In this document: in pieces, positions 1 through 64,000 of the stretch
How positions within the stretch are numbered: position 1 is the stretch's first letter
Layout: every line of letters begins with the position of its first letter
DNA from: Terriglobia bacterium
Lineage (GTDB): Bacteria > Acidobacteriota > Terriglobia > 20CM-2-55-15
Direction: 5' to 3'
Assembly (NCBI GenBank): GCA_965218585.1
Contig: CBDCLE010000002.1
Span: 160,001 to 224,000, forward strand
Length of the DNA: 64,000 bases
The notes under the pieces: model-generated
Databases searched by the model: none
The model's input: the letters and a program-made list of their open reading frames with translations, nothing else
What the model was told of the DNA's origin: nothing
Position numbers and translations under genes: made by a program

Positions 1-88
1 GGTCGGGGAGTCCACCAGATAGGAGATTAAACGTCGTCTTTCCTTTCCGTATCCGGCGTTGATTTGAGAAATCGATTGCCTATGGATG

Positions 89-1820
89 CTATTCGACGCG
101 CTCGGCTCTTTGGTCCCGACCGCCCTGGTGCAAAATGAGTGCCTCGGCCGTTCCTTCCGCGTCCGTTTCAAAAGTGATCTGGGCGTCTACGACCTTGTAA
201 AAGTATTCGTGATCCGACTCCGCAAACACCTCCAGCCTGGGCTGTGTGGCCAATTGTACGAAGAGCTGGTCGTTTTCACGGGTAACAGTGAAGAAGGCGC
301 CGGGTGCGAGTTGGTATCGACCCACATAGCCGTCGAACAGATCGGGATCCACGGCCGTTACTCTGTGTCCAAACCATTCTTCGATGGGATCCGCATCGGT
401 GTCGAGTTTCTGCATGATCTGATCCCGACCGAGCTGGTGCAGAACCACGGCGTTGACCCTCCCCTCGGTATCAGATTCAAACGTGAGCTGTGCGTCCACG
501 ATCCTATAGAAGAAATCTCTCTCTGTTTCGGGATATATCTCGGCGGCCGGCTGACCGGTAAGCTGAGCCGAAAGCTGATCGTCCGCGCGCGTGACGGTCA
601 ACAGTATGTTCTCCGCGAGCTGATATCGACCCACATAGGCGTCGAGAAGTTCCGGGTCGATGTCGATTTCCGTACGTTCCTGCGGCACCTGGAGCAGGGG
701 TGAGTTCGCGGGCAGCAACGGAAATGCTGTATTGATCAAGTGCTGACCTATGTCATCAACGCCTGGTCCGGTCGATCGATTCGTGAGCGCGACAACGCCT
801 ACTCTCGTCGACGGGTCGTAGCCCGCGAACGCGCGATATCCACCAGTGCCTCCGTTGTGCCAGATCGTCTGGCGCCCTTCCTGCGTGCGGACGAGCCAAC
901 CCAGGCCGATCTCTCCCGCCGGGCCTGCGGGCCTCCGCACGGAAGCCATCGCGGCCATCGCCGGGGCGAGATCTGAATCGGTATAGCCCAGATTCGCGGC
1001 AAGAAAAGAAAGCATGTCGTTGGCGGTCGATCGCAGGGCACCCGCACCTTCCAACGTCAAAACTTCCCAGTCGGGCACCGGTTCCAGCCGGCTGTTGTGC
1101 CCCCTAGCCTGCCGTGATCGCAGATCCAGCGACAACGCAATCCTGGTGTCATCCATCCCAAGTGGTTCGGTAATACGTTCCCTGATCATCGTCTCGTAAT
1201 CTTCACCCGCATGTAAGGCGAGGACGTGTCCGAGTAATCCGGCGCCCAGATTCGAATATTCGAATCTGGGCGCCGGGGTCGCGACCCAGTTCGTACTCCA
1301 CCAGGAAATCGTAGAGATCGTCTACCGAATACCTGGCATAGGGGTTGTCGGGGTTCTCCTCGGCTTCCAGGTTCGACGGCACGCGCGGCAGTCCCGAGCT
1401 GTGAGTGGACAGGTGTTCAAGAGAAATCGAACGACCGTTGCGTTCGTGCAACGTCACTTCCAGCGGCAGGAACTGCTCTACTGGATCATCCAAAGCGACC
1501 TCTCCTCGCTCGACCATGTCTGCCAGGACGAGCGAGGTAAACACCTTTGTGATCGATCCAATTTCAAAGACGGTGTCACCGTCCAACGAACGAGCATCAT
1601 CGGTTCCTGCACTGCCGTGCGACACGATCCTGCGGCCCTCGGGCTCGATGATACCGACGACGATACCCACACTGTCCTGCCGGTCTCCGAGGCGTTCAAC
1701 GAGAATCTGGCGGATCTCGTCGCTGGAAAGAACCGACGACTCAGACGCTGATTGTGCGGTGAGAACGAACGAGAACGATACGATCGCGAGTACGCACGTG
1801 ACGAAATCACGTTTCTTCAC
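89..1820 (-). pseudogene. Serine hydrolase (beta-lactamase/PBP class C-like) with two C-terminal DUF3471-like repeats, split by a +1 frameshift near 1265
   Basis: ORFs 1203..1820 (signal peptide, SITK = SxxK) and 89..1189 (HNG motif, two YVGRYQL...VDAQ.TF repeats). Removing one base gives GAQ-FEYSNLGAGLLG, restoring the YxN motif and joining both ORFs. Confidence 0.85.
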
Positions 1821-1980
1821 GGTTCCTCCTGAGCGTGCCTCAATGGCAACTGGGGCGTCGAACCGACTATCTATAGAGAGAAGGTACTTTAGATCTAACT
1901 ACAGGTCGCGATTCGAGGCAAGAAACTAGCCAACGCAGTGACTATCCTACCGTCGTCTACGAAAAATAATCTCGAGAACA

Positions 1981-2008
1981 GGAACTTCCTTCACGGGTCG
2001 GTGTCTAT
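1981..2008 (+). promoter_or_regulatory. Putative sigmaE-type ECF promoter upstream of the TonB-domain gene
   Basis: GGAACTT-N16-TCTAT resembles the RpoE consensus GGAACTT-N16-TCAAA and lies about 35 nt before ATG 2043. Confidence 0.45.
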
Positions 2009-2224
2009 GGATGGAAAGACTCTCTCGAAGGAGTGGAACGATATGCGAAGGCGAACGCTAGCAGTGTATTCCCTGGTTGTGGTTTCTTTCATCTTGCTCG
2101 GCAGCTCAGTAGCTACAGCTCAGTTGCGGGTCGATGCAGGGGAGATGGCCGAGCGGATTACGTATCAGATTCCGCCCCGGTATCCCCTGCAGGCACGGGA
2201 GGCCCGGATTCAAGGCGCGGTTCA

Positions 2225-3567
<1,343 letters not shown>

Positions 3568-3741
3568 GATGACTCCCATCCTCTCAAGAAATGGAGTCTC
3601 CGGAAAACCCGGGGCGGTTCACTGCCAGCTGTGGCCCAATGGCGTTACGATCCGTACCGTGTGGACGGACAGCCCGTAGCAGTCGCCACTACAGTCAACG
3701 TCACTTTCACTTTGAACTAGAAGAGATCGGCGGTTCGCCGG

Positions 3742-4311
3742 CTATTTGAGCCCTAGCTTCTTACCTGCGGCTAGAGTACGCAGTGCTTCATCAAGCCGTC
3801 GAGCCTTCGTTTCCTCTCGCTTGGCCGAGTCGATCCAGCCTATATACGCACGACGGTAAGAAGGTGCCAGTTTTTCGAAATACTGCCAGGCACGCTTGTT
3901 AGAGCGAAACGCTTTTTCGATGTAGGCTGGAATCGACCTCGCAGGTGGTGGCGGCGAGTCGTAGCTTTGACTCGTTGGCGCACGCCTCAGTCCCGGTTCA
4001 GCCAGTAACCCAAGCGTCTTGACGTTGGCGTACCGTTTCCGATTCACTGTCGACCACTTGCTGTCGGCCTTACGCGGCGTGAACTTACGGACATAGCGGA
4101 CATCGTCAATGCGTTTGATGATGCTGTCAATCCAGCCAAAGCAGAGTGCTTCCTCTACAGCATCGTTATAGTCGAGGGATCGGAGGCCTGTGCTGCGCTT
4201 GTTGAAGACAAGCCAGATTTCCGGTTCGGAAGCGTGGTGCTTGCTCAACCAGTTGCGCCACGCTCTGCGGGTCTTTACCTCGAGTTTCTTGATGACCCCC
4301 TTTGACACCAA
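3742..4311 (-). CDS. YdeI/OmpD-associated family protein
   Basis: WRNWL...EIWLVF...AVEEALCFGWIDS...FTPRK..SKWS..N; C-terminal WIDSAKREETKARRL. Confidence 0.88.
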   Translation of the reverse strand: MVSKGVIKKLEVKTRRAWRNWLSKHHASEPEIWLVFNKRSTGLRSLDYNDAVEEALCFGWIDSIIKRIDDVRYVRKFTPRKADSKWSTVNRKRYANVKTLGLLAEPGLRRAPTSQSYDSPPPPARSIPAYIEKAFRSNKRAWQYFEKLAPSYRRAYIGWIDSAKREETKARRLDEALRTLAAGKKLGLK

Positions 4312-4335
4312 TTCTACGCCTCCAGGAAACCAGCC

Positions 4336-4923
4336 TTATAAACTCAAGTTCTTCACAACGCCCCTCAGCATGCCGGCCTGGCCAAGGTGCATCAGGGTGT
4401 GGTTGAGACCCCACCAGAGGAGTGCTGATTCCCGCGATCGGCCTGGAATGAATTGCTCTGCGTCTGAACTACAGACACCCGCCTCAACTGCCAGACGAAC
4501 GTCGGACACGTCGACCCCAGCATCCCACTTGTCGGGCCACAGGTCTTTGACCATCTCTCGTGTTCGGGTTCCTACCTCATCGCGATAATCCCAGAGCGCC
4601 GGCAGGTTAATCTCTTCGGAAAGGTTTCTCACTTCATCCTTTGAGGTGCTCACGTCCCGTCTGGACACATTCAACCGATCACTCCAGTTTTCCTCGTTAA
4701 ACAACTGCCCTCGACTCATCACGACACAACTGACGTAGCCGTCCTCGACTCTCGCTATATGCCAAAACAACCATGCGAACGAATTCATCCCATGCGGTTG
4801 CACTCGCAGTTGGGCCTCTGTCATTCCTTGGAGTAAGTAATCAATGTTGAAGGGGTCCGCCCGAGCCACGGCTTCGGTGTGTACGAACGCATGGTCGCGC
4901 AAGAAGCGCTCAATCGGCGTCAT
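4336..4923 (-). CDS. DinB/YfiT-like family protein
   Basis: NSFAWLFWHIARVED and NHTLMHLGQ His motifs. Confidence 0.75.
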   Translation of the reverse strand: MTPIERFLRDHAFVHTEAVARADPFNIDYLLQGMTEAQLRVQPHGMNSFAWLFWHIARVEDGYVSCVVMSRGQLFNEENWSDRLNVSRRDVSTSKDEVRNLSEEINLPALWDYRDEVGTRTREMVKDLWPDKWDAGVDVSDVRLAVEAGVCSSDAEQFIPGRSRESALLWWGLNHTLMHLGQAGMLRGVVKNLSL

Positions 4924-4996
4924 TAAGACTCCCTACGAGGACCGCTCGTACTCTTCGGTCGGTATTTTGGCATCAATCTGTGTGTTCCGACTCGAT

Positions 4997-5799
4997 TCAT
5001 CTAAAGATCTTTAGAAGCCAATCGACGACTCGAGGTTTGCCGCAAATCATGTTGTAGGCCAACCTCCCATCAGCCAACTTCTGGGTGCCCGTGATAACGA
5101 ACCTACCTCCGGCCTCCTCTATAAGCAACTGCGTGGCCGCAAAGTCCCAATAGTTCAGATAGTAGTCGACCATCGACCGACCGAACCCTTGACCGCAAGC
5201 GTGTGACCGAAGCAACCGCGAATTGTTCTGACGAGGGGGTGACTGTCCAGCAGCAGTTTGAATTTGCCAATAGAGTTCGCCAGTCTGAAGGCGTAGATGT
5301 CTCCAGTGGCGACCATTTCATCTTTAACCTGTTTCGCCTCGATGTCCTTTATGACAACTCTCGAGCCGTTGCAGTGCGCCCCACCACCTGAAACCGCGTG
5401 ATAGAGCAGGTTCAAACTCGGATGATTTATGACAGATACGATCGGCCGATCCTTGTGACACATAAAAATGATCGTTCCGTAGGAGGGAAACCCGAACGTA
5501 AAGTCCAACGTTCCATCTATGGGATCTATCCACCATCTGTAATCAGAGTCCTTGCTGCTCCTACCCAATTCCTCGCCTGTCACATCGTGCTCGGGAAAGG
5601 CCTGCTTGATGTCTGCTCGAATCATTTCCTCTACACCAGTATCCACGTTCGTAACGAAGGATCCGTCGTCTTTCGTCTTCGTTTGGAAACCGCAGACGAC
5701 CTCCTTCCTGATAAACGAGTCGGTTTTGCGAGCAGCAGACAGGGCTACCTTTAGGAAGCTTTCTTTTTCTTTGCGGGAAGGACCCATTGTCCCTTTCAC
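4997..5799 (-). pseudogene. Inositol monophosphatase / histidinol-phosphatase family, frameshifted near 5175
   Basis: GEE and WWIDPIDGT in ORF 5155..5799; WDFAATQLLIEEAGG in ORF 4997..5215; one base missing at GSVG-(x)MVDY. Confidence 0.85.
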
Positions 5800-6599
5800 G
5801 GCAGAAAACGGATCTCAAACAAACTCGGCCACAGCTTTCCTGTCACGAAGACGCGGTCGGTCTCCTCGTCATAAGCGATTCCGTTCAGGACACCGTCGGG
5901 GTCAGCCATCTCTACTTGTCCGACGATGTCAGACAAGTCCAGTCGACCCACGACCTGTCCCGTCTCCGGGGAGATCTTCAGGATCTGGTTCGTGTACCAG
6001 ACGTTCGCGTAGACATGGTCTCCTATGTACTCAAGCTCATTCAATTGACGGATCGGCCCGTTGGCATCCGTCACTTCTATCTGACGCGTCAACTCGAGAG
6101 AATCCGGGTCCAGAAAGTACAGGTACGCTGAGCCATCGCTCATGATCAGGTGCGTTCCGTCCTCGGTAAGACCCCAGCCTTCACGTGAATAACTGAACTG
6201 CGCCCGAACCTCGAACGATTCCTTGTCGTATATGAAACCCGTTCGCGAAGTCCACGTCAGTTGGTAGATCCGGTCGCCAAACGCCACAATACCTTCACCA
6301 AAGAACTGCGATGGTAGGACAGCCTCCTGCAAAACCGTTCCGGTCTGGAGGTCTACCCTGCGCAAGTATGATTGGCCGTTGCGTCCTGTACCCTCAAACA
6401 GAAATCCGTTCTCGAAATACAGGCCCTGGGTGTACGCGTTGGGATCGTGAGGATAGACCGCAACGACCTCATGACGAATAACATCAGTACTTTCCTGACG
6501 GCGCGAGAAAACGATCGTAGCCGAGAGCAATATCGCCAAGCCGCCTGACAACCACAGCAACCGCCGCCCTGAACGAGCTTTTCTTGTGCGTCGCGTCAT
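5796..6599 (-). CDS. Glutaminyl-peptide cyclotransferase (glutamine cyclotransferase)
   Basis: YPHDPNAYTQGL, FFGEGI, EGWGLT, LNELEY, VLNGIAY, VTGKLWP; likely start MTRRTRK at 6599. Confidence 0.92.
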   Translation of the reverse strand: MTRRTRKARSGRRLLWLSGGLAILLSATIVFSRRQESTDVIRHEVVAVYPHDPNAYTQGLYFENGFLFEGTGRNGQSYLRRVDLQTGTVLQEAVLPSQFFGEGIVAFGDRIYQLTWTSRTGFIYDKESFEVRAQFSYSREGWGLTEDGTHLIMSDGSAYLYFLDPDSLELTRQIEVTDANGPIRQLNELEYIGDHVYANVWYTNQILKISPETGQVVGRLDLSDIVGQVEMADPDGVLNGIAYDEETDRVFVTGKLWPSLFEIRFLP

Positions 6600-6624
6600 G
6601 TCCTTATCGCGATCAACGTCATCG

Positions 6625-6987
6625 TCAATCTTCGTCTTCCAGGTCCCATTCTCCACTATCCGCTCTTTCGAGCAGATCGCGAGCGTCGGTTTCGAACTCG
6701 CGAGGTACCAGGACCTCTGTCCCCTGGTGTCCACCGTAGATCTTCTGGAGTGTATCGGCGCGAACTTCGGCCGGAATCCCATTGGCCTGAAGAAACGCGC
6801 AGATCTGCTGCAGTTCAAAAGATGAGAGAGCGTCCGAAACAGTGACGTAGTCGGAATACTCGGGTTCCGGGCCTTCCTCGGACTCGACCGGTGCAATCGC
6901 AGGAAGATGGTCGACTAATTCGACCCCGCAATCGGCACATCGAACGAACCCGGGACGGTACTCAGATCTACATTCAGGACAATACAT
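6625..6987 (-). CDS. Zinc-ribbon plus DUF2007-like small signal-transducing protein
   Basis: MYCPECRSEYRPGFVRCADCGVELV followed by ...FLQANGIPA...EVLVP. Confidence 0.72.
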   Translation of the reverse strand: MYCPECRSEYRPGFVRCADCGVELVDHLPAIAPVESEEGPEPEYSDYVTVSDALSSFELQQICAFLQANGIPAEVRADTLQKIYGGHQGTEVLVPREFETDARDLLERADSGEWDLEDED

Positions 6988-7042
6988 CCATGTCTCCGTG
7001 GCCTGGCCTGACTTTCCGCTTAGATCTTATCGCGCTTGCGGA

Positions 7043-7911
7043 GAGGTCGTTCCAATCGGTGTGTAAAAAGAGAAGGCGGTGTACGCTTTCGGTGAATTCG
7101 AAACCGTAAGCAATCCCGGCAGCAATCGGGAGAAAGGTACACCACCCATGAAGAAGAAGAACATACCGGCATCAGTGGCGTCAACGAACGCGTATGAAGG
7201 TTTGGAGGACTGGTCGGAGCCTTGTCAGACGGGCGCAAAGTGGTGTTGGCCTGTGAGAGCGGGCAGCGGGAAAGCAAGGAGTCCTGGAGCCGCATTCTGC
7301 GCAATCTCCAGAGACGGGGCCTGAAGCTGGGACGGCTGACTGTCGCGGACGGTCACCTGGGCATCTGGTCCGCGCTGGCCGAGCAACAGCCCCAGGGCCA
7401 GGAACAGCGCTGCTGGAACCACAAGTCGATCAACGTGGTCGATCATCTGCCGAAGACCGAGCAGCCCGCGGCCAGACAGCTGCTTCATGGGATGGCCTTC
7501 GCGAACTCCCGCGCGGCCTGCGAACGAAAGCGGGATCAGTTCGTCCGCCGATATGAGAAGAACTATCCCAAAGCGGGTGAGACGCTGTTGCGGGACTGGG
7601 ACCGGATGATTACTTTCTATGAGTTCCCGAAACAACACTGGGTGCATCTGAGAACGACCAACATCGTCGAATCGCCCTTCGACATGGTTCGCCTCCGTAC
7701 CAACGCCGCTCGCCGATTCAAGCGTGTCGAGAATGCAACGGCAATGATCTGGAAGCTACTACGTGTCGCTGAGAAGGCTTGGCGACACTTAAAAGGATCC
7801 GAACTCTTACAAGAGGTCTATGATGGTCAGCAATTCGCTGACGGCATCAGAGTCGTGATGAAATCGAAGGCCGCCGCCTGATGACTTTTACACACCTTTT
7901 GTAATGACCTC
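7043..7911 (+). mobile_element. IS256-family element, internally deleted copy (869 bp), 8-bp target duplication CTTGCGGA
   Basis: Ends GAGGTCGTTCC.../...TGTAATGACCTC match the copy at 19955-21319; TSD at 7035-7042 and 7912-7919; about 496 bp of transposase missing at ~7213. Confidence 0.95.
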
Positions 7912-8325
7912 CTTGCGGATTATTTCACGGCGCTCGAACTGTACCGCTGATTTCGGCGGATCTCGCCATCGCATCGCAGCGGCAATGGCGGGCGGAACCA
8001 AAATGACCTGAGGTTGGGCTTCGTATCCACCGTGTTCGTGGTCGATACATTCGTCCCCGAACGCTATGTGACCCCGGTCAAGATCAAAAGGCGAAGTCTC
8101 GATCGGCTCACCGGTCTCGTCCTGAACCGTAAACCAGCACAGGTAATCATTCTCACCGATGATCTCTCGAAAGATTATTTCGAGCCGCATGCCTTCCCGG
8201 TCAAGGGTTTCGAGGGCCTCATCAACCCTGTCGTTGATCATTTTCAGCCATTCGTCCACACGAGCGGACTTCCCTTCTTTGATGCGGAGTCGGGTGAGTT
8301 CTACTTTCAAGGAATTTTCCTGCAA
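7888..8325 (-). CDS. DUF6176-like hypothetical protein; last codons supplied by the IS256 end
   Basis: VELTRLRIKEGKSARVDEWL...ETLDREGM. The original tail RDKI* lies beyond the IS at 7020-7034. Confidence 0.68.
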   Translation of the reverse strand: MQENSLKVELTRLRIKEGKSARVDEWLKMINDRVDEALETLDREGMRLEIIFREIIGENDYLCWFTVQDETGEPIETSPFDLDRGHIAFGDECIDHEHGGYEAQPQVILVPPAIAAAMRWRDPPKSAVQFERREIIRKEVITKGV

Positions 8326-8480
8326 ATATTACTGTCCCTACGGAACAAGAATTTGATAGAGCTTATGGAAGGCGGGGACAGGGGTCAATTAATTAGGCGA
8401 AATCGCTTCGGAACACTAGTCTCTGTTAGGTCAAGCACCGCCACCTCACATAAGCTGGTCGTGGCCAGAACGGATGCGCG

Positions 8481-8753
8481 ATGAATGAAGCAGCAGCACC
8501 TTCGAAAAAAAAGACCGTTGAAGTGTTCAGCGGAGGATGCCACCTCTGCCAACAGGCCGTGCATTTGGTGAGGAAAGTCGCCGGCGATTCCTTTGACGTG
8601 CAAGTACGGGACATCCACGATCCCGAACACGCCGCTGCGGCTGAGGGTTACGGAGTCGAAAGATTTCCGGCCGTAGCACTGGATGGAAAGCTGACCGACT
8701 GCACGATTGGCATGACCGAAGAATCACTCCGGTCTGCCGGCGTCGGAACCTAG
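8481..8753 (+). CDS. Small thioredoxin/glutaredoxin-like protein
   Basis: VEVFSGGCHLC (CxxC), YGVERFPAVALDGKL. Confidence 0.8.
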   Translation: MNEAAAPSKKKTVEVFSGGCHLCQQAVHLVRKVAGDSFDVQVRDIHDPEHAAAAEGYGVERFPAVALDGKLTDCTIGMTEESLRSAGVGT

Positions 8754-8775
8754 GACCACTCGTCCAGGTGCGCCG

Positions 8776-9258
8776 CTATTCCGGATTCGGATCGGGATCG
8801 ACCTCCGTGGTCGTCACCGGGCCCATCCCAATGATCTGGACGACAACGGCTTCGTCCTTGGCGCCATCGTAGTGAATGCCACCGGCCGGGTGCTTCACGA
8901 AACTGCCGGCCTCCATCGGAACCATTTTCTCCGGATCGTAAACCTTGGCGTCCTCCCCGAGCGCAACCCACCAGGTCCCCTCAATCACGGTGACGTATCG
9001 ATCCTCGCTGTGAAAATGCGGTCGAGTGTTGACGCCCGGGGGGAACGTGTTCCGGACAACATAGACACCAGGCTCGTCGACACCACCCGTGATCCAGACC
9101 CGGCTGATCCCATCTCCCTGTTCGGGCCTTATGACGTCGGGCTGAAGAGCAATAAACCCGGCGTCGGTCTCTCCCGACTGAGCAAGACCCCACAGCCACG
9201 GGCCCATCACCAGAAAGGCTCCCAGAACCAGTGCCACGGGCTTTCCACTCATACGCAT
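8776..9258 (-). CDS. Exported cupin-domain protein
   Basis: Signal-like N-terminus; PHFHSEDRYVTVIEG and HPAGGIHY cupin motifs. Confidence 0.8.
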   Translation of the reverse strand: MRMSGKPVALVLGAFLVMGPWLWGLAQSGETDAGFIALQPDVIRPEQGDGISRVWITGGVDEPGVYVVRNTFPPGVNTRPHFHSEDRYVTVIEGTWWVALGEDAKVYDPEKMVPMEAGSFVKHPAGGIHYDGAKDEAVVVQIIGMGPVTTTEVDPDPNPE

Positions 9259-9477
9259 CGCGCTACCCCCAATCCTTCGATTTCGCGCTGTCCGCCGGAA
9301 ATCGGGGAAATCATATAAGACGCAGGGGTTGGCGTCAAAGCCATGATGGGCCCTCACGTCTGTTCCGCTGCGGTCATAGCAGGTGCCCACATCTGGGTTG
9401 AACTTCGAACCCGTGATCGCTAGAGTGTTGCCCTCAAGCCAAGACGACATCCGCATTCCAGATGGAGGAAATGAGCA

Positions 9478-10149
9478 ATGGGAGAGATGATCGAACTCAA
9501 AACCGAAGACGGCCAGACTGTTTCGGCTTATCGGGCAGACCCAGAGGGCGAACCCCGCGGTGGACTGGTGCTGATACAGGAAATATGGGGCGTCAACAGT
9601 CATATCCGCAACGTGGCCGATGGTTATGCCGCCGAGGGCTACGTCGTAATCGCGCCCGCGCTGTTTGATCGTGTCGAACCCGGCGTCAGGCTCGATGAGT
9701 ACACCCAGGAGACGATGCAGGAAGGCTTTGGCTACATGCAGAAGGTCGACATCGACAACGCCCTACTGGACGTCCGCGCTGCAAGAGACATCGCCTCCAG
9801 TGCAGGGAAAGTAGGTGTCGTGGGTTTTTGCTTTGGGGGACGAGTCGCGTGGCTGTCCGCCTCACGCGTCGACGGAATCGCCGCGGCCGTTCCCTATTAC
9901 GGCGGGGGTGTCCCGGATCTGGCGGCTGAACAGCCCAAGTGCCCGGTCGTCCTGCATTTCGGTGAGCAGGATGAGCACATACCTGTTGCTTCAGTCGAGG
10001 AGTTCAAGAAGGTCCATCCGTCTCTTCCCGTGCACCTCTACGACGCCGACCACGGATTCAATTGCGACCAGCGCGCTTCCTACAACGAGGCCGCAGCCAA
10101 GCTGGCGCGAGAACGCACACTGGAACTACTGCATCAGCATGTCGGGTAA
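9478..10149 (+). CDS. Dienelactone hydrolase family protein
   Basis: QEIWGVN, GFCFGG, HFGEQD, HGFNCD; RBS GGAGG upstream. Confidence 0.93.
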   Translation: MGEMIELKTEDGQTVSAYRADPEGEPRGGLVLIQEIWGVNSHIRNVADGYAAEGYVVIAPALFDRVEPGVRLDEYTQETMQEGFGYMQKVDIDNALLDVRAARDIASSAGKVGVVGFCFGGRVAWLSASRVDGIAAAVPYYGGGVPDLAAEQPKCPVVLHFGEQDEHIPVASVEEFKKVHPSLPVHLYDADHGFNCDQRASYNEAAAKLARERTLELLHQHVG

Positions 10150-10205
10150 ATCTCCGATAGCGCGAACTCGCCCTACACCTGGCAGGACAGAGACCTAACT
10201 GATTC

Positions 10206-11162
10206 ATGTCACCTTCTCGCCGTGCCTGGTTGCAGATTCACTTCTGCGTCGTTCTATGGGGATTCACCGCAATCCTGGGCAAAGTGATCACGCTGTCAGC
10301 GTTGCCTCTGGTCTGGTGGCGCATGACGCTGGTAGCGGTCGCATTGATGTTCGTCGGACGATTCTGGAGAGGCCTTGCCAGACTATCACCTCGACTGATC
10401 GCCATATATGCGGGTATTGGCACGATCGTTGCGATGCACTGGCTCACGTTCTATGGCTCGATCAAGCTGTCGAACGCTTCCGTTGCTGCGACGTGTATGG
10501 CCCTGGCACCCATGTTCATTGCATTCGTCGAACCGATCGTCGTCGGGAAGCGGTTCGAGGTGCGTGACCTGCTCTTTGGACTTGCGGTCATCCCGGGAGT
10601 CGCCCTCGTCGTTGGCGGCACGCCGACAGGGATGCGGACCGGTATCCTGGTTGGGGTGTTATCTGCGTTCTTTGTGGCAGTCTTCGCGGCCCTCAACAAG
10701 CGTTTCGTGGAAGGAGGCGCTGCCTTGAGCATCACCGGGCTTGAAATGGGAGCTGGAGCTGCTTTCCTGACGATTGCGGCGCCTCTGTTACCGATGGTCG
10801 ACTCGGTTTTCGTCATGCCCAACCGGCAAGACGCTGTACTCCTGTTCGTGCTCGCCATGGTATGTACGCTACTGCCCTTTGCACTTTCGCTGGTCGCACT
10901 CCGGCATCTTTCGGCCTTCTCGACCACGCTCGCAGTCAACATGGAACCCGTATATGCGATCCTGCTGGCCATCATCCTTCTGGGTGAACAGAGGGAACTG
11001 AGCCCCATCTTCTATGCAGGCGTCGCGATCATTCTCCTGATCGTCTTTGGTCATCCACTCGTTACACGCAGTCAGAGGGCGGTGTTCGCGGACCTTACTG
11101 TTTCGGTAAGTGGCAGCGAAGCCACGATCGAAGACGATCGCAGTCGGGGGAGTTCGATCTGA
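10206..11162 (+). CDS. DMT/EamA family transporter
   Basis: About 10 hydrophobic segments; LWGFTAILGK, NMEPVYAI. Confidence 0.88.
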   Translation: MSPSRRAWLQIHFCVVLWGFTAILGKVITLSALPLVWWRMTLVAVALMFVGRFWRGLARLSPRLIAIYAGIGTIVAMHWLTFYGSIKLSNASVAATCMALAPMFIAFVEPIVVGKRFEVRDLLFGLAVIPGVALVVGGTPTGMRTGILVGVLSAFFVAVFAALNKRFVEGGAALSITGLEMGAGAAFLTIAAPLLPMVDSVFVMPNRQDAVLLFVLAMVCTLLPFALSLVALRHLSAFSTTLAVNMEPVYAILLAIILLGEQRELSPIFYAGVAIILLIVFGHPLVTRSQRAVFADLTVSVSGSEATIEDDRSRGSSI

Positions 11163-11170
11163 AGGAATGG

Positions 11171-11650
11171 TCAGTCGTCGTCGAATAACAGAACTTGCTC
11201 ATCAGGCATCCCAGCCGCCCAATCCGGCGACCATTCCCTGAATCCAAGAGATTCAAAGAAACGGGCGGCAAGTTCGTTGCTCCTGAGATGGCTTGTACTG
11301 ATAACGTTCACGTCGGGATTCGAACGCAGTTTTCGAATGATTGCACGCACAGCGGCGGTGCCATACCCTCTTCGCTGATACCGCTCATCGATCATAATTC
11401 GCGTTATGAAGCCGACAGCCTCAGAGATCTCATACATCGTGAAGCCCACCATCCTGGGGTTGTTATCCACGGCTTCATAGACGGCAAACGGATGCACCGT
11501 GTATCTGTGGACATAGGCCTCGGCCAGTGAAGTAGCGTTTGGAGCCACCATGCCGTGCTGAGATCTAGCCACGTCCAGGGCGAGGCATTCCCTCAGGTTC
11601 TTTGGCGTTATGTCTTTCAAAGTGACTTTCATCGCAAATTCAGTCTTCAT
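11171..11650 (-). CDS. GNAT N-acetyltransferase (spermidine acetyltransferase-like)
   Basis: RIMIDERYQRRGYG motif A; N..A..FFESLGF. Confidence 0.85.
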   Translation of the reverse strand: MKTEFAMKVTLKDITPKNLRECLALDVARSQHGMVAPNATSLAEAYVHRYTVHPFAVYEAVDNNPRMVGFTMYEISEAVGFITRIMIDERYQRRGYGTAAVRAIIRKLRSNPDVNVISTSHLRSNELAARFFESLGFREWSPDWAAGMPDEQVLLFDDD

Positions 11651-11880
11651 AATTGGTTATCTCCGGTCGGTTCCCCATGGCACAGAGCTGTCCCCAATTA
11701 AATAAGACGTAACCTAGGTCGCTGTACGTGCTGACGCTCGCCGATTAACTCAGCTATTCCCTCCTGGGTCAAAATGCCTGACACTTCCGGGCACTTTTCT
11801 TTGCCTCTCTCTTTCGGGTTCTATATGATTCGGCTCAGTTTCAAAGCGGATACTCTCATCACTTGGAGAACAGACTGCGC

Positions 11881-13485
11881 ATGGCTAATGAAATTAGAAT
11901 GAACGACCTCCAACAACGACCTGGTACAGGAATCTTTTGGAGCCTTTTCCTCTCGTCGCTCCTGATTGCGGCTTGCCAGCCGGCTGAAGAACCCTCAGCT
12001 TCCGAGTTTCAGATAGAAGAAGCCACGATCAGCGAGATTCATGAGGCGATGGAGGCCGGCCGGTTGACGGCCGTGGGGTTGGTTGATTCTTATCTGGCGC
12101 GCATTGAGGCGTACGACAAACAAGGCCCGGCTCTGAACGCAATCATCCTTGTCAATCCCGAAGCACGTGAAAGGGCTGCAGAGTTGGATGAGGAATTCGC
12201 ACTTTCCGGCTTGACCGGCCCCCTCCACGGAATTCCGGTCATCGTAAAGGATAACTACGACACGTTTGACCTTCCAACCAGTGGGGGGTCGATGTCGCTT
12301 GAAGACTCCCTTCCACCAGACGATGCGCATCAAGTTCGAAAAATCCGCGAAGCCGGGGCGATCGTGTTGGCCAAATCAAATATGGCCGAGTTCGCTTTCT
12401 CTCCCTACGAAACGGTCGGATCACGGCTGGGTGGATACACACGGAATCCCTACGCACTGAACCGGGTCACGGCGGGATCCAGCGGTGGAACAGCGGCAGC
12501 GGTAGCCGCCAGCTTCGGCGCAGTGGGGCTGGGTACGGACACTGGGAATTCAATCAGAGGTCCGTCCGCCCACCAGAGCCTTGTGGGCATTCGCTCGACG
12601 ATGGGACTGACGAGCCGTGACGGCATCGTTCCGCTCAACCTCTCCCGGGACATAGGCGGCCCCATGGCCCGTACAGTAGCTGACGCGGTGGCCATCTTCG
12701 ATGTGATTGCGGGAACTGACCCGGCGGATCCGGCTACAGCCGAGGGAGGGGACCGACGTTCCGAGCGGTACGCCGATTTTCTTGTGCCAGACGGCCTGAC
12801 AGGAGCACGGATCGGGGTCCTCAGGGAAATGTCGGATGAAACGGCCGATCCCGCCGTGATCCAACGCCTGGATGAGGCCCTGGAAGATATGCGTCGGCTT
12901 GGGGCTGTCATCGTCGACCCGGCTGCTCTTCCTGAAGAACAGGAGGAGGAGGCGGGGAACGACGGTCCCGGATGCAGCCGCTTCAAGTTCGAGTTGAACG
13001 CTTACCTGACGAGTCTGGGGCCGGATGCGCCAGTCGGAAGCCTCGAGGAGATCATCGATTCAGGAGAGTTTCACCCGACGATCGCGCAGCGTCTCCGAGG
13101 AGCCCAGGATGTGGTCGAACCTCCCGAAGAGCAACCGGCATGCGAGCGACAGGCACAACGAGACGCCCGACTGCGGGAGAGGGTTCGGAGCATGCTGGAG
13201 GAGAACCAACTGGACGCGGTCGTTTATCCGACGTGGGACAATCCGCCCCGGCTCATCGGCGATCTCAATTCACCCCACGGAAACAACAGCCCACAGCTTT
13301 CACCCCCAACAGGGTTTCCTGCTATGACCGTACCCATGGGGTTTGTCGGTGAGGGATTGCCGGTCGGCCTCCAGATCCTGGGGGATGCCTGGTCGGAACC
13401 GACTCTGATCTCGATCGCATACTCGTACGAACAGGGGACGCAGCATCGCGTGCCACCACCTACGACACCGCGAATCGGTCAATAG
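11881..13485 (+). CDS. Amidase-signature family protein, probable lipoprotein
   Basis: VKDNYD, GSSGG, GTDTGNSIRGP; lipobox-like LIAAC; start uncertain (11863-11899). Confidence 0.92.
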   Translation: MANEIRMNDLQQRPGTGIFWSLFLSSLLIAACQPAEEPSASEFQIEEATISEIHEAMEAGRLTAVGLVDSYLARIEAYDKQGPALNAIILVNPEARERAAELDEEFALSGLTGPLHGIPVIVKDNYDTFDLPTSGGSMSLEDSLPPDDAHQVRKIREAGAIVLAKSNMAEFAFSPYETVGSRLGGYTRNPYALNRVTAGSSGGTAAAVAASFGAVGLGTDTGNSIRGPSAHQSLVGIRSTMGLTSRDGIVPLNLSRDIGGPMARTVADAVAIFDVIAGTDPADPATAEGGDRRSERYADFLVPDGLTGARIGVLREMSDETADPAVIQRLDEALEDMRRLGAVIVDPAALPEEQEEEAGNDGPGCSRFKFELNAYLTSLGPDAPVGSLEEIIDSGEFHPTIAQRLRGAQDVVEPPEEQPACERQAQRDARLRERVRSMLEENQLDAVVYPTWDNPPRLIGDLNSPHGNNSPQLSPPTGFPAMTVPMGFVGEGLPVGLQILGDAWSEPTLISIAYSYEQGTQHRVPPPTTPRIGQ

Positions 13486-13490
13486 ACCAG

Positions 13491-13955
13491 ATGACAGATA
13501 CTGACAACGTCGGAGTAGCGTTTCATCCGCCCCTCCTGCTGTTAGGTTCGATCGTTGCGGGCTTTGCTGTGCGCTGGCTCGCACCCCTGACCTTTCTTCC
13601 GGAGGCGCTCACCTTTTCAGTCGGCCTTCCTGTTACCGCCATCTCTTTTGCACTGTTTTTCTGGGCCGTCGGCACAATGCGGGGAAGTGGAGCCTCAATA
13701 CCGACAAACGAACCCACAGCGTTCATCGTGTCGGGAGGACCTTACGGCTTCTCGCGCAATCCCATTTATCTGTCGATGCTGCTGCTTCAGGTCGGAATCG
13801 CCTTCTGGGCAAACAGCCTCTGGTTCATCGGAATCGCGGGAGTGTCGGCCCTACTTCTCGTGTGGGGTGTAATTCGACGCGAAGAATGGTATCTGGAACG
13901 GAAATTCGGGGAGGATTACGTCGCCTACCGGACACGCGTGCGGCGCTGGCTATGA
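13491..13955 (+). CDS. Isoprenylcysteine carboxyl methyltransferase (PEMT/ICMT) family membrane protein
   Basis: GPYGFSRNPIYL, EEWYLERKFGEDY..Y...VRRWL. Confidence 0.9.
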   Translation: MTDTDNVGVAFHPPLLLLGSIVAGFAVRWLAPLTFLPEALTFSVGLPVTAISFALFFWAVGTMRGSGASIPTNEPTAFIVSGGPYGFSRNPIYLSMLLLQVGIAFWANSLWFIGIAGVSALLLVWGVIRREEWYLERKFGEDYVAYRTRVRRWL

Positions 13956-14009
13956 CGTCGATCCTTACTCTTTTCCAGGTTACAGAACTGTAGGAAAGGC
14001 ACTTAAATC

Positions 14010-14609
14010 TTAGTCGCGTACTACCCGGCTGAGCGCGTGGATCTGTGCGAGGTTCTCTCGCATTTCGACAAACTCTTCGACCTGAATGCCGCCGCCTTGA
14101 AACGTCTCGATCGTCTCAACTATCTGTTTCACCATCGGGCTGAGTTCGACCAGTCCCGACCGAACATCGCCCTCAGAAGGGTCTTCGACTTCTATGGGCT
14201 CCACGTCAAATCGCCACTCGAAGAATTCGATCATCTGCCCGGCGACTTCTTCCAGATCCTCCACCCGATCCTCAAGGTCTCTCCGAACCTGCCTGTCTGA
14301 AACTCGGTCGTATTGACCCGCCCAGTCTTCTTCTCCAAGTTCGGACAGCTTCACGACGTTCTCCCCGAAGCGTTCCATCTGAAGCCGTTCGTATCTCGCC
14401 CTTCCCTCGGGTGTGTTCCAGAAATTCGCACCAAAGCCGGGGGTGTTAAATCCCTCCAGATCGAATCCCTTATCGAGATATTCCAGATCGGTCCTCCGCC
14501 CCCCGCTGGTCGGGCTGGCGGGACCCAGCCCCTGGGCACTCGCCTCGGACGCTATCATCAGAAGAGCGCTTGCCATTAACACGGACCGGACAACTAATTT
14601 AAGGGTCAT
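14010..14609 (-). CDS. Hypothetical exported acidic helical protein
   Basis: RBS GGAGGAG before MTLKLVV; signal peptide ending ASA-Q. Confidence 0.6.
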   Translation of the reverse strand: MTLKLVVRSVLMASALLMIASEASAQGLGPASPTSGGRRTDLEYLDKGFDLEGFNTPGFGANFWNTPEGRARYERLQMERFGENVVKLSELGEEDWAGQYDRVSDRQVRRDLEDRVEDLEEVAGQMIEFFEWRFDVEPIEVEDPSEGDVRSGLVELSPMVKQIVETIETFQGGGIQVEEFVEMRENLAQIHALSRVVRD

Positions 14610-14727
14610 GTCGGAGTCTCCTCCCGGCATCCTGCGCCTTTGACGCTGAATGTGCAAGAAAAAGCGCAGGTAGCCCAGGATTTTGGAGATTTGACTGTCT
14701 ATTCGGTCCGTATCTTGTTCCAACAGC

Positions 14728-15036
14728 TCAGACTTCGATCTCTATGTCGTCGCCTGTGACACGAACCGTGTAGCACGGAACACTGCCGGATGCCGGTGGC
14801 GAAAGGGCTTCGCCGGTGGTGAGATCAAACTTGGCGGCGTGCCATGGGCAAGTGACCACACTCCCTGCGACGGCCCCGCCTGAGAGCGGTGCGCCCTGAT
14901 GGGTGCACGAGCCGCCGATCGCGTAGCAGGTACCATCCACATTGAAGATGGCAACTTTATTGCCACCCACCTCAACTGTTTTGCCTTGACCGGCGGGCAC
15001 GTCCCCCGTACTGGCCGCCTTCACGAACTCTCCCAT
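14728..15036 (-). CDS. Rieske [2Fe-2S] ferredoxin
   Basis: CTHQG and CPWH motifs; RBS AAGGAGG. Confidence 0.93.
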   Translation of the reverse strand: MGEFVKAASTGDVPAGQGKTVEVGGNKVAIFNVDGTCYAIGGSCTHQGAPLSGGAVAGSVVTCPWHAAKFDLTTGEALSPPASGSVPCYTVRVTGDDIEIEV

Positions 15037-15318
15037 TCCTAACCTCCTTAATCCTTACTGACAAGATCATGCCAAAACATCAATGAAACATTAGACAACG
15101 ACATACGATAGTATTCCTTTCCGTTCGAAAACGGTACTGACCGGGCCAATTTTCCAGCCTCCAAAGTGATTTCTTCGGAATTTCCTGTAGCGCTCCCTCA
15201 AATTTCTTGACTCGAACGTGACACAAGATGATCGTAGTGGGGTCAGATGGTTTCTGACGCGACGAGAACTGGGGCAGACATCGATCGTGCCCCCTGGCTG
15301 CATGGAGGCGGCCACGCA

Positions 15319-15456
15319 ATGGACACACTCACCACCGACCAAAACCATCGACTCGACGAAGCTATTGACTGGATCGACACCTTCGCTGACGAACTTTTCG
15401 ACAATGAAGACGCGCAGTTGATCGACGCTCTTCTGGGAGCAGAAGACATTCGATAG
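15319..15456 (+). CDS. Small acidic hypothetical protein (45 aa)
   Basis: GGAGG upstream of ATG; MDTLTTDQNHRLDEAIDWIDTFADELF...; fills the gap between neighbouring genes. Confidence 0.45.
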   Translation: MDTLTTDQNHRLDEAIDWIDTFADELFDNEDAQLIDALLGAEDIR

Positions 15457-15479
15457 GCCCAAACCGATTCTTGACGGGG

Positions 15480-15932
15480 CTAGACACGGTCGTGATCGGC
15501 CTGCCAATCGCGGACCATCTTCTTGATTGCCGTGGAATCCTGAATGTCTTCGTCCAGAACCTTGCGCAACAGTTCGGGCATCTCCGCGTCCGAAGAAAAA
15601 CGGAGCGAAGCGAATTGCTTCATCCCTAGAGCCGGGATTCTCTGGTGGTCCTCAGGCGGCAGGATCTTCTCCAACCTGCTTCGCATCTCGACGCGAATGA
15701 TCCGATCCTGCAATTGCAGAGCATAGTGACGGACGAGTCCGACGCCGATGAAACTCCCTGCGCCGCTCAACATTAGTCCGCCGGCAATGAAATAGGGACC
15801 TCGATCGCCGTCCAGCAGAAACACTCCTACAAAAGCCGAGAGCGTTCCCAGCAGAATGAGCAGCAACGCCAGGGCCCAGGGCCTTGGCTTGACGGTATGA
15901 TTTTCAAAAGTTTGAGGAACTGCCTCTCCCAT
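15480..15932 (-). CDS. DUF6526-like membrane protein
   Basis: QTFENH, LQDRIIRVEMR.RL, LRFSSDAE, IK..V.DWQADH.RV. Confidence 0.75.
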   Translation of the reverse strand: MGEAVPQTFENHTVKPRPWALALLLILLGTLSAFVGVFLLDGDRGPYFIAGGLMLSGAGSFIGVGLVRHYALQLQDRIIRVEMRSRLEKILPPEDHQRIPALGMKQFASLRFSSDAEMPELLRKVLDEDIQDSTAIKKMVRDWQADHDRV

Positions 15933-15976
15933 AATGACTCTCCTTGTTCAAAACTGAATCTGGAAGCGACCTTCTT

Positions 15977-16001
15977 CTGTAGGTGCGCTCTGTGAGCGCA
16001 C
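15977..16001 (+). repeat. GTAG-type REP-like palindrome, single copy
   Basis: CTGTAG GTGCGCTC TGT GAGCGCAC; same stem as in the 21355-21410 doublet. Confidence 0.7.
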
Positions 16002-16046
16002 GATAACACGCAACTGCTGGGGCGTGCGCCGTGGACGCACATACCT

Positions 16047-16562
16047 TCATTCCTCCAACTCTCCGAACTCATGGGAGTAGCCGACAAGTCCGCCATCAAC
16101 CGGCATAGCGCCCTCTTTCAACTCCAGAACCATGAAGGCTTCGTCCACCCCATACTCGTTGCCCAAACCGAACCGGCTCGCGCGCCGAAACCCGAAACGC
16201 GGGTAGTAGGACGGATGTCCGAGAAGAACAACGAAACCGATGGATCTTTCCCGACACATTCGGAGGCCTTCCCGAATGAGCTGGCCGCCGATGCCCTGAT
16301 TTTGAAATTCCGGGAGGACGCCGACCGGACCCAAACCCACACCGACCGAATCGGGCAGCTTCTCTACTCGAACCGGACTGAAAGCGACGTGGCCAACGAG
16401 GTTTGACGTGGGGACCGCAACGAGACTCAGGGAGAGATTGCCATTTTCACGCAGGCGGTCTACGAGTCGAGATTCTTCGTCCCCAGGGAAGGCCGCTCGA
16501 TGTACCTGGCGAATTGCTTCCAGGTCCTCGAGTCCCTCAAGGCGAACAACAGCCTTACTCAC
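16047..16562 (-). CDS. GNAT N-acetyltransferase (YhbS-like)
   Basis: E..LVDRLR, VGHVAFSPV, QNQGIGGQL, VLLGHPSYYPRFGF. Confidence 0.9.
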   Translation of the reverse strand: MSKAVVRLEGLEDLEAIRQVHRAAFPGDEESRLVDRLRENGNLSLSLVAVPTSNLVGHVAFSPVRVEKLPDSVGVGLGPVGVLPEFQNQGIGGQLIREGLRMCRERSIGFVVLLGHPSYYPRFGFRRASRFGLGNEYGVDEAFMVLELKEGAMPVDGGLVGYSHEFGELEE

Positions 16563-16711
16563 CTGCCTTGGCTAGCCTCAACCGCGTACACGCAAAGCCG
16601 TTTCTTCCAGCGCAGGATTTCCTTTCCATTTGCATGCCGACCGTTCGAGCAACACGGGCGTGAGTGTAGATTTCCAGGATCGATCAACGAAACAAGGCGT
16701 TCGTCCCTCAC

Positions 16712-17260
16712 TCATCCCCGGTCAAGGTCGGGAGTCACGGACCCGGAGAGCAGGATGCTGAGCAGGGCCAGAACGAGCGAACCAAGCACCAAAGAACCTG
16801 GATACGACAGCAATGAATCGGACACGCTGGAGAGTCCGGCTGTCAGTTCGCCCAGAAGTGACTGAACCGTATTCCAATTCCAATACAACCCTACGAGAGA
16901 TCCCGGATATGACTCCAGGGTTTCGGACAAACTCGACACGCCAGCTGCCAGGTCGTTCAGAACCGACTGAACTCTGTTCCAGGTCCAGTACAACCCTACA
17001 GCCACAATAGTTGCGGCCACGCCCTGAATCGATGTCTTCACAAACCGGACGGTCCGCTCCTTGCCGGCCTGCTTCCGGGATATCTGCGCCTTTAGCCATA
17101 CCAGTTCAGGATCTGGTAGTGAGCTCTCGCTCTCGGCACTTGTTGCGAGAGACTGCATCCACTCGGCGGTCGACGCGATCTCTTCGCAGGAGGCGCACTC
17201 ATCGACATGACTCCTGAGAGACTCTTCCCAATCGTCACTCCGCACGGCCTCCAGGGCTGG
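16712..17260 (-). pseudogene. Zinc-finger (HxxxCxxC) membrane anti-sigma-like protein lacking its own start
   Basis: LRSHVDECASCEE, LPDPELVW, TM segments; 5' end joined out of frame to the sigma gene. Confidence 0.65.
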
Positions 17261-17607
17261 GGGACGGCCTTTTCGCGCCACCGTTGTTCCCGTTTCGCTG
17301 CTCTCCAATGGTCCGACACCAACGAGCCTGCCGTCTTGTAGAGATACGACCGGACCTGAAACTCGTTCAGTTCAGGGAGCTCGGCCCTAACAAGGCGATA
17401 GAAACATTCCTGAAGCAGGTCATCGGCCAGATCCCGGTCGCCGCACATCAGAGATAAGTACGACCGCAGCTTTCCCGCGGTCCTCTCATAGAAACGCCTG
17501 AATTCGGCCTCGTCCATCCTGATGGACTCCCGGCTGACTTCGCCCGCGAGTGCATCCGCTCCCGCGGCCAAGTCCAGAACTCGTTGAGCAGTCAAGTTTA
17601 CAGCCAT
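17261..17607 (-). pseudogene. ECF sigma factor, region 2 only (region 4 absent)
   Basis: FRRFYE...ADDLLQECFYRL...SYLYKTA..LVSDHWR; no region 4 HTH in the following sequence. Confidence 0.75.
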
Positions 17608-17641
17608 CGGTCTTCACTGGGACGACAGAGTATGCCGCACT

Positions 17642-18133
17642 TCAAGGCAGTTGGTCGACTTGGGTTGGCCGTTCGGCCTCTGATGGTTCCCACTTCTTCG
17701 AAATTCGGCCCATGACCGCACTGGAAATCAAAAATCCGATCCCGAGGGCAAGCAAAATGACACCTGGAGCCAGCAACTCCTCTCCTGCCGCTGTAAGCGC
17801 CAACATAGCCAATCCTAAAACTGTCAAAACAATCCCAGGCACGATCATTCTCATCGCCCTTGCCCGTGGATCAAAGAATCGGTCAAGAAAGGCGGCCCTT
17901 CTGCTTCTGTGTTGGCCGATTTGATCCAGGAAGCGTTGGCCGTTGTCAGTTGCAAGAAAGTTTGCCAGTTCTTTTCCGGAATCGAATTTGTCAAGAAAAC
18001 GCTTCTGAGTATCAGCTCGATGCAGAGCATCCGTTGCATTTGAACGGTGTCCAATCTGAACCAGCAGCACGATCATCGTAAATAGCCCCACAAAGATTAT
18101 CGTCGGGACTACAATTTCTGCTATTTCTGCCAT
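17642..18133 (-). CDS. Membrane protein (DUF6249-like), first gene of the ECF operon
   Basis: Three TM segments; LDKFDSGKELANFLATDNGQRFL. Confidence 0.65.
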   Translation of the reverse strand: MAEIAEIVVPTIIFVGLFTMIVLLVQIGHRSNATDALHRADTQKRFLDKFDSGKELANFLATDNGQRFLDQIGQHRSRRAAFLDRFFDPRARAMRMIVPGIVLTVLGLAMLALTAAGEELLAPGVILLALGIGFLISSAVMGRISKKWEPSEAERPTQVDQLP

Positions 18134-18211
18134 TTCATCCCCCTATACACAGTTCGTCAAACGCCTGATTCCATAGAACATCTTTCGATCTTCTAATCAA
18201 TGTCATCACTT

Positions 18212-18240
18212 ACAACGCTTTAGGATGGGAAAGGGTTAAC
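18212..18240 (-). promoter_or_regulatory. Putative ECF autoregulatory promoter
   Basis: Minus strand GTTAAC-N17-CGTTGT fits the generic ECF AAC-N17-CGT pattern, about 80 nt upstream of the operon. Confidence 0.55.
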
Positions 18241-18492
18241 AGACTTGGGAAGAATCTTGAATTCCTTGCGGTAGGCCATTCCCGATCAACGCGCTTTCCG
18301 GGCCAGAAACGCGAGACGGCCCCGGGCAAGCCGGTAGCCGCCATGAATTCTCGGGGCCATCTTCGGCCAAAACTTTGTCGGCGCAATCGATTTCACATTG
18401 GGATTCCGCGACCGAAACAACGCTATACTACGTGCCTCAGGTTTCAACATCTGAAGACTTTCTTCCAACAAGACTAAGGGGAACAACCAAAC

Positions 18493-18810
18493 ATGCCCTG
18501 GCAGGACAAATCAGGGTTCGGCTTTACGCAATCTGGCATTTTGGGGCACTCGGAAGAGGAGCCCGGTGTCTTCGGGCTGTTCCGGGACGAAGGGTGGGTC
18601 TTTATCGGTTACGCAGACAACATCCGGGCGAGCCTTCTCGCGCTGCTGACGCGGCCCGAATTCCAGCGGGAGAAACCGGAAGGATTCGTTTTCGAGAATT
18701 GGCCAGTGGATCGTTGTATCCAGCGGAGGGACGAACTGGTCCTGGAATACTATCCGACACTCAACCTGAAGATCGGCGGCCTGCCCGAGGGTCCAAAAGA
18801 CAACGAATAA
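18493..18810 (+). CDS. Hypothetical protein, degenerate GIY-YIG-like
   Basis: PGVFGLF...WVFIGYADNIRASL...RRDELVLEYYPTLN. Confidence 0.55.
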   Translation: MPWQDKSGFGFTQSGILGHSEEEPGVFGLFRDEGWVFIGYADNIRASLLALLTRPEFQREKPEGFVFENWPVDRCIQRRDELVLEYYPTLNLKIGGLPEGPKDNE

Positions 18811-18936
18811 TTCTTCCCTTCCGACACTTGTTCCCGACGCGCAGGCGGTCAAGCGACTTACCTCACACCGACAGATCTCTTTCCGTGGCTTCAAGCCTTT
18901 GCCTGTGATGCCGGGAATCCGTTAGAGTCATAAACC

Positions 18937-19827
18937 GTGAGCCTTGAGAGGACGGCGAAAAACACGCGGCTAGGCTACGTTCAAATGGCCATCGGTGCGG
19001 CGTTGATCAGCTTTTCAGCCGTGTTCGTGAGAGGATCCGACCTCGGCCCCATCATGGCAGGCTTCTACAGAAATCTTTTCGGCGGGATTTTTCTACTGAT
19101 CCTTGTCCTTTATCGACGAGAAGCCTTGTGGCGAGGTGGGCGTCCCTTTCTGATAGCCCTTGTCGCGGCGGCGTTCTTTGCAGCAGATCTCAGCTTCTGG
19201 CACCGCTCGATCCTGTTTGTGGGACCGGGTCTGGCAACATTGATAGCCAATTTTCAGGTCTTCTTCCTTGCAGGCTTCGGAATCCTGGTTTTCAAAGAGG
19301 CCGCCGGATGGAGGCTTCTGATCTCGATTCCGCTGGCCGTTACCGGATTGTTCATGCTCGTCGGCATCGACTGGAACAGGCTCGAAGCCAACTACCAGCT
19401 CGGCGTCTACCTCGGCCTTGCTTCGGCCCTCGCCTACTCGCTTTATCTGTTGGTCCTGCGTAAGTCTCAGTCCGATACCCCTCGGCTGGGGGCATCGGTC
19501 AACCTTTTGATCATTTCATTTGCTGTTGCCGCGGTCATGGGTGCTGAGGGTTACTTGCAGGGTGAAAGCTTCCTCATCCCGGACCTTCGGAACTGGACAT
19601 TGATGGTCGGTTATGGGGTACTCAGCCATTCCCTCGGCTGGATCGCAATCAGTCGAGGTATCCCCCGGCTGGACGCATCGCGAGCCGGACTGATCCTGCT
19701 GTCCCAACCGGTGATGACATTTGCCTGGGATGTGCTTTTCTTCGGAAGGGTCCTGAGCCTGGTCGACATCAGTGGTGCAGCCCTGGCTCTGGGAGCGATT
19801 TATCTGGGAGGTATGCGAAAGCGATAA
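18937..19827 (+). CDS. DMT/EamA family transporter
   Basis: ISFSAVFV, ADLSFWHRSI..VGPGLAT, LLSQPV; about 10 TM segments. Confidence 0.88.
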   Translation: MSLERTAKNTRLGYVQMAIGAALISFSAVFVRGSDLGPIMAGFYRNLFGGIFLLILVLYRREALWRGGRPFLIALVAAAFFAADLSFWHRSILFVGPGLATLIANFQVFFLAGFGILVFKEAAGWRLLISIPLAVTGLFMLVGIDWNRLEANYQLGVYLGLASALAYSLYLLVLRKSQSDTPRLGASVNLLIISFAVAAVMGAEGYLQGESFLIPDLRNWTLMVGYGVLSHSLGWIAISRGIPRLDASRAGLILLSQPVMTFAWDVLFFGRVLSLVDISGAALALGAIYLGGMRKR

Positions 19828-19954
19828 AAGAGGCGTTCACGATGCCGCAAACCCTCTGAAGTACCCGATCCAACTAGCAAAATTCGTGAAACTTTGCTGC
19901 TAAGACCCTTGGTGGATTCTTACTGGGTTAATTGGCGGGTCACCACGATTGCAC

Positions 19955-21319
19955 GAGGTCATTACAAAAGGTGTGTAAAAGTCATCAGGCGGCGGCCTTC
20001 GATTTCATCACGACTCTGATGCCGTCAGCGAATTGCTGACCATCATAGACCTCTTGTAAGAGTTCGGATCCTTTTAAGTGTCGCCAAGCCTTCTCAGCGA
20101 CACGTAGTAGCTTCCAGATCATTGCCGTTGCATTCTCGACACGCTTGAATCGGCGAGCGGCGTTGGTACGGAGGCGAACCATGTCGAAGGGCGATTCGAC
20201 GATGTTGGTTGTTCTCAGATGCACCCAGTGTTGTTTCGGGAACTCATAGAAAGTAATCATCCGGTCCCAGTCCCGCAACAGCGTCTCACCCGCTTTGGGA
20301 TAGTTCTTCTCATATCGGCGGACGAACTGATCCCGCTTTCGTTCGCAGGCCGCGCGGGAGTTCGCGAAGGCCATCCCATGAAGCAGCTGTCTGGCCGCGG
20401 GCTGCTCGGTCTTCGGCAGATGATCGACCACGTTGATCGACTTGTGGTTCCAGCAGCGTTGTTCCTGGCCCTGGGGCTGTTGCTCGGCCAGCGCGGACCA
20501 GATGCCCAGGTGACCGTCCGCGACAGTCAGCCGTCCCAGCTTCAGGCCCCGTCTCTGGAGATTGCGCAGAATGCGGCTCCAGGACTCCTTGCTTTCCCGC
20601 TGCCCGCTCTCACAGGCCAACACCACTTTGCGCCCGTCTGACAAGGCTCCGATGATCACCAGCAATGCCGCTCGCTCTTTCGCGATCCCCGCTTTCACGT
20701 ACAAGCCGTCTGCCCACTGGTACACGACCTCGAGGCCGGACAGGTCCTGCTGGACCCACTCGTCATACTCCAACTGCCAGGTCGATTTCAGTCGTTGGAT
20801 CGATGCTCGCGACAACGGAGCGCCAGCGCCAAGCAGTCCGCGCATGGCCTGCTCGAAGTCCCCTGTGGCCAGACCGTGGAGGTAGAGATCGGGAAGTAGC
20901 TCGCCCAGCTGTTTCGATTTCCGTCGAAAATACGGCAGGATCTGACTCTCGAACCGCTCGGCGGTGTTTCGAACCCGAGGTCGTCGAACCTCCATCGTAC
21001 CGTTCATCATTGCGAAGCGTCGCGGCTTCCCGTGACCGTTCCGGTATCCTCGTCGATTCGGACTCCGCTCCAACTTTTCCCGACCCAGAAATTGAGTGAC
21101 TTCGTCCTCGAGCAGCTCCTGTAGCCAGACTTGGACCCGGGATCGCGCCCAGTCCTCCAAACCTTCATACGCGTTCGTTGACGCCACTGATGCCGGTATG
21201 TTCTTCTTCTTCATGGGTGGTGTACCTTTCTCCCGATTGCTGCCGGGATTGCTTAGGGTTTCGGATTCACCGAAAGCGTACACCGCCTTCTCTTTTTACA
21301 CACCGATTGGAACGACCTC
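19955..21319 (-). mobile_element. IS256-family insertion sequence, full length (1365 bp), 8-bp target duplication GATTGCAC
   Basis: Imperfect terminal inverted repeats GAGGTC...GACCTC; TSD at 19947-19954 and 21320-21327. Confidence 0.96.
19985..21214 (-). CDS. IS256 (Mutator-family) DDE transposase
   Basis: GYRNG, WADG, VADGHLG, QRCWNH, RTTNIVES; start uncertain (21214 or 21283). Confidence 0.94.
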   Translation of the reverse strand: MKKKNIPASVASTNAYEGLEDWARSRVQVWLQELLEDEVTQFLGREKLERSPNRRGYRNGHGKPRRFAMMNGTMEVRRPRVRNTAERFESQILPYFRRKSKQLGELLPDLYLHGLATGDFEQAMRGLLGAGAPLSRASIQRLKSTWQLEYDEWVQQDLSGLEVVYQWADGLYVKAGIAKERAALLVIIGALSDGRKVVLACESGQRESKESWSRILRNLQRRGLKLGRLTVADGHLGIWSALAEQQPQGQEQRCWNHKSINVVDHLPKTEQPAARQLLHGMAFANSRAACERKRDQFVRRYEKNYPKAGETLLRDWDRMITFYEFPKQHWVHLRTTNIVESPFDMVRLRTNAARRFKRVENATAMIWKLLRVAEKAWRHLKGSELLQEVYDGQQFADGIRVVMKSKAAA

Positions 21320-21354
21320 GATTGCACATGAACTCGACGAAAAGTCGAATCCAA

Positions 21355-21410
21355 CTGTAGGGGCGGTCTGTGACCGCCCATTATTGTGCGCTCGTAGAGC
21401 GCACCTACAG
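21355..21410. repeat. Inverted doublet of GTAG-type REP-like palindromes (REPIN-like)
   Basis: CTGTAG GGGCGGTC TGT GACCGCCC attatt GTGCGCTC GTA GAGCGCAC CTACAG. Confidence 0.75.
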
Positions 21411-21441
21411 AGTCCATTGATTTTCAAACTGACCCACTACC

Positions 21442-22071
21442 CTATCCTGCGAGGGTTGAGACTGATCGCTCCCATCCGGCCACGTCAAAGCCGAATGGTC
21501 CCGGTCCACTCTGATATGCCACACGACCGTCGGTTCCAATCACATAGAGGCGTTCCGGCAGGGCTGCATAAGCTTCATCTGTCGAGTTTTCCATGTCGTC
21601 GAGCAGTGTCGGCATGGCGAGCTCCAGGCGCAGCATGCACGCCTCAGCCACATGGGCTCTTTCTTCCATGTTCTTGGGTTGGTTGAAGACAACGTCGTCA
21701 CGATGGTTCATGCCCATCTGCCAGCCGTCTTCGAGATGCGCTTCCTGAATGTAGACACAGAAAAAATGGACCCTGTCCTTGAACCTCTCGAAAACACTGT
21801 TGAGGCGCCCGGCCTCCCTACGAAACGGGGGTCAGGTGTACGAACCGAATATTAGTGCCACAGGTTTATCGAGGTGATCAGTCAGGGCACGTATTTCTCC
21901 GGTACGGGTGCCACCGGCATCGATGAGCTCAAGTCTGAAGTTCGGCGCCGGAGTTCCAGGTCCGGGTGAGGGATGTCCCGGTTCGCCTCTATCCACGTAA
22001 CGGGAATCCTTTTTTTCAATGCGACGTTGGATCATTGGGGACAGGGCCCGGCCGACTATCTTTCGCAACAT
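21442..22071 (-). CDS. Iodothyronine deiodinase-like selenoprotein (in-frame TGA at 21832-21834 read as Sec), 209 aa
   Basis: Reading through TGA gives FGSYT-U-PPF...VYIQEAHLEDGW...DDMEN...YAALPERLYVI, in frame with ORF 21442..21717; RBS GGAGG. Confidence 0.9.
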
Positions 22072-22161
22072 GGCCTAACTAAACCTCCCTGGGGCAAACC
22101 GATCACTCCCATAAATAGCAACTCCGAGCCTCGACCAGCGTTCACAGGAGACCATAGCTGT

Positions 22162-22908
22162 TCATGCTCGAGTGAAATGGTCGGACCAGGGACTCGCCAG
22201 CAAGGTCCGAACGCACCGCCGAAAGTCCGCCCGGTGACGGGGTTGTGCAACGAGAAAGAAAAGCCGCGACGTTCCCCGGTGGTAGTGGAGCGTCTGAACG
22301 TCTACCTCCGCTCCTATGTGCTCTCTTATCTTCAGCGTTCGCCTCCGAATCTGCTCTCCGGCAGGCGCCGAACGGTCGATGTGCTGGTATACGACAAGGC
22401 TCTGCTCTTGTTCCCAGAACGACTCCAACTCGTCGTAATAGGCATACTTGATGCCCTTCGGACTGTATTTCCCGCCACTGGGCACTTCCAGACCGTTGTC
22501 GGGAGCCAGAAGAACAACGTCACAGCTCCCGGTCGCGGCAAGTGCACGCATTAGCCAGTCCTTGCGCCAGGTGGAACGGTCTCTTGGGACAACGGCGTCG
22601 AAGGACAGGCGCTCTTCATAGAAGATCGTGCCTGCTGGAAGCAAACCAGACTGACGGATGTCCGAGACTGACCGCCGGCCCGAACATACGATTCTTCTCA
22701 AGCCGTCATAGAGTTCGGTGTCACAGGGTCGATAGGTGTGGACGTGAGATTCATCGAGATACCCGACGTGACGGCCGTCGTTGGTGTGGTTTTCGTTGTC
22801 AACCAGGTACCAGACGACGCCAAGCCTGAAATCGGAAACCCGCGCCAGTTGCCGCAACAGACCATACTTTCCAAAGTCACCCGCATCTCCGGCATAACGA
22901 TCCTGCAT
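22162..22908 (-). CDS. Conserved hypothetical protein
   Basis: 248-aa ORF co-oriented with neighbours; MQDRYAGDAGDFGKYGLLR, PDNGLE, SLVVYQH. Confidence 0.7.
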   Translation of the reverse strand: MQDRYAGDAGDFGKYGLLRQLARVSDFRLGVVWYLVDNENHTNDGRHVGYLDESHVHTYRPCDTELYDGLRRIVCSGRRSVSDIRQSGLLPAGTIFYEERLSFDAVVPRDRSTWRKDWLMRALAATGSCDVVLLAPDNGLEVPSGGKYSPKGIKYAYYDELESFWEQEQSLVVYQHIDRSAPAGEQIRRRTLKIREHIGAEVDVQTLHYHRGTSRLFFLVAQPRHRADFRRCVRTLLASPWSDHFTRA

Positions 22909-22929
22909 TTCTTGTCCACGGACCCTGGG

Positions 22930-23298
22930 TCAGAGCCCGAACCAGACACGCAGGATGTCGCGACGGGACAACATGCCGACGAGCTTTCCATCCTGAACGA
23001 CGGGGAGCCGGCGCCAGTTGTGCGCGAGAATCAATGTGCGCGCTTCTTCGAGCTCGGCATCGGGCCCTATGGAAACAACGTCGGGACTCATCACTCGAGA
23101 AACAGGCATCGCCTCGCCTACGTAGTCAACACCCAGCAGCAAATCGAACTCGGTGACCATTCCAATGAGCTGCAGGTCGCCGGAGACGACGGGGGCACCA
23201 CTTACGCCTTCCTTGACGAGCAGCTTCAGTCCGGTCAACACGGATTCGTTCTCGCCAAGCGTTACCAGTTCCGTGCTCATTGCGTCTCGAACCGTCAT
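22930..23298 (-). CDS. CBS-domain pair protein
   Basis: VRDAMS...SGAPVV...GMVTEFD / VSRVMS...RRLPVV..GKLVGMLSRRDIL. Confidence 0.9.
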   Translation of the reverse strand: MTVRDAMSTELVTLGENESVLTGLKLLVKEGVSGAPVVSGDLQLIGMVTEFDLLLGVDYVGEAMPVSRVMSPDVVSIGPDAELEEARTLILAHNWRRLPVVQDGKLVGMLSRRDILRVWFGL

Positions 23299-24649
23299 TT
23301 GTCTCCTCCCGAACCGAAGAGTCCGACGACTTCACCCGATTCCGGATCGTAATGAAAAGTCGCACTGCGGTACTCGTCGTCGATCGCCAGTTCGCCAGGG
23401 CCAATCTGAATACGGACACCCGGGTGCGCTTCCTTACGAATCTTGACCATGCACTCTCCCAGGTTGACATCTTCTTCTTGCAACTTGTCGAGTTCGGAAG
23501 CACTCTCTTTTCGCTTCGTCGATTCCTTTGAAATCAGCTCGTCGATCTCTTCACGACGGTCGGGAGAGACCAACTCCTTCATCCTGCCGACTTTCGTCTC
23601 CACAGCTTCGGCCTGCCGGATTCTGGCTTCAAGCTTCGCCTCCTGAAGGTTCTTCATGGGATCAATGCCGGCACCCAGCGTCGTCCGATGCCCATTGAGA
23701 TCACCTGCGACGCCGACCTCAATGCCTTTCTGTGCGTGCAGCCGGCCACCGACAACTCTTCCGGAAACCGGTACTGTGATGCTGTTTGCGGACAGAACAG
23801 TACTGTGAAGCGCCTCTTTCAAGATGGAAACGTCGCTCTCAGATTCCATGTAAGAGTTGCTGACGTATCCCACCTTGATGCTTCCTTTCGCCGTTACACG
23901 GCCGCCCCGGACAACACCCTGACGTATGACGACGTCACCACCTGCCGTGACTTCTGCGGCGTCCACTACACCACCGATGGTTATGTCGCCCTCGGCGCGG
24001 ATATGAAATTCCGGCAGGACGTCGCCTTCAACTCGCACCGAGCCTTCGCACTCGATGCTTCCCATATCGAAATCCAGGTTTCCGGGAACCCGGATGAGAT
24101 CGGTAATTTCGATCCGGCCGTCCATACTGCGCAGATCACCGCTACGGCTTGCTCGCAATTCTGTCCCCCCGGCAGCGAGCGAGGTTCCCTGGCCCGCAGT
24201 CAGCGAAGCGCGCTCTCCAGTCTGGGCCGCGAGCTCTTCACCGCAGACATTCTTTCCAGAAGTTCCGGATGTCGGCAGGGTGAGTTCAGCGATGAGCTGG
24301 TCCTTTTCTATGAGGGTAAAGGAGCCACGCTCATGAAATCGATGTGGCCCGAGTCGTCTTCCACACCAACCGAATCCCGCTCGCCTTCGACGACCATTCG
24401 GACCGTGCCATCTTCGCCGTCAACGGCCGGAACCCTCCTAGCTACTGCCATTCGCACGGGACCTCCAGCCGGCCGCTCGTTGACGAGCTTGACCAGTGCT
24501 TCACAGTCCTCTTCGCTCACGCCGTAACTGACGTCCGAGACCTCCAGCGCGCGCTTGATCGAAGGGACGTCGAGCTCCTCGTCCTGCTTGCGCTTGACCT
24601 CGGCGACGGCCTCCATCTTGTCGCGGCTGATCCTGATGCTTATCGACAT
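23295..24649 (-). pseudogene. FapA/DUF342 family protein, frameshifted near 24335
   Basis: N-terminal ORF ends GHIDF; adding one base continues HERGSFTLIEKDQLIAE..P..G..GKNV.GE into the beta-helix ORF 23295..24158. Confidence 0.8.
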
Positions 24650-24688
24650 TGGCGAGTCAATCGTATCAAGACACTACAGCGTTTCTTT

Positions 24689-26050
24689 TCAGAATCGATA
24701 ATCGATCGAAAAATAGGTGAACGTGTTTCCGTCGCCCGGAGAGTTTGCTTCGAGGAACGGACCGGGAAACATATGTCCGACGCCTCCCAGCAGCGTTACC
24801 GTGTTACCCACTGGCAAAGAAGCTGAAAAATCCAGTTCGTTACCTACCTTGGTATCGGAGGCGCCACCATCGGGAGTTCGGACGGCAGGAGCGGTCCCCA
24901 GAACGTTGTAGAGGTGATCGTTGGGTTCGGCAAGCCAGAACGCATGAAAATCCAAACCCAGTGTCACGCGGCCCGCAGCCCGGACGCTCGAACCGAGCCT
25001 GAGGTTCTTGATGTTTCTAAGACCTACCAGATCGTTGTACCCGTAATAGATGTGTGCTGTCGGATAGATGTTATCGAACGACCCCTGCACGCCGTCGGTT
25101 GGGTTTGAATCGCCCGACGCGTAGTTGTACTCGAAAAACAATCGTGGTCGAACTTCGATGTCGAACTGATAACCGCCGAGCACTGACAGAAAGGTGGCAT
25201 CGATCGTTGCTTCAGCGAAGTCGCCCCACTGCTTAACGGCACTGGCGACGTACTGCCAACCGGGCGCCCCATTCCTTGCTGAATAAACTCCAGCGGTGTA
25301 TTGATCCATGTCCCCTATAGAACCCTCGCCAGCGACGCGTGGGTTCGTTCGCCACAGCAGGAAGGGTTCGATCAGGACACCCTCGACGGAGTTGTTCAGT
25401 TGCACATGGACGCCATGAAGATTGTCCCCGTCGAGCGGATGGTTGATCTGGCGGTTGGGATCAGTTCGAACCACGGACGCAGAAAACAGATCGACATTGA
25501 CAACTTCGGTGCGCAGGGCCACTTTGACCGCATCAAAGCTGCGCGCAGTATTGGCCCACTCCAGAGGCCCGACAAGTTTTTGATCCCCGTACCCGAGTAA
25601 CTGCCGGCCCACGGTCAGGACCAGCGGCGCGTTCCGAGAACCGCCGATTTCCAGAAACGCCTGTCGAAGATCAACCGGATCGCGAAACACACCGGTGGAG
25701 GCGGCGGGTCGGATCCCCGGAGCCCTGGAATCCTGACCTTGAAAGAAGAACCGGACCTGAGGATGCGGCTGTACACCGATGTTGATCCGGGCTCGGGTGA
25801 GACCGTAACCGTCATCGACACCGTCTAGGAATCCCAATCCGCTCCGGCCTTCGAAACGAAAACGGAAAACACCGCTGAGATCAAGCCAATCTGGGGTTTT
25901 CAGCGAAGACAGGAGTGCCGTCTCCAAGGGAGATGTGCTGATTCGTTCGGAGGGGGCCTGAGCCGGGAGCGAAAATGGAAAGAAGAGCAGACAGGAAAGC
26001 GTAACTACGGACAGCCATCCTCGGCCAACTTCGCCTGTCTTCATCCTCAT
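24689..26050 (-). CDS. Alginate-export family outer-membrane beta-barrel protein
   Basis: Signal peptide; QGQDSR, DLRQAF, VGRQ...G...W.N..RSFD, YNYASGD; C-terminal YRF. Confidence 0.82.
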   Translation of the reverse strand: MRMKTGEVGRGWLSVVTLSCLLFFPFSLPAQAPSERISTSPLETALLSSLKTPDWLDLSGVFRFRFEGRSGLGFLDGVDDGYGLTRARINIGVQPHPQVRFFFQGQDSRAPGIRPAASTGVFRDPVDLRQAFLEIGGSRNAPLVLTVGRQLLGYGDQKLVGPLEWANTARSFDAVKVALRTEVVNVDLFSASVVRTDPNRQINHPLDGDNLHGVHVQLNNSVEGVLIEPFLLWRTNPRVAGEGSIGDMDQYTAGVYSARNGAPGWQYVASAVKQWGDFAEATIDATFLSVLGGYQFDIEVRPRLFFEYNYASGDSNPTDGVQGSFDNIYPTAHIYYGYNDLVGLRNIKNLRLGSSVRAAGRVTLGLDFHAFWLAEPNDHLYNVLGTAPAVRTPDGGASDTKVGNELDFSASLPVGNTVTLLGGVGHMFPGPFLEANSPGDGNTFTYFSIDYRF

Positions 26051-26059
26051 TGATTTTCG

Positions 26060-26884
26060 CTAACTGGGATCTTCTTCAACAGGCGCCAAACGCGAAACCT
26101 TTTCGTGAGCGTTTCGGAAAGCGTTGATCACGGTTGCCCTGAACTTTCCTTCTTCCATCGCCAGAAGCGCTTCCGCTGTGATGCCTCCCGGCGTAATGAC
26201 TTCCTGTTGAAACTGTGAGAGAGCGCGGTCACGCGATGCATTTCGAAGTTCCACAGTTCCACGAAGCAGGGACAGTATCCCGCGCTCGGCCAGATCGTGG
26301 GGCATTCCCTGGGTCACCATCGCTCGCGTCAGCGCCTGAACGAACTCGATGACGAGCGCGGGGCCTGAGCCGACACCGACGATTGCGATATCCAGGAGGG
26401 ATTCGTCGCCACATTCGATCTCGTCTCCCCAGACGTGCATAATCTTGGCCGCACGCTCCTTGGCTTGGACCGTCACATCCGGCCCCGCAATCCAGTAAGT
26501 CGTGGCTACTCCACTTTCGATACCAATGTTCGTACTGGTGCGGACAACATTGGATACACCCAGACGTTCCTGCATCGTTTCCAGATTCAGTCCGGTCACT
26601 ATAGAGATGACGAGAGCGTCATCGCGAATCTTGTTTCGCAGTTCGACGCTCACTCGGCCAAAAGACTTGGGCTTGATCGCTAGGATCACGATTTCCGCAC
26701 CCTCGACCGCCTCGTGGTTTTCAGTGAGGATTCGGGCCTCTGGCAGAGCCTTTTCCACAGCAGGTCGGCGTCCCGGACGCACGCGGCTCAACCGAACGTT
26801 CTCCGCTTCGCACACCTCGGCATCGACAAACCGTTGGGCGATCATTAAGCCCATAGTTCCGGGTCCAATCACTGCTACTTCCAT
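26060..26884 (-). CDS. proC: Pyrroline-5-carboxylate reductase
   Basis: IGPGTMG, ILAIKP, GSGPA, VITPGGIT; several motif positions are divergent. Confidence 0.82.
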   Translation of the reverse strand: MEVAVIGPGTMGLMIAQRFVDAEVCEAENVRLSRVRPGRRPAVEKALPEARILTENHEAVEGAEIVILAIKPKSFGRVSVELRNKIRDDALVISIVTGLNLETMQERLGVSNVVRTSTNIGIESGVATTYWIAGPDVTVQAKERAAKIMHVWGDEIECGDESLLDIAIVGVGSGPALVIEFVQALTRAMVTQGMPHDLAERGILSLLRGTVELRNASRDRALSQFQQEVITPGGITAEALLAMEEGKFRATVINAFRNAHEKVSRLAPVEEDPS

Positions 26885-27077
26885 CTTTGCTCCTTCGGGA
26901 GGAAATTCGGAACTGACACCTAATTCCGAGGAGTTGTGAGTCTGGTAATTGAAAGGATTAGGCTGTCTGTCCCAGCAATTTTCCTCTTCTATCTTAGCAG
27001 GTGAACTCATCGGACGCGTCTCATAGCAATCCTTGGTCGAGCTGCTAGACTGTTCACTCCCGAAAGCATCGTCTCTA

Positions 27078-27950
27078 ATGGAAGTCCACCTCATCGACGG
27101 AACCTACGAACTGTTTCGTCATTTCTTTGCGATTCCGTCTTCGCTCGATAAGGGTGGTAATGAAATCGGAGCTCTCCGGGGGGTGTTGGGTTCCCTGCTT
27201 GGCATGCTCGAATCGGGAGCCACCCACGTCGGAGTGGCGACCGACCATGTCATCGAATCCTTCCGCAACGATCTTTATTCCGGTTACAAGACAGGCGAAG
27301 GCATCGACGCCTCGCTCCTCTGTCAGTTCGGGCCCCTAGAAGACGCTCTTCGGGCGATGGGCCTTGTGGTCTGGCCGATGGTCGAACAGGAAGCGGACGA
27401 CGCACTGGCGGCTGCGGCCAGCGCTGCTTCCCAGGACGCACGAGTCACCCGCGTCCTGGTCTGCACACCTGACAAAGACCTGGCCCAATGCGTCGCCGGC
27501 ACCAGAATCGTTCAACTTGACCGAAGAAAAAACGAAATTCGCGATGAGGCAGGCGTCAAGGCGAAGTTCGGCGTCGAACCGGAATCGATACCGGATTACT
27601 TGGCCTTGGTGGGCGATGTGGCGGATGGCTTCCCCGGCCTGCCGGGTTGGGGAGCCAAGTCCACTGGGAAAATACTCGATCGTTATCTGCATCTGGAGGG
27701 CATTCCTAAGAACGCCGGAGAATGGGACGTATCCGTCAGAAGTGGACCCAAGCTCGCAACGGTGCTGGCCGATCAATGGGATGACGCGATACTGTTTCGG
27801 CACCTCGCTACATTGCGCGTTGATGCCGAGGTTTTTGATACGGTGGATACGCTGGCCTGGAAGGGACCCCGCCCTGAATTTGAATCTCTGTGTGCTTCGA
27901 TCGGCGCACGGCGATTGTGGGAAAGGGTAAATAGTCTCACCGCTGGTTGA
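27078..27950 (+). CDS. Stand-alone 5'-3' exonuclease / flap endonuclease
   Basis: LIDG, FRNDLYSGYK, EADD, DKD, LVGD.ADGFPGLPGWG. Confidence 0.9.
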   Translation: MEVHLIDGTYELFRHFFAIPSSLDKGGNEIGALRGVLGSLLGMLESGATHVGVATDHVIESFRNDLYSGYKTGEGIDASLLCQFGPLEDALRAMGLVVWPMVEQEADDALAAAASAASQDARVTRVLVCTPDKDLAQCVAGTRIVQLDRRKNEIRDEAGVKAKFGVEPESIPDYLALVGDVADGFPGLPGWGAKSTGKILDRYLHLEGIPKNAGEWDVSVRSGPKLATVLADQWDDAILFRHLATLRVDAEVFDTVDTLAWKGPRPEFESLCASIGARRLWERVNSLTAG

Positions 27951-28095
27951 GAACGAATTTCAATACCGAAAACGAAAGAAGGCATTCCGCGAAATTATCT
28001 GCGGGGAACTGGGATTTCTCTGCTAGCTTGGGTTTGAAGGGCTTCTAACCGGCCTGCGAAGACGCCTAACGTCAATCGAATGGAGGTTTCATTTC

Positions 28096-28551
28096 ATGAA
28101 GGCACGACAGAAAAAGAAGGTCATCGATACATTAAATAAGGTCCTGGAAATGGAACTCGCCGGGACCATTCACTACACCCATTATTCGTTCATGGTTTTT
28201 GGCTACAACCGAATTCCGATTGTCAGTTGGCTTGAAGCGCAAGCCGATGAATCACTGGCTCATGCCCGCGCAGCGGGCGAACTCGTCACGCAGCTGGGAG
28301 CTCATCCCTCGCTCGCCATCGGACCTCTCCTGGAGACCCAGAAACACGACATTGGGGACATACTTCGGGAATCCCTCGGGCACGAAAAGGCAACGTTGAA
28401 GTACTACGAAGATTTACTGAGTCTGGTCGAGGGCGATGACGTCATGCTCGAAGAACACGCCAGGGAACATATCGCTCTCGAAGTGAAGCACATCGGTGAA
28501 GTCGACAAAATGCTCCGCAGACCGGGTGATATCGAACAATTCGAGAAATAG
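28096..28551 (+). CDS. bfr: Bacterioferritin / ferritin-like protein
   Basis: LNKVLEMELAG..HY, ESLAH, EVKH ferroxidase-type motifs; RBS GGAGG. Confidence 0.8.
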   Translation: MKARQKKKVIDTLNKVLEMELAGTIHYTHYSFMVFGYNRIPIVSWLEAQADESLAHARAAGELVTQLGAHPSLAIGPLLETQKHDIGDILRESLGHEKATLKYYEDLLSLVEGDDVMLEEHAREHIALEVKHIGEVDKMLRRPGDIEQFEK

Positions 28552-28565
28552 AGAGTAAAACTATC

Positions 28566-28646
28566 AACGCAGAGGCGCAGAGGACTCAGGAAGAAAAGAA
28601 ATAGATTCTCTTTTCTGCGTTCTCTGCGCCTTTGCGTCTCTGCGTT
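28566..28646. repeat. Periodic CGCAGAG/CTCTGCG hairpin repeat, copy A
   Basis: AACGCAGAGGCGCAGAGG...CTCTGCGCCTTTGCGTCTCTGCGTT. Confidence 0.8.
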
Positions 28647-28658
28647 TAATCCGGAAAC

Positions 28659-29795
28659 TTAACCGAGGAGGGAGAGGAGGAAGCCGGCGGCTACTGCGGA
28701 GCCGATCACGCCCGCCACGTTCGGACCCATGGCGTGCATCAGCAGGTGGTTGTGGTGGTTGGCTTCCAGGCCGACTTTGTTGACTACTCTCGCGGCCATC
28801 GGAACAGCAGAGACGCCGGCCGCACCGATCAACGGATTGACCCGGCCACCGGTCAGGCGGTGCATGGCCTTACCCATGAGGACGCCGGTGGCTGTACCTA
28901 CCGCGAAGGCCACCAGTCCGATCGAGAGAATCCCGAGCGTCTCAAGGTTCAGGAATTCCTGGGCACCCAGACGCGAACCGACTGCCAGCCCAAGGAAAAT
29001 CGTCACCGCATTGATGATTTCGTTCTGAGCAACCTTTGAGAGTCGGTCAACAGCACCGCACTCCTTGAGGAGGTTCCCAAACACCAACATACCGATCAAA
29101 GGTGAGGCCGAAGGCAACAACACAACCACCAACAAGAGGACGGTAAAGGGAAACAGTATCCGTTCCATTCGTGTAACCGGTCGGAGTTGCTTCATGACGA
29201 CGGATCGCTCGGATTCGGTCGTCAACGCTCTCATGATGGGCGGCTGAATGATCGGGACCAGAGCCATATACGAATAGGCGGCTACGGCGATGGCCCCCAG
29301 CAAATCAGGACTCAAACGGGACGCCAGGAAGATTGCTGTCGGACCGTCTGCGCCACCAATGATTCCAATCGCAGCAGCATCGGTCAGCGAAAAGTCCAAG
29401 CCCGGGATGGCGTTCATGGCGAGCGAACCCAGCAAGGTAAAGAAGATCCCGAACTGTGCAGCAGCACCCAACAACAGCGTGGGTGGATTTGCAATGAGAG
29501 CCCCGAAGTCGGTATGTGCCCCCACACCCATGAAGATCAGCAGAGGGAAAATACCCGTCGATACCCCGCCGGTGTACAAATAGCCCAACAATCCTTCCGG
29601 ACCGCTGATGTCAGCGATCGGTATGTTGCTCAAAATGGCGCCAAAACCGATCGGAACGAGAAGAAGCGGCTCGAAGTTCTTGGCAATCGCGAGATAGATC
29701 AGGACGCCGCCAATGACGATCATCAGGATCTGGCCGATCTCAAGATGAGCGACTCCGGTTGCGTCCCAGAGTCTTGAAAGCAGGTCCGATTGCAT
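28659..29795 (-). CDS. oadB: Na+-translocating oxaloacetate decarboxylase beta subunit
   Basis: [42 protein letters not shown]. Confidence 0.95.
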
Positions 29796-29816
29796 TAGGT
29801 TTGAATCAAGTAGTGC

Positions 29817-31622
29817 CTACCCGATATGGAGGAGGGCTTCGCCAACCTTAACCGCATCGCCTTCCTTGACGGCTATGGAAACGATCGTCCCTGCCCGGTC
29901 GGCACGGACCTCAGTCTCCATCTTCATGGCTTCAAGAACGACAACCACCTCGCCGTCATCCACTGCCTGACCTCCCTGGCAGCATATTCGTACAACTGTT
30001 CCCGCCAGAGGTGACCCCAATGGCGTTCCCCCGCCTGAAGGCTGGGCGGGCTGAACCGCTGCATCCCGAAGAGGTGGGGCTGCGGGCGCGGCCCCGGCCG
30101 TCCTCATGGAAGTAAGAGTTCCTTCCGGAGTCACATCAACTTCATATTCTTTTCCGCTAACAACGACCCGGTACCGCGTGGGTACGCTTGCGGCAGCGGG
30201 AGAAGCTGGCTTTGGGTCGGGAGCTTCCTCCTCCAGCCACGGTGGTGGCTCGAATGCATCCGGCTTGTCCCGGTTCTTGAGGAAGCGTAAACCGATCTGA
30301 GGAAACAGCGCGTAGACCAGCACGTCTTCGACGGGGTTGTCTGCGCGGCGCATGTCGTGCTGCTGGGCAAACCCCTCCAGTTCCACAGACAGGCGCTCCA
30401 TTTCGGGCTCGAGAAGGTCGGCTGGACGACAAGTCACCGGTTCGGCGCCGTTCAATACCCTTTTCTGTAACGCCTCGTCCACTTTCGCAGGTGTCCGTCC
30501 GTATTCTCCCTTGAGCACGCCGGCCGTCTCTTTAGTAATCGTCTTGTAGCGTTCTCCGGTCAATACGTTCACGATCGACTGAGTACCAACGATCTGCGAC
30601 GTAGGGGTCACTAAAGGAATGAATCCGAGTTCTTTACGAACCCGCGGCATTTCTTCGAGGACTTCATCGATCCGTTCTGTCGCATTCTGCTCCCGTAGTT
30701 GGTTTTCCATGTTAGTCAGCATGCCGCCCGGCACCTGGGCAACGAGGATCCGGGAATCGATTCCGCGAAGGGAGCCCTCGAACTTGGCATATTTCTTGCG
30801 AACTTCCCGGAAATAGCCGGCGATGTTTTCGAGAAGGTTGAGATCCAAACCCGTGTCCCGGTCCGTTCCCTCGAGTATGGCTACGATCGATTCCGTCGCC
30901 GAATGTCCGTACGTGTGACTCATCGAAGAAATAGATGCGTCGACCATGTCCAGACCGGCTTCGACGGCTTTGACTATGGTTGAGGTACTCATTCCCGTCG
31001 TGGCATGGGACTGCATGGCGATGGGCACCGACACCGCTTCCTTCAAACGTGAAACCATCTCCTCAGCCACGTACGGTCGCAACAGGCCCGCCATATCCTT
31101 GATGCAGACCGACTGGCATCCCATGTCTTCGAGACGTTTGCCCATCTCAACCCACATGTCCATCGTGTGGACCGGGCTGATCGTATAGGCGATCGTCCCC
31201 TGAGCATGTTTCCCGGTTTTTAGTGTGGCTCGTGTGGCAGTCTCAAGATTGCGGATATCGTTCATCGCATCGAAGATGCGAAAGACGTCCATTCCGTTTT
31301 CGGCCGCAGAGTTGACGAACGCTTCGACGACGTCGTCGGCATAGTGCCGATACCCGAGAAGGTTCTGCCCCCGGAGCAGCATTTGCATCCGGGTGTTCGG
31401 CATGGCTTTCCGGATCTCGCGCAATCGTTCCCAGGGGTCTTCTCCCAGGAAACGAATGCAAGCATCAAAAGTAGCCCCACCCCAGATCTCCGCCGACCAG
31501 AGTCCGACCTGGTCCAGACGGTCACAAACCGGGAGCATGTCTTCGATCCGCATGCGGGTGGCCAACAGGGACTGATGACCGTCCCTCAACACCAATTCTG
31601 TAATATCTAAAGGCTTCTTCAT
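29817..31622 (-). CDS. oadA: Oxaloacetate decarboxylase alpha subunit
   Basis: [43 protein letters not shown] biotin site. Confidence 0.95.
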
Positions 31623-31629
31623 CCTTCAG

Positions 31630-31884
31630 CTACTTCGTTCCCGCTCCCCGGTTTGCCTGAATAGCCGCGGTTACGGCAGCGATCAACTCCGGATCATCAA
31701 CCTCGGCCCAAGCGCTTCCACCCGAAGCATCGTCGGAAACGTCGGGCGGGGGGGATCGATCCAGAGTTGCGGCCAGACGGGACATCAACTTGAGTGCCAG
31801 CACCAACAGGCCCAGAAGGGCAAAGACGACGCCCATTCCGAGCAGCATCAACTGAACGCCCTCTTGTAACAGCTCTACCGGCAA
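31630..31884 (-). CDS. oadG: Oxaloacetate decarboxylase gamma subunit
   Basis: GMGVVF..L.LL TM segment; ELIAAVTAAI. Confidence 0.88.
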   Translation of the reverse strand: MPVELLQEGVQLMLLGMGVVFALLGLLVLALKLMSRLAATLDRSPPPDVSDDASGGSAWAEVDDPELIAAVTAAIQANRGAGTK

Positions 31885-32117
31885 TGATAGTTCCTAAGTG
31901 ACACCCGATTCCCTCTTGCATTCAACAGGACGCACGTCCGTTTCCTCATATCCAACTCATTGTATGAGTACACTTTCGAGGCTGTCAGGAAGGCACAATA
32001 TAACACAAGAAAACGGACGGACGGCCACGCCAGGCTTGGGAAGATCTCTATGTGGATTCCGCCGGCTAAGTCGGGAAGGAAGAGTCACGACGTAGGGAAA
32101 TGTCCTCGTCTCTTATC

Positions 32118-35051
32118 TCAGAACGTGAACTTGAGTCCGAACTGAGCCTGGAAGGGTCGTAACACTGAGCGGGCCTGCCCAAAGGACGACGACGACTCGT
32201 TCCCCTGGAAACGGAGCAGGTTGGCGGTGTTGAAGACATTGAACATCTCCCACAACACTTCAACGTTCTTGGTTTCGTCTATGAAGAACCTCTTGCTCAA
32301 TCTCAGATCCGTGTTGAAGAAATTATCGCCCCTCTCGGAATGGACACCCACCCCGGGGGAACGATCGTTTCGGAACCCGTCGCCGTTGTTGTCCCGGCCC
32401 GTCGTCTTATCGTAGGGTGGGGCGCTGTTGGCCGTAACAATCGTGCTCACGTTTATGTCGAAAGGCGCCTGATATATCAGGTTAGCCGTGAGCCGGTGGC
32501 GGACATCGTTCTCTGCCGGGCCGAAGTGTACGTCTCCAAACTTGTCGTTCGGGTCGGATGGCGCGACACCGATGATTACCGGAAACCCTCCCCGGTTGAA
32601 CTCCTTCGCGCTACCCAACGTGTAACCGAGGAGAAAACCGAAACGGTTTGAAAACGATCGGTCCAGCCTGAGAGAAAGCGAGTTCACATGGATCCGTCCG
32701 CTCTGGTCGTGACCCAGCCTCATACCAAAGTCGCAGAGAGAGTCTGTTATTCCGTTGGCGATGAGATCGGCATCGAATGGACAAATTCCATTGGGCAGGG
32801 GCGCGTTGACGTTCCGGCTCATCAAAAAGTTCAGCCCCAATATATGCGTAAAGTCGGCCGAAAAGGCCGTGTTGGGCGAGACCTCGTATTGGAAACCCGC
32901 ACTCGTGTGCTGTGTGTAGGGTGTGTTGCCGCTTGGAGAGGGCACGGTCGTCGAACCGGCCGGGAGGGCATCGCCTGCCGGGGCGTTCGGGAAGAAACTC
33001 TGGACGACTAGCGGGTCCCGTTCTCTGACGGTCTGAATATTGAGACCGTTGTAGCCATTGACGATACTCCGATGGGTCAGCGTCGGGACTCGGTCGTGGT
33101 AAATTCCGTAGCTGCCACGAATCACTGCCTGTCCGGTTCCAAGAACGTCCCAGGCAAAGCCCACCCTCGGAGACACATCCATTGTGTCGGTCGGGGTTGG
33201 ACGCCACGGCTGGAGGCCCAAAGTTCCCGCTGCTCCCAGAGCTACGTTCAACCAGACGTCTTCAGGCCTGTCGCGGGAAAAGCCCGGCTGTTCGAAGGGA
33301 TCGGGACCGCCAAGATCTCCTTCGAGAACACGCAGGTCGTACCGCATCCCCAGGTTGAGGGTCAGGGTCGGAGTCACGCGCCAGGTGTCGTTAACGAAAA
33401 GACCGTACATATCCATGTCACGATCCACCTGGGTAAGCGTAGGGTCTCGGGAATCTCCCCGGGCGAACTGCAGGTTGAAACCGGCCTCGTATTCGACGGG
33501 CAGAAACGGGGCCTCGTCGGTTTCGAAAACAAAGGAACCGTTGAAGTCTTCGTTGGTATCGTTGGTGGCCACCACGTCGTTCATCTCCCCGCCCCACTTC
33601 AGCGTGTGGTTACCCCACTGGTAGGTCGTCGTATTGGTGATGATCCAGTTCTTCTGGTTGCGTCCTTGCGGCACTGCGCTGCCATCCAGACCGATGTTGA
33701 CCGAGGGAAAGATCAAACCAGGGAGGAATTTGGAGGCTTCCCGAATGCTGCGGAAGAGCCGTTGGCTTGAACGATTGATGCGAAATTCGTTAACCGTGTT
33801 TGCGCCTATCAGCGAGGTCCAATTCGCGGTCGCGAAGTAAGAGTTGTTGAGATCGTCGAAACCGCGGTCGGCGGCGTCTTCTCCCCCGATGTCCTTGTTT
33901 ATGTCGTTGTCGTCGTCATAGAGATAGGTGAGATGCAGCGTGTTTCGCTCGTCCAGATTGAACGTGAACTTGCCGATCGCGTTGAACTGTTCCCTGTCCT
34001 GCGAGACCACGCTACGTGTGTCGTAGCCGAGGTTGAGGGAGTCCACGAACGTCTTGACCGTATCTGGGATCGTGATTACGGAGCTCTCCTTATTCGTCTT
34101 GCGTTCGAAGGAAAGGAAATAGAATGCCCTGTCGCGCGCGATCGGCCCACCGATCGTTCCGCCATACTGCTTGGTCTTGAACTCGGGAACGTCTCCATCC
34201 TGGAACGGAACGCCGCCCCTCAGTCGAAACGCCGGCTTGTCGAAGGCGTCGTCACGGATGAAGTAGAAGGCGCTTCCGTGGATTTCGTTACCTCCCGATT
34301 TCAGGACAACGTTGATCGCTCCGCTGCCGCTGCGGCCGAACTCCGGCGAATAACCGGTGGACATCACCTGAAACTCCTGAATCGCTTCCTGCCCCAGGCG
34401 GGTTCGGGTCGCCCCGGATATATTCGTGCCACCACCAACCACTTCGTCATTGAAGTCGACTCCGTCAAGCCAGATGGCCTTGTGCGGTTCATCCATGCCG
34501 AAGAAGCTGATGGAATCGGTGGCACCCGACCGAACGGAACTCTGATCGAGTACGACCCCTGGGGCCAGCAACGCGAGATCCATAAAATCGCGAGCCTTCA
34601 GGGGCAGTTCCTCGACCCGAAAGTTGTCGACGACGGTTCCGACACTGTGTTCGGTCGTCCGGACAAGAGGGGCATCACCGGTAACCGTGATGGATTCGGT
34701 CACCTGGCCGACTTCCATCGTGAAATCGATCTTGATCTCACCCTGGATTGGAAGAGTCACGCCGGAACGTGTGGCCGAACGGAAGCCCTCCAGTTGGACC
34801 GCGACCTCGTATCCTGCTGGCTGCAATCCTGTTGCTCTATAGGCACCGGCCCCGTTAGTAATTACGTCCCTTTGGGCACCGGTCGTCGTGTTCCTTATAC
34901 GAACGGAAACGCCGGGAAGCGCGGCGCCCGTACTATCAACAATGTCACCAATGATGGAGCCGGTTGTCGATTGGGAGTAGCCAGTAGCTGTTAAACCGCC
35001 TGTGAAACCAAGGCTGAGTACAACCGTCAGAATTCCTTCAACAAGCCGCAT
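32118..35051 (-). CDS. TonB-dependent receptor with N-terminal carboxypeptidase-regulatory-like domain (Oar-like)
   Basis: G.I.G.IVDSTGAALPGV, LPL..RDF..LA.LAPGV, AIQEFQV....SPEFGR, C-terminal QFGLKFTF. Confidence 0.92.
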   Translation of the reverse strand: MRLVEGILTVVLSLGFTGGLTATGYSQSTTGSIIGDIVDSTGAALPGVSVRIRNTTTGAQRDVITNGAGAYRATGLQPAGYEVAVQLEGFRSATRSGVTLPIQGEIKIDFTMEVGQVTESITVTGDAPLVRTTEHSVGTVVDNFRVEELPLKARDFMDLALLAPGVVLDQSSVRSGATDSISFFGMDEPHKAIWLDGVDFNDEVVGGGTNISGATRTRLGQEAIQEFQVMSTGYSPEFGRSGSGAINVVLKSGGNEIHGSAFYFIRDDAFDKPAFRLRGGVPFQDGDVPEFKTKQYGGTIGGPIARDRAFYFLSFERKTNKESSVITIPDTVKTFVDSLNLGYDTRSVVSQDREQFNAIGKFTFNLDERNTLHLTYLYDDDNDINKDIGGEDAADRGFDDLNNSYFATANWTSLIGANTVNEFRINRSSQRLFRSIREASKFLPGLIFPSVNIGLDGSAVPQGRNQKNWIITNTTTYQWGNHTLKWGGEMNDVVATNDTNEDFNGSFVFETDEAPFLPVEYEAGFNLQFARGDSRDPTLTQVDRDMDMYGLFVNDTWRVTPTLTLNLGMRYDLRVLEGDLGGPDPFEQPGFSRDRPEDVWLNVALGAAGTLGLQPWRPTPTDTMDVSPRVGFAWDVLGTGQAVIRGSYGIYHDRVPTLTHRSIVNGYNGLNIQTVRERDPLVVQSFFPNAPAGDALPAGSTTVPSPSGNTPYTQHTSAGFQYEVSPNTAFSADFTHILGLNFLMSRNVNAPLPNGICPFDADLIANGITDSLCDFGMRLGHDQSGRIHVNSLSLRLDRSFSNRFGFLLGYTLGSAKEFNRGGFPVIIGVAPSDPNDKFGDVHFGPAENDVRHRLTANLIYQAPFDINVSTIVTANSAPPYDKTTGRDNNGDGFRNDRSPGVGVHSERGDNFFNTDLRLSKRFFIDETKNVEVLWEMFNVFNTANLLRFQGNESSSSFGQARSVLRPFQAQFGLKFTF

Positions 35052-35259
35052 CTTGTAGTCCCCTTACGAAAGCAAATGTCCGAGAGTGAATCCGGGCTAT
35101 GAATATGCGGATAAATATATCATGGGATGTCTTTTAGCGAAGGAGGCGCGCTTCCGGCCCAGCGGTGGAGTTGGGGGACTTGAAAAGAACGGACGCACTG
35201 GCTCTGACTCAGCCTTAACCGCTAGAAACGGCAAAGCCAAAGCGTCCATCCGTCGAAAG

Positions 35260-35538
35260 CTAGTGACCTGTGCCACCCATATTGGGACCAGCGTTGCGGC
35301 CAAACGGCGCCGGATTCTAGGAGCCGATGAGGAGGGAATGCTCCTCATTCCGACAAGTCGGCGACAACGAAGACGGCGCCGTTTCGCCGCCACCCTCCGG
35401 GCCGATGGGGGTTGCGGGCGATATCTTTGTTGCGAGCCGTCGTCGATGCAAAAACATCGCCTTCCGTCTCCCGCCGCGATCTCACCCGCAAAACCCATCG
35501 GCGCTGGTCCCAATATGGGTGGTAGTACAGGCCACTAG
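35260..35538. mobile_element. MITE-like non-autonomous element (279 bp) bounded by CTAG
   Basis: About 35-bp terminal inverted repeats CTAGTGACCTGTGCCACCCATATTGGGACCAGCG / CGCTGGTCCCAATATGGGTGGTAGTACAGGCCACTAG. Confidence 0.72.
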
Positions 35539-36062
35539 TTCCCGATCTCGACTTCCTCCCCGTTGCTCAAGCTCGCAACGTAGGCGGCCAGATCACTGGA
35601 ATCTTCACTAGCAAGATCCAACGGCTGCCCCATCATGAACATCTGGAGGCAGTTGTTATTCATGACTGACAGCGTGATGACGGAGTCGTTGGGAACCTTG
35701 TACTTGGGGTACGTCGCACCAGCCCCAACAAGCGTCGGGATCGGCATCGCCGGCCGCATGCCGTTGCTCAGCGGCATCGGGATCTGGGTCGTACCACCTG
35801 TTGTCTCACCGCCGGGATGGCAGCTGTTGCAGGAAAAACCGTTACTTCCCAGGTCAGCGTTGTTGAACAGCTCCTGACCATGCTGGACGCCTTCGCGCTG
35901 CTTCGTCATCATGTACTGCATCCGCTCTTCTTCGCTCATGTCCACCATGACTCTCGACATGTTGTCCAACGCCATCTGCATGGCGGGACTCGGCCCCTGG
36001 GCCGTTGCGACCAACGAGACGACTAAGACAAAACCTACCGCAATCAATAAGATCTTTTTCAT
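35535..36062 (-). CDS. Exported monoheme cytochrome c, SoxA/TsdA-domain-like, Met-rich
   Basis: Signal peptide; CNSCH; YPKY...TL...NNC....M.G..L...S....L.AYV pattern; RBS AAGGAG. Confidence 0.82.
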   Translation of the reverse strand: MKKILLIAVGFVLVVSLVATAQGPSPAMQMALDNMSRVMVDMSEEERMQYMMTKQREGVQHGQELFNNADLGSNGFSCNSCHPGGETTGGTTQIPMPLSNGMRPAMPIPTLVGAGATYPKYKVPNDSVITLSVMNNNCLQMFMMGQPLDLASEDSSDLAAYVASLSNGEEVEIGN

Positions 36063-36192
36063 TTAAATGCTCCTTTTGGTTCCGGGACTGGCTCTTCTTG
36101 TTTGTCTGGATGTTCAGGCGCCTGGTCGGGCGGATGTCGAATCAAACGTGAAGCGCATGACAATCAACATACGTTTGCGCGAAGAAGGATTC

Positions 36193-36272
36193 TGTAAGCT
36201 GGCGCACATCGCACGTTGCGAAAACGAACGGAGAGGAAAAATTAAAAACTAAGAACTGTAAGCGGTGTTACA
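36193..36272. promoter_or_regulatory. Two Crp/Fnr-type boxes upstream of the cytochrome c gene
   Basis: TGTAA-gctggc-GCACA (36193-36208) and perfect TGTAA-gcggtg-TTACA (36257-36272); minus-strand -10 TATGTT at 36166-36171. Confidence 0.65.
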
Positions 36273-36279
36273 CCGGGGA

Positions 36280-36978
36280 CTAGATAGCGGCTTTTCGCTG
36301 GAGTCCCGTGATATTGTCGATCTGAACACGCTTGCGGCCGATCGATACCAGGCCCTCTCTTTTCAGGCGATTCAACGCAGTCGTAACGGTCTCTCTATAG
36401 ACCCCAAGATGGTCGGCCAGTTCTTCGTGAGTTGTGGCTATGGTGTCTGTACCGTTCTCGGACCTTAATCTCAAAAGGAGGGCGGCCAACTGGTTGGGAA
36501 CTTCGTGGAAGAGAGTCTGTTCGAGCCTTTCCTCAGATTCACGCAACCTTCCACCCATCGTTTCGAGCAAACGCACAGCAATTTTGGGCTTGGAAAGGAT
36601 GAGCTTTTCCACATCCTGCCGGTTCATGACGCATATGAGCGAGTCTTCGAGAGCCTCGGCAAAGGCGTCGTAGAGCCCTGTTCCGACAAGGCTCATCTCG
36701 CCGAAGATCGTCCCTGGACCCAGGGTTTCGATAACGAGTTTCCTGCCTTCAGAGGACATCCTGTAGATCTGGACCTTGCCTTTCTTCAGGATAAAAATCA
36801 CATCGCCATACTGGTTCGGCGAATAGAATATTTTTCCAGCCTGACAGGTTGTCATCGCTGTAGACTCTGCGATCTCCTTCATCTCGTCAGAGCTGAGATC
36901 CCGGAATATGTCCACTGTGGCGAGGTAACCGATTTTAGTTTCTGGCTGCGAACTGTTGGTTCGCAGCAGAGAAAGCAT
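36280..36978 (-). CDS. Crp/Fnr family transcriptional regulator
   Basis: cNMP-like domain (G.V.IY....GR...I..LGPG.IFGEM); HTH THEELADHLGVYRETVTTALNRL; start uncertain. Confidence 0.93.
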   Translation of the reverse strand: MLSLLRTNSSQPETKIGYLATVDIFRDLSSDEMKEIAESTAMTTCQAGKIFYSPNQYGDVIFILKKGKVQIYRMSSEGRKLVIETLGPGTIFGEMSLVGTGLYDAFAEALEDSLICVMNRQDVEKLILSKPKIAVRLLETMGGRLRESEERLEQTLFHEVPNQLAALLLRLRSENGTDTIATTHEELADHLGVYRETVTTALNRLKREGLVSIGRKRVQIDNITGLQRKAAI

Positions 36979-37054
36979 CTTCTGAGATAGTTTCAATGTC
37001 CTAACCCCGAATCCATGCGATGGCCACAAACTGGATCGGCAAAAAGGATCCTGT

Positions 37055-37104
37055 TGTAGGTCGCATTACGTATTTGGTATTCAATCTGCGGTAGCCTGAT
37101 CAAC
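37055..37104 (+). promoter_or_regulatory. Crp/Fnr-type box and -10 element of a leaderless promoter
   Basis: TGTAG-gtcgca-TTACG centred 42.5 nt before ATG 37105; TAGCCT at 37092-37097. Confidence 0.55.
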
Positions 37105-37353
37105 ATGCAAGGGAGACGGCTCGTTGTTTTTGTCAGCGATCACTGCCGAACATGCCCCGATGCTGTGGACACCGCCAAGAGACTAGATGAGCGATATCCC
37201 GAACTGGAAGTCGAACTCTTCAACATCGACGACCGGAAACCACGGGACGAAGTGTTCGCTGTTCCAACCTACATGTTGGACGATGAGATCATCTTCCTTG
37301 GAAATCCAACAGACAAGCAGATCCACGAATTATTGGAACCTGCATCGAAGTAG
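37105..37353 (+). CDS. Small thioredoxin/glutaredoxin-like protein
   Basis: VFVSDHCRTC (CxxC); VFAVPTYMLD...FLGNP cis-Pro loop. Confidence 0.82.
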   Translation: MQGRRLVVFVSDHCRTCPDAVDTAKRLDERYPELEVELFNIDDRKPRDEVFAVPTYMLDDEIIFLGNPTDKQIHELLEPASK

Positions 37354-37359
37354 TCACCT

Positions 37360-38067
37360 TCACAAGAGATCCTCAATCACGCCCCGTAACTCCTCTTCGT
37401 CCGCAATCCCGACGTGCTTATAAGCGACTTTTCCGTTTCGATCCAGAATGAAGGTCGTGGGAATGCCATAGATGCCGCCCGCTTCAGTCTCGATCTCAAA
37501 GTCACTCATCACGATCGGATAGTTGACGCCGAGATCGTCCAGAGTCTCCACGATGGCGGCCGTGTTTTCGGGGTCTTCCGTAATGCCGATGACCGCAAAC
37601 TGTTCGGCGTCATATAGATCCACCATTTCAACAAACCAGGGCATCTCCTCGCGGCAAGGCGCGCACCATGAAGCCCAGAAGTTGATTACGGAAACCTTCC
37701 CAGAAAGATCGGATGAAGAAATGGTCTCGCCAGCAAGAGTGCTCAATTCGAACTCGGGGAAGACCTCGTCATAGCCGGGTGCCTCTTCAATCTCATCGAT
37801 CACAGCCCCATCGGCGTCGACGACAAGGTGAAACCGAACCTCCTTACCTCTCTCGATACCATCGAGGAGAGAGGGGTCGGCAACGGAAAAGGGCATCGTC
37901 ATCGATTGCATGTATCCGGGGATGGTGTCGTGAAGCAAGGTCACGCTTTGTCGGTCCGGGGAGACTTCTGAAACGACGCCTAACACATCGTAATCTCTCG
38001 GGATCACAGGCTCCGCAGCGCAACCGGCCAGCGCAACAAGCCCCGCGACTACAGCAAATGTTTTCAT
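37360..38067 (-). CDS. Lipoprotein: CusF-like copper-binding domain fused to a TlpA/ResA thiol-disulfide reductase
   Basis: Lipobox LAGC; HDTIPGYMQSMTMPF; NFWASWCAPCREEMP; GIPTTFILDRNG. Confidence 0.88.
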   Translation of the reverse strand: MKTFAVVAGLVALAGCAAEPVIPRDYDVLGVVSEVSPDRQSVTLLHDTIPGYMQSMTMPFSVADPSLLDGIERGKEVRFHLVVDADGAVIDEIEEAPGYDEVFPEFELSTLAGETISSSDLSGKVSVINFWASWCAPCREEMPWFVEMVDLYDAEQFAVIGITEDPENTAAIVETLDDLGVNYPIVMSDFEIETEAGGIYGIPTTFILDRNGKVAYKHVGIADEEELRGVIEDLL

Positions 38068-38115
38068 GACCTTCTACTCACAAAAATCATTCGAACCGAA
38101 CCACTCACAACGGAA

Positions 38116-38131
38116 TGTAATCCAGACCACA
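38116..38131 (-). promoter_or_regulatory. Crp/Fnr-type box upstream of the CusF-TlpA gene
   Basis: TGTAA-tccaga-CCACA. Confidence 0.5.
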
Positions 38132-38252
38132 TAATTTCTTCACCGGCCAGTATTTGAGACGGGTCCTATCCAAAATTGTTTACCTATTTTTTACGGAAGG
38201 CTAGAGAAAAACGGGGCAGGTGCCTTAAAGGCGAAAACACGAAGAGTCTTTC

Positions 38253-38330
38253 ACCGCAAAGAAGCGAAGGCGCAAAGAAATCTTTTTCGGAACCGGGCAA
38301 AGACCCTTTGCGTCTTCGCGCCTTTGCGGT
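38253..38330. repeat. Periodic hairpin repeat, copy B
   Basis: ACCGCAAAGAAGCGAAGGCGCAAAG...CTTTGCGTCTTCGCGCCTTTGCGGT. Confidence 0.75.
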
Positions 38331-38339
38331 TAATCCCTC

Positions 38340-40130
38340 TTATGTTCGATCTGCTATGGCACCCTTTGCCAGGGCGAGGAATTCGTCAATCGGTTTGGCC
38401 TTGAGGTCTTCTCCGGATCTCAGTCGAACCGCCACAGCGCCCGCCTCCACTTCCTTATCTCCCGCAACAAGCATGTAGGGGATCTTCTGCAACTGAGCCT
38501 TACGGATCTTGGCGTTCATGCGATCACGACCATCGTCGATGTCGACGCGAAGCCCCTCGGCTTTCAGCTTCTCGACCAACCCACGGCAGTATTCTACATG
38601 CCGGTCGGCGATCGGAATCAGAACAGCCTGAACCGGCGCCAGCCAGACCGGGAACGCGCCGCTGTGGTGTTCGATCAGGATTCCAAAGAAACGCTCCATA
38701 CTTCCCAACAGGGCTCTGTGAATCATGTACGGGCGGTGGGGGGCTCCGTCTTCACCCACGTAGTTCAGATCGAAGCGTTCCGGAAGATTGAAGTCGAACT
38801 GAATCGTACTCAACTGCCATTGCCGGCCGATAGCATCGTCGACGTAGATGTCGATCTTGGGCCCGTAGAACGCGCCGTCGGCTTCGTTAATTTCAAACGG
38901 CAGGCCCGAACGCTTCAACGACTCTTCCAGCGCCGCTTCGGCCTCGTCCCAGTTGGATTCCGCTCCGACCCGCTTTTCGGGACGCGTGCTCAGAAACAGC
39001 GTGAACTCTTCAAACCCAAACGCGCGCAAAATGTCCAGGCTGAAGTTCAGGACCTTGTCGATCTCGGCGGGCATCTGATCCGGGCGACAGAAAAGATGCG
39101 CATCGTCCTGGGTGAATCCCCGCACGCGGGTCAACCCGTGCAAGACTCCACTTCTCTCATAGCGATACACCGTGCCCCACTCGGCAAGCCGAATAGGCAA
39201 ATCCCGGTAAGAGCGAACGCCGCTCTTGAATATGTCTACGTGGAACGGACAGTTCATCGGCTTCAGGTAGAACTCCTGCTCATCGATTGTCACCGGCGCG
39301 TACATGCCGTCGGCGTAGAAGTCGAGGTGGCCACTGGTCTCCCACAGCGACGCCCGCCCTATGTGCGGTGTGTAGACGAAATCATAACCACCCTTCAGGT
39401 GTTCTGCCTTGCAGTATTCCTCGACCAGATAGCGGACCAGTCCTCCCTTGGGGTGCCACAGAACAAGGCCGCCGCCGATCGTGTCGGGGTTGATGCTGAA
39501 CAGATCCAGATCCACGCCCAGGCGGCGATGGTCTCTCTTCTTGGCTTCTTCGAGTCGGACGAAATACGCCTTCAGTTCCTTCTTGTTGTCGAAAGCGACT
39601 CCGTAGACGCGCTGCATCTGGTCCCGCGACTGGTCTCCACGCCAGTACGCGCCCGAAACGCGGGTCAGCTTGAACCCATCCGGACGAACCGAGCCGGTAT
39701 TCTCGATGTGAGGGCCGCGGCAAAGATCGACGAAATCTCCGGTCTTATAGACAGTGACGGTGTCGACGTCACTACCGACGAGGTTTTCGTCCTCCAGATC
39801 CTTGACGGCCGTCGTCCCACGGCTCTTCAGATCATTCAGCAGTTCGACTTTGAAACTCTGCCCCATCCTGTCGAAGCGCGCTATGGCCTCCTCGATCGGC
39901 ATCTCCGACCGCTCGAACGTAAGCTTCTCGCTCACTTTCTGCCGAATCTTCTGCTCGATCTTCTCCAGATCATCGGGCGTCAACGGAGTGTCGAGATAAA
40001 CGTCATAGTAGAAACCGTCCTCGATGACGGGACCGACGCCGAACTTCGCTTCGGGATGAAGCTCCTGAATGCTGGCCGCCATCAGGTGGGCCAACGAGTG
40101 CCGTATTGTCTCCAGATCTTCCTTAGCCAT
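38340..40130 (-). CDS. thrS: Threonine--tRNA ligase (no N-terminal TGS domain)
   Basis: IRHSLAH, DLCRGPH, RDHRRLG, KPMNCPFH, GAFYGPK, IHRALLGSMERF. Confidence 0.97.
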   Translation of the reverse strand: MAKEDLETIRHSLAHLMAASIQELHPEAKFGVGPVIEDGFYYDVYLDTPLTPDDLEKIEQKIRQKVSEKLTFERSEMPIEEAIARFDRMGQSFKVELLNDLKSRGTTAVKDLEDENLVGSDVDTVTVYKTGDFVDLCRGPHIENTGSVRPDGFKLTRVSGAYWRGDQSRDQMQRVYGVAFDNKKELKAYFVRLEEAKKRDHRRLGVDLDLFSINPDTIGGGLVLWHPKGGLVRYLVEEYCKAEHLKGGYDFVYTPHIGRASLWETSGHLDFYADGMYAPVTIDEQEFYLKPMNCPFHVDIFKSGVRSYRDLPIRLAEWGTVYRYERSGVLHGLTRVRGFTQDDAHLFCRPDQMPAEIDKVLNFSLDILRAFGFEEFTLFLSTRPEKRVGAESNWDEAEAALEESLKRSGLPFEINEADGAFYGPKIDIYVDDAIGRQWQLSTIQFDFNLPERFDLNYVGEDGAPHRPYMIHRALLGSMERFFGILIEHHSGAFPVWLAPVQAVLIPIADRHVEYCRGLVEKLKAEGLRVDIDDGRDRMNAKIRKAQLQKIPYMLVAGDKEVEAGAVAVRLRSGEDLKAKPIDEFLALAKGAIADRT

Positions 40131-40232
40131 AACCGTCCATTCTACAAGCGTTCGGTTCGCCCGACCCAAGGAGGGCGACACCTCGCCTATTGTGCCATTA
40201 GATGATGAAAGCCGGTGCGGTGTCTCCAGCTA

Positions 40233-40754
40233 CTAAAACAGAGCAGGTTGGGAAGGCGTGGAACGGCCACGCGAGCGCGTGGCTTGGGTCCTCTTAGATC
40301 TAAACGCGCCCTCGAGCGCGAGGAGTGAAGTCTTTATGTCCAGACCGCCGCCGTAACCGACCAGGCTACCGTCGGCACCGATCACACGATGACAGGGAAC
40401 GATAATCGAGATGGGATTTCTGTTGTTGGCCATCCCCACGGCTCGCGCCGCCTGGGATTTTCCGATCACGCGCGCAATCTCTCCGTAACTGCGCGTTTCG
40501 CCATAAGGGATGTCCTGGAGCGCCCGCCAGACGCTCTGCTGAAAAGGAGTTCCGACCAGATCCAATTCGAGATCAAAATCACGTCTGGCGCCCGAAAAGT
40601 ACTCCTCCAGCTGTGCCACTACAGACGTGTTCGCCCCTCGATCGAGCGTCGCGCCGGAAGGCACCTTCCGCCCAAACGACAGCGAGCGTAGACGTCGATT
40701 GTCTGAAATTATGGTGAGTGGACCGACAGAGGTTTCCATGACGACATATCCCAT
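40233..40754 (-). CDS. ogt: Methylated-DNA--protein-cysteine methyltransferase
   Basis: GTPFQQSVW, IPYGETRSY, RAVG, PCHRVI active site. Confidence 0.94.
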   Translation of the reverse strand: MGYVVMETSVGPLTIISDNRRLRSLSFGRKVPSGATLDRGANTSVVAQLEEYFSGARRDFDLELDLVGTPFQQSVWRALQDIPYGETRSYGEIARVIGKSQAARAVGMANNRNPISIIVPCHRVIGADGSLVGYGGGLDIKTSLLALEGAFRSKRTQATRSRGRSTPSQPALF

Positions 40755-40891
40755 AGGATCAAGGTATCTCAATGAAAGCGGTAGGACAAGCCCATTGAGC
40801 AGGAGAAACGGAATAGGCGGCATGATATATTTATCGCCATCCTCGGGCCCCTTGGATTGCAATGATCCCGTTGTTTTGTTATATTTAGCGA

Positions 40892-41434
40892 TTGTCAAGA
40901 GTGAAGAAATTCTCCGGGCGACAGCGTAACGACCGAACCAGAGTCAACCACCGAATCAGGGCGAGGGAGATTCGTGTGATCGACGAGGAAGGTACCCAGC
41001 TCGGAGTAATGACACCGGGAGACGCGCTTGCATTAGCCGAAGAAAGAGGCCTGGATCTGGTCGAGGTCGCACCGAACGGAACTCCTCCAGTCTGCCGGAT
41101 CATGGACTACGGCAAGTACCGCTACCAGATGAAGCGGAAGGCTCACGAAGCGAAGAAACACCAGAAGAGCATTACCGTCAAAGAGGTTAAGTTCCGACCG
41201 AACACCGACGAACACGATTACGAGTTCAAGAAGAACCACATCATTCGTTTCCTGAATCAGGGCGACAAGGTCAAAGCGAACGTCTGGTTCCGAGGTCGTG
41301 AAATCATCCACAAAGAGATTGGAAGAGCCTTGATCCAAAGATTAATGGAAGAGCTGGAAGAGATCGGGACGGTGGAAAACAGGCCCAAGATGGAAGGCAA
41401 CAATCTCGTCGCCATATTTGCCCCAAAAAAATAG
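40892..41434 (+). CDS. infC: Translation initiation factor IF-3
   Basis: [36 protein letters not shown]; start TTG 40892 or GTG 40901. Confidence 0.97.
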
Positions 41435-41452
41435 CGAAGTAAGGCAGCAGTC

Positions 41453-41650
41453 ATGTACAAACTTAAGACACACAGGGGTGCGCGCAAGCGTTTCAAACTG
41501 ACGGCCACAGGAAAGGTGAAACGACGCCATTCCTTCGCGCGTCACATACTTACCAAGAAGTCACAGAAGCGAAAACGGCACTTGGGCAAAGCTGAGATTC
41601 TTGACAGCGCAGATTTTCAGAAGGTCCGGGAAATGCTTCCCTACGGATAG
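41453..41650 (+). CDS. rpmI: 50S ribosomal protein L35
   Basis: [19 protein letters not shown]...HILTKKS. Confidence 0.97.
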
Positions 41651-41671
41651 GACGTTTGAGGTTTATTAGAA

Positions 41672-42037
41672 GTGCCAAGAGTTAAGAGAGGAACCAAGAG
41701 GCACGATCGCCGGAAAAAGATTCTGAAGGCAGCCAAGGGCTACTACCTGAACAAGAGTAAGCTCTTCAAGTTCGCCACTGAATCGGTCGATCGCGCACTC
41801 CAGTACGCTTATCGTGACCGTCGAACGCGTAAACGCGATTTCCGCCGGCTTTGGATCATTCGAATCGGAGCAGCAGCGCGCGAAAACGGCATCACCTACA
41901 ACCGGTTCATCTCCGGTCTGAAGAAATCCGGGATTGAGCTGGACCGCAAGGTTTTGGCAGACATCGCCATGACGGACCCGGCAGGTTTCGCCCAACTGGC
42001 AGAAAAGGCAAAGGCTGCTACCGGCGAAGCCGCATAG
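41672..42037 (+). CDS. rplT: 50S ribosomal protein L20
   Basis: [36 protein letters not shown]. Confidence 0.98.
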
Positions 42038-42052
42038 TAAGCAGCCTGTGCC

Positions 42053-43090
42053 ATGGCTCCCGGTTCAGGAATCGACAAGCTCCACAAAATCGGCGAGCGA
42101 TTCGAAAAGGACAGAAGTTCGGTCACGGATCGCCGCTCGTTGGACGAACTCCGCACCCGATATCTCTCTCGCAAATCGGGTCTCCTGACCCTCGAGCTGC
42201 AGTCGCTTCGTTCACTCCCGAAAGAAGAGCGATCCGAATTCGGCAAGTTTGGCAACGAGTTGAAACAGAAGATCGAGGCTTCGATCACTGAACTGGAAAC
42301 TTCGATTGCTTCCCAAACCCGGGAGAAACAGATCGAGGAGGAAACCCTCGACGTCAGCCTTCCGGGTTCGGCCCCACCCATCGGACACCGACATCCGATC
42401 ACACTCGTCCGAGCCGAGATGGAGGATATCTTTGTTTCGATGGGCTACACGGTGGAGGATGGCCCGGAAGTCGAATCCACATACTACAACTTCGAAGCCC
42501 TGAACATACCTGCCGGACATCCGGCGCGCGATCCCTCCGATACCTTCTACGTCTCCGAGGAGCTGGTGCTCAGGACCCACACGTCGCCCGTGCAGGTAAG
42601 GACGATGGAGCAACAACAGCCCCCGATCCGGATCATTTGTCCGGGTCGCGTCTTTCGGCATGACGACCTGGACGCAACGCATTCACCGATGTTCCACCAG
42701 ATCGAAGGGTTGGTGGTCGACAGCGGCATCAACTTCGGGGATCTGAAAGGCACTCTGGAGCTCTTCCATCACCGGTTCTTCGGTGAAAAGACTGAGACAC
42801 GTTTTCGGCCAAGCTTCTTCCCTTTCACAGAGCCCAGTGCAGAAGTCGACATCTCCTGTCCTTTCTGCGAAGGGAATGGCTGTCGTGTATGCAAGCAGAC
42901 CGGCTGGATCGAAATGATGGGTGCAGGCATGGTGAATCCAGTCCTCTACAGCTTCGTCAACTACGATGCGGAACGTTACAGCGGGTTTGCTTTCGGGATG
43001 GGCATCGACCGCTATGCGATGATGAAATACCGCATCAGTGACATACCCTTGCTTTTCGAAAACGACTTACGTTTTCTCGAACAGTTTTAA
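42053..43090 (+). CDS. pheS: Phenylalanine--tRNA ligase alpha subunit
   Basis: HPARD, LRTHTSPVQ, FHQIEG, FPFTEPS, GFAFGMG. Confidence 0.98.
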   Translation: MAPGSGIDKLHKIGERFEKDRSSVTDRRSLDELRTRYLSRKSGLLTLELQSLRSLPKEERSEFGKFGNELKQKIEASITELETSIASQTREKQIEEETLDVSLPGSAPPIGHRHPITLVRAEMEDIFVSMGYTVEDGPEVESTYYNFEALNIPAGHPARDPSDTFYVSEELVLRTHTSPVQVRTMEQQQPPIRIICPGRVFRHDDLDATHSPMFHQIEGLVVDSGINFGDLKGTLELFHHRFFGEKTETRFRPSFFPFTEPSAEVDISCPFCEGNGCRVCKQTGWIEMMGAGMVNPVLYSFVNYDAERYSGFAFGMGIDRYAMMKYRISDIPLLFENDLRFLEQF

Positions 43091-43098
43091 CGAACGAA

Positions 43099-45120
43099 AT
43101 GCGAATCAGCCTCAATTGGCTCCGGGAATACGTCGATACCCCAGAGGACGCCTCTCGACTGGGCGAGAAGCTTTCTCTCTCAGGCCTGGCAGTAGACGAG
43201 ATAGAAGAAAGCGGGGACGACCTCATTCTCGAGTTGGACATCACGACAAACAGGGGAGACTGCCTCTCACACCTGGGCGTGGCTCGGGAAGTGGCGACAA
43301 TCTACGGAACCCGCGCTCGCCTCCCCAAGATCGAAATTTCCGAAACAGGGCATCGCGCCGATGCTACGTTTTCGATTTCGATTGCCGATGAGGATCTCTG
43401 CAAGCGCTACTGTGGCCGTTACATCGAGGGCGTGACGATTGGGAAATCCCCCGACTGGCTTGTCCAGCGTATTGAAGCTGTGGGCATACGCTCGATCAAC
43501 AACGTCGCTGACATCACCAACTATGTCCTGATGGAGCTGGGGCACCCGCTGCATGCTTTTGATGCCGACACTCTCGGAAACAACCAGATCATAGTTCGAC
43601 GAGCGGAACCCGGCGAGAAACTCACTACGCTGGACGGTGAAAAGAGAGAACTGAACTCGTCGATGCTGGTCATTGCCGATGCAAGGCACGCGGTTGCGTT
43701 GGCCGGCGTCATCGGCGGCGAAGAGACTGAGATCTCCGCGTCTACAAAGAACGTTCTGCTGGAGTCTGCCTGGTTTGATCCGCTGTCTATTCGTAAGACT
43801 GCGCGGGCGGTAAACACCAGCACCGAAGCCTCCTATCGTTTCGAACGCGGGGCTGACATCGAGATGGCCGCTACAGCCTGCGACCGCGCTGCTCAGCTCA
43901 TCGCGGAACTGGTTGGCGGAAAGGTCTACGAAGGCGTCATCGATGTTTATCCCGCGGAGAAGAATCAGAGACCGAAGGTCCATCTGCGGAGGAAACGTAT
44001 TCGCGAATATCTCGGCATGGAGATACCCGATGACGAAGTCACACGTATCTTCACGGGGCTGGGATTCGATGTCGGTGTGGGGACCGACTCGAAGAGTTGG
44101 ACCGTTGGCGTCCCAAGCTATCGCCACGATGTTTCCCGAGAGGAAGATCTGCTCGAGGAGATCGCACGCATCCACGGCTATGACCGCTTCCCGTCGACAC
44201 TGCCTGCATGGACCGGACAGGGAGAGCGACTCCCCTGGCATGTAGAAGAAACACGGATGAGAGACCTGCTGGCCGGTATGGGATATTCGGAGGCCTGTAG
44301 TCTTGCTTTCAGCGACAGGAACATCGAAGAACGATTCGCCCCGGGAGTCGAACCTGTTGCTCTCCAGAACCCACTCTCTGAAGAAGCACCTATCCTGAGA
44401 ACGTCTCTGGTTCCAAGCGCACTGCGCTCGATTCAGTGGAACCTCAACCGTGGCTCACAGAACGTACTGCTATACGAGATAGGCAAAGTCTATCCGGCTG
44501 CGGGCGAAAACCGACGGCTGATCATCGCCCAAACCGGGACGGCGCGGTCCGGATTCATTCACCACGCGCCGCTTGAAGCCGATTTTTACAATCTGAAAGG
44601 AAACGTCGCAGCTTTGTTGGGCAGCTTTGCCGTCGAAGGAGAAGGGTCAACAAACGACCTGCCCGCCCACTACCATCCGGGCCGCAGCATTCGGATGGGA
44701 TCGGTAGCGACGCTGGGCGAGCTGTCCCAGGAAGCGACCGATCTCTTCAAGATTCGACAGAAGGTTTACGTGGCCGAGCTCGCAATCGAAGAACTCTACC
44801 GCGCGGGGCTCAGGAACGTTGCAGCGGCAGCGATTCCGAAGTACCCTGCCATACGACACGATCTATCGCTACTGCTCGATCGAAAGATTCGATACTCCGA
44901 GGTCCTGGCGGCCATCCGGGCAGCGGAAATCGCCGAGCTTGTCTCGATCGAACCGTTCGACAGGCTTAACGCGGGCCCATTCCCCGAGTCGTGTTACAGC
45001 CTCGCGGTAGGGCTCGTGTATCAGTCGTCGGAACGCACATTGACTGACGCTGAAGTGGGCGAGTTCGATCGGACGATCCTTACCGAGCTCGGGGGAATCG
45101 GAGTGAAGCTACGGAGTTAG
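43099..45120 (+). CDS. pheT: Phenylalanine--tRNA ligase beta subunit (short form without B2 OB-fold)
   Basis: NRGDCLSHLGVARE, INNVADITNY, SYRFERG, EEIARIHGY, RTLTD. Confidence 0.96.
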   Translation: MRISLNWLREYVDTPEDASRLGEKLSLSGLAVDEIEESGDDLILELDITTNRGDCLSHLGVAREVATIYGTRARLPKIEISETGHRADATFSISIADEDLCKRYCGRYIEGVTIGKSPDWLVQRIEAVGIRSINNVADITNYVLMELGHPLHAFDADTLGNNQIIVRRAEPGEKLTTLDGEKRELNSSMLVIADARHAVALAGVIGGEETEISASTKNVLLESAWFDPLSIRKTARAVNTSTEASYRFERGADIEMAATACDRAAQLIAELVGGKVYEGVIDVYPAEKNQRPKVHLRRKRIREYLGMEIPDDEVTRIFTGLGFDVGVGTDSKSWTVGVPSYRHDVSREEDLLEEIARIHGYDRFPSTLPAWTGQGERLPWHVEETRMRDLLAGMGYSEACSLAFSDRNIEERFAPGVEPVALQNPLSEEAPILRTSLVPSALRSIQWNLNRGSQNVLLYEIGKVYPAAGENRRLIIAQTGTARSGFIHHAPLEADFYNLKGNVAALLGSFAVEGEGSTNDLPAHYHPGRSIRMGSVATLGELSQEATDLFKIRQKVYVAELAIEELYRAGLRNVAAAAIPKYPAIRHDLSLLLDRKIRYSEVLAAIRAAEIAELVSIEPFDRLNAGPFPESCYSLAVGLVYQSSERTLTDAEVGEFDRTILTELGGIGVKLRS

Positions 45121-45127
45121 AAACGTA

Positions 45128-45382
45128 ATGAAATCTGGAGCGAAAGACGCGCTCGAAAAATTCAAAGCTCTTGAGGACCACATAAGTTGGGTTCTGGACT
45201 TGCTGCGGAAGACCCGCGGAGAGAGGGAATCGGCCGAGAACGAACTCCGAGAAGCGCGTAGCCAGATCAAACTGCTCGAAAAGGAAATTAGTGGTCTACA
45301 GAAGGAACGCACTCAGGTCCGGGGCCGTGTTGAGAGCCTGATCGAGAGTATTTCCGATCTCAACGAGAAGCAAATTGTCTAA
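45128..45382 (+). CDS. zapB: Cell division protein ZapB-like coiled coil
   Basis: Heptad-rich, ERTQVRGRVESLI; located between pheT and zapA. Confidence 0.75.
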   Translation: MKSGAKDALEKFKALEDHISWVLDLLRKTRGERESAENELREARSQIKLLEKEISGLQKERTQVRGRVESLIESISDLNEKQIV

Positions 45383-45677
45383 GAAAGAAAGAGACGTCGT
45401 CGTCGTCGAAATCGAGGTTTACGACCAAAAATATCCGCTGCGCCTGAGCACGCCGGCCGAACGAAAAGACATCCTGCAACTGGCCGAGGAAGTGGATCAT
45501 CGAATGCGTGAGATTGCTGACCAGACCGGCACAGTCGATTCGCTCAAGGTAGCCATCCTCACGGCCCTGCACCTGGCCGAAGAAACTCGTACTAAAGATG
45601 GCGGTTCGAAAAAACTCGAATCTGCAGTCCGCACGGGCACCAAGAAGTGGATCGCCGCGATCGAGAAAGAACTCTGA
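45375..45677 (+). CDS. zapA: Cell division protein ZapA
   Basis: VEIEVYDQKY, LAEEVDHRMREI, KVAILTALHLAEE. Confidence 0.9.
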   Translation: MSKKERDVVVVEIEVYDQKYPLRLSTPAERKDILQLAEEVDHRMREIADQTGTVDSLKVAILTALHLAEETRTKDGGSKKLESAVRTGTKKWIAAIEKEL

Positions 45678-45710
45678 CCTGCACCCGAAAGACCCTTGAA
45701 CAGATCCTTC

Positions 45711-45856
45711 AACGCAGAGGCGCAGAGACGCGAAGCTCTTAGGTCGCCCCCAGTTTCTCTTACCAGCCTCGTGGGTTTTCTACGACGTCGTTGCTAACCC
45801 GAACTAACCTTAGTGAACTGGCTGCAGGAACCTTGTCTTTCTCTGCGTCTCTGCGT
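45711..45856. repeat. Periodic hairpin repeat, copy C, with an enlarged (~100 nt) loop
   Basis: AACGCAGAGGCGCAGAGA...TCTCTGCGTCTCTGCGT. Confidence 0.72.
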
Positions 45857-45894
45857 CTGATCCGTCTTCCCTCTTGGTTAATCTCACGGGTTGT

Positions 45895-45924
45895 TTGACG
45901 TGGTTTCAGACATTCACCTACAAT
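45895..45924 (+). promoter_or_regulatory. Sigma70 promoter of 6S RNA
   Basis: TTGACG-N18-TACAAT. Confidence 0.7.
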
Positions 45925-45929
45925 CAGGG

Positions 45930-46110
45930 TGGCCCTGCAAAGTACGTGTTGGTACCAACATTATTTGACCTTAGTCTTATTTGAAGGGGTCCGATTCTCG
46001 CGTGGTGTGCGAGTCATCCCTACGGGTTAATGGTTCCCTGAAGCGCGGATAGGACACCCACCCTGTTTTCGACAGGTTCAAATAAGCGGTGCCACACGGC
46101 CAAGCGGGGT
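45930..46110 (+). ncRNA. ssrS: 6S RNA
   Basis: About 180 nt at the conserved locus between zapA and ymdB. Ends pair (CCCTGC/GCGGGG, GTGTTGGTACC/GGTGCCACAC, TTATTTGA/TCAAATAA), with a central bubble, an upstream promoter and a trailing T run. Confidence 0.85.
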
Positions 46111-46121
46111 TTTTTATTTTT

Positions 46122-46898
46122 ATGAAGATCCTCTTTATCGGTGACATCGTGGCTAGGGCAGGGAGGGAGGCCCTCCGCGATCATCTCGAGTCAATCAAGC
46201 GGGAGTACTCGATCGACTTCACGATATCTAACTGCGAAAACGCGGCCGCCGGTTTTGGTATCACCCCGAAGATCGCCGATGAATTGCTGGGCTGGGGGGT
46301 GGACGTACTGACCTCAGGCAACCACATCTGGGACAAAAAAGAGATCCTACCGTATTTGGATTCACAACCCCGGATTCTTCGACCCATCAACTATCCACCC
46401 CCGAATCCAGGACATGGTGTGGTTGTCGTCGAGACAGCGGGTGGGGAACCTGTTGCAGTGGTAAACGTCCAGGGCCTGTCGTTTATGCCATCGATTGACG
46501 ATCCGTTTCGGGCGATCGAAGAAGAGTTGACCCGAATTCCCGAACACGTCCGGGTGGTCGTGGTCGACATGCACGCGGAAGCAACCGCGGAAAAGGTGGC
46601 CATGGGTTGGTATCTGGATGGAAAAGTGTCGGCTGTCCTGGGAAGCCACACCCATATCCCGACTGCAGATGAGAGGATCCTTCCCGAAGGTACGGCCTAT
46701 CAGACCGACGTCGGCATGACCGGGCCCTTCGATTCTGTCATCGGAATGAGCCGGGAATCGGTAATGGAACGGTTTCATAGGCAGGTCCCGGTCCGGTTTG
46801 AACCGGCAACCGATGACGCCCAGGTAAATGCTGCCGTCATCGATGTGGATTCAGGAACGGGCAAAGCCCTCTCAATCCAACGGGTCCGCCGCGGCTAG
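46122..46898 (+). CDS. ymdB: YmdB/TIGR00282 family metallophosphoesterase
   Basis: MKILFIGDIV, ENAAAGFG, TSGNH, DMHAEAT.EK, GSHTH, TDVGMTG. Confidence 0.94.
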   Translation: MKILFIGDIVARAGREALRDHLESIKREYSIDFTISNCENAAAGFGITPKIADELLGWGVDVLTSGNHIWDKKEILPYLDSQPRILRPINYPPPNPGHGVVVVETAGGEPVAVVNVQGLSFMPSIDDPFRAIEEELTRIPEHVRVVVVDMHAEATAEKVAMGWYLDGKVSAVLGSHTHIPTADERILPEGTAYQTDVGMTGPFDSVIGMSRESVMERFHRQVPVRFEPATDDAQVNAAVIDVDSGTGKALSIQRVRRG

Positions 46899-46925
46899 AT
46901 ACGATAGGATGATGCAGAAATGCTT

Positions 46926-47008
46926 AACCGAGAGACGCAAAGGACGCTGAGGACGCAGAAGCAGACAGAAAATAGATTTCGGTCTCTGCGTCTGTGCGCC
47001 TCTCTGTT
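46926..47008. repeat. Periodic hairpin repeat, copy D
   Basis: AACCGAGAGACGCAAAGGACGCTGAGGACGCAG...CTCTGCGTCTGTGCGCCTCTCTGTT. Confidence 0.72.
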
Positions 47009-47037
47009 GGATCCGGCCTTCTAAGTTTCCAAGGCTT

Positions 47038-48405
47038 ATGTTCGAAAACTTATCTGACAGGCTCCAGAAGGTCTTCAAGAACCTTCGTGGCGAAGGCAAA
47101 CTCACCGCCGAGCACATTGAGGAATCTCTCAAGGAAATACGGATGGCTCTGCTCGAGGCGGACACCAATTTCAAGGTCGTCCGCCAATTCACCGAGCGCG
47201 TCAAGGAGAAGGCACTCGGGCAGGAAGTCCTTCAAAGCCTCACCCCTGGACAGCAGGTCATCAAGGTTGTTCGGGACGAAATGGTGGAGATGCTGGGTGG
47301 AGAGACGGCCAGGGTAGGGTTCGCGTCCCAGCCACCCACCGTCATTCTGCTGGTCGGTCTCCAGGGATCGGGCAAGACAACCACCAGCGGAAAACTCGCC
47401 CGGTGGCTTCAGAAACAGGGTCACCGCCCCATGTTGGTGTCGGTAGACGTTTACCGGCCGGCGGCCCGCGACCAGCTTAAAGTTATCGCGGGTGAGATCA
47501 AGGCACCTGTATGGGAAGGCGCCGACGGTGATGGCCCGCTCAAGCTGTGCCAGCAGGCCCTACAGGAAGCCAAAGACACCGCGCACGACGTACTGATCAT
47601 CGACACGGCCGGGCGGCTCCATATCGACGAAGAGTTGATGGGGGAGTTGACCCAGATCAAAGACTCCCTGAGTCCCCAGGAAATCCTGTTCGTGGCCGAT
47701 GCAATGCTTGGTCAGGACGCAGTTCGAAGCGCTGAAGAGTTCCACGGGCAACTGGGTTTTACAGGTTTCATCCTGACAAAACTGGACGGCGATGCCCGCG
47801 GCGGTGCGGCCTTATCGATCAATTCGGTCACAGGCAAACCGATCAAGTTCGTAGGTACGGATGAAAAATACGAAGCGTTGGAACAGTTTCATCCGGACAG
47901 GCTCGTGTCCCGAATCCTGGGAATGGGCGACATCCTCTCGCTGATCGAGAAGGCCGAAGAGACGATCGATAAGGAAAAGGCCCTCGAACTTCAGAAGAAG
48001 GTCCTGAAAGACACTTTCACGCTGGAGGATTTTCGCGACCAGCTGAGGCAAATTCGAAAAATGGGTTCCCTGGAACAGATCCTGGGGATGCTACCCAGCA
48101 TCGGGCCGTTCAAGGACATGGCCAACGTTCAGGTGGATGAGAAGGAACTGGGGCGGACCGAAGCCATCATCGACTCGATGACGCCTAGGGAACGCCGTAA
48201 CCACCAGATAATTAACGGGAGCCGGCGGAAGCGGATTGCGAGGGGAAGTGGGACCTCGGTCCAGCAGGTGAACCAGCTTCTGAAGCAATACATCCAGACC
48301 CGCAAGATGATGAAGAGCATGACGGCAGACGGAACCAAGAAAGGAAAAAAGGGGAAAAAAGGCAGAAGAATGAGAGGTTTCCGGATGCCGCAGATGCCGA
48401 TGTAG
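47038..48405 (+). CDS. ffh: Signal recognition particle protein
   Basis: GLQGSGKTTT, DTAGR, TKLDGDARGG, RILGMGD, SRRKRIARGSG. Confidence 0.98.
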   Translation: MFENLSDRLQKVFKNLRGEGKLTAEHIEESLKEIRMALLEADTNFKVVRQFTERVKEKALGQEVLQSLTPGQQVIKVVRDEMVEMLGGETARVGFASQPPTVILLVGLQGSGKTTTSGKLARWLQKQGHRPMLVSVDVYRPAARDQLKVIAGEIKAPVWEGADGDGPLKLCQQALQEAKDTAHDVLIIDTAGRLHIDEELMGELTQIKDSLSPQEILFVADAMLGQDAVRSAEEFHGQLGFTGFILTKLDGDARGGAALSINSVTGKPIKFVGTDEKYEALEQFHPDRLVSRILGMGDILSLIEKAEETIDKEKALELQKKVLKDTFTLEDFRDQLRQIRKMGSLEQILGMLPSIGPFKDMANVQVDEKELGRTEAIIDSMTPRERRNHQIINGSRRKRIARGSGTSVQQVNQLLKQYIQTRKMMKSMTADGTKKGKKGKKGRRMRGFRMPQMPM

Positions 48406-48548
48406 GCGCCTGCCTCGCGGTTGGGCGCCCCCTCGGCGCTCAGCCCTCGGCCAGATCCGAATCGGGACGACAGTCCCACCGGCTGAACTGATAGCCGAGG
48501 TCTGAGGGGTCGGGGCCGACCAATTCCTTATTGACGCCGTTTTCGCTA

Positions 48549-48578
48549 TTGACGCCGTTTTCGCTGGAAAACTATAAT
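48549..48578 (+). promoter_or_regulatory. Sigma70 promoter of the rpsP operon; the -35 region lies in an 18-bp tandem duplication
   Basis: TTGACG-N18-TATAAT; TATTGACGCCGTTTTCGC twice at 48529-48564. Confidence 0.75.
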
Positions 48579-48675
48579 TTTAGGATATTTAGCAGGGACT
48601 CCGAGAGTCTTCTCGACTGCGGTCGAACGGCTCGGTGTCTCCTGTAGTATTGATAACTATTTAGGAGGCCGAATT

Positions 48676-48915
48676 TTGGTAGCGATGCGTCTGACCCGGA
48701 TCGGGTCGAAGAAGCGCCCTTATTACAGAATCGTTGTGATTGAAAAGAAACGGGCGCAAAACGGCCGCTTCCTGGAGGTTCTGGGCCAGTACAACCCCCT
48801 TTCCGACCCTGCCCATATTGAGGTCAATGAGGATCGGGCCCGCTACTGGCTGTCCAAAGGAGCAAAGCCGTCTGACACCGTACGAAGCATTCTGCACAAG
48901 AGGGAAATTGTGTAG
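48676..48915 (+). CDS. rpsP: 30S ribosomal protein S16
   Basis: RLTRIGSKKRPYYRIVV, G.YNP, YWLSKGAKPSDTV; AGGAGG with TTG start. Confidence 0.97.
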   Translation: MVAMRLTRIGSKKRPYYRIVVIEKKRAQNGRFLEVLGQYNPLSDPAHIEVNEDRARYWLSKGAKPSDTVRSILHKREIV

Positions 48916-49000
48916 CGCTTAGCAGTCCGTCGGGAAGTCCTCACTCAAGTTTAGTCTGCTGGCTCGAACACGTTCCCTTGATGCTGTACTTGGAGGTGAC

Positions 49001-49231
49001 ATGAAAGAGCTCATTGAACAGATCGCTAAAGCGCTTGTGGACAATCCCGATGAAGTCGTTGTTCGCGCGGTCGAAGGGGAACAGACGACTGTTCTTGAGT
49101 TACGCGTTGCTCAGAGTGACCTCGGAAAGGTGATCGGCAAGCAGGGCCGGACTGCACAATCCATTCGAACCATTCTCAGCGCGGCCGGAATGAAGCTGAA
49201 GAAACGGTTCACGCTGGAAATCCTGGAGTAG
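49001..49231 (+). CDS. khpA: KH-domain RNA-binding protein
   Basis: [21 protein letters not shown]. Confidence 0.95.
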
Positions 49232-49235
49232 CGCC

Positions 49236-49769
49236 ATCAGCCGCCAGGAAACTCTCGTTCCCATCGCCAGCATCACACGAACCCAGGGCCTTAACGGCAT
49301 GGTTCGCGTCCGAATCGAATTCGATGATCCGCGGCTATTCGAAACCGGACGGGCTGTGATTCTGACGCTCGAAGGAGCGCGGGAAAGAAGAGTTGAAACC
49401 GAAATCGAACTATTTCGATTTCAACACGGACGTTGGGTCGCAAAGCTGAGGGACATCGATTCAGTTTCCGAAGCCGAAGAATGGATCGGGGGACGGATCT
49501 GGATTCCCAAAGACGAGTGGCCTGAAGCAGAAGAAGGCTCGTTCTTCAGCTTTGATCTGGAAGGATGTGCGGTCTACGCCGGGGAAGAATTGATCGGAAC
49601 GGTGGTAGGAGTCCTCGATTACGGAGGCACCACACTGTTGAGGCTTGATCGCAATGACGAGGAAATACTGGTCCCCTTTGCTCGGTCGTTTCTAAAGAGG
49701 ATCGATACCGAAGGAAAACGAATTGACGTCGAGCTGCCCGAGGGCCTGATCGAACTGAACCGAAAATGA
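49236..49769 (+). CDS. rimM: Ribosome maturation factor RimM (start probably upstream of the listed ATG 49299)
   Basis: FFSFDLEG, IGTV, LVPF...F...ID; conserved N-terminal IASITRTQGLNG lies upstream of ATG 49299. Confidence 0.9.
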   Translation: MSRQETLVPIASITRTQGLNGMVRVRIEFDDPRLFETGRAVILTLEGARERRVETEIELFRFQHGRWVAKLRDIDSVSEAEEWIGGRIWIPKDEWPEAEEGSFFSFDLEGCAVYAGEELIGTVVGVLDYGGTTLLRLDRNDEEILVPFARSFLKRIDTEGKRIDVELPEGLIELNRK

Positions 49770-49776
49770 AAATTTC

Positions 49777-49862
49777 AACGCAGAGACGCAGAGACGCAGA
49801 GGAAGAAAGAATCTTCATCTCGGATTTCACTGCATCCTCTGCATCCTCTGCGCCTCTGCGTT
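49777..49862. repeat. Periodic hairpin repeat, copy E
   Basis: AACGCAGAGACGCAGAGACGCAGAGG...CCTCTGCATCCTCTGCGCCTCTGCGTT. Confidence 0.8.
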
Positions 49863-49887
49863 GGTTCGAATATCAAGTTGGTTGGAC

Positions 49888-50610
49888 ATGTCGACGCTGA
49901 CAACATTCGACATCATTACGATCTTCCCGGGGTTTTTCGAAGGTCCGCTCAACCACGGAATCATCCGCAGGGCTCGGGAACGTGGACTGGTTGACACTCG
50001 GGTTCACGATTTGAGAGATCACACAGAAGACCGCCACAACACGGTCGATGACCGGCCGTTTGGGGGTGGCGAAGGCATGGTCCTGAAACCGGAACCGATC
50101 TTCGACGCGGTCGAGACGCTTCCCAGGGCTGGAGAATCGATTGAAATCGTCGTGCTTGGGGCATCGGGCCGTCCTTTTTCACAGGCTGAAGCGCTCAGGC
50201 TATCGAAGGCCAATCAGATTGTTCTGATCTGTGGCCGCTACGAAGGCATCGATGAACGTGTAGTCGAACACCTCGCAACAACAGAGATATCTATTGGAGA
50301 CTACGTTGTTTCGGGAGGAGAAGTGGCTGCGGCCGTGGTCGTCGACGCGGTTACCCGTTACGTGCCGGGTGCCGTTGGTAAAGAGGAATCGATCCTGAAG
50401 GATTCTTTTTCCGATCCCGGGACTATCGGTACGCAGGTGGAACACCCCCATTACACCAGGCCAGCGGAATTTCGTGGTCTGCGCGTCCCAGACGTCCTTT
50501 TGTCGGGTAACCATGCGGCTGTTTCCGAGTGGCGAAGCAGGGAATCCCTGAAAAAGACATTGAAGAATCGACCGGACCTGATCAGTGCCGGCGAACTCGC
50601 TGAGGGCTGA
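49888..50610 (+). CDS. trmD: tRNA (guanine-N1)-methyltransferase
   Basis: VDDRPFGGGEGM, CGRYEGIDER, SIGDYVVSGGE, YTRP, LLSGNH. Confidence 0.97.
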   Translation: MSTLTTFDIITIFPGFFEGPLNHGIIRRARERGLVDTRVHDLRDHTEDRHNTVDDRPFGGGEGMVLKPEPIFDAVETLPRAGESIEIVVLGASGRPFSQAEALRLSKANQIVLICGRYEGIDERVVEHLATTEISIGDYVVSGGEVAAAVVVDAVTRYVPGAVGKEESILKDSFSDPGTIGTQVEHPHYTRPAEFRGLRVPDVLLSGNHAAVSEWRSRESLKKTLKNRPDLISAGELAEG

Positions 50611-50633
50611 TTGCTCGAACGAAGTGAGGCATT

Positions 50634-50978
50634 ATGAACGTCATTGACACAGTGGAAGAACAGCAACTGAGAACGGACCTGCCGGACTTCAACCCCGGGG
50701 ACACCCTGAAGGTTCACGTCCGTATACGGGAAGGTGAGAAGGAACGCATCCAGATTTTCGAAGGTGTGTGTATCGCCCAGAAGCACGGGGGAATCCGGGA
50801 GACATTCACTGTTCGAAAGATCTCTTTTGGACAGGGAGTCGAAAGAGTGTTCCCTATCCATTCGAAAATCATCGACAAGATAGAGGTTATTCGTAAAGGC
50901 CGCGTCCGCCGGGCAAAACTTTACTATATCCGTCAGTTGCGCGGGAAAGCGGCTCGGATCAAGGAACTCAAGAAGTAA
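50634..50978 (+). CDS. rplS: 50S ribosomal protein L19
   Basis: [28 protein letters not shown]. Confidence 0.98.
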
Positions 50979-51032
50979 TTTCGGCCCCGCCCGTATTCAT
51001 TCCGTGGACTGCATCGCACAGAACCGAGCGTC

Positions 51033-51269
51033 ATGAGTCGAGTGTTTGGCGTCGCAGTCATCCTTTTCTGTTTCGAGATCGGGTTCTTTCTCGTCTTCGT
51101 TCCCTGGTCCACCCTCTGGGAAAACAATCTACTCTTCGTATACGCCCCCGGTATGAGAGCCATTCTTTTGGGGACCCTCGTCCGTAGTGCAGTCACAGGA
51201 TTAGGCTTCCTGAATTGCCTGATCGGTGTGTCGGAACTTCGACGTTTTCTTGCTGCGTACTTTTCCTGA
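51033..51269 (+). CDS. Small membrane protein
   Basis: Two TM segments; EIGFFLVFVPWS.LWENN. Confidence 0.65.
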   Translation: MSRVFGVAVILFCFEIGFFLVFVPWSTLWENNLLFVYAPGMRAILLGTLVRSAVTGLGFLNCLIGVSELRRFLAAYFS

Positions 51270-51799
51270 TGATCCGCTGCTATGTAACCAACCGTCGAGC
51301 TGGGGACGTTCTCGAGACGGTCGAACGCGCCGTTGCCGACGCGGTGGACATGATCCAGGTCCGTGAAAAGGACATGGAAGCCGGCGCTCTGTTCGATCTC
51401 GTCCGAGCAGTCCTTCGGCTGGCTCGCCCCACGCCGACGAAGGTCCTCGTAAACGACCGTCTGGACGTGGCGCTCGCTGCTGGCGCACACGGCGTTCACC
51501 TGCCCTCGAACGGTCTGCCGATTTCCACGGTTCGACCTCTGATTGATCTCGTCGGTGTTTCCACACATACGCTCGAGGAAGTTCAACGCGCCGAGGCCAA
51601 CGGCGCCGACTTCGCGCTGTTCGGTCCGGTTTTTGAAACGCCCGGCAAGACGCCGGTCGGAGTAGATCCGCTGCGGGAGGCTACACGGGTCGCCGGAAAA
51701 ATGCCGGTCCTTGCCATAGGCGGCATCACATCCGACAACACCGAACAGGTGATCGAAGCAGGGGCAGCGGGGATAGCCGGAATCCGCCTCTTTCAGTGA
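51269..51799 (+). CDS. Thiamine-phosphate synthase / TenI family protein
   Basis: QVREK, VNDRLDVA, GVHL, GVSTH, GPVFET, AIGGI. Confidence 0.88.
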   Translation: MIRCYVTNRRAGDVLETVERAVADAVDMIQVREKDMEAGALFDLVRAVLRLARPTPTKVLVNDRLDVALAAGAHGVHLPSNGLPISTVRPLIDLVGVSTHTLEEVQRAEANGADFALFGPVFETPGKTPVGVDPLREATRVAGKMPVLAIGGITSDNTEQVIEAGAAGIAGIRLFQ

Positions 51800-51887
51800 C
51801 GCTTTATCGGGTTCGCAGATGATGCGGATGAGGGCGGATTAGGCTGATTGAAGCCACGATTCGTCTGGAGGTGCGAAGGCCGTCCAC

Positions 51888-51925
51888 TTGACATGTGAAC
51901 CACATGCAAATATGCTGTTCACATG
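51888..51925 (+). promoter_or_regulatory. TA promoter with inverted-repeat operator, leaderless
   Basis: TTGACA-N17-TATGCT-6 nt-ATG; CATGTGAAC...GTTCACATG inverted repeat. Confidence 0.8.
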
Positions 51926-52153
51926 GCCAAAATGATCCAATTAAGGCATGTCCCCGACGAGCTTCATCGAAAACTGAAAGCCCGGGCCGCGATGGAAGGG
52001 CTTTCGCTCTCCGACTACCTGCTCCAGGAAGTCGCACAGATCGCAGAGCGTCCCACAGTCAATGACTTGCGACGGCGATTGGAAGGCAGGAAGTCTGTCC
52101 GGCCACGAGTTCCTCCCGCCAGGGCCGTGCGGGCCGAGCGCGAACGCCGGTGA
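51923..52153 (+). CDS. FitA-like ribbon-helix-helix antitoxin
   Basis: IQLRHVPDELHRKLKARAAMEGLSLSDYL; overlaps the toxin start. Confidence 0.88.
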   Translation: MAKMIQLRHVPDELHRKLKARAAMEGLSLSDYLLQEVAQIAERPTVNDLRRRLEGRKSVRPRVPPARAVRAERERR

Positions 52154-52554
52154 TTGTCGTCGATGCCTCCGCCCTTCTCGAAGTGCTGCTCCAGACACCG
52201 GCATCGGAGAAGGTAGCCGAGAGGCTGTTCGATCCCGGCGAAACGCTGCATGCCCCGCATCTGCTCGACCTCGAAATTGCTCAAGTCTTGCGACGTTACA
52301 CGCTCTCCGGCGAAATGCAATCGAAGCGGAGCGATCAAGCGTTAGCCGATCTCGCCGACCTCGGCCTGAACCGTTATCCGCATGACGTATTTCTCCCGAG
52401 GATTTGGGCACTACGCCGCAACCTGACAGCATACGATGCGGCCTACGTCGCTCTCGCCGAGGCGCTCGATGCACCCCTCATTACACGAGACGCTGTGCTG
52501 GCAGGGGCCCCCGGACACGTCGCACACATCGAACTCATTCAGCCGGAACGCTGA
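52150..52554 (+). CDS. vapC: VapC PIN-domain toxin
   Basis: MIVVDAS, APHLLDLE, YDAAYVALAE, LITRD. Confidence 0.93.
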   Translation: MIVVDASALLEVLLQTPASEKVAERLFDPGETLHAPHLLDLEIAQVLRRYTLSGEMQSKRSDQALADLADLGLNRYPHDVFLPRIWALRRNLTAYDAAYVALAEALDAPLITRDAVLAGAPGHVAHIELIQPER

Positions 52555-52595
52555 AGGTCGATTTCGGTTTGTCCAGAGACTGATCGGTCGGAAAA

Positions 52596-53306
52596 CTATT
52601 TCAAAGACTCGAGAACTTCCGACAACGCCGCTGCCGGATTCTCTGCACTGTTTACGTAGCGCCCGACGACCAGCCAATTGGCACCGGCTTCGAGAGCTTC
52701 CCTGGGAGTTCGGACGCGCTTCTGGTCGTCTGCCGATTGCGTTGGCATTCGGACGCCGGGTGTCACGATCGTGGGACTCGAACCGAGGTCGCTGCGAAGC
52801 AACCGTATTTCCTGGGCAGAGCACACAACCCCGTCGGCGCCCGCTTCAACAGCCATGGCAGCAAGACGACGCACCTGGTCTTCAGAGGTGGGGGACACGC
52901 CTATCCGCGGAAGAGTTTCCTCGTCAATGCTGGTCAGGACGGTGACCGTGACAACGACGGGCCGTTTCTCTCCGAACCGGTCCTCGAGAGCCTTCCGCGT
53001 GGATCGGATCATCTCGGGCCCACCCGAAGCGTGTATGGTCAGCATTGAAACTCCAAGACCCGCGGCTTCAACTGCTGCCCTGGAAACCGTGTTTGGAATG
53101 TCGTGGAGCTTCAGGTCCAGAAAGACGTGCTCCCCGTCGTCGACGATGGCTCGGACGATGTCGGGGCCTTCTGCCACGAAGAGTTCGTTGCCAACCTTGA
53201 ACATCCCGGCGAGGCCCTTGAGGTTGGTTACAAGACCTGACGCATCGGCGCGAGAACCGACGTCGAGAGCGACGATGACCGGAGAGGCACGGCGCTCGCT
53301 ATTCAC
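52596..53306 (-). CDS. pyrF: Orotidine-5'-phosphate decarboxylase
   Basis: IVALD, FLDLKLHDIPNTV, VTVLTS, TPGVR, DDQKR. Confidence 0.97.
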   Translation of the reverse strand: MNSERRASPVIVALDVGSRADASGLVTNLKGLAGMFKVGNELFVAEGPDIVRAIVDDGEHVFLDLKLHDIPNTVSRAAVEAAGLGVSMLTIHASGGPEMIRSTRKALEDRFGEKRPVVVTVTVLTSIDEETLPRIGVSPTSEDQVRRLAAMAVEAGADGVVCSAQEIRLLRSDLGSSPTIVTPGVRMPTQSADDQKRVRTPREALEAGANWLVVGRYVNSAENPAAALSEVLESLK

Positions 53307-54250
53307 GATTGTTCCGATTGTGACGTCTCGATCCGTCCGACGAGGTCCTTCACCGCTGAAATATTCTTCCGCTTCAGGAACTGTTCAATTTCGGTAACGA
53401 TCCGGGCCGAAGATCCCGGATCCTTGAAGTGTGCCGTTCCCACCTGGATGGCCGAAGCGCCGGCAAGGAAGTACTCGACTGCGTCGTTTCCTGAATCGAT
53501 CCCACCCAGACCGAAAACGGGAATCCCTACCTCAGCCGCACACTCGTAAACCATCCGAAGCGTGATCGGGCGGATGGCTGGTCCGGAAAGCCCCGCTGTG
53601 ACGTTCCTGATCCGAGGCTGGTACGTCTCAGGGTCGATCGCCATCGCGACGAAGGTGTTGGCTACCGTTAGGGCGTCGGCGCCGGCGCCTTCAGCCGCGC
53701 GAGCGATGGCCGCAATGTGGGTGACGTTGGGCGACAGCTTGACGATCAATGGCCTGGAAGATCTGGCACGTACGCGATCGACCAACTCGCGCGTCGCGTC
53801 CTCCCGCGTGCCGAACACCATGCCGCCCTTCTCGGCGTTGGGACAGGAGATGTTCAGCTCGTAGGCCACGATGCCGTCGCAGTCGTTCAACTTCTCAACG
53901 ACGCCAACGTAATCGTCGGGAGCAAATCCAAAAACGTTGACGATAACCGGACACCCACTCTTCCTCAGATAAGGCATCTTGTCGTTGATGAACCGATCCA
54001 CGCCCACGTTCTGGAGGCCGATCGAGTTCAACATGCCGGATGGCGTCGGGAAAAGGCGCGGAGAGGGGTTCCCTTCAATGGGATGGAGTGATGTGCCCTT
54101 GACGGCTATTCCACCGACTCGGGAGAGATCGATGAGACCTTCAAACTCCTCCCCGTAGCCGACTGTGCCGCTAGCAAGTATGACGGGATTCGGAAAAACC
54201 ACACCCGCAATTTCCACGGACAGGTCCGGAATCTTCAGGTCCTCTGCCAC
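53303..54250 (-). CDS. pyrD: Dihydroorotate dehydrogenase, family 1
   Basis: ASGT, GN..PR, GMLNSIGLQN, ELNISCPN, VKLSPN, GLSGPAI. Confidence 0.96.
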   Translation of the reverse strand: MAEDLKIPDLSVEIAGVVFPNPVILASGTVGYGEEFEGLIDLSRVGGIAVKGTSLHPIEGNPSPRLFPTPSGMLNSIGLQNVGVDRFINDKMPYLRKSGCPVIVNVFGFAPDDYVGVVEKLNDCDGIVAYELNISCPNAEKGGMVFGTREDATRELVDRVRARSSRPLIVKLSPNVTHIAAIARAAEGAGADALTVANTFVAMAIDPETYQPRIRNVTAGLSGPAIRPITLRMVYECAAEVGIPVFGLGGIDSGNDAVEYFLAGASAIQVGTAHFKDPGSSARIVTEIEQFLKRKNISAVKDLVGRIETSQSEQS

Positions 54251-54283
54251 ACTTAAATGAATCTATCATATAATCTTACGCTG

Positions 54284-54829
54284 ATGGCATTGAAGGCCCG
54301 CAACCAGCTCATGAGCGCCGACGAGATGCGGCAAACGCTGGAGGCAATGGCTTCAAAAATCCTCGCGGCCAACCCCGACCGTCCCATCATCCTCCTGGGC
54401 ATAGAACGCAGAGGTGGCCCTTTGGCGATTCGCCTGTCCGAAATAATGCAGGGTCAGGGCCGGGCCACCGAAGTCGGCTCACTCGACATCAACCTCTACC
54501 GCGACGATCTCACGATGGTATCGGAGCAACCCGTCGTTCGAAAAACCGAACTGCCCACTGACATCACGGATAAAGACGTGATCTTGGTCGACGACGTCCT
54601 CTACACCGGACGGACGATTCGGGCGGCGATGGAGGCATTAAACGACTACGGCAGGATTCGTTCGCTTCAGTTGGCGGTTCTTATCGACCGTGGACATCGC
54701 GAACTACCGATTCAACCCAACTTCGTCGGCCGCACGGTGGAATCCCAGCACGACGAAATCGTCGATGTCCGCGTTGCCGAAATAGATGGAGAAGACGGCG
54801 GATGGGTGATGGACAAGGTCGGGACATGA
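54284..54829 (+). CDS. pyrR: PyrR regulator / uracil phosphoribosyltransferase
   Basis: [31 protein letters not shown]. Confidence 0.96.
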
Positions 54830-55773
54830 GCTCGCAACGCAGAGAAAAACGGGATCTGCTCGGGATAACGGGAATGAGGGCGGAAGAGATCGTTCAGATA
54901 CTCGATTCCGCCGAATCCTTCGAGGAAATCGCCCAACGGCCGGTCAAGAAGGTACCGACGCTGCGTGGGAAGACTGTGATCAACCTGTTCTTCGAGGCAT
55001 CCACCCGGACACGCACCTCGTTCGAAGTCGCAGGAAAGAGGCTTTCTGCCGACGTCATCAACGTGTCGTCCACGGGAAGCAGCCTCTCCAAAGGCGAGAC
55101 CCTCCGCGATACTGCACAAACTCTCGATGCTATGGCGCCCGACTGCATCGTGATCCGCCACGAATCGGCGGGTGTGCCCCACGAGATCGCGAAACATACC
55201 AAAGCCTCAGTCGTAAACGCGGGTGACGGTGCACACGAGCACCCGACACAGGCTCTGCTGGACGCTTACACGATACGCAAGCATAAGGGTCGGCTCGAAG
55301 GCCTCAAGGTGGCTATCATAGGCGACATTCTGCACAGCCGCGTCGCTCGATCCAATCTCCTTGCGCTGACCGAGTTCGATTCCGACGTCTGGCTCGCTGC
55401 CCCACCGACGTTGATACCGCCGGACATCGATCAGATCACATGCAGTGAGAATCCCTATCTCCACGCGACCTATTCGATGGAGGAAGCACTCGCCGACGCT
55501 GACGTCATCATGATGCTGAGGGTTCAGTTCGAGCGAATGGTCGATTCCTTTTTTCCGTCGACACGGGAATACTGCCGATATTTCGGGCTGACGGCGAAGC
55601 GCATGAAGCTGGCGAAACCCGACGTCGTAGTCATGCATCCGGGTCCAATCAACAGGGGAATCGAAATCGACGCCGAGGTGGCGGATGGCCCCTACTCTGT
55701 GATTCTCGAACAGGTTTCCGCGGGCGTGGCTGTCCGAATGGCGATTCTTTACCATCTCCTGGGAGGGCATTGA
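54826..55773 (+). CDS. pyrB: Aspartate carbamoyltransferase catalytic subunit
   Basis: [31 protein letters not shown]. Confidence 0.97.
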
Positions 55774-57053
55774 TGCCTCTTGACGGAGCAAAGCGGATCG
55801 TCGTCCGAGAGGGCCGCCTGCTCGACCCGGAACGAGGCGTGGACCAGACCGGCGATATCCTGATCGAAGACGGGAAGATCCAGGCCGTCGGCGAGGTGGA
55901 GGTTTCCGACGCCGAAACTCTCAATGCGAAAGGCCTGGTCGTAGCTCCCGGCTTTTTCGACATCCACGTCCACCTGCGAGAGCCGGGCACCGAAGAGGCC
56001 GAAACGATTCGTACTGGAGGAGAGGCGGCCGCGGCCGGCGGTTTTACGGCCGTGGCAGCGATGCCCAACACGAGACCACCTATTGACAATGCTTCGCTTG
56101 CGCAGTTCGTCGTCTCAGAAGCACGCCGCCATTCACCGGCACGCGTGTTTCCGATCGGAGCGATTACGAAGGGGCAGGCCGGTGAAACACTGGCCGAGAT
56201 CGGAGAGATGGTGGCCGAAGGTATTGTCGGCATTTCCGATGACGGCAAACCCGTCATGAACGCACGCCTCTTCCGGCGTGCCATGGAGTACTCGAAGCTG
56301 TTCGACCTGCCCGTTATCCAGCATTGCGAGGACCTGGATCTTTCGTCCGGCGGCGTGATGCACGAGGGGGCAGTTTCGACCCGAATGGGGCTGAAGGGGA
56401 TTCCCGCCGCCGCAGAGGATTCCATCGTTGCGCGCGACCTGACGCTTACTGAGCTAACAGGTGCCAAATACCACGTGGCCCACCTGAGCACGGCCGGCGC
56501 CGTGGAAATGGTCCGACGCGCGAAAGCCCAGGGTCTTCCTGTGACGGCCGAAGCCGCGCCCCATCACTTTGCTCTGACTGAAGATGCCGTGGAAAACTAC
56601 AACACGAACGCCAAGATGAAACCTCCGCTACGCTCCGAGGAAGACGTGAAGGCGGTGATCGAAGGCCTTCGTGAGGGGACGATAGACACCATTGCCAGCG
56701 ATCACGCGCCTCATCATGTAAACCTAAAGATGCTGGAATTCGACCGCGCGCCGTTCGGCATAACGGGTCTGGAAACAGCTGTGGGACTGGCGATGACTCG
56801 GCTAGAACTTTCAATGGACCGTCTTGTCGAGTTATTCTCGACAAACGCTCAACGGATCATGCGGATCGAACCTTGGGGGCTCTTCGCAGGATCTATTGCG
56901 GACGTGACAATCCTCGACCCGGCACGGGAGTGGACGTTCGACGTCGGAGAATCACGGTCATTAAGTCGGAACAGCCCCTTCGATGGCTGGACCTTCAAGG
57001 GAAAAGCCGTAGCGACGATCGTAGGTGGCAGTGTTGTTTATGAAGATCTTTAG
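55773..57053 (+). CDS. pyrC: Dihydroorotase
   Basis: DIHVHLREPG, MPNT, HCED, HLST, SDHAPH. Confidence 0.96.
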   Translation: MPLDGAKRIVVREGRLLDPERGVDQTGDILIEDGKIQAVGEVEVSDAETLNAKGLVVAPGFFDIHVHLREPGTEEAETIRTGGEAAAAGGFTAVAAMPNTRPPIDNASLAQFVVSEARRHSPARVFPIGAITKGQAGETLAEIGEMVAEGIVGISDDGKPVMNARLFRRAMEYSKLFDLPVIQHCEDLDLSSGGVMHEGAVSTRMGLKGIPAAAEDSIVARDLTLTELTGAKYHVAHLSTAGAVEMVRRAKAQGLPVTAEAAPHHFALTEDAVENYNTNAKMKPPLRSEEDVKAVIEGLREGTIDTIASDHAPHHVNLKMLEFDRAPFGITGLETAVGLAMTRLELSMDRLVELFSTNAQRIMRIEPWGLFAGSIADVTILDPAREWTFDVGESRSLSRNSPFDGWTFKGKAVATIVGGSVVYEDL

Positions 57054-58338
57054 CCAAGGGTTCATTGGACTCGGCGCGTTGTCGCTCCTCGGCGTCTCCA
57101 CAGCGATGGCCCAGACTCCGGACGAACTCGTCGAACAGATCCAGGAAAACGACCGATACCAGGAGGCTCTCGAGTATATCGACACAGACTACCCCCGCTA
57201 CGTCGAGGAGTTGATAGAACTGACCGAGATTCCCGCACCCCCGTTCATGGAATCCGAACGCGCCGCTGTTTACCTGGAAAAGCTTGCCGAACTGGGACTG
57301 GAATCGGTGGGAATGGACGCTGAAGGCAATGTCATGGGCGTCCGTGCTGGCGGGGACGGACCTTTGATCGCTGTAGCGGCCCACCTCGACACTGTCTTTC
57401 CCGAGGGAACTGACGTGCGTGTTCGGCGTGAAGGCACACGGTTATCGGCACCAGGGGTGGGAGACGACACGGCGGGTTTGGTTCTGTTGCTTGCCGTGAT
57501 CCGCGCGATGGACGCCGCAGGGATCCAGACCTCTGGAGACATTCTCTTTGTGGGCGACGTCGGCGAGGAAGGGCCGGGGGACCTCCGGGGCATGAAATAC
57601 CTGTTCGGCGAAGGCCCGTATAGGGATCGGATCGAAGGGTTTGTCTCGGTCGAAGGCGGCCGCCAGATGGACATCACCAACGCCGCCCTCGGGAGCAAAC
57701 GATACCGCGTGACCTTCCGGGGACCCGGAGGACACAGCTACAACGCGTTCGGCCTCGTCAGCCCTTCGTTTGCCATGGGAAATGCGATCAGGAAGCTTTC
57801 GAGCCTCGAAGTTCCCGACGATCCCAAAACAACGTTCAACGTGGGGGTCATCGGAGGTGGAACCTCGGTCAACTCAATCCCCTTTGAATCGTGGATGGAA
57901 GTCGATATCCGGTCTGAAGAGCGTGAACGGCTCGAAAATACGGCGGAGATGTTCCTCGATCTGATGTACCAGGCGGTAGATGAAGAAAACGAGGCGCGGT
58001 CCACCGGGCAGGGCGAGATTGAACTTGAAATCGAGGTCATCGGAGATCGCCCTTCGGGAGAGATATCAATAAACACGCCACTCGTCGAAAGAACTGCGGC
58101 GTCCTTTCGAGCCTTCGGGATCGAGCCTACATACAGCCGCTCCAGCACCGATTCTAATATTCCGATCAGCCTTGGAATTCCGGCCGTCACGATCGACCGA
58201 GGCGGCATGGGAGGCCGCAGCCATTCACTGGATGAATGGGTGGACGTGGAAAAACCGGGAACCGTGGAAGGAATACAGGTCGTCCTGACGACGATTCTCG
58301 CCATTAGTGGCCTGGAAGAAGACCGCACCACGGACTGA
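57040..58338 (+). CDS. Exported M20/M25/M40 family metallopeptidase
   Basis: Signal peptide; AHLDTVF, GVGDD, GEEG, GGHS, STD, HSLDEW. Confidence 0.9.
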   Translation: MKIFSQGFIGLGALSLLGVSTAMAQTPDELVEQIQENDRYQEALEYIDTDYPRYVEELIELTEIPAPPFMESERAAVYLEKLAELGLESVGMDAEGNVMGVRAGGDGPLIAVAAHLDTVFPEGTDVRVRREGTRLSAPGVGDDTAGLVLLLAVIRAMDAAGIQTSGDILFVGDVGEEGPGDLRGMKYLFGEGPYRDRIEGFVSVEGGRQMDITNAALGSKRYRVTFRGPGGHSYNAFGLVSPSFAMGNAIRKLSSLEVPDDPKTTFNVGVIGGGTSVNSIPFESWMEVDIRSEERERLENTAEMFLDLMYQAVDEENEARSTGQGEIELEIEVIGDRPSGEISINTPLVERTAASFRAFGIEPTYSRSSTDSNIPISLGIPAVTIDRGGMGGRSHSLDEWVDVEKPGTVEGIQVVLTTILAISGLEEDRTTD

Positions 58339-58431
58339 AACCTATAACCTTCAGCCAGTCAGATCCGCGTATCTCCTCTGGAACGATCGTTGCTTCACCT
58401 TCGACGGGTTCAACGGAAGCCAACCTCACTT

Positions 58432-58462
58432 ATATTGTAAGTAATGTTATGATTTACAATAT
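58432..58462 (+). promoter_or_regulatory. TA promoter with inverted-repeat operator, leaderless
   Basis: ATATTGTAA-N13-TTACAATAT; extended -10 TGtTATGAT 7 nt before ATG 58461. Confidence 0.7.
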
Positions 58463-58700
58463 GAAAACTATTTCGATTACGGTGGACGAGGATACGCTCG
58501 CCCGACTCGACCGGCTTGCCGGCAAGGGCTCAAAGCAGCGATCGAACCGTTCCAGCATGGTTCGCGCCGCGATGCGCGAATATGTGTCCCGCATGGAACG
58601 TCAGGTCGAAGAAGAACGGGAACGTGAAGTTTTCCGGCAACAGCGAACCCAACTCGAGAAGGAAGCAATCGCACTGGTTCGGGAGCAGGCGACGCCGTGA
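58461..58700 (+). CDS. CopG/RHH antitoxin
   Basis: MKTISITVDEDTLARLD...NRSSMVRAAMREY. Confidence 0.85.
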   Translation: MKTISITVDEDTLARLDRLAGKGSKQRSNRSSMVRAAMREYVSRMERQVEEEREREVFRQQRTQLEKEAIALVREQATP

Positions 58701-59029
58701 ATCGCGGGGAAATCTATAAGTCGCGGGAGAAAGTCCCGGAACGTGGCCATAAACCGGGATTCTATGTCGTGGTTTCGCGCGATTTTGTGGCCACCAATGA
58801 CGACATTTCAACCGTGGTCTGTGCACCCGTCTATCGGCAGATTCTGGGAATCCGGAGTGAGGTGATTCTCGGTCCGGATGATGGCCTTGTTCAGGAGAGT
58901 TCTCTCCGCTGCGACTTCCTCTCGTTGATGTTTAAACGAAAACTGGCTCGGAAGGTCGGATCGCTCTCGGAGGAAAAGCTCAACCAGCTCGATCACGCTC
59001 TCGGGTATGCGCTGGGGCTGGGAACGTAA
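58697..59029 (+). CDS. PemK/MazF family toxin
   Basis: MNRGEIY, VVVS, VVCAPV, S.LRCD, VGSLS...L..LD.AL..ALGL. Confidence 0.87.
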   Translation: MNRGEIYKSREKVPERGHKPGFYVVVSRDFVATNDDISTVVCAPVYRQILGIRSEVILGPDDGLVQESSLRCDFLSLMFKRKLARKVGSLSEEKLNQLDHALGYALGLGT

Positions 59030-59170
59030 AGCGACAGGTAAGGCTTGAATTTGGGATGTGACTCGTGGATGTCACAATCCGCTTGTCCGTTTCCGTGAGT
59101 TCTTCACCCCAACTTCTAGTCGCTACGCCGCATTTGAGGTGTCTGGCAGCATTTGATCGGAAATCGATAG

Positions 59171-59300
59171 TTCTCAACGTCCGGGAAGATGATTTCTCAG
59201 GATCTGAGAATCATTTTCAAGCTCATCTAGGGCACCGGCACACGCTCCATCAGTTCTTCAAACCAGTTGAACAAGAACGACGTTGGCTTGCTCGCAGCCT
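59171..59300 (-). pseudogene. Decayed 3' end of a gene ending NWFEEL.ERVPVP* plus conserved downstream sequence (copy 1)
   Basis: Minus strand reads ...NVVLV-NWFEELMERVPVP*; related to 62513-62610. Confidence 0.55.
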
Positions 59301-59628
59301 TTCGTTGATCAAGGTGCGCACCGTGCTCGCTTTCACGCGGAGAAAGTCGGCAGCATCGTGAACGGTAAAGAGGGGTCTGGTTAGCATCGCGACATGCCGG
59401 CGCGGTTTTTGCGCTGTTTCTGGGGTTGCTTATGCTTATATATACGTTCTTATCTGTCACTGCTTCGTTGTACCTGTATATCAGTCAGCTGGGGGCGATT
59501 GTCTGGCACGGCGCTGGAGTCATGAATGGCTATCAAAACCTTGGTCCGCTCTTATAATCGCTTGTGGCGCACGTACCGCCGCTAAAACTGTCCACTGAAT
59601 CCGCTAAACACTAAAAAGGCCCATTGCC

Positions 59629-62463
59629 ATGAATCCCAAAAACAATTTGTCCTGCCTGGCGCTGGTATTGTCGACTCTTCTGCTCCCATCACTGGTACTG
59701 GCACAGACCAGGGTGGGGGACTTACCGATTGATGAAGTGGCCACCCGCAGCATCCGCGAAGCAACCACTTCCGAGGACTTCCTCAGCCCCTGGGTGGAGG
59801 TGTTGCCGGAACACGCTACCGTGCCCAGCCCCCGTGATGTGCTGGGATATACGGTGGGTACTCCCGGTGAGCTAACCCAGGTGGAAGACATCTATCGCTA
59901 CTTCGAAGCCCTGGCGGCGGCCTCTGACCGGGTGGAAATCTTTCAGCTTGGCCAATCCTTCGAGCGACGGGACATGCTGGTGGTGGCCATCGCCGAGCCC
60001 GAGCATCTGGCCAACGTGGAGACCTACAAGAACTACCTGCGGCAACTGGCGGACCCAAGGCAGACTGATCGCGCCACAGCCGAGACGATCATCGCCGAGG
60101 CCATGCCCATCTACTGGATGACCGCCGGGCTACACTCCCCGGAACTGGGCCCGCCGGAGATGGTCATGGAGTTAGCCTACCGCCTAGCTGTGGAAAACCG
60201 GGAGCCCTTTGTCGATATTCGCGACAAGGTCATCACCCTGATCACTCCAGTGTTCGACGTGGACGGACGCGCTCGCCAGGTGGACTGGTACAAACGCAAC
60301 ACCAAGGGCCATACCGATTACTTCGATATGCCGCCGCGCAGCGTGCCCTTCTGGGGGCATTACACTTATCACGACAACAACCGCGACGGCATTTCCATTA
60401 CCCAGCCCATTACCAAGAACTTCGTGCGCGGCGTGTACGAATGGATACCCACTGTGTCCCTGGACCTGCACGAGTCCGTGCCCCTTTTATATGTGTCAGG
60501 TGGCACCGGCCCCTACAACGAAGGCATCAGTCCTATCACTATCGGTGAATGGCAACTGCTGGCCAGCTACGAGGTCTCTCGCCTTACCGGCCTGGGCCTG
60601 GAAGGCGTGTGGACCTGGGGGTTTTATACCGGCTGGTATCCCGGTTACATGCTGTGGACTACCAATAACCACAACGGCATGGGCCGCTTCTACGAGACCT
60701 TCGGCAACAACAGCGCCGACACCATGGAGCGGGACCTGGCCAACTCCAACTACGCCGGCGAACTTATCACCGAACGGACCTGGTACCGGGCGGCGCCCCC
60801 GCCGCGCAAACTCACCTGGTCCATGCGCAACAACACCAACTACATGCAATCGGGGGTGATCGCCTCTCTGGAGATGGTGGCTCAAAACGGCTCCTTGTTT
60901 CTGCACAACTTCTACCAAAAAGGAGTGGACGCCCTGGAGCAGGGTACCAAAGAGCCGCCCTACGCCTTTGTCATTCCTCAGGAACAGACCGACCCCGATT
61001 CGACCAACTTCATGGTAGGTGCCTTGAGCCGTCATGCCATTGAATTGCAGCGCTCCACCGAGGCCCGCTCCTACGGCGATATTGACGTAGCCGCGGGCGA
61101 TCTGCTGGTGAAACTCAATCAGCCTTACGGACCGTTGGCCAGGACCCTGCTGGAAACGCAGGAGTTCCCTGCCGATGTCCAGGTGCCACCTTATGACGAC
61201 GTCTCCTGGACATTCGGCTTGGTCTATGGCGTCGACGTCGAGGCGATTGACACTGAAAACGTGTTGCAGCACGACAGCACGCCTTTTGGCGCCGGTGACG
61301 CTTTTGACGACGAGCTTCGTTTTCTCCCCAGCACTCAGTTACCAGACTCGGGCGGCTACTGGATCGTCCCCCACCGCGGTCAGCGGGAATTGGGGCCCGC
61401 GCGCTTCGCTATGGGCGATAACGAAGTGCATGTGGCCGAAGCGCCTTTTACGGTAGGCGGCCAAGAGTATCCGGCCGGCTCACTCATAATTGACATTGAC
61501 GAGGTGGACCGAGACGAAATCGCCGCGGCGTTAGAGGGCACCCGCCTGGTAGTCATCGGCGCCGATAACCGGCCCGAGGTAACCACCCATGAACTGGATC
61601 TGCCGCGCCTGGGCGTCTACCAGTCCTGGACCTCCACCCAGAACCCTGGCTGGGTGCGTTACAGCCTGGATGAGGCAAATATACCCTACACGCTGTTCTC
61701 CAAGGATCGGGCCCGGCGCGGCAGCTTACTGCGGGAATTCGACGTGATCCTGGTACCGCACATGAGCGGCGGCACCAGCCTGGCCACCATCGTCGGCGGC
61801 ATCGACCCCAAGTGGTCGCCCCTACCTTACAGCAACACCTCCGAGTCACCGAACCACGGCCATATCCTCAGTTCCGAGGACATAACCGGTGGCCTCGGCT
61901 TCGAAGGCATGGCGGCCTTCGAGGAATTTGTCCGGGACGGCGGCACCCTCATCACCTTGGGCTCCGCCGGGGTCATGGCCACCGACTCCGGCATCCTCCG
62001 TGGGATCATCAAGCGGGACGCCGGCAGGATGAATACCCCCGGCTCCATCATGACCGCCAAGGTTACCGACCGCAGCTCACCTCTGGTCTACGGCTACGAC
62101 GAAATCACTCACGTCATGCGCGGCAACATGCCCGTATTCTCGGTGCCCGATTACGACCGCGAGTACGCGCCGCTACAGTTCGGCACCAAGCACTGGGATG
62201 AGGACGAGTCCGAAGATGCCGCCGAACTGCGCAACGAGGATGACGAAGACAGCCAATCGCCACCGACGCCACCGCTGGTCTTATCTGGCGGCATCGTCCT
62301 CGGCGCCGACGTCATCGATGGTGAACCGGCGATTGTGAGCAAGCCGCTGGATGATGGGCATGTCGTGCTATTCAGTTGGAACCCATTGCATCGGCATGTG
62401 AATCTACACGATCATGGGTTTGTGTATAACGCGATTCTGAATTGGAATGATTTGAGGGATTAG
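59629..62463 (+). CDS. Exported M14-like zinc carboxypeptidase with C-terminal glutamine-amidotransferase-like domain
   Basis: Signal peptide; HSPE (HxxE), DNNRD, DLHE; GWVRY.LD, FVRDGGTLI. Confidence 0.88.
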   Translation: MNPKNNLSCLALVLSTLLLPSLVLAQTRVGDLPIDEVATRSIREATTSEDFLSPWVEVLPEHATVPSPRDVLGYTVGTPGELTQVEDIYRYFEALAAASDRVEIFQLGQSFERRDMLVVAIAEPEHLANVETYKNYLRQLADPRQTDRATAETIIAEAMPIYWMTAGLHSPELGPPEMVMELAYRLAVENREPFVDIRDKVITLITPVFDVDGRARQVDWYKRNTKGHTDYFDMPPRSVPFWGHYTYHDNNRDGISITQPITKNFVRGVYEWIPTVSLDLHESVPLLYVSGGTGPYNEGISPITIGEWQLLASYEVSRLTGLGLEGVWTWGFYTGWYPGYMLWTTNNHNGMGRFYETFGNNSADTMERDLANSNYAGELITERTWYRAAPPPRKLTWSMRNNTNYMQSGVIASLEMVAQNGSLFLHNFYQKGVDALEQGTKEPPYAFVIPQEQTDPDSTNFMVGALSRHAIELQRSTEARSYGDIDVAAGDLLVKLNQPYGPLARTLLETQEFPADVQVPPYDDVSWTFGLVYGVDVEAIDTENVLQHDSTPFGAGDAFDDELRFLPSTQLPDSGGYWIVPHRGQRELGPARFAMGDNEVHVAEAPFTVGGQEYPAGSLIIDIDEVDRDEIAAALEGTRLVVIGADNRPEVTTHELDLPRLGVYQSWTSTQNPGWVRYSLDEANIPYTLFSKDRARRGSLLREFDVILVPHMSGGTSLATIVGGIDPKWSPLPYSNTSESPNHGHILSSEDITGGLGFEGMAAFEEFVRDGGTLITLGSAGVMATDSGILRGIIKRDAGRMNTPGSIMTAKVTDRSSPLVYGYDEITHVMRGNMPVFSVPDYDREYAPLQFGTKHWDEDESEDAAELRNEDDEDSQSPPTPPLVLSGGIVLGADVIDGEPAIVSKPLDDGHVVLFSWNPLHRHVNLHDHGFVYNAILNWNDLRD

Positions 62464-62512
62464 CGCGATTGTGCCATCTGGGCGCCGCATTTTGCTCTAC
62501 TGGTGAGTTCGA

Positions 62513-62610
62513 TTCTCAACGTCCGACAAGATGATTTCTCAGGACTTGACCTCGAAAATCAGGGCACTGGAACCGTTCCTTCAGTTCTTCAAAACCGCTT
62601 CAGACGACCT
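62513..62610 (-). pseudogene. Decayed 3' end of the same gene family plus conserved downstream sequence (copy 2)
   Basis: Minus strand gtcgtctgaagcggttttgaagaactgaaggaacggttccagtgccctga resembles a decayed VVLNWFEELKERVPVP*. Confidence 0.5.
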
Positions 62611-62630
62611 GGCTCCGGGATGGTGGCGCA

Positions 62631-64000
62631 TCACTGACTGGATGTCGCTGCGGTTTCCGAGGGTGTGCGCTTCATCAGGGACAGAGCAGCGCGGCCGATC
62701 AACGTTGCCAGTCTGCGTTTCGTACCCTTTACGGCACTGTCCGCTGAAAGTCCGTAGCGCTTGTAGCGTGTCAGCAGCCCTCGGCAAATCACGAAATGAG
62801 TCAGGAACTTCCTCCAGTCGGCAAAAAGCCCGAAGCGCTTCGATCGCTTGAGCACTGCCGACAGGCTGTAAAAGCTCCGCCAGGCGGCCTCCACTTTGCC
62901 CAGCAACTGCTCTGCGGTGAGATTGGGGTGGTGATAGAGGATGCGTGGGTGGTCGGGATCCAACCAGTAATCGTAATCTTGTTTGATGGGTTTGAGCGCC
63001 ATCTTGCCACGCCGCATCTGGTGGAAGTCAACTGTGCCCGGAAGCGGAGTCATCGGAATGAACTGCGCCAGTGTGATACCGGAGTCCCGCGCAAACTGAA
63101 TCGTGTAGTCGAGCGACGCTTCGGTGTCAGTCTCGATTCCAAAAATAAACGCGCCCATGATGTAGTCAAAACCATCGCGCCGAATCAGGTTGAGCTTGTC
63201 CATCAGGTCTTGCCCTGTGGAGTTGAACGTCTTGTTGGTCGCTTTGAGCCCCTCGGCCGTCACGGTTTCGATCCCGATCAATGCTCCCTTAACGTTACCT
63301 CGTCTCATGGCCGCCATGTATTCGGGGTCGTCGGCTACGTCCATCGTGATCTGCGTGAAGAAGTTCATGCCCTTGGGAATTTCCGTTGCAAGGCGGTCGA
63401 GCAAGTCGAAGCGCTGCTCGAGACCGGCCTCGAGGGTGCGTCGGTCCTCTGCAGTGCGGGCGTTGGCAATGTCCTCTCGACTGTAGGGATAGAAGTTGTC
63501 GTCGGCGAACATCACGAACCGGAAACCGGCGTGGTAAAGCTCTTGAACTTCCTGGATGATCCCGTCGTTCGTACGTAGGCGCGGCACCTGACCGTCCTGC
63601 ACCCATACAGAGCAGAACGAGCACTGCTTTGGACATCCCCTCACAGTCTGAATGGAGGCGACCAGGTATCGGTCGAGTGACATGAGATCCCATCGTGCCG
63701 GAGTGAACGAGTCCGGCGCCACTCGACCCCCGCGATACTGCTTTTCGAGTTTGCCCGTGGCGTAGTCGTTGAGCACCTGTGACCAGATTTCCTCGGCGTC
63801 GCCTGTCACAACCGCATTCCCGTGCAGCAAAGTCTCCTCGGGGAAAATCGACGAATGCGGGCCACCAAAGACGACCGTGGCTCCCCGCTCGCGAACCCTC
63901 TTTGCCAGCGCATAGCCATGGATGGCGTTAAAAGTGTGAATACTGATCCCGACCAGGTCTCCGGCCCGCACCTCCTCGATAGGGAACGGTTCGACCGCCT
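62631..64000 (-). CDS. Cobalamin-binding radical SAM protein (5' end outside the window)
   Basis: VVFGGPHSS, VVTGDAE, RGCPKQCSFC, FADDNF, IGIET, TPLPGT. Confidence 0.92.
   Translation of the reverse strand, partial: AVEPFPIEEVRAGDLVGISIHTFNAIHGYALAKRVRERGATVVFGGPHSSIFPEETLLHGNAVVTGDAEEIWSQVLNDYATGKLEKQYRGGRVAPDSFTPARWDLMSLDRYLVASIQTVRGCPKQCSFCSVWVQDGQVPRLRTNDGIIQEVQELYHAGFRFVMFADDNFYPYSREDIANARTAEDRRTLEAGLEQRFDLLDRLATEIPKGMNFFTQITMDVADDPEYMAAMRRGNVKGALIGIETVTAEGLKATNKTFNSTGQDLMDKLNLIRRDGFDYIMGAFIFGIETDTEASLDYTIQFARDSGITLAQFIPMTPLPGTVDFHQMRRGKMALKPIKQDYDYWLDPDHPRILYHHPNLTAEQLLGKVEAAWRSFYSLSAVLKRSKRFGLFADWRKFLTHFVICRGLLTRYKRYGLSADSAVKGTKRRLATLIGRAALSLMKRTPSETAATSSQ

Follow-up and report, generated by a model that had tools for sequence, protein, structure and literature searches.

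Thiol switches and Crp/Fnr factors described so far

Thiol switches of the OxyR/Grx1 type follow a loop in which oxidation of a cysteine pair in the sensor activates a small thiol reductase, and this reductase in turn resets the sensor. Redox-sensitive members are also present within the Crp/Fnr family itself. The activity of FLP of Lactobacillus casei, CprK and FixK2 is set by the oxidation state of cysteines, and in most members of this group, with PrfA of Listeria counted in, oxidation inactivates the factor. To our knowledge, and comparing by description, none of these four has been reported with a dedicated adjacent Trx_3 gene, with the box dealt with below or with the same cysteine pair. 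Other members of the family respond to other signals: FNR ligates a [4Fe-4S] cluster by three N-terminal cysteines and Cys122 and binds the box TTGAT-N4-ATCAA, NtcA binds 2-oxoglutarate, and in CooA, Dnr and HcpR the signal is CO or NO at a haem.

The excerpted texts of three papers add further points of comparison. NtcA, a class II activator of cyanobacteria, is described with a GTA-N8-TAC box whose centre lies about 41.5 nt ahead of the start site, together with a -10 element of the form TAnnnT (PMC3898017, excerpt). A redox interaction of PrfA with the thioredoxin TrxA has been reported (PMC5487381, excerpt). HcpR2 is a predicted NO/nitrite regulator of hcp, with the predicted motif GTAACnnnnGTTAC; at the position of CRP Glu181 it carries Pro, and it is always found together with hcp (Rodionov et al. 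2005, PMC1274295, excerpt).

A crp gene lies among three genes preceded by related boxes

The locus described here lies in a window of 64,000 nucleotides, by which we mean the whole stretch of DNA that was analysed. Pfam matches agree with the initial annotation on all four genes and identify a SoxA/TsdA cytochrome c, a Crp/Fnr protein, a Thioredoxin_3 protein and a CusF_Ec plus AhpC-TSA/Redoxin protein:

35535..36062, minus strand: SoxA/TsdA-family mono-haem cytochrome, c-type, 175 aa; its features are a signal peptide, the haem motif CNSCH and Cys138
36280..36996, minus strand: Crp/Fnr-family regulator (crp), most likely 238 aa from TTG at 36996; the longest ORF starts at 37029
37105..37353, plus strand: Trx3, a small cytoplasmic thioredoxin-fold protein of 82 aa that has a CRTC motif and lacks a signal peptide
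37360..38067, minus strand: CusF-TlpA lipoprotein, 235 aa, a CusF-like Cu(I)/Ag(I)-binding domain and a TlpA/ResA-like thiol:disulfide oxidoreductase domain with WCAPC

Reading of the sequence and a motif scan found the four boxes exactly where they had been placed before, as well as the two -10 hexamers proposed with them (TATGTT and TAGCCT), each exactly 21 nt from its box. The elements are as follows:

36166..36171, minus strand: candidate -10 hexamer TATGTT of the cytochrome c promoter, read from the sequence, 21 nt downstream of the proximal box
36193-36208, unstranded: box TGTAAGCTGGCGCACA, proximal, upstream of the cytochrome c gene in class II position
36257-36272, unstranded: box TGTAAGCGGTGTTACA, distal, a perfect palindrome
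37055-37070, unstranded: box TGTAGGTCGCATTACG in the divergent trx3/crp intergenic region, in class II position for trx3
37092-37097, plus strand: candidate -10 hexamer TAGCCT of trx3, 21 nt past the box and 7 nt ahead of the ATG
38089..38094, minus strand: candidate -10-like hexamer of cusF-tlpA, TCGAAT, with its box 21 nt upstream
38116-38131, unstranded: box TGTAATCCAGACCACA upstream of cusF-tlpA

Three of the boxes have an exact 21-nt spacing to a hexamer in common, which puts their centres at -41.5 for transcripts that begin 7 nt past the hexamer. TATGTT was also found by the genome-wide geometry scan, and TCGAAT is a weak -10 match, not of the TAnnnT form. The distal box, which lies 64 bp from the proximal one and 8 nt beyond the crp stop codon, is one of 16 perfect matches across the genome, and reading of the window sequence found no -10 hexamer at class II spacing from it.

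We consider it probable that these genes belong to a small thiol-redox/oxidative-stress regulon under the genome's only Crp/Fnr factor, which would be a thiol-oxidation-sensing activator reset by its own thioredoxin. The locus was found in no RNA run. Within this reading the predicted regulon architecture is well supported; that the signal sensed by the regulator is thiol oxidation is what we infer.

Trx3 and crp form the conserved core

A search of other genomes for synteny of the four genes had been proposed earlier. The four-gene combination is not supported as a unit: what is conserved is the pair trx3-crp, and every related genome searched either lacks the cytochrome c gene or has a broken copy. 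The order ThrRS-DUF1028-CusF/TlpA-Trx3-Crp is kept in G007, G013 and G017, with 80% identity of crp, and trx3 adjoins crp in these three genomes, in G258 and, among the 80 metagenomic loci that hold a regulator homologue, in 37. Gene neighbourhoods thus indicate that the conserved core is trx3 plus crp. The Trx3 protein matches Thioredoxin_3 (PF13192) at 28.9 bits (cut-off 24.8). In an alignment of 17 sequences the second Cys of its CxxC is invariant, the first is present in at least 90%, and the motifs VFAVPTY (including VPT, the cis-Pro loop) and LGNP are conserved; in one orthologue RPTC replaces CxxC. In G001 and G003, two genomes without the regulator, a remnant of the trx3 3'-end stands next to the tlpA stop codon, which points to a deletion of trx3 and crp.

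The box before trx3 is the best-conserved block of the intergenic alignment (4/4 genomes, 3 genera), and the layout of box, 21 nt, TAnnnT, 6/7 nt and ATG recurs in G013 (with TACATT), G017 and G007 (both with TAACGT) despite a differing spacer sequence. As TAGCCT stands 7 nt ahead of the trx3 ATG, a leaderless mRNA is predicted, and seven metagenomic trx3 promoters have predicted leaders of -1 to 2 nt. Among upstream regions of trx3 from metagenomes, 17 of 27 contain a box with at most one mismatch, versus 4.5% of 2000 random 210-nt windows.

The same geometry is seen across the 80 loci as a whole. TAnnnT follows the box at 21 nt in 19 cases and at 22 nt in 10 cases (29 in total), every other spacing from 8 to 39 nt being represented by 0-4 cases, and thus the box centre falls at -41.5 or -42.5, the position of a class II activator. 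Class II geometry was found for 31 boxes in these loci versus 6.5 +/- 2.3 in shuffles, while the box frequency itself is at chance level there. The subfamily box, from a logo of 27 sites, is TGTAA-N6-TTACn. In G087, a 51%-identical relative, a box and a hexamer 21 nt apart stand upstream of two genes, one for a thioredoxin (hexamer CATAAT) and one for a CMD/AhpD-like protein (TACACT). Genes for Trx, TlpA-like, CcdA/DsbD_TM, AhpC/TSA and CMD/AhpD-like proteins lie under or beside the same boxes in relatives, in keeping with the thiol-redox theme of the initial annotation. Its proposal of a Crp/Fnr regulon with class II boxes likewise gains strong comparative support at trx3, and the same geometry is present at cytochrome c and at cusF-tlpA, with the weaker TCGAAT in the latter case. 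The usual target of the subfamily is predicted to be the trx3 gene adjoining crp, often co-transcribed with crp and often leaderless. The pairing of crp with a small thioredoxin, recurrent in many uncultured relatives, suggests an undescribed redox-stress switch.

Two envelope proteins and the question of copper

The CusF-TlpA protein matches CusF_Ec (PF11604) at 60.5 bits (cut-off 27), AhpC-TSA at 78 bits and Redoxin at 74.8 bits. It has the redoxin fold, CxxC and predicted export of TlpA/ResA proteins, and a lipobox, LAGC, was read from its sequence. Its nearest solved relatives are ResA, DsbE and TlpA. Both of its domains are thus above the Pfam cut-offs and resemble TlpA/ResA/CcmG and CusF in their WCAPC and ligand positions, but here they are fused in one lipoprotein, which scores below the curated NCBIfam cut-offs for ResA (83.8 versus 170) and TlpA (66.9 versus 230). 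Alignment with 1zeq and 2qcp indicated that the positions H, M and M, which we take to be the His/Met/Met metal ligands of CusF, are kept, and that W44 is replaced by M. The gene is local to the window's family.

The cytochrome matches the SoxA/TsdA domain PF21342 at 53.2 bits (cut-off 27), and 23 homologues all share its C78, C81, H82 and C138. Cys138 aligns with a Cys of the TsdA haem-1 domain (4wq7), the one following I-G-D and residue 96 by our own count, which is presumably a haem ligand; this is in line with the His/Cys type assigned to the cytochrome before. It is not a full-length di-haem SoxA/TsdA enzyme, having one CxxCH in 175 aa, nor does it reach the SoxA equivalog TIGR04484 (55 bits versus a cut-off of 110). 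Unlike TsdA and SoxA, it is a single haem domain placed under a Crp box. A sulfur link, also suggested earlier, found nothing in its favour beyond the homology to SoxA/TsdA. Met accounts for 16 of its 175 residues, and its family is Met-rich with MxM-type tails. Elsewhere, members of the family usually occur with a multi-haem cytochrome of ~350 aa and a CarboxypepD_reg-domain protein (13/20 loci). At one locus, L041, a CusF-like ORF precedes the cytochrome homologue. The gene is frameshifted or truncated in G001 and G003. The cytochrome is a lineage-specific recruit.

With such proteins at hand, one could imagine the same architecture serving as an envelope copper-stress response, in which the regulator would sense a metal, most plausibly Cu(I), at a site that its two conserved cysteines could form, and CusF-TlpA would bind Cu(I) and correct wrong disulfides caused by copper, a role ascribed to the Scs proteins of Salmonella. 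We regard this as unlikely. The retained CusF ligand positions, the Met-rich cytochrome family and the ORF at L041 speak for it; however, over the 80 loci the core target is a cytoplasmic thioredoxin-fold protein and not a copper gene, a fused or neighbouring CusF is confined to this narrow lineage (both domains are carried by 15 of the 36 matches listed, and cusF-tlpA was found in 2 of 80 loci), and no copper exporter or multicopper oxidase was found among the annotated neighbours. Any link to copper would come solely from the CusF domain and the Met-rich cytochrome.

The regulator is distinct from CRP, FNR, NtcA and HcpR2

The regulator has the N-terminal cNMP-binding-like beta-roll and C-terminal Crp-type HTH of the Crp/Fnr superfamily (PF00027 cNMP_binding, 70.4 bits, cut-off 27.5; PF13545 HTH_Crp_2, 59.6 bits, cut-off 27), and among solved structures its best match is CRP of T. 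thermophilus (4ev0, E = 2.7e-25). No other Crp/Fnr protein was found in the genome: the regulator is the sole strong HTH_Crp_2 match, and a second, weak match is an ArsR-methyltransferase fusion. Its homologues are 238-239 aa long with 100% cover, and those that bear a name are labelled Acidobacteria. The recognition helix is YRETVT, the regulator thus having RETVT where NtcA has Val at the Glu position, and the subfamily with the helix YRETxT appears to be large and uncharacterised.

Membership of the best-known groups was rejected. The cAMP phosphate-binding Arg-Ser of 4ev0 aligns with Tyr-Asp in the regulator, Arg occurs in 0/26 homologues in the cassette FGEM...Y/H-D/N-A/T-FAEA, and the score against the CRP equivalog is 49.8 bits (cut-off 266). 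As for FNR, the regulator has no N-terminal cysteines, only Cys51 and Cys122 (238-aa numbering), its box is of the TGTAA-N6-TTACn type, and the Fnr model gives 39.6 bits (cut-off 228). In the alignment of 26 homologues Cys122 is invariant and Cys51 is conserved in at least 90%; the position of the former is, we assume, that of FNR Cys122. Of the 37 regulators that have trx3 next to them, 30 carry both cysteines and 7 lack Cys51; of the 32 without a trx3 neighbour, 4 carry both. This association is clade-bound; phylogenetically independent contrasts were not significant (6 usable pairs, median p = 1).

This last result is among the points in favour of a different view, according to which the cNMP-like pocket of the regulator accommodates haem or a small organic effector, the cysteines are structural, and Trx3 is a target only and not a partner. 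The box core, the -41.5 position and the TAnnnT pairing match the pattern described for NtcA (PMC3898017, excerpt), whose domain architecture is also the same, and the HcpR2 motif is nearly the same palindrome as the box found here (PMC1274295, excerpt). The likeness to NtcA is nevertheless one of mode and not of membership: the NtcA equivalog TIGR03697 gives 52 bits versus a cut-off of 244.95, and the regulator described here comes from a different phylum, has Trx3 as its partner and has thiol-redox genes as targets, not nitrogen or NO genes. HcpR2 fits no better, as Arg-Glu is invariant in the subfamily where HcpR2 has Pro (PMC1274295, excerpt), and no hcp (PF03063) was found in the genome, which is 95.5% complete. 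On these two grounds the NO link of the initial annotation is not supported, and we judge the whole effector or haem view very unlikely.

Boxes at a peroxiredoxin gene and the chance level of boxes

The window was earlier taken to hold a self-contained regulon, a notion contradicted by two of the genome's best-scoring boxes, which are separated by 72 bp and precede a 1-Cys peroxiredoxin gene on another contig, C11. The pair is among the top ten matches genome-wide to a half-site matrix built from the window's four boxes alone, the peroxiredoxin boxes not being part of the training. Between the two boxes is a TTGACA-17-TGTAAT promoter that genomes lacking the regulator retain as well, and the proximal box is at about +1 of this promoter. 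Such an arrangement does not fit class II activation, and the proximal box looks like repression. It is decayed at key positions in G001 and G003, which have no regulator; in G007, G013 and G017, which have one, no box was found upstream of the peroxiredoxin genes.

Taking at most one mismatch to TGTA-N8-TACA as a box, we found 12 in the window versus 5.61 expected from shuffles, a count reached in 2 of 100 shuffles. There are 429 such boxes in the 4.55 Mb of the whole genome, and four of them fell within 2 kb in 31% of simulations with random placement; therefore, the cluster alone is not significant. If only the 74 boxes in crudely called intergenic DNA are considered, P for the cluster is about 0.0005, a value that overstates significance, as its null spreads these boxes over the whole genome and not over intergenic DNA alone. 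Class II-spaced boxes are not enriched genome-wide either (22 strand-specific hits versus about 25 expected by our own arithmetic). Over the whole genome, box frequency and geometry hits are thus at chance level, and further regulon members cannot be called from them. The signal is local and phylogenetic, and the strength of the case is in position and conservation, not in box frequency.

Such conservation is also seen at the envelope genes. In G001, TGTAAGCTGGAGTACA stands at the place of the proximal cytochrome c box, with TATCTT at 22 nt; at the place of the cusF-tlpA box, G001 and G003 have TGTAATCCAGGCCACA and G013 has the related AGTAATCTGGCTCACA, and TCGAAT is kept at the same 21-nt spacing in the window's genome, G001 and G003. 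We give the least credence to the view that only the trx3 box is real and that the cytochrome c, cusF-tlpA and peroxiredoxin boxes are chance matches or relics, since the chance-level frequency in the genome and in metagenomic loci, the ease of random clustering, the cusF-tlpA box kept in G001 and G003 without a regulator and the atypical peroxiredoxin geometry are set against four window boxes that all lie in short intergenic stretches, an exact spacing shared by three of them, cytochrome and cusF boxes retained in same-genus genomes despite diverged surrounding DNA, and a peroxiredoxin pair ranked so high by a matrix not trained on it.

A possible thiol switch on a Crp scaffold

In the reading that we favour, that of a thiol-oxidation-sensing activator, the regulator would sense neither cAMP nor oxygen by an Fe-S cluster, but thiol oxidation (disulfide, peroxide or copper-driven stress) through Cys51 and Cys122 of its sensor domain. 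The oxidised form would activate the box-bearing promoters, and Trx3 would then reduce the regulator again, which would close a negative feedback loop like that of OxyR and Grx1. The periplasmic targets of the regulator, namely the CusF-TlpA reductase and the cytochrome with its presumed low potential and His/Cys ligation, would either repair or drain oxidised envelope thiols. The proposed logic would be the same as that of OxyR with Grx1 in E. coli, peroxiredoxin and thioredoxin-type genes being the targets in both cases, although OxyR is of the LysR type and unrelated to Crp/Fnr, and both switch and reset are only proposed here.

A broader idea, which we put forward tentatively and with more doubt than belief, is that this Crp/Fnr subfamily may be a thiol-switch master sensor of disulfide/oxidative stress in a large, mostly uncultured Acidobacteria-like group. 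Cys51 and Cys122, located in the former nucleotide pocket, would be the switch, and the dedicated thioredoxin encoded with the regulator, often leaderless, would be the reset. If this is true, a loop of the OxyR/Grx type would have been invented independently on a Crp scaffold, and the lineage studied here would also have captured envelope modules, the CusF-TlpA fusion and the SoxA/TsdA-like His/Cys cytochrome, which would act on protein or small-molecule thiols.

Four genes and four palindromic boxes around the crp gene

The initial annotation had named genes for a cytochrome c, a Crp/Fnr-family regulator (crp), a glutaredoxin-like protein (trx3) and a CusF-TlpA fusion (cusF-tlpA). The open reading frames fit these identities, and the four boxes, palindromes of the TGTA-N8-TACA type, were found letter for letter at 36193, 36257, 37055 and 38116.

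Genes of the four-gene region
35535-36062, minus strand: exported cytochrome c, 175 aa, CNSCH motif; match to PF21342 (SoxA/TsdA), 53.2 bits
36280-37029, minus strand: Crp/Fnr regulator, open reading frame; domain match
37105-37353, plus strand: Thioredoxin_3 protein, 82 aa, CRTC motif; domain match
37360-38067, minus strand: lipoprotein, 235 aa, CusF_Ec plus TlpA/ResA-like redoxin domain, WCAPC; domain matches

The region is flanked by a gene for a 977-aa CarboxypepD_reg/TonB-receptor-like protein and by thrS. The regulator is most likely 238 aa long, starting at the TTG at 36996; its homologues have 238-239 aa and align with it from end to end. Both -10 hexamers proposed earlier lie exactly 21 nt from their own boxes, and a weaker hexamer, TCGAAT, is found upstream of cusF-tlpA, again 21 nt from the box. 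Relative to the predicted start sites this is the class II position, with the box centre at about -41.5. A search of 34900-38400 against Rfam gave no match at E <= 0.1.

The noncoding gap 3' of the cytochrome gene (35261-35535) is occupied by a strongly structured repeat of about 265 nt, with a perfect 21-bp outer inverted repeat (arms 35273-35293 and 35502-35522), two inner hairpins and a minimum free energy of about -151 kcal/mol. About ten more near-full-length copies, 80-95% identical, are present on contigs C2, C10, C12, C14, C15, C17, C25 and C26, along with many fragments. It looks like a MITE, one without an Rfam match.

Frequency alone does not set the boxes apart from chance

Genome-wide, the boxes are not commoner than chance. 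Allowing up to one mismatch, 12 boxes occur in the window, where 5.6 are expected, and 429 in the whole genome. When all 429 are placed at random, four of them fall within 2 kb in 31% of trials, a frequency which drops to about 0.05% only when the count is restricted to the 74 that lie in crudely called intergenic DNA. Boxes in class II geometry number 22 genome-wide, which by our own arithmetic is about the base-composition expectation. The boxes are not beyond chance by frequency; the case for them is one of position and conservation. The sole other box cluster in crudely called intergenic DNA, at C4:104119-105343, has five matches. Some overlap at a 2-nt offset, which points to simple TA-rich repeats and not to regulator sites, and one lies upstream of a 273-aa open reading frame.

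The promoter layout of trx3 is conserved in related genomes

Orthologues of the regulator, 80% identical, occur in three of 40 related genomes (G007, G013 and G017, from two other genera), and none was found in four same-genus genomes at E <= 1e-20. The synteny expected in relatives was recovered in part: the order thrS - DUF1028 - cusF/tlpA - trx3 - crp is shared by all three genomes, but the cytochrome gene does not belong to this conserved set. IS elements are inserted in the G007 locus, and G013 has a split cusF-tlpA match.

In the alignment of the trx3/crp intergenic regions, the box, TGTAGG(T/C)CGC(A/G)TTAC, is the sole well-conserved block. The layout of box, 21 nt, TAnnnT, 6/7 nt and ATG is constant despite differing spacer sequence, and the hexamer itself reads TAGCCT in the window's genome, TACATT in G013 and TAACGT in G017 and G007. 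Such a conserved layout implies class II activation of trx3 and a predicted leaderless mRNA.

In two genomes of the same genus, G001 and G003, trx3 and crp are lost, and next to the tlpA stop codon a remnant of the trx3 3' end persists. The cytochrome gene has a frameshift in G001 and lacks its 5' half in G003. In both, the proximal box of a peroxiredoxin gene (see below) is mutated at key positions, and the cusF-tlpA box and its hexamer are still present.

In the G007 locus, two transposase genes are inserted (DDE_3 and DDE_Tnp_1_4, at 1796-2881 and 4790-6244 of L061), one of them between trx3 and crp, and a cytochrome gene fragment (residues 1-90, with a stop) lies 2.3 kb beyond crp; this region is prone to rearrangement. 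In G017, an inverted repeat, CGGTCCGAAATACGGT ... ACCGTATTTCGGACCG, stands in place of the cusF-tlpA upstream region (about 5400-5650 of L063), at the position where other genomes have a box. A further small mobile insertion is the probable explanation.

The same grammar recurs in a wider regulator subfamily

The homologue search of the regulator yielded more than 1200 proteins at E <= 1e-30, mostly metagenomic, the named ones being labelled Acidobacteria. Across a sample of the phylum, a homologue at E <= 1e-55 was present in only two of 400 genomes. One of them (G087) has the box-21 nt-hexamer layout before a thioredoxin gene and a CMD/AhpD-like gene beside crp; in the other (G258), trx3 and crp are co-directional and face two thioredoxins, a CcdA/DsbD_TM protein and a TlpA-like protein.

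We then turn to a sample of 80 metagenomic loci (regulator identity 46-80%), where trx3 adjoins crp in 37, or in 31 of the 63 whose upstream sequence is 330 nt or longer. Of 27 trx3 upstream regions, 17 contain a box (no more than one mismatch), compared with 4.5% of random windows. The total of 74 boxes is at shuffle level (79.9 +/- 7.7). In 31 cases a TAnnnT stands 20-22 nt past the box, where shuffles give 6.5 +/- 2.3. The spacing is sharply peaked, with 19 cases at 21 nt and 10 at 22 nt, and 0-4 at each other spacing from 8 to 39. An oriented logo of 27 distinct sites reads TGTAA-N6-TTACn. Most genes 3' of the class II boxes are trx3, and in seven of these the leader measures -1 to 2 nt; the others encode Crp, TrxA-type thioredoxins, a small membrane protein and a DUF6789 protein. 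The grammar of box, 21-22 nt, TAnnnT and an often leaderless start is precise enough to predict start sites. Full-text literature searches returned no description of this regulator subfamily or of a Crp/Trx_3 gene pair, although absence from print is unproven.

Neighbours of more distant homologues vary: Lgt, DegV, ferredoxin plus PIG-L deacetylase, AhpC/TSA and a pyridine-nucleotide disulfide oxidoreductase. Six crp homologues (in L109, L110, L119, L122, L125 and L130) have Val in place of Cys51 and an adjacent trx3 only in L119; 3' of them lie a small 4Fe-4S ferredoxin gene (unmatched in L110 and L122) and then a gene for a PIG-L/LmbE-type deacetylase, a family which includes enzymes of mycothiol and bacillithiol synthesis. 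At L081:1439-1732 (minus strand), a Trx3 orthologue adjoining an 80%-identical regulator has RPTC instead of CxxC, which makes it a single-cysteine variant.

A peroxiredoxin gene extends the predicted regulon beyond the window

No Crp/Fnr factor other than the window's protein was found in its genome; a second, weak HTH_Crp_2 match belongs to an ArsR-methyltransferase fusion. A half-site matrix built from the window's four boxes placed two C11 sites, TGTAATCCAGGCTACA and TGTAAGCCCGCTTACG, in its top ten. The two sites, separated by 72 bp, precede a 1-Cys peroxiredoxin gene (PF00578 plus PF10417). Their evidential rank is that from the half-site matrix only, as the full matrix included both boxes and their top scores in it are circular. 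A TTGACA-17-TGTAAT promoter, kept in G001 and G003, sits between them, with the proximal box at about +1 and the distal one near -71. This geometry, unlike that of the other promoters, suggests repression or a mixed mode.

Of the interpretation as a whole, the regulon architecture stands, well supported by sequence comparison, but the unit is not self-contained, because the regulator's boxes also occur at the peroxiredoxin gene. Apart from this pair, the proposed genome scan gave only weak candidates.

Weak candidate boxes from the matrix and geometry scans
C1:132742: 300 nt upstream of a PSCyt/DUF1592 protein
C10:175252: upstream of htpX
C15:37529: upstream of dnaK
C24:213671 (L162): TGTAGTCAGATTTACG, upstream of a DctP-like gene

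These four are kept as candidates only, because total counts are at chance level. The C24 box has TACACT 22 nt further on, and the start codon coincides with the predicted transcription start; the gene (L162, 1222-2238, plus strand) encodes a 338-aa protein with a Tat-like signal, resembling a DctP/TRAP solute-binding protein. The box may mark another target or may have arisen by chance.

The cytochrome and the CusF-TlpA fusion as predicted targets

The cytochrome belongs to a well-conserved family of mono-haem proteins of 175-195 aa, with CxxCHPGG and NNC as invariant motifs and Met-rich tails at both termini; the distal Cys of the cytochrome aligns with the Cys of the TsdA haem-1 domain. A Crp gene stands near a cytochrome homologue in only two of 43 loci, and one of these (L011) was rejected as an orthologue (31% identical, helix SRQTVA, no boxes). 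The cytochrome's predicted membership in the regulon is therefore a local recruitment.

A homologue occurs together with a multi-haem cytochrome of about 350 aa in 13 of the 20 distant loci examined, most of which also encode a C-terminal CarboxypepD_reg protein, and the cytochrome gene is often in tandem copies. The cluster (L006-L044), comprising one or two mono-haem SoxA/TsdA-like cytochromes, the ~350-aa multi-haem cytochrome c and a ~250-aa C-terminal CarboxypepD_reg protein, is conserved across many phyla (Gemmatimonadota, Zixibacteria, KSB1, Calditrichota, Acidobacteria and others). We know of no function assigned to it.

In the CusF-TlpA fusion, the CusF ligand positions are kept and the CxxC is of the reductant type. 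The architecture is rare (15 of 36 among the matches listed), and full-text literature searches found no description of it, with absence from print again unproven.

A thiol switch is a plausible mode of sensing

Crp/Fnr factors include sensors of cAMP, O2, NO, CO and 2-oxoglutarate. The Arg-Ser pair that holds the cAMP phosphate in T. thermophilus CRP (4ev0) is Tyr-Asp here, none of 26 homologues has an Arg in the nucleotide cassette, and the regulator lacks the N-terminal cysteine cluster of FNR. Across the same 26 homologues, Cys122 (238-aa numbering) and the recognition-helix Arg-Glu (YRETxT) are invariant and Cys51 nearly so. Membership tests for CRP, FNR, NtcA and HcpR2 all failed. The regulator resembles NtcA in box type and class II position without being a member, and its likeness to OxyR/Grx1, of which it is no member either, lies in the proposed logic.

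The most economical hypothesis for four features taken together (conserved pairing of the regulator and trx3 genes, the cysteines, loss of the nucleotide site, and targets with thiol-redox functions) is a thiol switch in the regulator that would be reset by Trx3; both the signal and the role of Trx3 are inferred. Both cysteines are present in 30 of 37 regulators with an adjacent trx3 and in 4 of 32 without, a pattern that follows clades and is not readable as co-evolution, because independent contrasts on a quick tree of 80 regulators gave only six independent pairs on supported branches, no statistical power and a median p of 1 (same way 1.4, opposite 0.1, no difference 4.5). The regulator may instead sense copper, or a ligand or haem.

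If the thiol-switch reading is true, this would be a widespread Crp/Fnr branch with thiol-redox sensing and a built-in reset, having two cysteines, a thioredoxin of its own and a lost nucleotide site. The mono-haem SoxA/TsdA-like cytochrome family, found in many phyla, and the rare CusF-TlpA fusion gain a regulatory context, and the system would offer a first handle on stress regulation in poorly studied Acidobacteria-like bacteria.
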